Positions 1 through 41,269 of a stretch of DNA of 41,269 bases are shown one piece after another. The stretch comes from Candidatus Woesearchaeota archaeon (GTDB lineage Archaea > Nanobdellota > Nanobdellia > SCGC-AAA011-G17 > JAGVXY01). The stretch lies in NCBI GenBank assembly GCA_018303545.1, contig JAGVXY010000023.1, forward strand, positions 1 to 41,269, written 5' to 3'. The translations under genes were made by a program, and so were the position numbers. Within the stretch, counting starts at the first letter, position 1; each line of letters begins with the position of its first letter. The notes under the pieces are model-generated. The model was not told the DNA's origin. It was given only the letters and a program-made list of their open reading frames with translations, and searched no databases.

Positions 1-135
1 TGCTATGCCTTCGGTGAATTCTATAACTTGCTATATCGACAGCTAGTTCTGACAATCAACGGGGATGCCGGATGGAAAGAAATAGAGAATGATGAGATAA
101 GGAAAGGTGTGTTAGAAGAGATAAAAAAGAAGTAA
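1..135 (+). CDS. 3' end of a CDS entering from upstream of the window (product unknown)
   Basis: Frame 1 is open from base 1 to TAA at 133-135 (CYAFGEFYNLLYRQLVLTINGDAGWKEIENDEIRKGVLEEIKKK*). Too short to assign. Confidence 0.55.
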   Translation, partial: CYAFGEFYNLLYRQLVLTINGDAGWKEIENDEIRKGVLEEIKKK

Positions 136-166
136 ATATATAAAATACAAACCTATAAACTCTATT

Positions 167-808
167 ATGACCAGCAATATACTGATATTTTGCGCGCATT
201 CTGATGATGAAGCCGTAGGAATGGGCGGGACAATAGCTAAATTTGTAGACTCCGGTAAGGAAATAGTTAAAGTTGTATTTTCATTTGGAGAGAAGAGTCA
301 CCCACATTTAAAAGAAAAAGTAATAGCCAGCGCAAGAGTTGAAGAGAGCATAGAAGCAAGCGAATTTCTAGGAATAAAAGAGACCATATTCCTTGGATTG
401 GATGAATTAAAATTTGATGAAGAGATAAAAAAATTTAATATCAAAGAAAAAATCATAAAAATAATAGAAAAATATAATCCTGAAAGAATCTACACCCCTT
501 CGGAGATGGATCTGCACCCAATGAAAAATCATGAAGCGGTTTATCGCCTGATAAATGCCCTCCTGGGGAAGATGCAAAAAAAATATCCCCTATATGCCTT
601 TGAAGTTTGGGATGTTTCGAAGGCAAACAAACCTTATGTTTATGAAGACATTTCAAAATATTACAAGAAAAAAATAGCGTATATGAAAAGTTTTTCCAGC
701 CAGTGGCTTTCAATGTATGGCCTTATGCCTTCTGTTTTCTTGAGAGCAAAAAAATACGGAAGAGCTATAGGTGTAAAATATGCGGAGAGGTTTTATAAAA
801 TAAGATGA
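167..808 (+). CDS. PIG-L/LmbE family deacetylase
   Basis: ILIFCAHSDDEAVGMGGTI (HxDD metal motif), R..E...A..LG, second motif DLHPMKNH (HxDH-like, Asp replaced), C-terminal YAERFY. Confidence 0.85.
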   Translation: MTSNILIFCAHSDDEAVGMGGTIAKFVDSGKEIVKVVFSFGEKSHPHLKEKVIASARVEESIEASEFLGIKETIFLGLDELKFDEEIKKFNIKEKIIKIIEKYNPERIYTPSEMDLHPMKNHEAVYRLINALLGKMQKKYPLYAFEVWDVSKANKPYVYEDISKYYKKKIAYMKSFSSQWLSMYGLMPSVFLRAKKYGRAIGVKYAERFYKIR

Positions 809-1914
809 AACTGCTTTTTGTTGTTACAGGCGTGGGTTTAGGACATTCAACAAGAATAGATTCTATAATCAGCGCAGTGAAGGAAAAAGAAAAAGATGCA
901 GAAATAGGAATTGCCACTTTTGATACTGCTTATGATTATTTCAAGAACAAATACCCTACTACAAAAATATATGGATTAAGACTGAATGAAGGGAAATTCA
1001 AGTTCAGTCTGATAAAAACGATAATAAAAAACTGGATATTTATTCTCATATGGATGAGAACTTTTTTCATATTACTTAAACTAGTCATAAAATACAAACC
1101 AGACAGGATGGTGATTGATTTTGAACCTATGGCTGTATTAGTTGCACGATTAATGGGGATTAAACATACAATGGTCTTTAATTTTGACAGAAAACTCCTG
1201 CATGAATACAATCATGCAAAGGGATTTAATCCTGATTATTTATTACAATCCGAATATTTCATAAGAACATATGAATTGGCAAAAGGTCGAAAGATAGTCA
1301 CCTCATTCTTTAACAGAGGTATTTCAGGCAATTATATCTATGTTGAGCCCATAATAAGGGCTAATCCTGAAGCTATATGGAGACAAGGAATCTTAATGAG
1401 AAAAGCGGTGCATAAAAAACCCTTGCTAGTGATGATGGGCGGATCAAAAATCGGCAAAGATTTAGCGGAAGCGATTGGAAGAATCGCAAAAGATTTTAGC
1501 AATGAGAATTTCATAATTTTCGGAGACATAGCCATTAAACAAAAAAATGTGGAAGTGATAAAATTTGCACCTAATTTTTTGAAATATCTTTCAATATGCA
1601 AGGGAATAATAACTTTAGCCGGATTTTCAACACTTTCTGAGATACTTGCCTTCAAAAAACCTGCGCTAATATATCCTATCCCTAATTATATTGAGCAAGC
1701 GCTTAATGCGTTTGAAATTAAGAGAAGAAAACTCGCCCTAGTTAGAGAATTAAAAGAAATAAATGATAATGATATAAAAAATGATATAAAAACATTCCTA
1801 GACAATAAAGAAAAAATACAAGAAAGGTTAAATGAAATGAATGTTAAAAGCAATGGGGCTGAGCAGGCTGCGGAATTAATATTAAGAAATAAAAAAGTTA
1901 AGGAAATTATATAG
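805..1914 (+). CDS. GT-B glycosyltransferase, MJ1255-like (GT28 C-terminal domain)
   Basis: N-terminal GVGLGHSTR, IDFEP, LLVMMGGS, ITLAGFSTLSE, PIPNYIEQALNA. ATGA overlap with the PIG-L stop codon. Confidence 0.85.
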   Translation: MKLLFVVTGVGLGHSTRIDSIISAVKEKEKDAEIGIATFDTAYDYFKNKYPTTKIYGLRLNEGKFKFSLIKTIIKNWIFILIWMRTFFILLKLVIKYKPDRMVIDFEPMAVLVARLMGIKHTMVFNFDRKLLHEYNHAKGFNPDYLLQSEYFIRTYELAKGRKIVTSFFNRGISGNYIYVEPIIRANPEAIWRQGILMRKAVHKKPLLVMMGGSKIGKDLAEAIGRIAKDFSNENFIIFGDIAIKQKNVEVIKFAPNFLKYLSICKGIITLAGFSTLSEILAFKKPALIYPIPNYIEQALNAFEIKRRKLALVRELKEINDNDIKNDIKTFLDNKEKIQERLNEMNVKSNGAEQAAELILRNKKVKEII

Positions 1915-1975
1915 CTATTCAAAGCAAGTAATATTTATAAATTAATTTCTTCATCAATTAAAGGAGGCGCTTTAT

Positions 1976-3595
1976 TTGAAGACAAAATATATAGTTGTTA
2001 CAGGCGGAGTTCTTTCTGGAATTGGAAAAGGCGTAGCAACAGCATCAATAGGGAACCTGCTTTGCAAAAATTATAAAATTGTTACAGTAAAATGCGATGG
2101 CTATCTGAATATCGATCCTGGAACGATGAATCCAATAGAACATGGAGAAGTCTTTGTGCTGGATGACGGCGCTGAAGTGGATATGGATTTTGGGCATTAT
2201 GAAAGATTTATCGGAGTGAACTGCAAGAATGAATGGAATTTAACCTCTGGTAAGATATTCTCAGAGGTTTTTGAAAAAGAAAGAAGGGGGGATTATTTAG
2301 GAAGAACAGTACAGGTAATACCCCATATAACAGAGCATATAAAATCAAAGATAAAGGGAATAGCAGAAAAAGAAAAAGCTGAAGTAATGCTGATAGAAAT
2401 TGGTGGCACGGTAGGGGATATAGAAAGCTCATGGTTTGTTGAAGCTGTTAGACAGATGAAGTATGAAAAAGGAATGGAAATGATAAACGTGCATCTGACA
2501 TTCATACCCTACCTACATACAGTAGAAGAGCAAAAGACGAAACCTGCACAGAACGATATTGCCTTATTGAGAGAGAAAGGAATAAATCCAGATATCGTTA
2601 TAGGGAGATGCGAACAGGAGCTTACAGAAAAAAGCAAGAATAAATTAGCGGTTATGAGCAACCTTGATATCCGGCAGATAATAGGTGGCCGAGATGTGGC
2701 CTCAGTATATGAGGTGCCTTTGATTTTTGAAGGTGAAGGCATTTTAGAAATACTGCATGAAAAACTTTTCTCTGAAGAAAATAAAGAAGAATTCATGAAA
2801 AAGGCTAAAAACCATTTTGAAAAGTGGCAAGCATTAGTCAAAAATATCCTGCAGCCGAAGAGAAAGGTAAAGATTGCAATATGCGGAAAATATACTGGGC
2901 TGAAGGATTCTTATGCAAGCGTAATTGAGGCCTTAAGGCATGCGGGGGCAAATCTAGATGCAGGCATTGAAATAAAATGGATTGAGACTACCGAAATAGA
3001 AGAAGGTAGAATAAGCATTGAAGAGGCACTTAATGAAGTTAAAGGAGTCATAGTTCCCGGGGGCTTTGGATCGAGAGGTGTTGAAGGAAAAATTGAAGTA
3101 ATAAAGTATGCTCGGGAGAATGATATCCCTTATTTGGGGCTGTGCTATGGTATGCAATTAGCAGTAGTTGAATTTGCAAGGAATGTCTGCGAGTTTGATG
3201 ATGCAAACTCTACTGAAATAGATGAGATGACTAAATTTCCTGTTGTTTTTTTAATGCCTTCACAGAGGGACATTATAAAGAAAGGCGCAACTATGAGATT
3301 GGGCGGCAAGGATGTATTGATCAAAAATGGAACTTATGCTGAAAATATATTCAAAACAAACGGGATAAGAAGAAGATTCAGGCATAGATATGAAATAAAT
3401 CCTGAATATATAAAAGAGATTGAACATAAGGGGATGATTTTTTCTGGTATGGCAAAGAATGAAGAAATAATGCAAATTATTGAACTACCAAATCATAGAT
3501 TCTTCATGGCTTCGCAATTTCATCCTGAGTTAACTTCAAGGTTAGATAAACCTGATGAGATGTTCTATAATTTTATCAAAGAATCACTTTACTAA
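1976..3595 (+). CDS. pyrG: CTP synthase
   Basis: VTGGVLSGIGKG P-loop, DPGTMNPIEHGEVFV, IEIGGTVGDIES, glutaminase GLCYGMQ, QFHPE. TTG start. Confidence 0.98.
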   Translation: MKTKYIVVTGGVLSGIGKGVATASIGNLLCKNYKIVTVKCDGYLNIDPGTMNPIEHGEVFVLDDGAEVDMDFGHYERFIGVNCKNEWNLTSGKIFSEVFEKERRGDYLGRTVQVIPHITEHIKSKIKGIAEKEKAEVMLIEIGGTVGDIESSWFVEAVRQMKYEKGMEMINVHLTFIPYLHTVEEQKTKPAQNDIALLREKGINPDIVIGRCEQELTEKSKNKLAVMSNLDIRQIIGGRDVASVYEVPLIFEGEGILEILHEKLFSEENKEEFMKKAKNHFEKWQALVKNILQPKRKVKIAICGKYTGLKDSYASVIEALRHAGANLDAGIEIKWIETTEIEEGRISIEEALNEVKGVIVPGGFGSRGVEGKIEVIKYARENDIPYLGLCYGMQLAVVEFARNVCEFDDANSTEIDEMTKFPVVFLMPSQRDIIKKGATMRLGGKDVLIKNGTYAENIFKTNGIRRRFRHRYEINPEYIKEIEHKGMIFSGMAKNEEIMQIIELPNHRFFMASQFHPELTSRLDKPDEMFYNFIKESLY

Positions 3596-4024
3596 TCCTG
3601 TTTGCTCTTTCCCATTGCAAAGCTGGATAGAATCCTTTATGCCTATGAATGGAACAAACTTAATCTCTTTAACTTCCTGACATTCTCCCTTTGTCTCTAT
3701 ATTAAACGTTATCTTGTCCAATGGGTTGAAAATCTGGTCTACTCTGCCGATAAAACTACCTTTGACGCAAATGCCTTGAACTGCGAAACCACTGAAAGTC
3801 TTTCCCCTCGAATCTACCGTTGCAGTTATTATGGGCGAATTGAATTCAACATTTGCAAGTTCAAAGATGATGTCGCTGCAAGAGAGCAAAGCGATTTTTT
3901 GTTCTGTTTCTTCTATCCTTTTTTCTGTAAAAGAACTTGCCCATATGATAACGGATATAGTTATTGCTACTGTAAAACCTATGAGCAGGATAGTTGCTAT
4001 TAATGGTGAGATCCCATGCTTCAT
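3584..4024 (-). CDS. Archaeal type IV pilin-like protein (class III signal peptide)
   Basis: MKHG/ISPLIATILLIGFTVAITISVIIW prepilin-type N-terminus followed by a small beta-rich domain with four Cys. Confidence 0.8.
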   Translation of the reverse strand: MKHGISPLIATILLIGFTVAITISVIIWASSFTEKRIEETEQKIALLSCSDIIFELANVEFNSPIITATVDSRGKTFSGFAVQGICVKGSFIGRVDQIFNPLDKITFNIETKGECQEVKEIKFVPFIGIKDSIQLCNGKEQTGLVK

Positions 4025-4057
4025 AGAAGACTATAAAAGAAGACGCATTAAAAAAAC

Positions 4058-4927
4058 TTATGGTTTGCTTGAAAATTCCAGCAATGCATCTAGTGTAAGG
4101 AGAGGGTTAAAAACACCATATGTAGTCAGCGTCGTTCCGGTTATTTCTTCCATGACTCCCACGAGAGTTAAATGACCATTTTTTAAGGCATAAACTGGAC
4201 CACCAGAATCCCCTGGATTTATGTGATTATCTATAATATAATTGGGGTAAAGACTGGGCAGCAAAGGTTTTATAGAAACTATATGGCCTGAATTCATAGA
4301 TGGAGTTACTGCCTGCAAACATACAGGGTAGCCTAAGTTATAGACGTAATCTCCGATGTGCATGCTACTATTCTTATCTATTTTAAAAGGTATTGGCTTA
4401 ACATATTCATTTGAAGGCATACGAATCACGCCTAACTTACAAAGTGGCTCGTAATAAGAATCATTTGCTTCAAACTCCTTGTCTAGATAGGGGCTGTACA
4501 TCAAAATTTTGATAGTGGCTTTAATTTCCGGTTTTTCATTTAATCTTTTTGATTCAGCCTCAATCAAGTCAGTATATTCCTGTGTTAATGGAATTGATTT
4601 ATCAGAAACAACATGCATTGCAGTAAGGAAATAAATAAAATTATCCTTTTCCCATATAGGGGTAGCTGTACTGGATGTTTCCATGTTGGAATTAATAACT
4701 ATTTCGCCGATTGTAATTTGGAACTCTGAACTAATCTTGACTTCATATGTTGATCTCAGCGCTAGTTCTATTTCGGATTCCAGAACTTTGGTATTGCTGT
4801 TATCATAATTTATCTTTGTTTCTAAGGACTGAAGAAATGGATTTAGAATAGGCAATGGTTTTGGTCCTGATGCAATGCAACCTGAAAGAAGCAATCCGCA
4901 CAAGCTAGCAACGAGGGTTTTTTTCAT
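4058..4927 (-). CDS. Secreted trypsin-like (S1) serine protease-fold lipoprotein
   Basis: Signal MKKTLVASLCGLLLSG-C, YFLTAMHVV (His), INPGDSGGPV (Ser). The expected catalytic Asp position reads KLGVIR. Confidence 0.75.
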   Translation of the reverse strand: MKKTLVASLCGLLLSGCIASGPKPLPILNPFLQSLETKINYDNSNTKVLESEIELALRSTYEVKISSEFQITIGEIVINSNMETSSTATPIWEKDNFIYFLTAMHVVSDKSIPLTQEYTDLIEAESKRLNEKPEIKATIKILMYSPYLDKEFEANDSYYEPLCKLGVIRMPSNEYVKPIPFKIDKNSSMHIGDYVYNLGYPVCLQAVTPSMNSGHIVSIKPLLPSLYPNYIIDNHINPGDSGGPVYALKNGHLTLVGVMEEITGTTLTTYGVFNPLLTLDALLEFSSKP

Positions 4928-4960
4928 CTAAAGATTGGAGAATAATAAGAGTTAATAAAT

Positions 4961-5863
4961 TTAACGGTAAAAAGCGAGGGTTTCTTTTAAACCCTGTTCG
5001 AAATCGGTCATATTTTGGAAGCCTTTTTCTTTTAATTTTGAAATATCTGCAGCTGAATCTTTAATATCCCCTGGTCTTGAATCTGTATGGCAAATTTTAG
5101 ATTTAGAATTTGAAAGCCTAATTATCTGCTCAACCAATTTATTAATCTCAATTATTTTGCCTGAAGCTACATTGTATACTCCCTCCAAGTTTTCCATTGC
5201 AAATATATTTGCTCTTGCTATATCTTTTACAAAAATGAAATCTCTTGTTTGCTTGCCGTTGCCGTAAATTGAGATTTCTTTATTTGTTAATGCTTTAATT
5301 GCGAAAGTCGGGATTGCTGCAGCATAAGCCGAATTAGGATCCTGTCTTGGACCATAAACGTTAAAATATCTTAAGCAGCAGGTTTTCAAGTTATGCTCTT
5401 TATTGTATAAATTTGCAAAATATTCATTTGCCAATTTTGAAAATGCATAGGGGGCTTTAGGTTTCAGACGGGATGATTCTTTTTTTAACAAATCAGGCAA
5501 ATCACCATAGACTGCGGCAGAACTTGATAAGATTACTTTTTTTACATTATTTATTTTTGCTGCCTCTAAAACATTTATTGTTCCCTGGATGTTTATGTCT
5601 GAAGTCTCTTTTGGTTTCTTTATTGATTCTGGAACAGAGATTAAGGCAGCTAAATGGAAGATGTAATCCATGCCCTTTGTCAAGTCATTAACTTTTTCGA
5701 AATCTTGAATATCGGCTTTATGAAAAAAAACCTTTAAATCTTTTAGGTTTTCTCTTTTGCCCGTGAATAAGTTATCTAAAATGTGAACTTCATGATTCTC
5801 ATGCAACAATTCTGCGATATGCGAACCGATAAAACCTGCACCGCCCGTAATTAAAATTTTCAT
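4961..5863 (-). CDS. NAD-dependent nucleotide-sugar epimerase/dehydratase (extended SDR, GalE-like)
   Basis: ITGGAGFIGSH, YAFSK (YxxxK), LRYFNVYGPRQ, RDFIFVKD. Confidence 0.92.
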   Translation of the reverse strand: MKILITGGAGFIGSHIAELLHENHEVHILDNLFTGKRENLKDLKVFFHKADIQDFEKVNDLTKGMDYIFHLAALISVPESIKKPKETSDINIQGTINVLEAAKINNVKKVILSSSAAVYGDLPDLLKKESSRLKPKAPYAFSKLANEYFANLYNKEHNLKTCCLRYFNVYGPRQDPNSAYAAAIPTFAIKALTNKEISIYGNGKQTRDFIFVKDIARANIFAMENLEGVYNVASGKIIEINKLVEQIIRLSNSKSKICHTDSRPGDIKDSAADISKLKEKGFQNMTDFEQGLKETLAFYR

Positions 5864-5959
5864 TGCGCTGAGAGATTGAAACAGGTTATTTAAAGGTTGT
5901 GGAAGAGATTATACGGGGGTATCGATGGAGAGAAGCCTGATCTAAGTTAATAATATAAG

Positions 5960-6238
5960 CTAATTTTTTAATTTTTCTCTGAGATTTTCAAAATAAGACT
6001 TTGGGAAAAAACTAGCATACCATTCAAACTTTCGAGGTCTATTTAAACCCTCATTGGCTTCATTTTCAGAAACAATAATATAACTTGATCCTAGTTGCAT
6101 ATTTTGTCTTAATGCGACACCGGCATTACAATTTAACATTTTTTCATAATTCTCAATTTTGAATATAATCGCATCTACTTCATCTAATGCTCTTATCCTT
6201 TTTGGATGAATACTAATGGTATCATCTATTGTTGCCAT
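5960..6238 (-). CDS. Hypothetical protein (92 aa)
   Basis: ORF fills an otherwise empty gap. No recognised motif. Confidence 0.55.
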   Translation of the reverse strand: MATIDDTISIHPKRIRALDEVDAIIFKIENYEKMLNCNAGVALRQNMQLGSSYIIVSENEANEGLNRPRKFEWYASFFPKSYFENLREKLKN

Positions 6239-6299
6239 GTTAACCCTAAGCTAATTCTAAATTAACTCATTATTTGGGGAGTTAAAACTATATAAAAAC

Positions 6300-7163
6300 C
6301 TACCGATTCTTATCAACATATTGTTTTATAAACTTAATGTTTCCAAGACATAATTCTTCCTTAAAACCAAGATCCAATAGTTTGTCATAAGGGGGTAAGC
6401 TTCTTAACAATTCCAATTTATTATGAATAATAAAACTTATTTCATTATTCTTGTTTGTGAAATAAAATTTGGTTGCTTGAATAAAATGAGGTAATGAGTT
6501 TAAATATTTGTATGCTGCATTCCCAATTATCAAGAAAGGTGTTTCGTAAGCCCCTTTCCAATATCCCCTCTTTGATTTTTCTTCAAAAGTTTCGATAATC
6601 TTTTCTCCCTTTTCGTTGTAAAGATTGATACTTGCCTTATTTAAAAATAGATTAACAAGCCTTAATAATTCAGATTTACTGCTAAAAGCGATATCTAGTT
6701 CCCATCCTCGACTTTCCGCAATTAATGCTCCGTCAGCCTCTTCAAATTCAGCATAATTCTCTAATGGTTTAGTATATTTGGTCAAATCGATAAATTCCTT
6801 CTCTCTTAAATCTTTTATACATAGTCCAGGAAATATTTCGCCTGACTCGTCACATATTTCGAAATCTAATTCAAAAACAAAAACGCTACCCTTCTCCCTA
6901 ATGCGATTAAGAATATATTTACTAGTATAACCTAATTTTATTAAATCATATAACATGTCTCTTCTATATTCGTTTGATTCGTGACAGTTCGAAAAAGTAA
7001 CAATGCTTGTTGAAATTGGCAAACTAACGTACCAATTGTATCCCGTGATAACATTTGATTTAGAATTGTTATGGTTCTGAATCCGGATTAAATCATCTAA
7101 ACACTCAAAAATCTCATTCCTCCTTCTTTCGGATATCCAATTCAAATCATTTTTTGATACCAT
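6300..7163 (-). CDS. Hypothetical protein (287 aa)
   Basis: Long ORF in AT-rich DNA. No recognised motif. Confidence 0.7.
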   Translation of the reverse strand: MVSKNDLNWISERRRNEIFECLDDLIRIQNHNNSKSNVITGYNWYVSLPISTSIVTFSNCHESNEYRRDMLYDLIKLGYTSKYILNRIREKGSVFVFELDFEICDESGEIFPGLCIKDLREKEFIDLTKYTKPLENYAEFEEADGALIAESRGWELDIAFSSKSELLRLVNLFLNKASINLYNEKGEKIIETFEEKSKRGYWKGAYETPFLIIGNAAYKYLNSLPHFIQATKFYFTNKNNEISFIIHNKLELLRSLPPYDKLLDLGFKEELCLGNIKFIKQYVDKNR

Positions 7164-7279
7164 CCCAATTAGACAGACTTTCTCATATATAAATATTTCT
7201 ATTTGTTGCCCCTAAATAGTTGCGACAATTTACTTTTCAAAAAACCTTATAAGTACAGAAAACATAAAAATTAGATGAA

Positions 7280-8380
7280 ATGAGCAAAGTCTGTGTAAAC
7301 AATGTGGAGAAGTACGATGTTAAAGAGATTGAACATAGCATCATAGATGGATTGAGAAAAATCGGTTTTGTGATTCCTTCCGGAAAGAAAATATTAATTA
7401 AACCTAATTTACTTACTGACGCCTCGCCTTCAAAAGCTGCAACCACCCATCCTGCTGTTGTTGAAGCAATTGTTAGAGTGTTTAAAGGAAATAAAATGGT
7501 TATTGGAGATTCGCCTGGAGGAATTGCTCATGAACATTTATTTGAAAATACGGGCATGAAAAATATTTCTGAGAAATATAATATCTCTGTAAAATTATTG
7601 ACTGAAAATGTTGTGAATAAAGGATTCATGATATCTAAAGAAGCATTAGAAGCAGATTTAGTGATAAATGTCCCAAAAATGAAGACACATTCCCTCGCCT
7701 TATTCACTGGGGCTGTTAAAAATTTATTTGGCTGTGTTTCTGGCTTGGGGCAGAGAATGAAACTGCACAGAGAAAATACAGATATTCGCAAATTTTATGG
7801 GAAGTTATTCGATATACATGAAATAATAAAACCTAAATTGAATATTATGGATGCCATTATCGGCATGGAAGGAAATGGACCGGGAGATGGAACGCCTAAG
7901 AAAACAGGATATCTACTTCTAAGCAAAGATGCTGTTGCTTTAGATTTAATTGCTATGGATATTTCAGGCCTTATGAGCAAAGAATTTGTTCATGAAACCA
8001 AAAAAAGAAAATTATTTTCTGAGCCGGAAGTTATTGGGAGCTATAATAAAGTTAATTATGTAAAACCCAAAAATATATCCTATGTGATAAACCTGCCGAT
8101 AATAAAAGAAATTGTAAAGTATTCTCTTGGAAAACCGGTTGTTTTAGTTGATACTAAAAAATGCATAAAATGTTTCAGGTGCAAAGCTATATGCCCTGTA
8201 TCTGCCATTACAATTGTTAATGGATATCCTTCAATAGACAAGAAGAAATGCATACGCTGCTTCTGCTGTCATGAGGTCTGCCCAGCTTCGGCTATTTGGA
8301 TCAAAAATCCTTTTATTTTTAGGTTTGTTTCTAATTTGAAGAAATTGTTGTTTAAACGAAAATTGTTGTTTAAACGATAG
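7280..8380 (+). CDS. DUF362 domain protein with C-terminal 2x[4Fe-4S] ferredoxin domain
   Basis: ILIKPNLL, TTHPAVV, GDSPG, INVPKMKTH, GAVKNLFG, DAIIGMEGNGP. Two CxxCxxCxxxCP motifs (CIKCFRCKAICP, CIRCFCCHEVCP). Confidence 0.9.
   Translation: MSKVCVNNVEKYDVKEIEHSIIDGLRKIGFVIPSGKKILIKPNLLTDASPSKAATTHPAVVEAIVRVFKGNKMVIGDSPGGIAHEHLFENTGMKNISEKYNISVKLLTENVVNKGFMISKEALEADLVINVPKMKTHSLALFTGAVKNLFGCVSGLGQRMKLHRENTDIRKFYGKLFDIHEIIKPKLNIMDAIIGMEGNGPGDGTPKKTGYLLLSKDAVALDLIAMDISGLMSKEFVHETKKRKLFSEPEVIGSYNKVNYVKPKNISYVINLPIIKEIVKYSLGKPVVLVDTKKCIKCFRCKAICPVSAITIVNGYPSIDKKKCIRCFCCHEVCPASAIWIKNPFIFRFVSNLKKLLFKRKLLFKR
8342..8377 (+). repeat. Perfect 18-bp tandem duplication at the 3' end of the DUF362 gene
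   Basis: AAATTGTTGTTTAAACGA x2, giving KLLFKR-KLLFKR just before TAG. Confidence 0.95.
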
Positions 8381-8533
8381 AGCGTTTAATGCTTGGATTC
8401 TTACGTTCTAAATATGGATTAATGGTGGTTTAAGGCTTGTTGTAGCCACTCTTTAGAGACAACAAACCGAAAAGTATATAAATAGGCTCGGCTTAATGAT
8501 AGTAAATTCATGGTTATAAGGAGGAAACTTAAA

Positions 8534-9136
8534 ATGCCAGACGAAAAATTAGGATTATACGATCAGTGGAAGGATAACAAAGGCGTTGCCAGCGAAAAGA
8601 TGACTGAGCTAGAAAACCAGTATGATTTTTTGAGAGCAGATAGTTATATCAAATTGTTAACGAAATTGAAGGAAGGCGTGGATGGAAAAGCGATAATAAA
8701 GAAAGCCGACTTTGGAAAATTGCTTGATGATATGATAGACGATATATACAGCAAGTTAGGAACTACTGGTGATGATGATAGCAATTATCTATTTAAAGAA
8801 ATAGTATATGAACTTTCACAGGTAGATGCAATCAAAGAAAAGATTGCTAGTGGTGCTAAACTAGAAGATGTTATAAAGGCTGTAACTCAAGGTGTTGGGG
8901 CCATTGAGCAGTTTACACAGTCTAAATTGTTTGTAAAATACCAATTAACTAGCATTAAAGACGAAAAAGATCAAGAGAAAGCACTCGCAGAGGGTAAAAA
9001 ATACTATAAAGAATGGGCCAAAGAATTAAAAATAGAAGATGAAGACATTGAAAAGGTACTTAGGGATGCGTTTGATGTAAAGAAACTTGCCCAAAAGTAT
9101 TTCGCCTTATGGCTAAAGAAAGAGAAAAAAGAATAA
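8534..9136 (+). CDS. Hypothetical charged, alpha-helical protein
   Basis: ORF track starts at 8510, but GGAGG at ~8520-8524 favours ATG 8534 (MPDEK). K/E/D-rich with no motif. Confidence 0.75.
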   Translation: MPDEKLGLYDQWKDNKGVASEKMTELENQYDFLRADSYIKLLTKLKEGVDGKAIIKKADFGKLLDDMIDDIYSKLGTTGDDDSNYLFKEIVYELSQVDAIKEKIASGAKLEDVIKAVTQGVGAIEQFTQSKLFVKYQLTSIKDEKDQEKALAEGKKYYKEWAKELKIEDEDIEKVLRDAFDVKKLAQKYFALWLKKEKKE

Positions 9137-9146
9137 GGATTAACCC

Positions 9147-9168
9147 TTGTTTTTTTAATTTTTTATTT
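9147..9168 (+). terminator. Possible archaeal T-rich terminator
   Basis: T-tracts (TTGTTTTTTTAATTTTTTATTT) immediately after the stop at 9136. Confidence 0.35.
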
Positions 9169-9175
9169 AATTATA

Positions 9176-10687
9176 TTGCTTGTTGCAGGAATTTCGGAGG
9201 TATGTGGGGATTATCCCTCTTTGAGTGAGTGTGTAGACTTTTTAAATAATCAAAAGATTAATGGTATATTGCTTGGAGGAAATTTTACAAGCCAAATTGA
9301 ACTATCAAAAAGCCAAATAATAATAAATGAGACTAAAAAAAGATTAGTTGATTTAATTTTTGATTATTTCTCTGAAGAAAATAAGAATTTAATAAGTGTC
9401 TTCAATCAACTTGTCATTTATCAAAGAAAATATTTATTAGGATTTTTCTGTGAAAATCTTGAAAGTTATTTTGAATTAGTAAGTAACGAACCCATATTAA
9501 AAGAAAGATATAGCCAATTTTTTCCACAATTAAAGGGGCAAGATCCATTAAAATTCAAACAGAATTTGATTCAAATAATTAACGACGAATTACCAGAACG
9601 CATCGAAGCAACGATTGCAAAAGATTTGGAAATAATCAGTAAAAGCAAAAGAAATATGCTGATCAAACTTATGATTTCGAATCCGGATTTTTCACCTTGT
9701 GGGCAACATTTGTTGCTGAAATTTGCAAATTACTTAGGAATAAAAGGCGATAAAAAAATGACGGATTGTGCCCAGGCATATTGTGATAGTCTGATTGAAT
9801 ACAAAAGTACTTTTCTTCCAGGGTATATTAATCTAGCAGGGATAGTTAATAAATCAATACATAATGTTTTAATCTTGCCTGGAAGAAATGATATTGATTT
9901 TTCTTATTTTTATCAAGGCATATCAGAAGAATATAATCAGATACAGAGATTGATCAAAATTAATGGAATTGATAGAATAACTAAAACATGGAATGGACTG
10001 ATAATCTTGGGGTGGAGTGGAACGGATTTATCTGAATTGCCTCAAGAATATAGACCAAGAGGAGGCAGAAGAAATGTGGATGGAACAAAGATGCAATCCT
10101 TAACTGAAATAACTTATTGGTCGGAACCAGATCTACTCTTTATTAATCATCCCCCATTTGGATTTTCAAAAAAAGAATTGACCGGGAATAAAGAAATTAA
10201 TCAGTCAATCAAGATCTATAGAAATAAGTTTAGGAATGTAAAGGTAATATTATGTGCAGGTGATCTTTCAGAGAAGAGATTTACTTATTTTGATCCAGAA
10301 AAAAATTTTGAAACAAATAAGAGAGATTTATCTGATATGATTTCTTTGGACATTAGATTTTTGAATGAAAAGAAAAAAGGAGGTATATTCTTGAATGAGA
10401 CTTGTTATATAGTTAATCCAGGTCGATTTGGCAAATCTGCAAATTCATTAGTGCAAGGACCTAATTTAAATGGGACCCATAACGCTGCAGTCATGATTAA
10501 TCCAGACTTTCATAATTATATAATTATAGACTATGATACTTATAAATGCGAATTAAGAACAATTTTGTTTGTTAAGCATATTTCGAAGGAAGAAGCCTAT
10601 ATTGTTGAAAAGCAGGATATATTTAATAACAGAATAATCTCGCATAAAATTGGAGAACTAACTAAGAATATTTCCACTTACCTTTAG
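9176..10687 (+). CDS. Calcineurin-like metallophosphoesterase-fold protein with degenerate metal motifs and a large insertion
   Basis: Motif order ISEVCGD / ILLGGNF / ILPGRND / LFINHPPFG / ILCAGD / IVNPG parallels SDxHG / GD / PGNHD / THxPP / GHxH / VNPG. TTG start. Confidence 0.6.
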   Translation: MLVAGISEVCGDYPSLSECVDFLNNQKINGILLGGNFTSQIELSKSQIIINETKKRLVDLIFDYFSEENKNLISVFNQLVIYQRKYLLGFFCENLESYFELVSNEPILKERYSQFFPQLKGQDPLKFKQNLIQIINDELPERIEATIAKDLEIISKSKRNMLIKLMISNPDFSPCGQHLLLKFANYLGIKGDKKMTDCAQAYCDSLIEYKSTFLPGYINLAGIVNKSIHNVLILPGRNDIDFSYFYQGISEEYNQIQRLIKINGIDRITKTWNGLIILGWSGTDLSELPQEYRPRGGRRNVDGTKMQSLTEITYWSEPDLLFINHPPFGFSKKELTGNKEINQSIKIYRNKFRNVKVILCAGDLSEKRFTYFDPEKNFETNKRDLSDMISLDIRFLNEKKKGGIFLNETCYIVNPGRFGKSANSLVQGPNLNGTHNAAVMINPDFHNYIIIDYDTYKCELRTILFVKHISKEEAYIVEKQDIFNNRIISHKIGELTKNISTYL

Positions 10688-10746
10688 TCCCTGTGATAAA
10701 TTCGCAATTCAATCAAGAGAGAGGGAAATATTAAAAATTAAAATCC

Positions 10747-11559
10747 CTATTTATATATTGTAACTTTCTTCTCTAAAAATTTTCTCATATCCCTCACAAC
10801 AAAATCAGCCATTTTTATATATTGGTCATATTCTTTGCCAGTTATGAATTTCACTTCTCTATGCGTAATCTTCTTGAATATATTATATAAGTTATTCATA
10901 TATTCTGCAGTCTTTTGCTCAACAAGCTTTCTTTTTACCAGCTCGTGATTTACCATATTTGCAACATGCTCTGGTGAAGGCGGAATTTCGCCAATCTTCA
11001 TTAATGCTGCATGACATGAGTCTATTGCCGCAAGATACAAATCTACGACTGCTGAAAGCAAATGCTGTCTCGATCTTATCATACTTGCAGGGGCCATAGA
11101 ATAGTAGGTATAAATTGCCTCTGTGGTCGGTCTGATTCTGCCTAAGTCTAAAAGACGCTGCAATGGATCAAAAAATCCTGTATCAATCAATGCAATACCA
11201 TATCTCAAAACATTTATCGCGACAGCATCTCCAGACCTAACATACTCCCAAAATGAAGTAAGCTTCATAGACTGTATGTGTAGTCTGTTTGGGTCAACAT
11301 CGCGGAGAATTTTTGCATCTATTATACGATACGTTTCAACTATTTCTGGAGTGAGAATAACTGAGACGTCATCAAGCACCACTAAAATATCTATATCATG
11401 TGCTTTTTCTTTCCTGGCTACTGAACCAAAAAGTATTATCGCTTTTACAAAATCACCAAACTCTTTGTAAAGCCTATTAGCATATTCGCGAGCTGTGCGC
11501 AAATCTTCCTGGGGATATTCAATTCTTGGTCTATCCCTCCTTTGAATCTTGAATTTCAT
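10747..11559 (-). CDS. Nucleotidyltransferase (Pol-beta/MNT-like) - HEPN-like fusion protein
   Basis: ILFGSVARKEKAHDIDILVVLDD (GS...DxD). C-terminal helical LYLAAIDSCHAALMKIG..PPSPEHV...KKITH. SD GAGGTG upstream. Confidence 0.75.
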   Translation of the reverse strand: MKFKIQRRDRPRIEYPQEDLRTAREYANRLYKEFGDFVKAIILFGSVARKEKAHDIDILVVLDDVSVILTPEIVETYRIIDAKILRDVDPNRLHIQSMKLTSFWEYVRSGDAVAINVLRYGIALIDTGFFDPLQRLLDLGRIRPTTEAIYTYYSMAPASMIRSRQHLLSAVVDLYLAAIDSCHAALMKIGEIPPSPEHVANMVNHELVKRKLVEQKTAEYMNNLYNIFKKITHREVKFITGKEYDQYIKMADFVVRDMRKFLEKKVTIYK

Positions 11560-11571
11560 TTTTACACCTCT

Positions 11572-13518
11572 TTATTCTAATGGAGTTTCTGAGTAAGCGC
11601 CCCATTCTTTTGAAATTGGGGTGAGACCCGCTCCGCCTGTAACATAAGGACCGACTGCATGTGGCGTTGAATACATTGGACCAAATGTACTCATTGGAAC
11701 ATCCGTCCATGATCTTGGAGCCACGGCTCCGACACGGTAAGTCATCGATGCACCTAATCTAGACCATGCATGGGTCATAGCCTCATGATAACGACCTTGA
11801 TCTTGAGCACCACCTTCAACAATAAATGGCTCTTTCATTCCTGCTTTTTTCATAGTGTCGATGAAATGGCCTATTGGTGCATTACCCTCACCTAATGTAA
11901 GATGTTCATCATAATAACCAAAGTTATCAGATAAATGACCGTGACCGATTATACCTGATTTGGCTAAATCTTCTACTTTACCTTTTAACCATTTATCGAA
12001 TTCTTTATCCGACCCTTTAAAATACTTTCTCCAAGTATTGGCATGAGCAATATCAAACGTTGCCTTGATGTGTTCATTGGCAATTTTTTCAGCTTCTTTT
12101 TTATCGCCGGTAATTTTTTTCTCAATTAACTGTTCAGCCATAGCTTTTCTTGATTTTTGGACTAGTTCCTTTAATTCATCAGGATGAGCACCATAACCAT
12201 TCTCGGGAAAAATATTTTCTGGTGCAATATATAATGGTCTCTCAAGTTTTTTTTCTTTTTCTTTCTGGTAAGCATAAACTCCCAAACGGGCAATATTTGC
12301 AACTGATCTTTTCAACCCATAATCTTCAAGTGCTATGGCATTCTCTCTTTGAATAGCCATCTCCTTTGCCTGCTCTGCTTGGCCAACTGCACCTTCACGG
12401 TAATATTCTGTTTGTCTTGATGACTGAAGGGCCTTTTCTCTTGCAAATTCAGCAGGAGATTTTCCTTCAGTTGGTGAATAACCATGACGTCTGAAGTCTT
12501 CGTGAATTTGTGCCCCTTCTTTCCAAAGTTCTTTTACATCTTCCCGACTCGCATTATCTTTTTCAAACTTTTCTGCTCTCCTCGCTATTTCTTCCCATTT
12601 TTTTCTTGATTCTAGAGCCTCCTTATAAGCCTCTCCAAATTTTGCAGATTCAGACCAAAGATATTTTTCTCGACCCTCAACTTTCGAGCGATATATCATA
12701 AGCTCAGGAGTAAGCTGATTTTTCTTGTGGTCTGGATCTTCGTTCCATTCTTTAGCTAGTTCATTAAAATCATCGTATTTCTTAATCCTTACGTCTATTG
12801 CCCCCGTTTTTGGATTTGTAAGTGGAACGCGGTCGGCAAGCTTGAAAACTTTATTACCATCAAAATCAATATAATCATTCTTCTTTACCCTATTGCCCTG
12901 GGCATCAGTGTAGTCTTTCTCGCTTCTTTTAAATTCAGGAACAATAAATTCTTGGTCTTTCTTTATTCCTTGAACGAGTTCACCCGTTTTACTATTAACA
13001 AGATAAATCGGATGACTTTTCTCTTCATCTTTATATCTTTCAAACTCAGGATATTTTTTTGGAACAGCAACAGGAAATTCAGCAGTATGAATAACAACAG
13101 CACCACCTCCGGCAGTGTCAGCGGCAAAATCAACTGCTCTTCGAACTTCTATCATATTACGTTCTGCAGCTTCATCAGAAAAACCTCTTTCTCCCAAACC
13201 AGCAAAACCGGCAGCGTTAGCAGAAGCGTGAGTTGAAAGCTGAACCTTGTTGATTTTTGCCAATTCTTTTATAGCTTCTCTTTTCGCTCTACCGATGGTC
13301 TCAGGATTATAACCTGTAGGCTGGTAAACGGAACCTTTGCCAGAACCCATAAAACCTAATTCAACTGCCTGAGCGCCAACATTAATGTTAGTCTTGAGCT
13401 GCTCAAGAGGATCTCCTGCACCGACAGAAATGCCTAACTCTTTAGCACTTAGTGGTTCTTTAGTTTTAATAAAATAATTATCCATGCTGTTCCAATAATC
13501 ATTATCGAAGCTGACCAT
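11572..13518 (-). CDS. Xylose isomerase-like / endonuclease IV-type TIM-barrel protein with a ~245-aa insertion
   Basis: STH97, VIH144, APE434N, TFD489IAH492, GH528LSDN, YD537EH539LTLGEG, IVE568. Confidence 0.8.
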   Translation of the reverse strand: MVSFDNDYWNSMDNYFIKTKEPLSAKELGISVGAGDPLEQLKTNINVGAQAVELGFMGSGKGSVYQPTGYNPETIGRAKREAIKELAKINKVQLSTHASANAAGFAGLGERGFSDEAAERNMIEVRRAVDFAADTAGGGAVVIHTAEFPVAVPKKYPEFERYKDEEKSHPIYLVNSKTGELVQGIKKDQEFIVPEFKRSEKDYTDAQGNRVKKNDYIDFDGNKVFKLADRVPLTNPKTGAIDVRIKKYDDFNELAKEWNEDPDHKKNQLTPELMIYRSKVEGREKYLWSESAKFGEAYKEALESRKKWEEIARRAEKFEKDNASREDVKELWKEGAQIHEDFRRHGYSPTEGKSPAEFAREKALQSSRQTEYYREGAVGQAEQAKEMAIQRENAIALEDYGLKRSVANIARLGVYAYQKEKEKKLERPLYIAPENIFPENGYGAHPDELKELVQKSRKAMAEQLIEKKITGDKKEAEKIANEHIKATFDIAHANTWRKYFKGSDKEFDKWLKGKVEDLAKSGIIGHGHLSDNFGYYDEHLTLGEGNAPIGHFIDTMKKAGMKEPFIVEGGAQDQGRYHEAMTHAWSRLGASMTYRVGAVAPRSWTDVPMSTFGPMYSTPHAVGPYVTGGAGLTPISKEWGAYSETPLE

Positions 13519-13519
13519 T

Positions 13520-14884
13520 TTACATAGTCACCATCCTATTCGCTTTCTTAAAGATGTAACCTAATGCATATGCGGAACCACTTGCTGCTTTTCCAGCCTT
13601 GCTTTTCTCTGATTTTGCATCAATTGGCTTCAATTGATGTGCCTTATTCTCTTTGCCTAATTGCCTTAGTTCTTTTAATCCGAATGTGCTACCTAATGAG
13701 GTAAAGAATCCTGTAAAGAAACTTGCAGATTCCTTTTTATCTTCTTTTTCTTTTTTACCGCCAATCATATCTGCCTGCTTCAAATATTCTTTCAAATCAT
13801 CTTCAATAGCAGTAAAACCTTCCTGAAGAGATTTCAAAACTTCAAAGTCTTCCTCATCTTTCTTTTTGAAATATTCATCAATATCTTTTTGAGTAACAAC
13901 ATAAGGGGCAATTACCACATCTGTACGGCCCATATGCATTGGACCTTTCTGGTATTCTGACTGGAAAGCCATTTGCGGCAGAACAACATATTTCATAGTC
14001 ACACGAACAGCAGGATAATATGTGTGAAATGATTTTGAATTAAAAGCCAATAATTCTAATTCAATTTTTGCAGATTCAAAAGAACGGACAATATCCGGAT
14101 CATTTAAATCACCTTTTAGATTTAATGCCCTAATATTTGTAATATAAGGGCGAATCCAATTGATATACATCTTCATTGTGTAATAATGAGTCTTAAGATT
14201 GCTCAAAGAGAAACGCTTTCTCTGCCTCAATTCTTTTTTTGTTGTATCACGCCATACAGCAAATTGCTTTAATTTTGTGGCAACAAGGCTTTTGACTTTT
14301 TGATTTGTATCAATCGCTTTTACTTTTGAAGCGACATCTTCAGAACTTTTTACATCTGTATTAAAAAAATGATCTGCCAATGTAACATAACCTGGACCGC
14401 CGACTGCTGATAGACCTAAGACAGAACCGGGATTTTGAGTACCACCCTCAACTAAATTTGTCCAAACTGTTTTCAATGCCAATTGAGATTCGTGAATGCC
14501 TTTCTCATCTTCTTCATAAAGAGTTAATCTTTCGTCTAAAATCCTTAACTCGTGAATCATCTTGAACAAAGACTGATTCATCTGTGCTAATGCTCCGAGC
14601 CACTTCCCTACTTCTCCCTGCTGAATAGACCTCCTTTGTTCTATATTACCAAAAAAGGATGATGAAGCAGCTGCATCAAAGACATCTCTAAGCTTAAGAA
14701 CCTGCTCAAAGCCTAAACCAAAAGGGCCTGGCTGCTGCAAGAAACGGAGAATCCAATAATAATGCTTTTCGACCCCAGCTTGCATGCTTTCTATGACAAA
14801 CTTGAAAGTTTTGCCACAGGCTGCATTGTCGACTAAAGGATTCCCACCCATTTTTTCCCTATCCAAAGTGATAATTTTTGTCAT
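13520..14884 (-). CDS. Hypothetical protein (454 aa), first gene of a 3-gene operon
   Basis: Long ORF with SD GAGGT upstream. Stop lies 1 nt before the ATG of the TIM-barrel gene. Helical/coiled-coil character, with the segment LKTVWTNLVEGGTQNPGSV. Confidence 0.85.
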   Translation of the reverse strand: MTKIITLDREKMGGNPLVDNAACGKTFKFVIESMQAGVEKHYYWILRFLQQPGPFGLGFEQVLKLRDVFDAAASSSFFGNIEQRRSIQQGEVGKWLGALAQMNQSLFKMIHELRILDERLTLYEEDEKGIHESQLALKTVWTNLVEGGTQNPGSVLGLSAVGGPGYVTLADHFFNTDVKSSEDVASKVKAIDTNQKVKSLVATKLKQFAVWRDTTKKELRQRKRFSLSNLKTHYYTMKMYINWIRPYITNIRALNLKGDLNDPDIVRSFESAKIELELLAFNSKSFHTYYPAVRVTMKYVVLPQMAFQSEYQKGPMHMGRTDVVIAPYVVTQKDIDEYFKKKDEEDFEVLKSLQEGFTAIEDDLKEYLKQADMIGGKKEKEDKKESASFFTGFFTSLGSTFGLKELRQLGKENKAHQLKPIDAKSEKSKAGKAASGSAYALGYIFKKANRMVTM

Positions 14885-15024
14885 TTATAAGCTTTTACCT
14901 CTCTGCGACATTTATGTAATAGTTACGGGTATAGAAGATTTCTTAAGATAAATATATTCTGTAAAATATATGACAAAAAAATCATAGTTAATTTTATTAA
15001 GTTTGATTTGTGATAAAATATTAA

Positions 15025-15414
15025 ATGAAAAAATTGTGGTTAGTTGCTTTGATTGTTTTTATTTTTGATCAACTTAGTAAAATATTTTTCACGGGGAAAG
15101 AATTTTTTATTTTTAAGTATGCTGAGAATTATGGCGCTGCATTTTCTCTTTTTAATGGAGGTCGATGGTTCTTTATTTTTGTTGCTATTGCTTTAATATT
15201 CTTTATCTGGCATTATAGAAAGAAAATAAATAAAAACTTACAAATTCCCTTGGGACTACTTGTTGGAGGCGCATTAGGAAACACTTATGATAGATTATTT
15301 TTCGGCTTCGTAAGGGACTTTATTGATTTGGGATTTTGGCCTGTGTTTAACATCGCAGATATTGCAAACTGCATTGCTGTTGTTCTAATCATATATTATA
15401 CGTGGAAAGAATAA
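15025..15414 (+). CDS. lspA: Lipoprotein signal peptidase (signal peptidase II)
   Basis: FDQLSK, ENYGAAFS, GGALGNTYDR, VRDFID and PVFNIAD (both catalytic Asp present). Hydrophobic segments. Confidence 0.9.
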   Translation: MKKLWLVALIVFIFDQLSKIFFTGKEFFIFKYAENYGAAFSLFNGGRWFFIFVAIALIFFIWHYRKKINKNLQIPLGLLVGGALGNTYDRLFFGFVRDFIDLGFWPVFNIADIANCIAVVLIIYYTWKE

Positions 15415-15454
15415 ATTGTACTTCTAGAAATTAAACATTTATATTTTAGAAACA

Positions 15455-15475
15455 TTTAAATAGATGTATTATCTA
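15455..15475 (+). promoter_or_regulatory. TATA box plus small inverted repeat (possible antitoxin operator)
   Basis: TTTAAATA at 15455-15462, 23 nt before ATG 15486. TAGAT-N5-ATCTA at 15461-15475. Confidence 0.5.
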
Positions 15476-15485
15476 AATGTATCGT

Positions 15486-15740
15486 ATGGGGACGATAACA
15501 ATAAACGTCGAAGATAATGTAGAGGCTGATTTTAGAAAGATGGTAGAATCAGAGTACGGCACTGGAAAAGGAATTCTTGGAAAAGCCGTTGCGGAAGCAT
15601 TGAAAAAATGGATCGAAGAAAAAGAACAGAAAGAAATTAAGGAAAAACTCATTAAACTGATGGACAGCGGGTTCAAATCAGGCATTAAGATGTACAAAGA
15701 AAGGGGAGAACTATATGAAAGAAGATGCAGCCATAATTGA
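15486..15740 (+). CDS. Ribbon-helix-helix-type antitoxin (VapB-like)
   Basis: MGTITINVEDNVEADFRK...KAVAEALKKW (beta strand plus two helices). Overlaps the PIN gene start. TATA spacing favours ATG 15486. Confidence 0.7.
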   Translation: MGTITINVEDNVEADFRKMVESEYGTGKGILGKAVAEALKKWIEEKEQKEIKEKLIKLMDSGFKSGIKMYKERGELYERRCSHN

Positions 15741-16152
15741 TTCTAACATACTTGTATATGCTTATGATGAAACTGAAAAAAATAAACATTTGGCTGCAAA
15801 AGCACTGATTTATGATATTATCAAAAAAGATAAACATTTTGTATTATCTGTGCAGAATATTTCTGAATTTTTTTTCATAATCACGGAAAAATTAAAAATG
15901 GATAAAGAAGTTGCGGAATATCTCGTGAAAAATTATGCCAAGTTGGAATCTGGAAAAATATTAGGAATAAATCCAAACTCGGTAATTAGGGCAATGGATA
16001 TTTCGAGAGAATATAATATACACTATTGGGATGCATTGATAGCTGCAGTAATGGAAGAAAATGGCATAAAAAGGATATATACCGAAAATGTTAAAGACTT
16101 TTCTAAAGTCCCGTGGATTGAAGTGATAAACCCATTAATTCAAAATTCCTGA
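15715..16152 (+). CDS. vapC: PIN-domain toxin (VapC family)
   Basis: IIDSNILVYA, QNISEF, YWDALIAA, IYTENVKDF: four acidic PIN positions. Confidence 0.88.
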   Translation: MKEDAAIIDSNILVYAYDETEKNKHLAAKALIYDIIKKDKHFVLSVQNISEFFFIITEKLKMDKEVAEYLVKNYAKLESGKILGINPNSVIRAMDISREYNIHYWDALIAAVMEENGIKRIYTENVKDFSKVPWIEVINPLIQNS

Positions 16153-16406
16153 TAAATCTTATGCGGGCCTATCTCCAAGAAATAGATTTTGTCATCAATA
16201 ACTTCATAGATTATTCTAAAATTATGATTTATTCTTGCACTAAATAATTTGCGTTCTGCATGCAACCTTTCGTGCTGGTGCGGATGCTCTGGCTCGTTAA
16301 GGATTTCATTGATAACTTTATTTACATGCTCCTTTAATCCAGGATATTTCTTCAAATGCTTCAAGAAACGAGAGCTGAATTCCTGGCTATGAATATTGAA
16401 CCACAT
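16140..16406 (-). CDS. RelE/ParE-superfamily toxin-like protein, no adjacent antitoxin
   Basis: F.KHLKK...ERLH...LFSARINHNFRIIYEVIDDKIYFLEIGPH..Y pattern. An alternative TTG start is at 16415. Confidence 0.7.
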   Translation of the reverse strand: MWFNIHSQEFSSRFLKHLKKYPGLKEHVNKVINEILNEPEHPHQHERLHAERKLFSARINHNFRIIYEVIDDKIYFLEIGPHKIYQEF

Positions 16407-16490
16407 AGAGGGCAATAAAGAAAATGAAGTTAAAAAATGTTTCTAAAATACGTTAATTTTATAAATAAAAAGTAAGTTTAAGGTAGTTAT

Positions 16491-16565
16491 GAGCCTGTAG
16501 CCTAGACTGGATAGGGCACCAGCCTTCTAAGCTGGGGACCGAGGGTTCAAATCCCTCCAGGCTCA
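16491..16565 (+). tRNA. tRNA-Arg(TCT)
   Basis: Acceptor GAGCCTG/CAGGCTC, anticodon arm CCAGC-CTTCTAA-GCTGG, T arm GAGGG-TTCAAAT-CCCTC. No intron, no encoded CCA. TTTATAAA at 16458-16465. Confidence 0.95.
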
Positions 16566-16567
16566 TA

Positions 16568-17245
16568 TTATTTCAAAGGAATCTGTTCTATAATTAATAA
16601 GGCCTGCTGATCCTTTTCGTTAGGATAAGGATAAACCTGTTCATTCGTTATTTTAATACCAGTGAACTCTTTTGAAGTCCCTTCAGGAATGGTGTAAGAC
16701 CTTCGATAAATATCCTGCATATCTATATTAATTATAACGGTGGATGGTTTTCCTAAATTTCCTGCAATAATATCATAAACTGAGACAGTAACATTTTCGA
16801 ATCTGATAAAATCATCTACTTTCATCAAATATTCATTTGTTTTGAAGGTATATTCTGTAACGTTAATTGCAACAAAATCTCTTTCCTTATGAACATTGTC
16901 ATAAACTTGAGTTACAAAAAAGAAAAACTTATTATCAATTGGGTATCCTGTTCCTGTAGTGAATAGAGTAAACTTCTTATCCCCTAATAAAAATTTTGCT
17001 TGGCCGTCATTGGTATGCTCAAGCAAGGTTAATTTATTTTCTCCAAATTGCAAGGAATCTCCTATCCTAAATTTCATATAGGCTTCGGGCTTTACTGTAA
17101 ATATTGCAGAATCATTTAATGTCTGATTTTCTTCTGAAAGATCTACTCTTTCTGAAGTATTCAACGGGAAAATTTCTTCTTTTTCATAGCACCCTGCTGT
17201 AAACAAAATCCCTACCATAAGTAAAAATATCATTGTCCTTTTCAT
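16568..17245 (-). CDS. Hypothetical secreted lipoprotein-like protein
   Basis: MKRTMIFLLMVGILFTAG-C signal (likely start 17245; ORF track starts 17302). Beta-rich with two loosely repeated units (YMKFRIGDSLQFGE / YLMKVDDFIRFEN). Confidence 0.75.
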   Translation of the reverse strand: MKRTMIFLLMVGILFTAGCYEKEEIFPLNTSERVDLSEENQTLNDSAIFTVKPEAYMKFRIGDSLQFGENKLTLLEHTNDGQAKFLLGDKKFTLFTTGTGYPIDNKFFFFVTQVYDNVHKERDFVAINVTEYTFKTNEYLMKVDDFIRFENVTVSVYDIIAGNLGKPSTVIINIDMQDIYRRSYTIPEGTSKEFTGIKITNEQVYPYPNEKDQQALLIIEQIPLK

Positions 17246-17379
17246 TTTTGCTGTCTTAAAGACCTTGTTTTGTTTATAAAATTTTCTATGCTTCTGAACC
17301 ACATTTCAAACTTATTGGATTTTGCCAAAAAGGTTATGGAAAGGCTTAAATATTAGATTTAAGTTATTCTTGAATTAAT

Positions 17380-17452
17380 GCTGGTATGCCCAAGCGGTTA
17401 AGGGGATCGGCTGCAACCCGATTATTCCCAGGTTCGAATCCTGGTACCAGCT
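17380..17452 (+). tRNA. tRNA-Cys(GCA)
   Basis: Acceptor GCTGGTA/TACCAGC, anticodon arm ATCGG-CTGCAAC-CCGAT, T arm CCAGG-TTCGAAT-CCTGG, U73 discriminator. No CCA. Confidence 0.95.
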
Positions 17453-17523
17453 TTTCTTAAAACTAATGGGCAAATGCAAAAAAACACAAAATATTTATAA
17501 AATAACTACCCTCAATGTTACTC

Positions 17524-18786
17524 ATGTTAGGTAATTTAGGAGATTCACTTAAAAGTACCCTTAAAAAGATTGCGGGAAGCATTTTCATAGATGAAAAACT
17601 GATAGATGAGATTGTAAGAGAAATACAAAGGGCCCTGTTGCAGGCAGATGTAAATGTTAAATTGGTTTTTGAATTATCTAAAAATATTAAGAAAAGAGCG
17701 TTAGATGAAAAGGCTCCGAAAAATCTTGACCAGCGAGAATATATTATCAATGTTGTTTATGAAGAATTAGTAAAATTCTTAGGCGAAAATAGAAAAGAAA
17801 TTAAAATAGAAAAGAAAAAACCTTTTAAGATAATGCTTCTTGGATTGTTTGGTTCGGGAAAAACCACAACATCGGCAAAATTAGCAAAATACTATTCCAA
17901 AAGAGGATATAAGGTAGGGATTTTAGGATTAGATGTCTGGAGAGCAGCAGCATTAAAACAATTGAAACAATTGGGTGAAAAAATAAACATAAATGTTTAT
18001 GGAAATGAGAAGGAGAAAAATCCTATTAAAATCTACAAAGAATTTGAAAAAGAATACAAAGATTATGATTTACTAATAATAGATACTGCGGGAAGAGATG
18101 CCTTGAATGATGAATTAATCAAAGAGATAGATTCTATAAATAAAATGGTAAATCCAGATGAAGTTCTACTTGTAATTTCAGCAGATATAGGCCAAGCTGC
18201 ACAATCACAGGCACAAAAATTTCATGAAACTTGCAAGGTCACAGGATTCATAGGTATGGGAGAGAAAATAGATGATTTAGAAGAATTCAATCCTAAAGGT
18301 TTTGTCGGAAGAATGCTAGGCATGGGAGATTTGGAAGCTTTGCTAGAAAAAGCAAAAGAAGCAATAAATGAAGAAGATGCTAAGGATATGGGCAAGAAAA
18401 TGCTCAAAGGAGATTTCAATTTCTTAGACTTATATGATCAACTGCAGATGATGAATAAGATGGGGCCATTGGATAAAATATTTGATATGATCCCAGGATT
18501 AGGGGGGGTTAAACTGCCTAAAGAAGCATTACAGGTCCAAGGCGATAAATTAAAGGCATGGAAATATCTCTTCCAGTCCATGACTAAAGAAGAGCTTGAA
18601 GATCCTGAAATCTTGACAGGAGATAGAATCAATAGAATCGCAAAAGGCGCAGGAAGAAATGCTTCTGATATCAGGGAATTATTAAAGCAATATAGAATGA
18701 GCAAAAAAATGATGAAAACTATGGGCTCTGGAAATCCAGAAAAATTAATGAAAAAATTTAAAGGCAAAATGCCTATGAAGTTTTAA
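17524..18786 (+). CDS. srp54: Signal recognition particle protein SRP54 with an internal in-frame deletion
   Basis: ALLQADVN, G1 GLFGSGKTTT, DVWRAAA, G3 DTAGR, FIGMGEKIDDLEEFNP, Met-rich M domain with RINRIAKGAG. TKxD/GTAKGG is absent. TATA at 17494-17501 favours ATG 17524. Confidence 0.93.
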   Translation: MLGNLGDSLKSTLKKIAGSIFIDEKLIDEIVREIQRALLQADVNVKLVFELSKNIKKRALDEKAPKNLDQREYIINVVYEELVKFLGENRKEIKIEKKKPFKIMLLGLFGSGKTTTSAKLAKYYSKRGYKVGILGLDVWRAAALKQLKQLGEKININVYGNEKEKNPIKIYKEFEKEYKDYDLLIIDTAGRDALNDELIKEIDSINKMVNPDEVLLVISADIGQAAQSQAQKFHETCKVTGFIGMGEKIDDLEEFNPKGFVGRMLGMGDLEALLEKAKEAINEEDAKDMGKKMLKGDFNFLDLYDQLQMMNKMGPLDKIFDMIPGLGGVKLPKEALQVQGDKLKAWKYLFQSMTKEELEDPEILTGDRINRIAKGAGRNASDIRELLKQYRMSKKMMKTMGSGNPEKLMKKFKGKMPMKF

Positions 18787-19349
18787 TCGAAAATTCCAAT
18801 AATCTTTGCGGTCAATGAATTGTCGTAAGGTTTTATTTCACCTAAGGCAGTTATTGTTGCAGTATTTGAATCGACCTCAAGTCCTGTCCACTCAAAAATT
18901 AGAGTAAACTTTGATGCAGCTGGATTAGTGCAACTAATTGGCACTGATGCCATGCCACCAAATTCTAGTGCTAAATTTCCTTCCCAATTGCACCCCGAGA
19001 GATCATCAAAGATTATTTTCTTTAATCTATGCAAACCAGGATGGTTTTTTGTCGTTACCAAATTTAGGTATAGATTGCCATTGACTTGCTGGGCACTTAT
19101 ACATTCAAAGTATGGAACCACTGAAAAGAATTTGCAACTGAACTTAGCTTCAGGAACAACCTTTTGGACCATTGGTGTTGCGATTACCTCTGTTTTTTCA
19201 TCACACCATCCATCATTGTTTATATCATTGCAACAGATATCATCAATAAGTACCATACTAGGAGGGCATATTTTCACGGCCACATCCTCTTTAGCACAGC
19301 CCATAGCTATAATGCTAATAATCATCAAAAGTATAATCAAACGCTTCAT
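18783..19349 (-). CDS. Hypothetical secreted lipoprotein-like, Cys-rich protein
   Basis: SD GAGGTGA, then MKRLIILLMIISIIAMG-C. CPP...CCNDINNDGWCD motif and further Cys pairs. Confidence 0.75.
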   Translation of the reverse strand: MKRLIILLMIISIIAMGCAKEDVAVKICPPSMVLIDDICCNDINNDGWCDEKTEVIATPMVQKVVPEAKFSCKFFSVVPYFECISAQQVNGNLYLNLVTTKNHPGLHRLKKIIFDDLSGCNWEGNLALEFGGMASVPISCTNPAASKFTLIFEWTGLEVDSNTATITALGEIKPYDNSLTAKIIGIFD

Positions 19350-19417
19350 TATATCACCTCTGATGGCTATAAAAACATCAATATTTAAATAGTTTTTCTT
19401 AAATTTTGCATTATAGC

Positions 19418-20020
19418 ATGAAAAAGATTGCACAAGGCGCTGAAGCAGTATTATATCTAAGGGATAACATCATCGTCAAACATAGAGTAAAAAAGGGATA
19501 TAGGCATGAAGAATTAGACCTAAAGATAAGAAAAAGATGTACAAAAACCGAAGCAAAGATTCTTGAAAAGGCTTTTAAATTAATTCCTGTACCAAAACTG
19601 CATAAAACTAACGATAGAGAAATGATTATAGAAATGGAGTTTATAGAAGGGGAAAAATTAAGAGATATTTTAGATAATCATAAACAAAGAAAAGAGCTCT
19701 GCAGGCAAATCGGAGAAAATATTGCTAAACTGCATAAAGCAGAAATAATACATGGAGATTTAACTACTTCTAATATGATTTTAAAAGAGGTGCTGTATTT
19801 TATAGATTTTGGACTAAGTTTTTTTTCAACAAAAATTGAAGATAAGGCCGTCGATTTACATTTATTGAGGCAGGCCTTGGAAAGCAAGCATCATAAGCAT
19901 GCCGCAGAATCTTTTAAAGAAGTTATGAAAGGATATAAGGCAGAAAATCCAGAGCATTTAGAAATTATTCACCGACTTGAACTTGTTGAGAAACGTGGAA
20001 GATATAAATCAAAAAAATGA
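19418..20020 (+). CDS. bud32: KEOPS complex kinase Bud32
   Basis: IAQGAEA, K.R.KK.YRH, IIHGDLTTSNM, FIDFGL, VDLHLL, C-terminal KRGRY. Confidence 0.95.
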   Translation: MKKIAQGAEAVLYLRDNIIVKHRVKKGYRHEELDLKIRKRCTKTEAKILEKAFKLIPVPKLHKTNDREMIIEMEFIEGEKLRDILDNHKQRKELCRQIGENIAKLHKAEIIHGDLTTSNMILKEVLYFIDFGLSFFSTKIEDKAVDLHLLRQALESKHHKHAAESFKEVMKGYKAENPEHLEIIHRLELVEKRGRYKSKK

Positions 20021-20470
20021 TTTTATACTTATTAAAATTATAATAATTAATAACAAGAAAAAAATATGCTCTAAAATTCCGCCTGTTCTTATAAAACCTT
20101 TTACATGAAAACTTAATGGATGGAACGGCCTTACTCCTTCGTGAGTTAATGAATCAGCCAAGATATGGGAAGTGTAACCTATAAGGAGGGCAAAACCCGT
20201 TACAAGGTATCCTTGAGAGAAAAGGAATATGCACGCTAATATGGGTATGAACATAGAATGCATAATGCCACGATGACCAAATAATAGATTTAATATGAAA
20301 GACAGAGGTTTTACCTTGCTACCAATTGTTGAATTAAATGTATCAATATCGGGAAATATTGCAAAAAATGAGGTCATAAAAATGAAATATAATGGATGTG
20401 AGATGCTCAAGAACTTGAATAGCGCGACTGAAACGATAATTCCTATTAACAGATGGGTTCTTGCAAGCAT
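20009..20470 (-). CDS. Membrane-bound metal-dependent hydrolase (YdjM/LexA-binding family)
   Basis: N-terminal RTH, FPDIDT, GHRGIMHS, GYTSHILADSLT. Hydrophobic helices. Confidence 0.85.
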   Translation of the reverse strand: MLARTHLLIGIIVSVALFKFLSISHPLYFIFMTSFFAIFPDIDTFNSTIGSKVKPLSFILNLLFGHRGIMHSMFIPILACIFLFSQGYLVTGFALLIGYTSHILADSLTHEGVRPFHPLSFHVKGFIRTGGILEHIFFLLLIIIILISIKSFF

Positions 20471-20492
20471 ATCATTAATATACTTTGTTTTT

Positions 20493-20521
20493 ATATTTAA
20501 GACTTACTGAAAGTTTAAATA
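20493..20521. promoter_or_regulatory. Divergent TATA boxes for the hydrolase gene (-) and rlmE (+)
   Basis: Plus-strand AAAG-TTTAAATA (TATA 20514-20521), ~23 nt before ATG 20544. Minus-strand CTTAAATA, ~23 nt before ATG 20470. Confidence 0.55.
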
Positions 20522-20543
20522 ATTGTTATTGCTTATAGACTAT

Positions 20544-21122
20544 ATGCCTAAAGACTATTTCACAAAGAAATCCGAGGAAGAGGATACAAGGGCGAGATCC
20601 TATTATAAATTACAACAGATTGATAAAGTTAGCCAGATGATTCGACTGGGTTCATATGTATTAGATTTAGGAAGCTTTCCTGGGGGATGGATGCAATACT
20701 GCTTGGAGAAGATTGGTTCAAAAGGGTTTGTTTTTGGGGTTGATGTTGATGAAATAGAACCATTTGATGAATATAAGAATTATAAATTTTTTTACGGGGA
20801 TGTATTCTCTGAAGAAGCATGGAAAGAAATTGCTGAATATCAATTTGATGTAGTATTCAGCGATATGGCTCCAAAATTTTCTGGAATAAAAGATATAGAT
20901 TATTTAAGAACTTATGAACTTTGCAAGAGGGCATTTTATTTAGCTAAGAAAGTTTTGAAACCTCGCGGGTTTTTTTTGTGCAAGATGTTTCGCGGAGAAG
21001 AATTTGAGAAGCTTAAGAAAGAATTGGAGAAAAGTTTTATCAAAGTTAAGATGATAAAGCCTGATGCTTCAAAAGCCACAAGCAAGGAAGCTTATTTATT
21101 AGGAATAGGGTTCAGGGGCTGA
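20544..21122 (+). CDS. rlmE: 23S rRNA 2'-O-methyltransferase RlmE/FtsJ
   Basis: RSYYKL, VLDLGSFPGGW, SDMAP, CKMF, SKEAY (K-D-K-E tetrad). Confidence 0.93.
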   Translation: MPKDYFTKKSEEEDTRARSYYKLQQIDKVSQMIRLGSYVLDLGSFPGGWMQYCLEKIGSKGFVFGVDVDEIEPFDEYKNYKFFYGDVFSEEAWKEIAEYQFDVVFSDMAPKFSGIKDIDYLRTYELCKRAFYLAKKVLKPRGFFLCKMFRGEEFEKLKKELEKSFIKVKMIKPDASKATSKEAYLLGIGFRG

Positions 21123-22095
21123 AATCAACTCTAATCCTGAATTTTCTTGGTGCGAACTGGCCGCATTTCCGAATTTTCAGAATTTTTGCATTATTGTCCA
21201 GATTTTTTATTGCCCTAACATAACTCTCTGCTAACTGCAGGTCATCTGAAAAACCATAGAGGTGAATAATTCCATTAGGTTTTATATATTCCAATGCTAA
21301 ATCTAAGAATAACTCTGCTGATCTTGGGAGGGGCATAAGGATTCTATCAAAGTTCATTTTTAATTTAGGCAGGACCTTTCTAACATCCCCCTGATAAACT
21401 TTTATATTTTTTAATTTGTTTAATTTAATATTTTCCTCTGCAAATTTATGCGCTTCGGGATTGATTTCAATGCCGATAATTTCTTTGGCTTTTGAATATT
21501 TTGAAATCACCAAAGGATATGGCGCAACTCCGGAAAACATAACTAACACTTGTTCCGGTTTTTTTATCTGTGATGCGACATCAATTCTGTCTGTGCTCAG
21601 TCTTGGAGAAAAATAACAGGTTTCAACATTCAGTTTCATTCTTAAGCCATTTTCAATATGAGTTGTAATCTTTCTTTTTTCGCCGGACAGTATTTTTAAA
21701 TCCTGCGTCCTGAAAACGCCGTGATGGATGCCCACTTTATCAGCAACGACTTTAATGCCTTTCAATATTTTTATATAGGTCTCAGCAATAAATTTTGATT
21801 TTTTAGAAAGTTCTTCAGGAAGATCTAAAATCATTATATCTCCTATTAGGTCATATGAAGTAGGCAATAGAGAATATTCTTTCTTTGTTAGCCCCTTTAA
21901 GAACAATGAATCTGAAGAAACTATTTTATTGAATCTTTTTTCCACCTGTGTAAAACCTGGGACTCTGCCATTAATCGCAAAATAGATATATTTTGAATCT
22001 TTTATTGGTGGACAGACCCTACATAATAGACCTTGCTTAATCAGCAGAGATTTGACTTTTTCCGCCTCTTTCAATGGAACTTTAATGGCTTTCAT
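21112..22095 (-). CDS. trm5: Trm5-family tRNA G37 methyltransferase (Met-10+ like)
   Basis: SYDLIGDI, YFSPRLS, MFSGVAPY, IEINPEA, DRILMPLP. Confidence 0.85.
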   Translation of the reverse strand: MKAIKVPLKEAEKVKSLLIKQGLLCRVCPPIKDSKYIYFAINGRVPGFTQVEKRFNKIVSSDSLFLKGLTKKEYSLLPTSYDLIGDIMILDLPEELSKKSKFIAETYIKILKGIKVVADKVGIHHGVFRTQDLKILSGEKRKITTHIENGLRMKLNVETCYFSPRLSTDRIDVASQIKKPEQVLVMFSGVAPYPLVISKYSKAKEIIGIEINPEAHKFAEENIKLNKLKNIKVYQGDVRKVLPKLKMNFDRILMPLPRSAELFLDLALEYIKPNGIIHLYGFSDDLQLAESYVRAIKNLDNNAKILKIRKCGQFAPRKFRIRVDFSP

Positions 22096-22112
22096 AAAGT
22101 GCTGAAAAGCTA

Positions 22113-22126
22113 GAAAAGTTTAAATA
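22113..22126. promoter_or_regulatory. Overlapping bidirectional BRE/TATA element
   Basis: GAAAAG-TTTAAATA ends ~23 nt before ATG 22149 (+). The same bases read TTTAAACT on the minus strand, ~22 nt before ATG 22095. Confidence 0.55.
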
Positions 22127-22148
22127 TTTACCTAATTTAACAAGTGAT

Positions 22149-22904
22149 ATGATAAAGAGAGCGTCTATGTTTTTTTTAGGTTTCCTATCTGTAGCAGCTA
22201 TAACCTCTGCTTTTGAATTTCCCAGTTTGGAGAGTGGATTTGTTGATGCAATAAATTTCATTTTTGGCGCTGAAACGTCCGTGGCATTATTAAAATTCGG
22301 ACTTTTTTTAGTTTTCCTTGCTTTGATGGGGCATGTAACCTTGAGATATGTCTTCCCTGACAATACATCTGTGGCGATTATTGTATCCCTGATTTTAGCA
22401 TTCTTCAGCGTAAGGTTTTTTCCACAAAACTATCTGGATGCAGTTAAAGAATGGTGGTCAATATTAATAGTGGGAATTATGGTTTTAGCGATGTTGATTT
22501 TACCCTTTACGATTGCAGAATGGATAAGCCCTGGAAACAAAAGAATGCGTTGGGTTTTTTATGTTTTGATAATTGGACTTATAATCTATGGTGGAAATTA
22601 TGCCTATACAAATGATATGATAGCCACCCCCTATTTAGAAGATGCAGTGCAATTTATTGGTGAAAATCTTATATTCGTAATCGGCGGAGCAGTTCTTGCA
22701 TTTCTGGGAATAAAATGGATTATGTCTCCTACAAGCGAAAAAACGGCAGTTCAACTTGATAGAGAAAAGGAGAATAGGCAAATTGCACAAAACGATAAAA
22801 GACTAAAAACGGAATTAGCTGCAGCAGATAAAAGACAAAGAATGGGATTAATGCACGATACTTGGAAGGGTCTCGTTGGATGGGCATTCGGAAGAAAAAA
22901 ATAA
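22149..22904 (+). CDS. Hypothetical multi-pass membrane protein
   Basis: About 6-7 hydrophobic segments and a charged C-terminal tail. Confidence 0.8.
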   Translation: MIKRASMFFLGFLSVAAITSAFEFPSLESGFVDAINFIFGAETSVALLKFGLFLVFLALMGHVTLRYVFPDNTSVAIIVSLILAFFSVRFFPQNYLDAVKEWWSILIVGIMVLAMLILPFTIAEWISPGNKRMRWVFYVLIIGLIIYGGNYAYTNDMIATPYLEDAVQFIGENLIFVIGGAVLAFLGIKWIMSPTSEKTAVQLDREKENRQIAQNDKRLKTELAAADKRQRMGLMHDTWKGLVGWAFGRKK

Positions 22905-23915
22905 TTAAAACCACTTCTTAAGATTCAATTGTTCCTTACCGCGTTTTGTAATTTTACTTAAAGTGCTTTCGACACGCTCCTGAGAAAAATCATGCTTACC
23001 CACTAAAATAGACTTTACCTTTTCTTGGTCAACATCTTTCCATTCTAGAGAATAATTGTCAGTTACTGGCATTTTCTTGATTACATCAAAAATTTCTTTC
23101 CAATCAAAACCAATTTCTCCTAATTCTTTGAAAATAACATCAAAAGATTTTCCGTCCTGAACTAATTTTAATGCTTTCTTTGGTCCAAGACCTTTTACAC
23201 CACCGACATTAAAATCTGTACCAATAAGAATGGCAATGACAATTAATTGATCTAAATCTATCCCTAAATTATCTAAAACCTTGTTTAATTCTAAAATTTC
23301 CGGATGAACTCTTGTGTAAGTTGAACCTGAAAGTTTTTTCTGTGACAAGGTTAAGTTTCTCAAAACCTTCGGAGCACCATGAATTAAGACATCAGCATCT
23401 TGGGTGGCTACTGCCCAAACATCTTTCTTGCGGCACATATATGCCGCTTGAGCTTCAGCTTCAGATGGTGCTTGAATCACAGGGAGACCTAATGCTTTAA
23501 TTAATTCTTTAGCCTCTTCAACCATCTCATGGGTTAAAAAAGATAATTGACGAGAATAGCGATGCATCATCTCTTCATCTTCTTTCTCTCTAGCTTCTTC
23601 ATATTTTTCTGAAGCGATATTTTTTCTTTCTCTTCTCCTTTCTCTCTCTTTATTTTTCAGTTCTGGGGCCTTGCCATCAAAGACGAAACAAAGCTTCAAT
23701 CCTTTATCCATAAGATTTGTAACTCGGGAGAATATCCCTACTAAATGTGAGGTCACATTGCCATTAGAATCTGTTAATGGGGTACCATCTTTCTGCATGA
23801 TCGAACTCAAAAATTGATAAATCATCAATGAAGCATCAACGGCTATCTTCTTGTCTCTTAATTCGTCCCATGAAATCTCTTCGGGCTGCAATAAATCCTT
23901 AAACTTAACTCCCAT
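22905..23915 (-). CDS. fen: Flap endonuclease 1
   Basis: MGVK, AVDA..IYQFLSSI, FVFDG, APSEAEAQAA, TQDADV, GTDFN.GGVKGLGPKKA, PIP box QLNLKKWF. Confidence 0.97.
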   Translation of the reverse strand: MGVKFKDLLQPEEISWDELRDKKIAVDASLMIYQFLSSIMQKDGTPLTDSNGNVTSHLVGIFSRVTNLMDKGLKLCFVFDGKAPELKNKERERRRERKNIASEKYEEAREKEDEEMMHRYSRQLSFLTHEMVEEAKELIKALGLPVIQAPSEAEAQAAYMCRKKDVWAVATQDADVLIHGAPKVLRNLTLSQKKLSGSTYTRVHPEILELNKVLDNLGIDLDQLIVIAILIGTDFNVGGVKGLGPKKALKLVQDGKSFDVIFKELGEIGFDWKEIFDVIKKMPVTDNYSLEWKDVDQEKVKSILVGKHDFSQERVESTLSKITKRGKEQLNLKKWF

Positions 23916-23966
23916 GACTTAAGGTAAAACTCCTTTTGTTTAAAAATTTGTTGGAAAAGTTTACAT

Positions 23967-24524
23967 TTACCTGGATTTAATTTGTAGTTTATTTATTAGG
24001 CAATTTCCTTTTTTAAAGTTGTTGAGCTCTGCCACTCTGTAATACAAATCAAGTTTCTGCAGAAAGAGCATATTTGTGTTATGAGGGAATTCTTTTAATG
24101 AATGGTCTTTCATGCCCTGCATAGAACCAAACTCAATCTCGAGCTCACGAACGCAGGCATTTAAATAAAGTTGCTTTGGTGCGATGACAAAATAATACAC
24201 TTCTTCCAATCGTTTTAATGTTGCATCCTTATAATTGAACCGTGCTTCAGAATTACCCTTTATTTGATTGTACGATTTCAACCATAAAATAATGTTAGAT
24301 TTTAGTTGCGCACTATGTCTTTTATGCCTTTGAGAAAACTCCCCTGGGCTGGTTTCAAACAAAGATATTAAACTGTCTGGAGGAAACGGATATTGAACTT
24401 CATTTTTATAAAGACACCATTTTATAGAATGCGAGAAATATTCGTTATAGACTGCCGATTCAAATTTCATAAAATCTATTCCTATCGGCAAAGATAACTG
24501 AATCATATTAGACAATTTATTCAT
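23967..24524 (-). CDS. Hypothetical protein (185 aa)
   Basis: ORF coupled by an ATGA overlap to the upstream ORF. No motif. Confidence 0.65.
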   Translation of the reverse strand: MNKLSNMIQLSLPIGIDFMKFESAVYNEYFSHSIKWCLYKNEVQYPFPPDSLISLFETSPGEFSQRHKRHSAQLKSNIILWLKSYNQIKGNSEARFNYKDATLKRLEEVYYFVIAPKQLYLNACVRELEIEFGSMQGMKDHSLKEFPHNTNMLFLQKLDLYYRVAELNNFKKGNCLINKLQIKSR

Positions 24525-24997
24525 TTAACATACCTGAAAATATTTTCATTAAGTCTCTCAAGCGAATCAATAATAATCTCTCTTGGTGGAATGATAAATC
24601 CTACAGTTAAGGAACTTGGATTGTGAGAAGACATCTTAGCTAAAATAGACAATGTAGTGCAGCCTATATTATCATCAATAACTAAAACATTAATATTCCT
24701 AATATTAAGGGGGAAAATTTGACCTAATTCGTTCTTAAAAATAGGTTCTGGTGAGGCACCAAATAAGTTATGAAGCCCACTGTATCTTTGCCCTACTCGA
24801 ATAGGATTTCTTTCATTAAATAAATATATTATCCTGTCTTGATTAAGATGAATGTCCTTAAATCCATAAATAAACCTAAGATAATCCTCTGCAATAGGCA
24901 TGTAGTCCTCATTTGTAATAACTTGTAGAATCCGCTCAGGTTTGTCCTTGATGTCCTTATAAGGAACATCCCCTGGAAATTCAATAATCCCTGTCAT
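24521..24997 (-). CDS. Hypothetical protein with a phosphoribosyltransferase-like motif
   Basis: NINVLVIDDNIGCTTL...NPSSLTVGFI resembles VLIVDDxxxTGxT...PxSVxVAVL of type I PRTases. Confidence 0.5.
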   Translation of the reverse strand: MTGIIEFPGDVPYKDIKDKPERILQVITNEDYMPIAEDYLRFIYGFKDIHLNQDRIIYLFNERNPIRVGQRYSGLHNLFGASPEPIFKNELGQIFPLNIRNINVLVIDDNIGCTTLSILAKMSSHNPSSLTVGFIIPPREIIIDSLERLNENIFRYVK

Positions 24998-25114
24998 TTC
25001 GAGAAAAGGCAGATTAGTTTTATTTATAAATCTTTTGCTATTTTAACGTGATTAATCTAGAATAGCTTCAATTACAATAATTATTATAAATCAAAATCCG
25101 AAATAAGCTAAGAG

Positions 25115-25762
25115 GTGATAAAGCAAATTTCTTTTGATCATGGGTGGTACTATTTCTACAGGATGCACAGCCCGAAGACCGAAAAATTATGTGAGAAATG
25201 CTATGGCTCTTTGAATAAATATTTGAATGATGTTTTCGAGAACTGCCCAAATGATTATTTTCACTCTGGACCGAGAGGATCGAGACTGAAATTCAAACTG
25301 AATAACTTGAATTTAGTAGAAACTAAAAATCACGAACTTTCTAAATTGACCACTTTGGGATTAGAAGAAAATCAAAACAGATATAAATCTGCGCATAGCC
25401 GGGTGCAGGTATTCATGCTAGAAAATGACAGCAATACTCTGGCAGTTGAAGTGCCATTATGGTTTGAACCTGGGGAGATGGAAACTTTTAATGAACTATT
25501 TGGAAATGAAGGCCCATTGACCGGCCACATTGATGTTTTAAGGATTGAAGACGGCTTGGTTTGGATATGGGACTACAAACCAAATGCTTCTTTGGAAAAA
25601 TTTGCTGCAACACAGGTCTTTTTTTATGCATTAATGTTATCAAAAAGGACCGGGATTCCCCTAGATAAATTTAGGTGCGGCTATTTTGACAGCGCTAATG
25701 CATATATGTTCAAGCCAACAAAAGAAATGCTTAACCGAGATTCTTTGAAAAAATTTATTTGA
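25115..25762 (+). CDS. PD-(D/E)XK nuclease-fold protein
   Basis: AVEVP...GHIDVL...WIWDYKP...TQVFFYALML (E...D...DxK...QxxxY, RecB-like). GTG start uncertain. Confidence 0.75.
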   Translation: MIKQISFDHGWYYFYRMHSPKTEKLCEKCYGSLNKYLNDVFENCPNDYFHSGPRGSRLKFKLNNLNLVETKNHELSKLTTLGLEENQNRYKSAHSRVQVFMLENDSNTLAVEVPLWFEPGEMETFNELFGNEGPLTGHIDVLRIEDGLVWIWDYKPNASLEKFAATQVFFYALMLSKRTGIPLDKFRCGYFDSANAYMFKPTKEMLNRDSLKKFI

Positions 25763-25821
25763 TTTGTTTGGGACAATAAATTGGAGAAAACTTATATATC
25801 TCTAAACTACTATTAATTTTA

Positions 25822-26457
25822 ATGAATCTTGAAGGGGAATCATTAATTCAAGAATATTTTTTAAAAGAGGGCTGTTTAAATTCCCTTAAGGAGATTTGTA
25901 GTAAACTGGATGTTATCAAAGGCAAGAAATCAAATTACCTTGTGTATAAAATAACCGAGTTCCAAAAAATATTTAATAAAGTTTCCGCTGATGTCTCAGA
26001 TTTTTTAGGGTTTGATTATATTAGACCAAAGAAATTAATTGAAGATGAGAATGAGTTTTATTTCGACAAAGATTTGACAATAGGTCATCTTTCAATATGC
26101 AACGAATCCTATTGTCGATGCAGTTTTATACATGAATATTCCCATCTTCTGCTTGAAGCAAATTATGGCGCAATTTATGGAAGAAAAGATTATAATATTT
26201 TTGTAGAAGGACATGCAACGTGGCTGGAATTTTCGATGGCACAAAGATATAATTCTAAAGAGATGTTATATTATGCAGTAAATGCGCTGAAGATAGATAT
26301 GAAGAGGGGAATTAATTTATTGAGCAAACGATCGGATATAACAAAGATTAATGAGGATTTGGGATATTATTCTCTGGGCATATGTATATTTGGCTTGCTA
26401 CTCAATTTGAGAGGAGATGAAGTTTTTAAGAAGCCATTTCTGGATAATTGCTTTTGA
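25822..26457 (+). CDS. Hypothetical protein with a zincin (HExxH...E) metallopeptidase motif
   Basis: FIHEYSHLL followed ~20 aa later by FVEGHA (gluzincin-like spacing). Confidence 0.55.
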   Translation: MNLEGESLIQEYFLKEGCLNSLKEICSKLDVIKGKKSNYLVYKITEFQKIFNKVSADVSDFLGFDYIRPKKLIEDENEFYFDKDLTIGHLSICNESYCRCSFIHEYSHLLLEANYGAIYGRKDYNIFVEGHATWLEFSMAQRYNSKEMLYYAVNALKIDMKRGINLLSKRSDITKINEDLGYYSLGICIFGLLLNLRGDEVFKKPFLDNCF

Positions 26458-26483
26458 ATAGCAAAGAAAGACTATGGAGTTAT

Positions 26484-26498
26484 AAAAAGGTTTAAATA
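26484..26498 (+). promoter_or_regulatory. BRE/TATA promoter of polB
   Basis: AAAAAGG-TTTAAATA, with the TATA ending 23 nt before ATG 26522. Confidence 0.55.
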
Positions 26499-26521
26499 AT
26501 TATATAAACCTTAGAATAGTA

Positions 26522-28933
26522 ATGAAAAAACAGTTCTATCTGCTGGATTTAGAAATGCAGGATAATGGAAAACAGAATTTAATAAGACTTTATGGCCGGG
26601 ACAAAGAGGGCAAAAGAGTGATTTATTATGATAAATCTATGCATCCATATTTCTATATCATTCCTGAAAAAAAAGCCATTATAAATAATCTCAAAAAAAA
26701 GATTGAAGAAGATAAAGAAGTTTATGAAGTTAAAAAAGAGAATAAAAGTTATCTTGGTGAAGAAAGAGACGTTCTTAAAATAACTTGTTTATTAAATAGC
26801 GAAGCAATAAAAGTAAAAGATATTATTAAAAAGTGGAAAGGTGTCGAATATAAAGCTGAAGTAGATATACCGCTGACTAAAAAATATCTAATAGAAAAAA
26901 ATATCAATGTTCTACAATTAGTTGAAGCAGAAATTGAAGAAAATGAAATAAAATCCATTATTGGAACTGGAAAATATTTAGAACCAAAAATGCTTTCTTT
27001 TGATATTGAGACGTATCTGCCTTCAAGGGGATTCCCTATGCCTTCAAGAGATCCGGCAATATGCATTGGAATATACGGCAATAAATTCAAAAAAGTAATT
27101 ACATGGAAAAAATTTACAACAGACAATGATGATTATATTTTTGCAAATAGTGAAAAAGAAATGATTGAAGAATTCTTGAGGCAGGTTGAAAAATATGACC
27201 CTGATTACATTGTTGGTTATTTTTCAGATGGATTTGATTTTCCCTATCTAAGAGACAGGGCAGATAAACTTAAAGTTAAATTTGAATTGAATGGGGCAGT
27301 GATAGAGGTAGGACGAAGAGGAAATTTTCCAAAAACAAAAATTTTGGGAATTGTTCATATTGACTTAAATGCATTTGTAAGGCTAATGATGACTCCTGTT
27401 CTTGAGACAGATACTTATGATTTGGATTCTGTTGCGAGAGAATTGGTAGGTGAAGGCAAGGAAGAGATTGAAATGAAAAATCTTGGCGCTGCATGGGACC
27501 ATGGAGGAAAAGCAATAGAACCTATATTAGAATACAATATGCAAGATGTCAAAATTACTTACAAATTAGCCGAGAAATTACTGCCCAATATACATGAAAT
27601 TTCGAAAGTTGTCGGGCAATCACCTTTTGATGTATCGAGGCATAGCTATGGGCTACAGTCTGAATGGTTCTTGATTAAAAAAGCGCATGATTACAATGAG
27701 TTGGTGCCAAATCATCCAAGTGAAGAGAATATAAGAAAAAGGATGAAAACTACTTTTAAGGCGGCATTTGTCTTTACGCCAGAACCTGGATTGTATGAAA
27801 ATATTGCCGTATTTGACTTCAAAGGGCTTTATCCCTCAATAATAGCTGCGCACAATATAAGCGCAACAACTCTTGGTGCGGATGGAAATGAAACAATCCC
27901 GGTTGAGACCATCACAGGGAAATTAGTGAAGTATCATTTAAGCAAGAAACAGGGATTCATTACAAAATCAATAATCGAATTAATTGAAGCAAGAAATAAA
28001 ATCAAAAAAGAGATGAAAGGCGACAAAACATTAAAAGGAAGTCTGCTTGGTGCAAGAAATTATGCCCTGAAAACCATTGCAAATGCAATGTATGGTTACC
28101 ATGCATTCTTTGGCGCAAGATGGTATTCCCTAGAAGCAGCGCAGACTATTACTGCCTATGCCCGACATTATATAACTACGGCGATGGACTTAGCGACTAA
28201 AGAAGGTTTCAAGGTGATTTATGGAGATACTGATTCGATTATGCTACACCTGAATAAACAATCCAAAAAATTAGCAGAAGACTTTCAGAAAAAAGTCAAT
28301 GATAAATTACCAAGATATATGGAACTGGAGTTGGAAGATTATTATACTCGCGGGATATTTGTGATGAGAAAAGGCAAGTCAGAATTTGGAGCAAAAAAGA
28401 AATATGCTTTGATAAATGAAAGGGGGAAAATAAAAATCATTGGCTTTGAAACGGTAAGAAGAGATTGGTCTAAATTGGCTCGTGAAACACAAGAAAAAGT
28501 TTTAGGTATTATACTTAGAGAAAATAACAGCAAGAAGGCGATGGAATATGCACGAGAAGTAATTGAGTTGGTTGAGAAAAGAAAAATTAAAATGGAAGAC
28601 ATGATAATGAGGACTAAACTGAAAAAACCAATAGATTCTTACGCCTCTGAGGGACCCCATGTAGCCGCAGCAAAAAGAATGAGAGATAAAGGATTATTAG
28701 TTGGAACGGGAACGATGATTGAATATGTAGTTTCCGGAAAAGGCACACGGATAAGGGATAAAGTTAAACTGCCTCAGGAAATTGAAGACAATGATTACGA
28801 TTCAGAATATTATATTAATAATCAAGTGTTGCCTGCTGTTGAAAAAATTTTAGAAGTTTTAGGGTATACTAAAGAGGAAATACTGCATGGTAAAACGCAG
28901 ACAACTTTGGGCAGTTTTGGCAAAAAGATATAA
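26522..28933 (+). CDS. polB: Family B DNA polymerase (archaeal PolB3-like), no intein
   Basis: ExoI SFDIET, ExoII DGFDFPYL, ExoIII YNMQD, motif A DFKGLYPSII, motif B KTIANAMYGY, motif C YGDTDS, PIP box QTTLGSF. Confidence 0.97.
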   Translation: MKKQFYLLDLEMQDNGKQNLIRLYGRDKEGKRVIYYDKSMHPYFYIIPEKKAIINNLKKKIEEDKEVYEVKKENKSYLGEERDVLKITCLLNSEAIKVKDIIKKWKGVEYKAEVDIPLTKKYLIEKNINVLQLVEAEIEENEIKSIIGTGKYLEPKMLSFDIETYLPSRGFPMPSRDPAICIGIYGNKFKKVITWKKFTTDNDDYIFANSEKEMIEEFLRQVEKYDPDYIVGYFSDGFDFPYLRDRADKLKVKFELNGAVIEVGRRGNFPKTKILGIVHIDLNAFVRLMMTPVLETDTYDLDSVARELVGEGKEEIEMKNLGAAWDHGGKAIEPILEYNMQDVKITYKLAEKLLPNIHEISKVVGQSPFDVSRHSYGLQSEWFLIKKAHDYNELVPNHPSEENIRKRMKTTFKAAFVFTPEPGLYENIAVFDFKGLYPSIIAAHNISATTLGADGNETIPVETITGKLVKYHLSKKQGFITKSIIELIEARNKIKKEMKGDKTLKGSLLGARNYALKTIANAMYGYHAFFGARWYSLEAAQTITAYARHYITTAMDLATKEGFKVIYGDTDSIMLHLNKQSKKLAEDFQKKVNDKLPRYMELELEDYYTRGIFVMRKGKSEFGAKKKYALINERGKIKIIGFETVRRDWSKLARETQEKVLGIILRENNSKKAMEYAREVIELVEKRKIKMEDMIMRTKLKKPIDSYASEGPHVAAAKRMRDKGLLVGTGTMIEYVVSGKGTRIRDKVKLPQEIEDNDYDSEYYINNQVLPAVEKILEVLGYTKEEILHGKTQTTLGSFGKKI

Positions 28934-28958
28934 ATAACAAATGCATTTCTCGTAGTTT

Positions 28959-29828
28959 ATGGATGATTATGATAAAGCAGGAAGAATAGCTGCTGAAGCA
29001 AGGGATTATGGCGCTTCTTTAATAAAAGTTGGTGTTTCTTTGCTTGAAGTTACTGAAAGGGTTGAAGAGAGAATTCTTAAACTAGGGGGCAAGTTTGCTT
29101 TTCCTCCACAAATTTCAAGAAATGAAATAGCTGCGCATTACTGCGCTTTTACAGATGACCCTATAATATTTGATGAGGGCGATATTGTGAAATTAGATGT
29201 TGGAGTTCATGTAAATGGTTACATTGGGGATACAGCAATAACGGTTGATTTAGATAAGAATATTAATCTGCTTAGGGCATCTGAGCATGCTTTGAGAAAT
29301 GCCCTAAAAATAATAAGGCCTGGAGTAACATTGGGTGAAATAGGAAAAGAGATTGAGCAGACGATACAAGAAGAGGGATTTGAACCGATAAGAAATTTAT
29401 CCGGACATGGCTTAGGGCTCTATCAGATACATGCTCCGCCAAGCGTACCCAATTATGACAATAAAAGTACAAAGATATTAAAAGAAGGCCAAGTTGTAGC
29501 CATTGAACCTTTTGCCACTACCGGAAAAGGGATGATATGTGAAGGGAAACCTTCTGGAATTTTCCGCTGGGTTGGGAAAAAAGCAGTAAGGCATCCAAAA
29601 GCGCGGGAGGTTCTGAAATATATTGAATCGGAGTTTAAAACTTTGCCATTTACAAAAAGATGGATAATGAAAAAATATTCTATGGGTGAATTTTATCTTA
29701 GATTGCTTGAAAAAGAAGGAATAATCCAAGAATATGCACAATTGCCTGAAATTTCTAACGGATTGGTATCACAAGCAGAACATACTATTCGAGTTGAAGA
29801 AAAAGCTAAAATTTTGACGAAAGTTTAA
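28959..29828 (+). CDS. map: Type II methionine aminopeptidase
   Basis: [39 protein letters not shown], plus the helical type II insertion. Confidence 0.96.
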
Positions 29829-32086
29829 CCCATATAATCTAAGTCTTTGTCTCTGCGCATTGCTGCCCCTCTTGCCGTTCTCAAATATTCTTCTTCAATG
29901 CTTTGGTATCTTGCAAGATCCTCTTTCGTTATAGAGCTCTTTGCTTTCTCTAAGGCTTTTTTGAAATGAGTCATAGTAATTTCTTTAGCGTTAAATGACT
30001 CTCTTAATGCGATAATTGCTGCTTCTTTGCACAAATTTTCAATATCTGCACCGACGTAATTGTCAGTTAAATCAGCAAGTTGATCAAGACTGACATTTTT
30101 TGCCAAAGGCATTTTTGCAGTAAATATTTTTAATATATCTAATCTGGCTTCACGGTCTGGGACCGAAACGAGAAGAACGCGATCAAACCTTCCAGGCCTT
30201 AGCAAAGCAGGATCAACAATATCTGGTCTGTTCGTAGCGCCTATAATTATTACATCGTTCAGTTCAACTAACCCATCCATCTCAGTTAATAATTGATTCA
30301 TCATACGATCAGTTACTGAAGAATCCGATTCGCGACCTCGTCTTGGGGCTATTGAATCTATCTCATCAAAAAATATTATTGTTGGTGCAGCCTGCCGAGC
30401 TTTTTCAAATACCTTACGAACACCCTTTTCAGATTCACCAACAAATTTATTCAATAATTCTGGACCCTTAACTAAAATAAAGTTTGCTTCAGATTCGTTA
30501 GCAACTGCCTTAGCAAGCATAGTCTTACCGCACCCAGGTGGACCATACATAAGAATGCCTTTTGGAGGTTTTATTCCCATGCGCTTGAATTCTTTAGCAT
30601 GTTTCAATGGCCATTCAACCATCTCTATTAAATTTTGTTTTAAATCTTTTAATCCCCCTATATCTTTCCACTTTACATTTGGAATTTCAACAAAAACTTC
30701 GCGCATAGCTGAGGGTCTAACTAATTTTAAAGCATCTGTAAAATCATCGTGCTTTATTATCAATTTATCTAGAACTTCTTTGGCTATTGCTGCTTCTTCT
30801 TTCATGTTTAAATCAGGCAAAATTCTTCTTAAAACGGTCATTGCTGCTTCTTTGCATAGTGCAGATAAATCTGCACCAACAAAACCATGCGTTATTTCTG
30901 CCAATTTTTCTAGATTAACATCTTTTTCAAGAGGCATTGTTCTTGTATGAATCTTCAAAATATTCAGACGACCAGGTTTTGTAGGAACGCCTATCTCGAT
31001 TTCACGATCGAATCTTCCCGGTCTTCTTAAGGCAGGGTCAATTGAATTAGGCCGATTAGTTGCCGCAATTACAACAACACGACCACGAGATTTTAGGCCA
31101 TCCATCAACCCTAAAAGTTGGGCAACGACACGACGTTCAACTTCACCATAACTCTCTTCTCTTTTAGGAGAGATGGCATCGATTTCATCAATAAAAATTA
31201 TAGATGGTGCTTTTTTCTCAGCATCTTCAAAAAGCTCTCTAAGCTTTTTTTCAGCTTCGCCAACGAACTTGCTCATTATCTCTGGAGAGTTAATTGAAAT
31301 AAAATGAGTATCTGATTCATTAGCAACGGCTTTTGCCAATAAGGTTTTTCCGCATCCAGGGGGGCCATGTAATAAAACTCCTTTTGGGGGCTCTATGCCT
31401 AATTTTTCAAATATTTCCGGATGCTTTAGGGGAAGTTCTATCATTTCGCGAACTTTCTTAACTTCGTCTTCTAAACCACCAATGTCTTCATAAGCATATT
31501 CTATAGCTTTTTGCTCTTCAGAAATTTTAACTGCGTGAGGACTCAATGAAAGTATCGTTGAATCTGATATTATTACGGGCTTCTTTGGAATTGTTTCCAC
31601 GACTAAAAATTTTAATGATCCGAAACCCATAAAACTAAATCGCTCAAAAACGACATCGTTGAATGGAGAATTATCAGAGAACTTTGGCCTACGCTTACCT
31701 GGCGAAATAATATCCCCAATAGTCACTGCACGACCGATTAAATTAAACCTATTTGGATCAGCTTGAATCATAACTCCTTCTTGAGCTGGTGCAATGGTCA
31801 CAGTTTTTGCGGGCTGGAGTTCAGCTTTTGAAACAGTAACCAATTCTCCTATGCCGGTTTTTGCATTTTTTCTTATATTATTATCCATTCTAATAATGGA
31901 CTGGCCAATATCTGCAGGATAAGCCCGATCAACACTGCCAAAAGTCTTTCTACCCCCCTCAATTTCAACAAAATCCCCTGCTCTTACGTCTAGCTTACGC
32001 ATAGTTTCAGAATCTATTCTAACAATGCCCTCATTAACCTCTTCTTGCTGGGCTTCCATAACCATGAGTTTAACGGATTCAGCCAT
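29825..32086 (-). CDS. cdc48: CDC48/VCP-family AAA+ ATPase
   Basis: N-terminal double-psi barrel, two AAA modules (GPPGCGKT x2, [35 protein letters not shown]). Confidence 0.97.
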
Positions 32087-32176
32087 TACAATTAATCCTT
32101 GGAGATAAATAATTTATAAGGTTTATGGTATTCCATTCAGAAGATATTTAAACTTGCAATTTCTTGCCTTAATATT

Positions 32177-32827
32177 ATGATTCCTACTGGAAGCGAAGAT
32201 TTGGATAATTTCATGAAAGGTTATAGAAAAGGGATATTGACTGCGATATATGGTGAGCCTGCAACTGGAAAAACACTGATGTGCTTATTGGCTTCAGGGA
32301 GCATGGCCCAGCAGAATAACAAGATTATTTACATAGATACAGAATGCGCTTTTCCTTTGGATAGATTTATACAGCTGTATCCTGAAAACTATAAAGAACT
32401 ATTAAATAATATTTTTGTTATAAAGGTAAAAAGCATGAGCGAGCAAATAAATGCCTTGGAAAATATCGCTAAAGCAAAAAATGTGGATTTAGTGATTATG
32501 GATTCCTTGAGCTACCATTATCGAAAAGATATAAAGGAAAATTCTGAAGAGACAAAGCCAAAGATGATTTATATGATGAATCTGCTTTTGAATATTGCAA
32601 AGACCAGAAATATTCCTGTGCTGCTTTCCAATCAAGTCTATAATAATATTGAAAATAACACATTGAAATTAATAGGAGGTAAATTTGTTGAGAATAGAGC
32701 AAAATGTATAATAAAACTTGACAAGGGAATAAAGAGAAAAATTGTAATAGAAAAACATCCCTTTTTAGAACAGGATAAGATGAATTTTATAATAAACGAC
32801 AAGGGGATATTCAGACTTTCTTCTTGA
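32177..32827 (+). CDS. radB: DNA repair and recombination protein RadB
   Basis: IPTGS..LD, GEPATGKT, YIDTE, IMDSL, LSNQVY. Short, with no N-terminal RadA domain. Confidence 0.85.
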   Translation: MIPTGSEDLDNFMKGYRKGILTAIYGEPATGKTLMCLLASGSMAQQNNKIIYIDTECAFPLDRFIQLYPENYKELLNNIFVIKVKSMSEQINALENIAKAKNVDLVIMDSLSYHYRKDIKENSEETKPKMIYMMNLLLNIAKTRNIPVLLSNQVYNNIENNTLKLIGGKFVENRAKCIIKLDKGIKRKIVIEKHPFLEQDKMNFIINDKGIFRLSS

Positions 32828-35066
32828 GATTTTCTTTCTTAGGTTTTTTGAAATCTTCTTTCTTGGGCATATCATTTAATCTTTCTGTGTATCTGCACTT
32901 AGGAAATCTTGAACATCCAAAGAATTGCCCATAGACACTCTTCCTTAAAACTAACTTTCCTTCCTTGCATTTGGGGCATTCTTTTTCAACTATTCCTGCT
33001 TCGATTTCTTTAACTTCTTTGGAAAGCTCCTTGTTCTGAATATCTTTTGATGGACATAATGGATTTATGCACACAATCTGCGGCCTCTTGCCTTTTTTTA
33101 TTATCTTAACCATGGGATAACTGCATGACTGACAATCCTGCTTTGCTGCAAGAACCAAACCTGATTTGGGTAAGCTAAAAGTTGTTTTGCATTCTGGATG
33201 GCGTTCGCATGCTACAAAACGGCCAAATTTTCCAGAACGAATGTGCAAAGAACCCTGCTTACAATTAGGACATAAACCAAGACGACTTTCTTCAGAAAGA
33301 GTTTCTCTATTTGCTTCTTCAAGCTCCAATCCAATTACTTTTTCATGCTTCTTAAAATCAGCCAACATTATTGTCAAAAGTGCTCTTGCTTCTTCTAGGA
33401 CTTTTTCGCCTTTAATTTTTTTTGTCCTTATTTGCTCCATTTCTTCTTCAAAATGCCTTGTCAAAGCTTCATCTAAAATTTTCGGAGAATATTTATCTAA
33501 AACAGAAATTGTTTTTAACCCCAAATCTGTCACTTCTAAAGATTGCTCTTTGACATAATTCCGGCTGTATAAGTTATCAATAATCTGGGCTCTTGTTGCT
33601 TTCGTACCAAGATTTCTATTTTCTAATTCCTTTATTATTGAAGCAGGAGTATAACGCCTAGGGGGTTTGGTTTCCTTTTCGTGTTGCAGTAATTCTTTAA
33701 TATGCAGCTCTTGCTTTTCTTTTAAGATTGGAAGCTCCTCTTCCTTAAGCATGACAAATCTACCATATAATTCAAACCAATTTGCTACCTTTGTTCTGGT
33801 GCCAGAAGCAACAAAGATTTCTTTATTTACATCAATCTCTACCCGCATAGTCTCTCTTACTGCAGATTCACCGAATGTTGAAAGGAATCTTCTGGTAATT
33901 AATTCATAGATTACTTTATGCCGACCGGATAAAGCCTTTGGATATTCCCCCGTGGGATGAATTGCAGGATGGGCCGCATCAACCTTATTGCCATTGTTAG
34001 GTTTGAGTTTTGTATTTTTCAAAACAAACTCAACCTCCTTGCTGAATTCTTTCTGTTTTTTTATTTTTTCTAAAATCTTTTTAACATCAATCTGGGGAGG
34101 AATCTGATTCGAAGAAGTTCTAGGATAGGAGATATAAGACCCTATGTATAAATCTTGAGCCACAGCCAATGAATCTTTAGGATTTATCTTTAATGTACGA
34201 TAAGCTTCTGTCTGCAATGTTGTCAAGTCAAATGGGTGCGGAGGATCCTGCTTAAATTCCTTATTTGAAATTTTTGTTACGGTTGCCTTGTGACCTTTAC
34301 ATTTATGATATATTTTATCAGCTTTTTCTTTTTCCCATAACTTATCTTCATGATGCCAAGCATCAACTTCTTTTGTTTTTAGTTCTAATTGCCAGTATTT
34401 AATCGGAATAAATTTCTTTATTTCCAATTCTTTTTCAGCAAGAATCTTTAATGCAGGACCTTGGACTCTTCCTGTAGATAAAATCTTGAATCGCCCTGTT
34501 GCATTCTTAACAGATAATGTCAAAGCCCTGCTTAAGTTAATACCATATAAATAATCTAACTCGTGTCTTGTAAGACCTGCTTCTGCTTGACCCCAATCTA
34601 AGTGCTTTTCTGCATTCTCATAAGAATTAATTAATTCTTCAGTTGTAAATGTGGAATATTTCATCCTTCTTGCATCTTTTTGATTGCATGCAAATTTTAT
34701 AATATTTAAACCTATGACTTCTCCTTCAATATCATAATCGCATGCATTAACAAAGGTATCTGCTTCTTTGCCTAATTTTTTTAGATTATCTAAATATTGC
34801 TTAGTATAAGCTGAACCCTTTGCAACTTCATAAGAGGGTTTCCATTCAAGATTGAAAACAGGATAGGTCCATTTACCTTTATCCTTCTCGGCAACAGTAT
34901 AAAGATGACCTACTGCCGCCGCAACAATTATCTTTTTACCCTTGTGTTGAATCTCATAATACGGAATTTTCTTCATATAAGTCTTTTTTTCAGGCTTTTT
35001 ATCGGCTAAAGCTGTTGCGATTTTGTTTGCTGCATCGGGCTTTTCGCAGATTACAAGGTCTACCAT
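32811..35066 (-). CDS. topA: DNA topoisomerase I (type IA) with C-terminal Zn ribbons
   Basis: ICEKP, AVGHL, ACDYDIEGE (TOPRIM), STGRVQGP, ISYPRT (catalytic Tyr), GLGTKATR-like NLGTKATR, repeated Cys-rich C4 modules. Likely start MVDLV at 35066. Confidence 0.97.
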   Translation of the reverse strand: MVDLVICEKPDAANKIATALADKKPEKKTYMKKIPYYEIQHKGKKIIVAAAVGHLYTVAEKDKGKWTYPVFNLEWKPSYEVAKGSAYTKQYLDNLKKLGKEADTFVNACDYDIEGEVIGLNIIKFACNQKDARRMKYSTFTTEELINSYENAEKHLDWGQAEAGLTRHELDYLYGINLSRALTLSVKNATGRFKILSTGRVQGPALKILAEKELEIKKFIPIKYWQLELKTKEVDAWHHEDKLWEKEKADKIYHKCKGHKATVTKISNKEFKQDPPHPFDLTTLQTEAYRTLKINPKDSLAVAQDLYIGSYISYPRTSSNQIPPQIDVKKILEKIKKQKEFSKEVEFVLKNTKLKPNNGNKVDAAHPAIHPTGEYPKALSGRHKVIYELITRRFLSTFGESAVRETMRVEIDVNKEIFVASGTRTKVANWFELYGRFVMLKEEELPILKEKQELHIKELLQHEKETKPPRRYTPASIIKELENRNLGTKATRAQIIDNLYSRNYVKEQSLEVTDLGLKTISVLDKYSPKILDEALTRHFEEEMEQIRTKKIKGEKVLEEARALLTIMLADFKKHEKVIGLELEEANRETLSEESRLGLCPNCKQGSLHIRSGKFGRFVACERHPECKTTFSLPKSGLVLAAKQDCQSCSYPMVKIIKKGKRPQIVCINPLCPSKDIQNKELSKEVKEIEAGIVEKECPKCKEGKLVLRKSVYGQFFGCSRFPKCRYTERLNDMPKKEDFKKPKKENLKKKV

Positions 35067-35148
35067 AAAAATTCTGAAAGTGGACAATGCTATTAAAATG
35101 TTTCGGTTTTACAATTAGCAGAATATCTAGAGGTAATAATCTCAAGTT

Positions 35149-35349
35149 TTACTTTTTGCTAAAAAAGTAAATGTAAACTATTGGCAAAATTCCGATTGTG
35201 TTAAAAATAATAATGCACACAAACCAAACTAGATGTTTACTCCTTGCAGATTTCCACAAAGCGATTCCTTTCCAAATCGTTTCCCATATTGCTAAAACAG
35301 CTAATAATAGGACCCATGTTGTATAGGTTAATGCCATGCTATGAATCAA
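35149..35349 (-). CDS. Small membrane protein (DUF5652-like)
   Basis: W..IWKGIALWKSAR....WF......NT.GILPI.Y pattern, two TM helices. Confidence 0.7.
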   Translation of the reverse strand: MIHSMALTYTTWVLLLAVLAIWETIWKGIALWKSARSKHLVWFVCIIIFNTIGILPIVYIYFFSKK

Positions 35350-35437
35350 GTATAGTCCCTTTAAATCTTTTTTGGTAGAGTAAAAAATGTAATTTTTTCA
35401 GCAAGATTTAAAAACATCAAATCCTTATGAAAATCTG

Positions 35438-36046
35438 ATGAATAATACGATAAAGTTTCTAATGATATCAGATATTTTTGTTTTTACGGGTTTTGGGCTA
35501 ATAGATCCAATTTTAGCCATTTTTATAAAAGAGAATTTGATTGGTGGAACAATATTTGCGGCAGGTATAGCAAGCACGATTTTCTTAATAACTAAATGTG
35601 CGATACAACTGCCTTTTTCAAGATATGTAGACAGCCATGATGAGAAAGTTGGTTGGCTTATAGCCGGCACGTTTCTGATAGCACTTGTACCTTTCATATA
35701 TATGGTAGCTAACAATATTTACTATATATATTTGGCCCAATTTTTGTATGGTATTGGTAGTGGACTAGCCTATCCGACTTGGCTTGGATTGTGGAGTACA
35801 CATTTAGATAAAAAACATGAAAGTTTTGAGTGGAGTCTATATTCTTCTTTGACTGGTTTGGGAATAGCTGCAATGGCTACTGTTGGTGCGGCAATTGCTC
35901 AATTTGTAGACTTTAGATATACTTTTGTGCTTGGCGGAATATTGTCTCTATTTGGGTGCGCAACCCTACTTAAGCTTGAAAATAAATCAAATGGAAATAA
36001 AGGCAATGTGCCCATGAGGAATTATCATAAGAAAACAAAAATATAA
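35438..36046 (+). CDS. Half-size (6-TM) MFS-type transporter
   Basis: Six hydrophobic helices, motif A-like FSRYVD, Y..QFLYGIGSGLAYP (motif C region). 202 aa only. Confidence 0.75.
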   Translation: MNNTIKFLMISDIFVFTGFGLIDPILAIFIKENLIGGTIFAAGIASTIFLITKCAIQLPFSRYVDSHDEKVGWLIAGTFLIALVPFIYMVANNIYYIYLAQFLYGIGSGLAYPTWLGLWSTHLDKKHESFEWSLYSSLTGLGIAAMATVGAAIAQFVDFRYTFVLGGILSLFGCATLLKLENKSNGNKGNVPMRNYHKKTKI

Positions 36047-36062
36047 ATCGCCCATTATTTAA

Positions 36063-37418
36063 TTATTTGTGCGCAGACTTATTTTTTTTCAACTTTTTAG
36101 ATTTGGATAATCGTGCTATCGCTTCAAGATGTTTTATAACTCCGTTTTTGATTATCATAATTTTACCTATTGATTTTACTCGTCCTGGTTTTATTATAAT
36201 CCTATTTTTCCCGACTTTCTTAGATGTCATTTTTTCCAATTTAATAATCCAACCGTGAATTTTATAATTTTCAAGAGAGACTTCTTTAACCTTGCCAATA
36301 TAATCTCCATTTTCAGAATAAACCCCTTTTCCGATTACATTTTTTAATACCGCTACATCTTTTTGCTTTCCTTTTTTCACAACCCGGTGCCTTCTCAAGA
36401 TTATCTTAATTAAGTGAGTTATTCCAATTAAAATGATCAATGTACTAAACCCTATAATAAAATATGCCTTGTTTGAAGAAATACTTTTTCCAACTGAAGT
36501 TACAACTGAAGACAATAAACGACTAATACTTGAGAGAGTATTTTTCAAATCATTGGAGAGGGTGGTTTCACTTGGAATTTCTTCATTTGCAGTCCCACTA
36601 ATAGTTTCATTCGCAAAAGCGGTTTTATTTTCAGTTTCAGATAAGGGAGTTATATCCGTAACATTCTCATAAATTGATTTAATATAAATATGGGCCTTAT
36701 TATTTTCAATTTTTTCTAATCGGACATATAAATCATAAAAATCATCACTATCTAAATCTAATTTTTTTCCTTCTCCTATCTTTAATGTAATCATAACGGA
36801 TTCAGGATAAATTATTATGGTGACTTTATCTAGCTGTAAATCTACTATCTCAAGAGAGTGCCCTTCTGATTTTATTTGGCCATAAGGCCTCTTTTGTATA
36901 GTATTAAACTTTACTTTTTCCCCATCTTTCAATATTTGTATTATCCCCGACAGGATGTTTTCATCTTTGATTTCATAAATGGTTTTACCTGTTATCCCCC
37001 CTCCTCCACCTCCTCCGGAGTCTCCACCACTAGTGGCATTTTCTTCTGAGACGGGTGCAGTTGTAACTTCAAAACTGTCAAAAGAGATATCTGGACCGCC
37101 AACATAGCTGACCATTGCTCTTAATTTGTATGTTCCTGCTAGGCTTGGCGCGGTTAGAGTCACAGTACTATTTACAGTTCCAGAAGCTGGAACAAAGGTT
37201 GTCTGCTGACTTGAAGTGTAATTAATAGTTTCGGCATTATTGGTTATCCAATAATCTATAATAAAATTCTGCCCAACGTCGGGATTCTGATTTATTATCT
37301 CAATTATTGAGTTGAAACTGCTTGATCCTACTACTGATGCTGGCGCATAAACCTTTGTATCTGCCGGCCCACCAAACCCTCCTGCAGGGTTATAGAATTC
37401 AAATCTATTCCACCGGAG
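36063..37418 (-). pseudogene. Frameshifted C-terminal part of the giant surface protein: Ig-like domain, Gly linker, TM helix, cytoplasmic PRC-barrel
   Basis: Frame is open from 37418 to the stop at 36063 with no good start. Reads PAGGFGGPADTKVYAP...GGDSGGGGGGG...AYFIIGFSTLIILIGITHLIKIIL...VIGKGVYSENGDYIGKVKEV...VKSIGKIMII. Confidence 0.75.
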
Positions 37419-40400
37419 TTAACAACTTCAACATAAAGCGTATAATTAACGGCTGTAAGATTTTCTGAATTGAAATATGCATTTTTAATTAATGTCAATT
37501 GCGGTCCTGTTTCCGTCGAAGGAATGGTTAAATTTATTGAATCGGAATCTGCAGAAATCAATGCGCCTGTAAATGAATCCATTCCATAAGCCTGCGCAAT
37601 TGAAGTCACATTATAATAAGTTGAAGAATTCCTTGCGAAATTGAGCATATAACTTTTTGTGGCAGTTTCTCCCGCATCTAAAAGTGCTATGCTGAAATTA
37701 TAATCTGCGTAATTTGAATCAGTTATATTCACGGTTGTTGCATTGCTTCCGCCCTTGTTTGTTAATTTTAAGGTTATATTATATGTGAAGGTTGTATTTG
37801 TGAAATTGTGGAAGCTTGCTATCTTATTCAAAATAAAAGAAGCAGATGTGCTTGTTGCAGGTATAATTACAGCGATTTCTGAAGAATTTGCCTCAATTAG
37901 ATTATCACTTATGGCATCGGTTGCATTAGCTGTGGCAATGCTTAAATTTTGAATTGTTAGCTCTGTTTTTCTTTCAAAGTCTAAGAGATAACTTATTATT
38001 CCTGTTTGGCTTGCTGTTAAGTTTCCAATATAATAAGAAGCTCCAGTCAGATTAGAATCAAAGATATATGAGTTAGTTGCATTTCTTCCGCCTTTATTGG
38101 TTAGACTTAGAGTTATGTTGTAAACTATATGCGTATTATTTGTCAAATGCAAGGAAGCTATTTTAGACAGCAACAAAGAAGCATTTGTTTTTAATGCAGG
38201 TATAAATATATTCAGTGGAGAGGAAGTAGCATTAATTAAATTACTGCTGATTATATCAATTCCATTTGCCAAAGCAATTGCCAATTCCTGATTTGAATCT
38301 AATAGGGATTTATTGTATGTTTTTTTGTAGCTTCTTGTTTCTGCCTGATTTGCCATCAGTGTTCCGATATCATAAGGAGAATCTAATGAATCACTATCGG
38401 TTATATTTGTAAAAGTGGCATTTCTTCCTCCACTGTTTGTTAGAATTAAACTAATATTGTAAGTGATATTAATGTCGGTTGAATCATATACTGAAGCAAT
38501 CTTATTTAGTAACAGCGAGGCATTGCTTTCTAAAGCCGGGATTAATACAGAAATTTGATTTGATTCGTAAAGTATAGAATCATAGGTTGCGTTTGCCTTT
38601 AAGAAAAGATATTCCTGATTTTCTGAAGTTTTGTTTATTATTCTTATTCCTGATGTGGAGTGGGATTTTGTTCTGTTCAGATTGATTGAATCATCTAAAG
38701 AAATATCTTCGTCTTTTATTTCTATTCCGTCTAAGTCTATTCCGCCGGAGTTAACAAACTCTAATGAAAGATTGTAAATAACAGAGGTTTCATTTTCAGA
38801 TAAGAATTGCGCATTTTTAATTAATGTCATGCTTGTATCTGCTGTTGTTGCCGGTGCGATAATTGTGATTTCTGAAGAAGTTGCAATAATTTCAGCTCCT
38901 CCAAGATTATCGGTTCCGTTTACCGAGGCAATGGCAAGAGTAATATTATTATTTGTTGAATTCCTCTGATAACTCTTTATATAAGAAGTTAAATTCGAAT
39001 TTCCTGCCAATATTGTCCCTATATTGTATGAACCCTCAACAGAATCCGAATCAGTTAAATTTACTGAACTTGCAGTGCTTCCCCCTTTATTTATTGTTCT
39101 CAATGTTATATTGTAGGTTATATTTGTTGGATTTAACGAGTGCAATGAAATTATCTTATCTAATGTGAGAGACGCAGGTGTTGCAGTTAATTCCCCGCCA
39201 ACAGTAAAATCATCTGAGCAGGATTTGTTGTATCCCTGATAACTAATTGAGGCGTTTATTGTATAATTTCCATCAGCTAAATCTGAAAATGAGTTTTGAA
39301 AACTTCCATCATTTTGAGAAGTTAGGATTCTTGAAATATTATAGATTTCTTCTTTGTATAAACTGAGATTAATAGTTTGAGAGCTTAATCCTGAAGTGCC
39401 ATCGGAGACATTTCCTTGAATTAAAACTAAGGCGTTCTGCCTGTAAGGCCCTCCTGCTTCGCAGTTTACTGTTAAATTAATTATGTTGAAATAATAATAT
39501 TCATTTGTTGAATTTGAACTCTCATTGCCTGCGATAACTGTCCAATTGTGCAGCCCTAAAGATAATCCCGTCCAATTATGAGAGACAGAATTTCCATTTG
39601 TTTGGTTGTAACTTATATTCAACAAAATCCCATCTCCATAAAACCAGATTGTTGAATTTATCAAATTTAAATCATAAATTGTTGCATTCAACAAAACAGA
39701 ATATTGATCGTTAAATTCATTATTGAAATAAGAATTATTGTTTGGGGATGTTAAGTTTACTTCTAAAATTGAACTGACCATTATAGAATTTGTTATAGAT
39801 ATTTGCTGTAGATGATTTATTGATTTGCAAGTTACATTCCAAGTGTAATTTCCCGCTAAAGCAAACGTTCTATTGTGATAATATACGCCTGCGGATTTAT
39901 TAAAAAACATTCTTCGGGTTATATTATCATCAAAATAAATAATACATTCAGGATAAAGTTCGAAAGCCCCTACATTGGAATTTTCAGCTGAAAATCCAAG
40001 GTATTTCTTTCCATTAACGCTATTTGTGAGATCTATACCTGTATTTGCACCATAATAATTATTATTTAATGTAGCTACATCTTCGCCCAACATTGTTTCA
40101 GGAAAAATGGCACTAAATTGGGTTAGGAGACCTCCGGTTTTATTTAAAATTATAATTGTTCCTGTGGTTCCACCAACAACAATAATTTCTTTTTCTCCAT
40201 CGTTATTAATATCGCTAACTTCTAGGCTGCCATAATATTCATTTATGAGGGGATAAACCCATTTCTGAGTTCCGGCTTTGTCTTCTAATCTAACATAAGC
40301 CCTCTCAAGATAAACATACTCATCTTCAGTTCCATCACTGGAATAATCAATGATTTCTACCTCATGGACTGCGCCAGTTGAAGTTGCATCTGTACGAATA

Positions 40401-41269
40401 AGATACCCTGTACTATTATAGAGATAAACATTACCATAGCCGCCTAATATTAAATCATCAGCAGTTCCATCTTGATAATAGTCAAAGAATTTGAGGGATT
40501 CTGCCGAGGTTGTTACAGCGGTGGAATTATAGATAAATGTCCCATTCCCATAGTATACATATGCCTTTTCTGCTCCAGTGTAGTCTACATATGCTACCCT
40601 ATTTGGGGCACCGGGAATTTCTGCTACCTTTATCTCTACAGGTTGAAAAAGACGAGTATCATTCAATCTAAAAATAATTTGAAACGAAGAAAGTGAAACA
40701 TTCCATGCAAATCCTACAATGCCATAGTATGTTCCCATGCCCCCTGTAACGTCTCCAACTCCTGCTACAATGTCGGGTATTCCATCATCATTTAAATCTC
40801 CCTTGGCAATAGTATAGCCTGCCTGGAACTTATTATATGGATAAAGCTGATTTCCTTCCTTGTCAAGTATTATGACATAACCTAAGCTGCCTACGGCGGC
40901 AATTTCATCATAAGAATCATTATTGAAATCCCCGCTTGTTAAATCATAGATATATTCGTAATTTTTTTTATCTCCATCGAAATCTGCGGCAATTAAATCA
41001 TAAAATCCATAACCTATACTTACATCTTTATACCATTCTGGTTTTGTAGTTATATCTGTAACAGGCGCATTAATTTCAAGATCGGTATAATTTGCAAAAA
41101 AGTAAGTATCTTGATTTGGAATCACCAATGCTTCTGATAGCCAGCTAGATTTATCCTCGCTATCTTCTTCTTGGTCAAAAACTTCCATACTAGATTGTTT
41201 TGTGAATACGGTAATATTTTTTGTCGATGACTTTGTTTCATATCCTCCTTTTTCACATTTAACTGTCCA
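37331..41269 (-). CDS. Giant secreted surface/adhesin-like protein (5' end beyond the window): FG-GAP-like repeats, Ig-like domains, DUF11-like repeats
   Basis: Frame is open from the window edge (WTVKCEKGGYET...). Repeated DFDGD/DFNNDSYDE/DLNDDGIPD/DINNDGEKE motifs and very many N-x-S/T sequons. Ends out of context at ITL-QEGLVGRQIQRFMRQHQ*. Confidence 0.85.
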   Translation of the reverse strand, partial: WTVKCEKGGYETKSSTKNITVFTKQSSMEVFDQEEDSEDKSSWLSEALVIPNQDTYFFANYTDLEINAPVTDITTKPEWYKDVSIGYGFYDLIAADFDGDKKNYEYIYDLTSGDFNNDSYDEIAAVGSLGYVIILDKEGNQLYPYNKFQAGYTIAKGDLNDDGIPDIVAGVGDVTGGMGTYYGIVGFAWNVSLSSFQIIFRLNDTRLFQPVEIKVAEIPGAPNRVAYVDYTGAEKAYVYYGNGTFIYNSTAVTTSAESLKFFDYYQDGTADDLILGGYGNVYLYNSTGYLIRTDATSTGAVHEVEIIDYSSDGTEDEYVYLERAYVRLEDKAGTQKWVYPLINEYYGSLEVSDINNDGEKEIIVVGGTTGTIIILNKTGGLLTQFSAIFPETMLGEDVATLNNNYYGANTGIDLTNSVNGKKYLGFSAENSNVGAFELYPECIIYFDDNITRRMFFNKSAGVYYHNRTFALAGNYTWNVTCKSINHLQQISITNSIMVSSILEVNLTSPNNNSYFNNEFNDQYSVLLNATIYDLNLINSTIWFYGDGILLNISYNQTNGNSVSHNWTGLSLGLHNWTVIAGNESSNSTNEYYYFNIINLTVNCEAGGPYRQNALVLIQGNVSDGTSGLSSQTINLSLYKEEIYNISRILTSQNDGSFQNSFSDLADGNYTINASISYQGYNKSCSDDFTVGGELTATPASLTLDKIISLHSLNPTNITYNITLRTINKGGSTASSVNLTDSDSVEGSYNIGTILAGNSNLTSYIKSYQRNSTNNNITLAIASVNGTDNLGGAEIIATSSEITIIAPATTADTSMTLIKNAQFLSENETSVIYNLSLEFVNSGGIDLDGIEIKDEDISLDDSINLNRTKSHSTSGIRIINKTSENQEYLFLKANATYDSILYESNQISVLIPALESNASLLLNKIASVYDSTDINITYNISLILTNSGGRNATFTNITDSDSLDSPYDIGTLMANQAETRSYKKTYNKSLLDSNQELAIALANGIDIISSNLINATSSPLNIFIPALKTNASLLLSKIASLHLTNNTHIVYNITLSLTNKGGRNATNSYIFDSNLTGASYYIGNLTASQTGIISYLLDFERKTELTIQNLSIATANATDAISDNLIEANSSEIAVIIPATSTSASFILNKIASFHNFTNTTFTYNITLKLTNKGGSNATTVNITDSNYADYNFSIALLDAGETATKSYMLNFARNSSTYYNVTSIAQAYGMDSFTGALISADSDSINLTIPSTETGPQLTLIKNAYFNSENLTAVNYTLYVEVVNSGGIDLNSITLQEGLVGRQIQRFMRQHQ
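37385..39190 (-). repeat. Six ~105-113-aa DUF11-like modules in order A-B-A-A-A-B(truncated)
   Basis: A-type: L.L.KIAS...ITYNI.L.L.N.GG..A....TDS ... I.IP(A/S). B-type: TLIKNA.F.SEN.T.V.Y.L..E.VNSGGIDL. Confidence 0.85.
40150..41060 (-). repeat. FG-GAP/VCBS-like Ca-binding repeats (about six; probable beta-propeller)
   Basis: AADFDGD, SGDFNNDSYDEI, KGDLNDDGIPDI, FDYYQDGTADDL, IDYSSDGTEDEY, SDINNDGEKEI. Confidence 0.75.

Follow-up and report, generated by a model that had tools for sequence, protein, structure and literature searches.

The SRP54 gene recorded in the analysed stretch of DNA (41,269 bp in length and referred to as the window in the following) lacks an in-frame segment of 81 bp, and from the comparison with other assemblies of the same population we infer a local error of assembly or curation as the most likely source of this gap. 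Judged by the available sequences, the deletion is private to one contig, and the SRP54 of this archaeon is an ordinary protein of 450 aa with all GTPase motifs that would work together with an intact FtsY and an SRP RNA. The window represents the entire contig C36 of the genome G000 (897,592 bp in 36 contigs, 96% complete), has a low G+C content of 0.31-0.38, and yields protein matches from Woesearchaeota, Nanoarchaeota and Pacearchaeota archaea. The host is a DPANN archaeon of the Woesearchaeota/Nanoarchaeota type with a genome of ~0.9 Mb, known from aquifer (groundwater) metagenomes.

The recorded gene occupies positions 17515-18786 of the plus strand and encodes 423 aa, for which the translated open reading frame, PDB matches and Pfam indicate N, G and M domains. 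Its top matches among PDB chains (phmmer) are archaeal SRP54 proteins, including that of P. furiosus (3dm5; E 4.5e-113). The match to 3dm5 falls into two pieces, in which query residues 4-245 correspond to chain residues 2-244 and query residues 243-415 to chain residues 269-441, and therefore approximately 24-27 residues are absent from the window SRP54. In Pfam, the SRP54 GTPase domain is covered at profile positions 2-146 of 196 only; the N-terminal four-helix bundle SRP54_N (PF02881; residues 8-85, E 2.8e-17) and the methionine-rich M domain SRP_SPB (PF02978; residues 301-400, E 1.5e-29) are present, the latter, which binds the signal peptide and SRP RNA, being intact at 18415-18714 of the plus strand. 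The same N-G-M architecture is found in the archaeal SRP54 structures of P. furiosus (3DM5) and M. jannaschii (3NDB/2V3C), with which the G1, G2 (insertion box) and G3 motifs, motif V and the M domain of the window protein align.

The gap lies between 18246 and 18247 (junction at 18245-18248, plus strand), where the translation of 17515-18786 reads ...FHETCKVTG and continues directly with FIGMGEK..., as placed by blastn and MAFFT against the loci L032-L036 and L074-L081. A search for homologous proteins returned P0002, a homologue of 450 aa that is listed with 94% identity over 100% of the query. In BLASTP, 423 of 423 residues are identical between the two proteins and a single gap of 27 residues follows G244, so that the record has lost the codons which specify V245-R271 in the intact allele. 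The absent residues read VIATKMD-STAKAGG-ALSACAATEAPIR in P0002. An in-frame loss at this very junction had already been noted in the initial annotation, which put it at about 25-30 residues or ~80 bp and described the remainder of the gene (G1, G3 and M domain) as intact and in frame; the protein and DNA alignments bear out the former with exact values of 27 residues and 81 bp, and the latter agrees with alignment A2, the Pfam matches and the complete identity to P0002.

The deletion takes out whole codons and preserves the reading frame. At the DNA level, the junction in the window reads CAAGGTCACAGGA joined to TTCATAGGTATG (in another rendering, AAGGTCACAGGA joined to TTCATAGGTATGG). The boundary of the 81 bp is ambiguous by 2 nt, and the dinucleotide GA is the sole microhomology. 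A deletion between two copies of TTC-ATA (FI...FI), which had been offered as an explanation for the junction, is refuted by the intact allele: to the left of the deletion it carries GGA GTT ATT (G-V-I) instead of TTC-ATA, and nothing beyond the GA is shared. Neither a repeat search nor the alignment at the boundaries revealed a direct repeat bracketing the 81 bp. We also rejected a hairpin-mediated deletion, as the nearby inverted repeats do not flank the junction, and a location of the missing segment elsewhere in the genome, be it in a split gene or on another contig, as the 81 bp give chance matches of 14 nt only.

Regarding the GTPase motifs, G1 or the P-loop (G-S-G-K-T within GLFGSGKT, 17851-17865) and G3 (D-T-A-G-R, 18082-18096; D190-R194), both on the plus strand, form invariant columns in A2 and align with 3dm5. 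Motif IV or G4 (TKxD), which contributes the guanine-specificity aspartate and reads TKMD in P0002, is absent from the record, and so are the DARGG-type motif (GTAKGG; STAKAGG in P0002) and helix alpha6. In P. furiosus SRP54, Lys248 and Asp250 belong to motif IV, with Asp250 as the determinant of guanine specificity, the closing loop (motif V) contains Glu276, and the DARGG motif is a separate element (Egea et al. 2008, PMC2568955). FIGMGEK of the window pairs with FIGtGEK at residues 271-277 of 3dm5, and therefore the true G5 closing loop (GxGEK; G-M-G-E-K at 18253-18267, plus strand, aligned to GtGEK at residues 273-277) is kept. The view that both G4 and G5 are lost thus holds for G4 but not for G5, since the GTAKGG taken for G5, and for the loop closed upon activation by FtsY, is the DARGG-type motif.

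Residues ~245-268/270 of 3DM5 have no counterpart in the recorded sequence. Along with beta6 and its motif IV (TKMD in the intact allele; Lys248 and Asp250 in 3DM5), the gap takes away the DARGG-type loop (STAKAGG), helix alpha6 and the beginning of beta7, and because of this loss the protein as recorded would be unable to bind GTP or to fold a normal G domain. Motif IV, which is expected of a functional SRP GTPase, is missing from the recorded sequence and present in the intact allele of the population.

The intact allele comes from the same population as the window. P0002 is encoded in a first set of four assemblies (JGI 3300003358, ENA ERZ28563784, Logan SRR4388699 and Logan SRR2090173) that share 99.88-100% DNA identity with the window over up to 21.3 kb, and the 81 bp represent the only indel. 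Via neighbouring genes, five further assemblies covering the site were found (JGI 3300025073, JGI 3300025117, ENA ERZ27254749, ENA ERZ27254847 and Logan SRR3989314). The 81 bp are present in all nine other assemblies that cover the site, at 99.2-100% DNA identity to the window, and the junction occurs in none of them, with the limitation that some of the nine may be re-assemblies of overlapping read sets and are thus not fully independent. Among the indexed gene positions, no other gene encodes the exact product of 423 aa, and in a collection of 15 billion proteins this sequence derives from the window's own NCBI contig only. Pattern scans of metagenome and genome contigs for the junction gave no match, and neither did the intact junction that served as positive control.

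The same picture emerges from more distant genomes. SRP54 is found in 39 of 40 related genomes at the order level, and all 39 keep the segment. Nearly all of them give two SRP54 matches (query residues 2-247 and ~238-423) that lie ~70 bp apart within one open frame of ~447-476 aa, and therefore they have the segment; the few exceptions to this pattern are fragments at contig ends, a genome in which only one match was obtained, a frame interrupted by a TAA stop, and G001, a genome of the same family in which an intein splits the frame. TK[LM]DGTA[KR]xGG and the following helix are conserved in 11 of the 12 sequences of alignment A2, in which the window is the lone exception, and G001 retains VVVTKMDGTAKAGGALSA. 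Alignment with close relatives, the check that had been suggested for this locus, thus finds the segment kept throughout, and a lineage-wide trait can be rejected, as every relative searched has the segment. The intact allele itself differs slightly from most relatives within the DARGG-type motif, as it reads D-S-T-A-K-A-G-G (P0002 residues 252-258; A2 columns 250-260) whereas D-G-T-A-K-G-G-G is found in nearly all of them; G001 likewise has A-K-A-G-G.

These data bear directly on the idea, put forward in the initial annotation, that the window encodes a functional GTP-blind SRP54 or an intermediate of SRP loss in a reduced symbiont. In this reading, the truncated G domain would be tolerated and the M domain alone would be at work, binding RNA and signal peptides. 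The idea gains something from the fact that the deletion is in frame and leaves the N and M domains untouched and from the known ability of the isolated M domain to bind signal sequences and SRP RNA (PMC2119734). The SRP54M constructs of that study (Zopf et al. 1993) resemble the recorded protein in lacking a working GTPase while keeping the M domain; however, they are laboratory constructs without the whole G domain, whereas 27 residues of the G-domain core are missing here, in a protein known from the record alone. Moreover, the G domain is required for translocation according to the title of the same publication, and the loss extends beyond surface motifs to a beta-strand of the core and a helix. 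The flanks are 100% identical in protein sequence to the intact allele, which argues against adaptive divergence, and the form is conserved in no relative and in no other assembly. Finally, FtsY, whose only known job is the pairing with the SRP54 GTPase, is intact. With an intact gene in nine assemblies and in the relatives, and with FtsY and SRP RNA in place, we consider such a function scarcely credible.

Concerning the SRP partners in G000, the search yielded intact FtsY and SRP RNA but neither SRP19 nor a second copy of SRP54. FtsY (399 aa) is encoded on C13 with intact G1, G3, G4 (SKAD) and DDKGG motifs, and the SRP RNA (Archaea_SRP, RF01857) scores 111.4 bits, above the Rfam cut-off, at G000:C9:102247-102525. 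SRP19 (PF01922) was not found in G000 or in any of the 21 genomes of the order (G000-G020), in spite of the presence of SRP RNA and SRP54, with a model that also missed Sulfolobus in the control set. Its absence is either typical of the lineage, in which SRP19 would have been lost, or reflects a protein too diverged for the Pfam model, and is in both cases unlinked to the deletion.

The SRP54 gene of this population has a further peculiarity. In ENA ERZ27254749, one contig (L067) is 99.9% identical to the window over 12140-17862, after which GLFGSGK runs into CVHKDSEIVLNNGE..., the start of an intein; a second contig of the same assembly (L076) carries the intein end ...IIVHN, followed by TTTSAKLAKYY and by sequence that is identical to the window downstream, the 81 bp included. 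Intein_splicing and LAGLIDADG_3 domains were confirmed by Pfam, and the boundaries read GSGK/C...HN/TTT (loci L067:3-614, L076:2-1117 and L064:828-2540). Based on these sequences, the population is polymorphic for a LAGLIDADG intein of ~574 aa in the P-loop of SRP54, where it sits between K116 and T117 (17862/17863 of the window). The window represents the intein-less allele, and no intein was found in G000. The same P-loop site is filled by an intein in G001, and the Pfam domain set of the intein recurs in SRP54 proteins of ~1030 aa that form at least 152 clusters in Woese-, Pace- and Nanoarchaeota; many of these clusters bear no annotation beyond 'LAGLIDADG family homing endonuclease'. The literature searched yielded no description of an intein in SRP54; PMC10710043 mentions one in a fungal SRP receptor.

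With such an element in the gene, the 81-bp gap could be imagined as the scar of an imprecise loss of a mobile element, e.g. the intein, or of homing-endonuclease damage, and the presence of LAGLIDADG inteins in SRP54 of both the population and many relatives speaks for this. However, the intein site at the P-loop (17862/17863) lies 385 bp upstream of the junction, and the intein-bearing allele in L076 has the 81 bp intact. In addition, the 120 intein-bearing SRP54 proteins listed mostly align over 63-79% of the query, as expected for the P-loop site, where the insertion is read from coverage and not from direct alignment of the site and a few of the 120 deviate (52%, 87% and 94-95%). This pattern gives no indication of an intein at the G4 site, although the deviating few could still include one. 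We therefore regard a scar as extremely improbable.

What the intein does entail is that SRP54 is a trouble spot for assembly in this population, as intein-plus and intein-minus alleles coexist and contigs break there. Contigs of five assemblies stop inside the gene, at 17860, 17862, 17865, 17966 and 18087 of the window, two of them being L070 (17865) and L071 (17860). Two further observations concern sequence variation within SRP54. A cluster of SNPs at 17844, 17845 and 17847 (A/T, T/C and G/T), 15-18 bp upstream of the intein site, is common to the intein-less loci L033 and L036 and could mark a co-conversion tract or, alternatively, an altered homing site. Furthermore, L036 (JGI 3300025073) carries a GAA-to-TAA change at L036:734, corresponding to 18370 of the window, that places a stop codon between the G and M domains and leaves an N-terminal fragment of 244 aa, the 5' end of which is lost to the contig end, and an M-domain ORF of 132 aa; either an error or a further damaged allele could account for it.

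The gap in SRP54 is not the only one on the contig. A second private deletion at 37379-37380, identified by blastn like the third, comprises 190 bp relative to L040 and L041, shows 0 nt of microhomology and introduces a frameshift that splits a large adhesin gene. The third, at 40962-40964, comprises 84 bp relative to L040, shows 3 nt of microhomology (TTT) and is in frame within the adhesin gene. The references are scaffold_566 of ENA ERZ28563683 (L040), which is 99.97% identical to the window, and Logan SRR2090167 (L041). One ORF of >2346 aa encodes the whole adhesin in L040, and the window ORFs 36063-37163 and 37331-41269 are one gene elsewhere. In total, C36 carries three deletions that are private to it, span 81-190 bp and lack flanking homology, and seven private SNPs in 41 kb, one of the latter at 18066 and thus 180 bp from the SRP54 junction, and no private insertions or small indels were found over this length.

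Three large non-homologous deletions per seven substitutions are an implausible natural spectrum in light of prokaryotic indel-to-substitution ratios. One of the deletions falls in the catalytic core of a gene that is retained universally, and we consider a natural origin of such a spectrum very unlikely. Because the junction is absent from nine assemblies and from the relatives, is non-homologous and has two companion deletions, a local assembly error is the most likely explanation. In this case, a chimeric read, or a join that no read supports, would have produced the junction in a gene that poses difficulties for assembly in this population. The alternative of an assembly collapse, raised in the initial annotation, is therefore the better supported one as far as an artefact is concerned, but not as a repeat collapse, as there is no repeat and the gap looks like one of three non-homologous deletions.

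Consensus stretches without read support are frequent in metagenome-assembled genomes of this kind, with 13 errors in a genome of 1.13 Mb as an example (Chen, Anantharaman, Shaiber, Eren and Banfield 2020, PMC7111523). The local assembly errors described there resemble the present case in that a short stretch of consensus departs from other assemblies, in that several sites are affected per small genome and in that a de Bruijn assembly with 99-bp overlaps at contig ends is involved. They are, however, defined by the lack of perfect read support, whereas the likeness drawn here comes from assembly comparison. A junction that is private to one assembly while the others agree, as is typical of assembly errors, is what we observe. 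The de Bruijn-graph signature is seen in a 99-bp overlap between C36 (window 1-99) and C35 (G000:C35:1-99); four other assemblies (L058, L059, L062 and L063) have the two as one continuous sequence, and the contigs can be joined. Stripping of Ns from scaffold gaps was also considered and rejected, as two N runs remain in the genome and gaps have thus not been systematically removed. Another spot on the contig that is variable or hard to assemble is 6391-7225 (835 bp; with an ORF of 287 aa at 6300-7163), in place of which GCA_036722875.1 (L061) has ~100 bases; contigs of two other assemblies begin at 6347 and 6390.

Several observations run counter to an artefact. The private SNPs, one of them near the junction, imply that the window is not merely a reassembly of the same reads and could derive from a distinct strain. 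The deletion pattern is, moreover, missing in ~60 kb of the contigs C3, C9 and C25, which show no non-homologous deletions against other assemblies and differ from them only by an 817-bp insertion and by tandem-repeat copy number in a DUF285 surface protein, so that a genome-wide artefact pattern was rejected. Lastly, an in-frame deletion on codon boundaries resembles a tolerated real allele, although one deletion in three would be of this kind by chance. As for the insertion (G000:C3:58961-59777), it has a flanking repeat of 21 bp, holds an ORF of 199 aa and a DUF8150 ORF, and adjoins an IS605 OrfB/TnpB gene; G000 and two assemblies carry this strain-level indel, which two others lack.

It is against this background that a real but non-functional strain allele has to be weighed, in which 81 bp of SRP54 as well as 190 bp and 84 bp of the adhesin gene would have been lost non-homologously and which the assembler would have followed. 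The lesion would then be recent, probably deleterious and drifting in a small episymbiont population. The seven private SNPs would fit a distinct haplotype, de Bruijn contigs normally require read support for each k-mer, the stop codon in SRP54 of L036 hints that damaged alleles may circulate, and strain-level indels such as the one of 817 bp in C3 exist elsewhere in the genome. However, known mutation spectra differ widely from a set of seven SNPs and three deletions of 80-190 bp that lack homology, the genome offers no further SRP54 copy to make up for the loss, the junction is seen in no other assembly, and every relative searched has an SRP54 with all motifs. On balance we consider such an allele rather unlikely and prefer the local assembly or curation error.

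Should the junction nevertheless turn out to be supported by reads, intact, intein-bearing and nonsense alleles of SRP54 and one without G4, owing to the deletion of 27 residues, would coexist in one DPANN population, a situation that we regard as decidedly improbable. If true, such a mix of alleles would mean relaxed selection on the SRP GTPase in an episymbiont, or cells with a dead SRP54 that persist for a while. If the deletion were both real and fixed, a GTP-blind SRP54 would challenge the indispensability of the SRP54-FtsY GTPase cycle. A more practical consequence calls for caution, as a public record, which probably is the species-representative genome, holds a shortened SRP54 and an adhesin that is falsely divided, and both could spread into protein databases and into analyses of pseudogenes and genome reduction. 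Overall, the species is best regarded as having a normal SRP54, and the gap is best filed as a defect of this particular record and not as a trait of the lineage.
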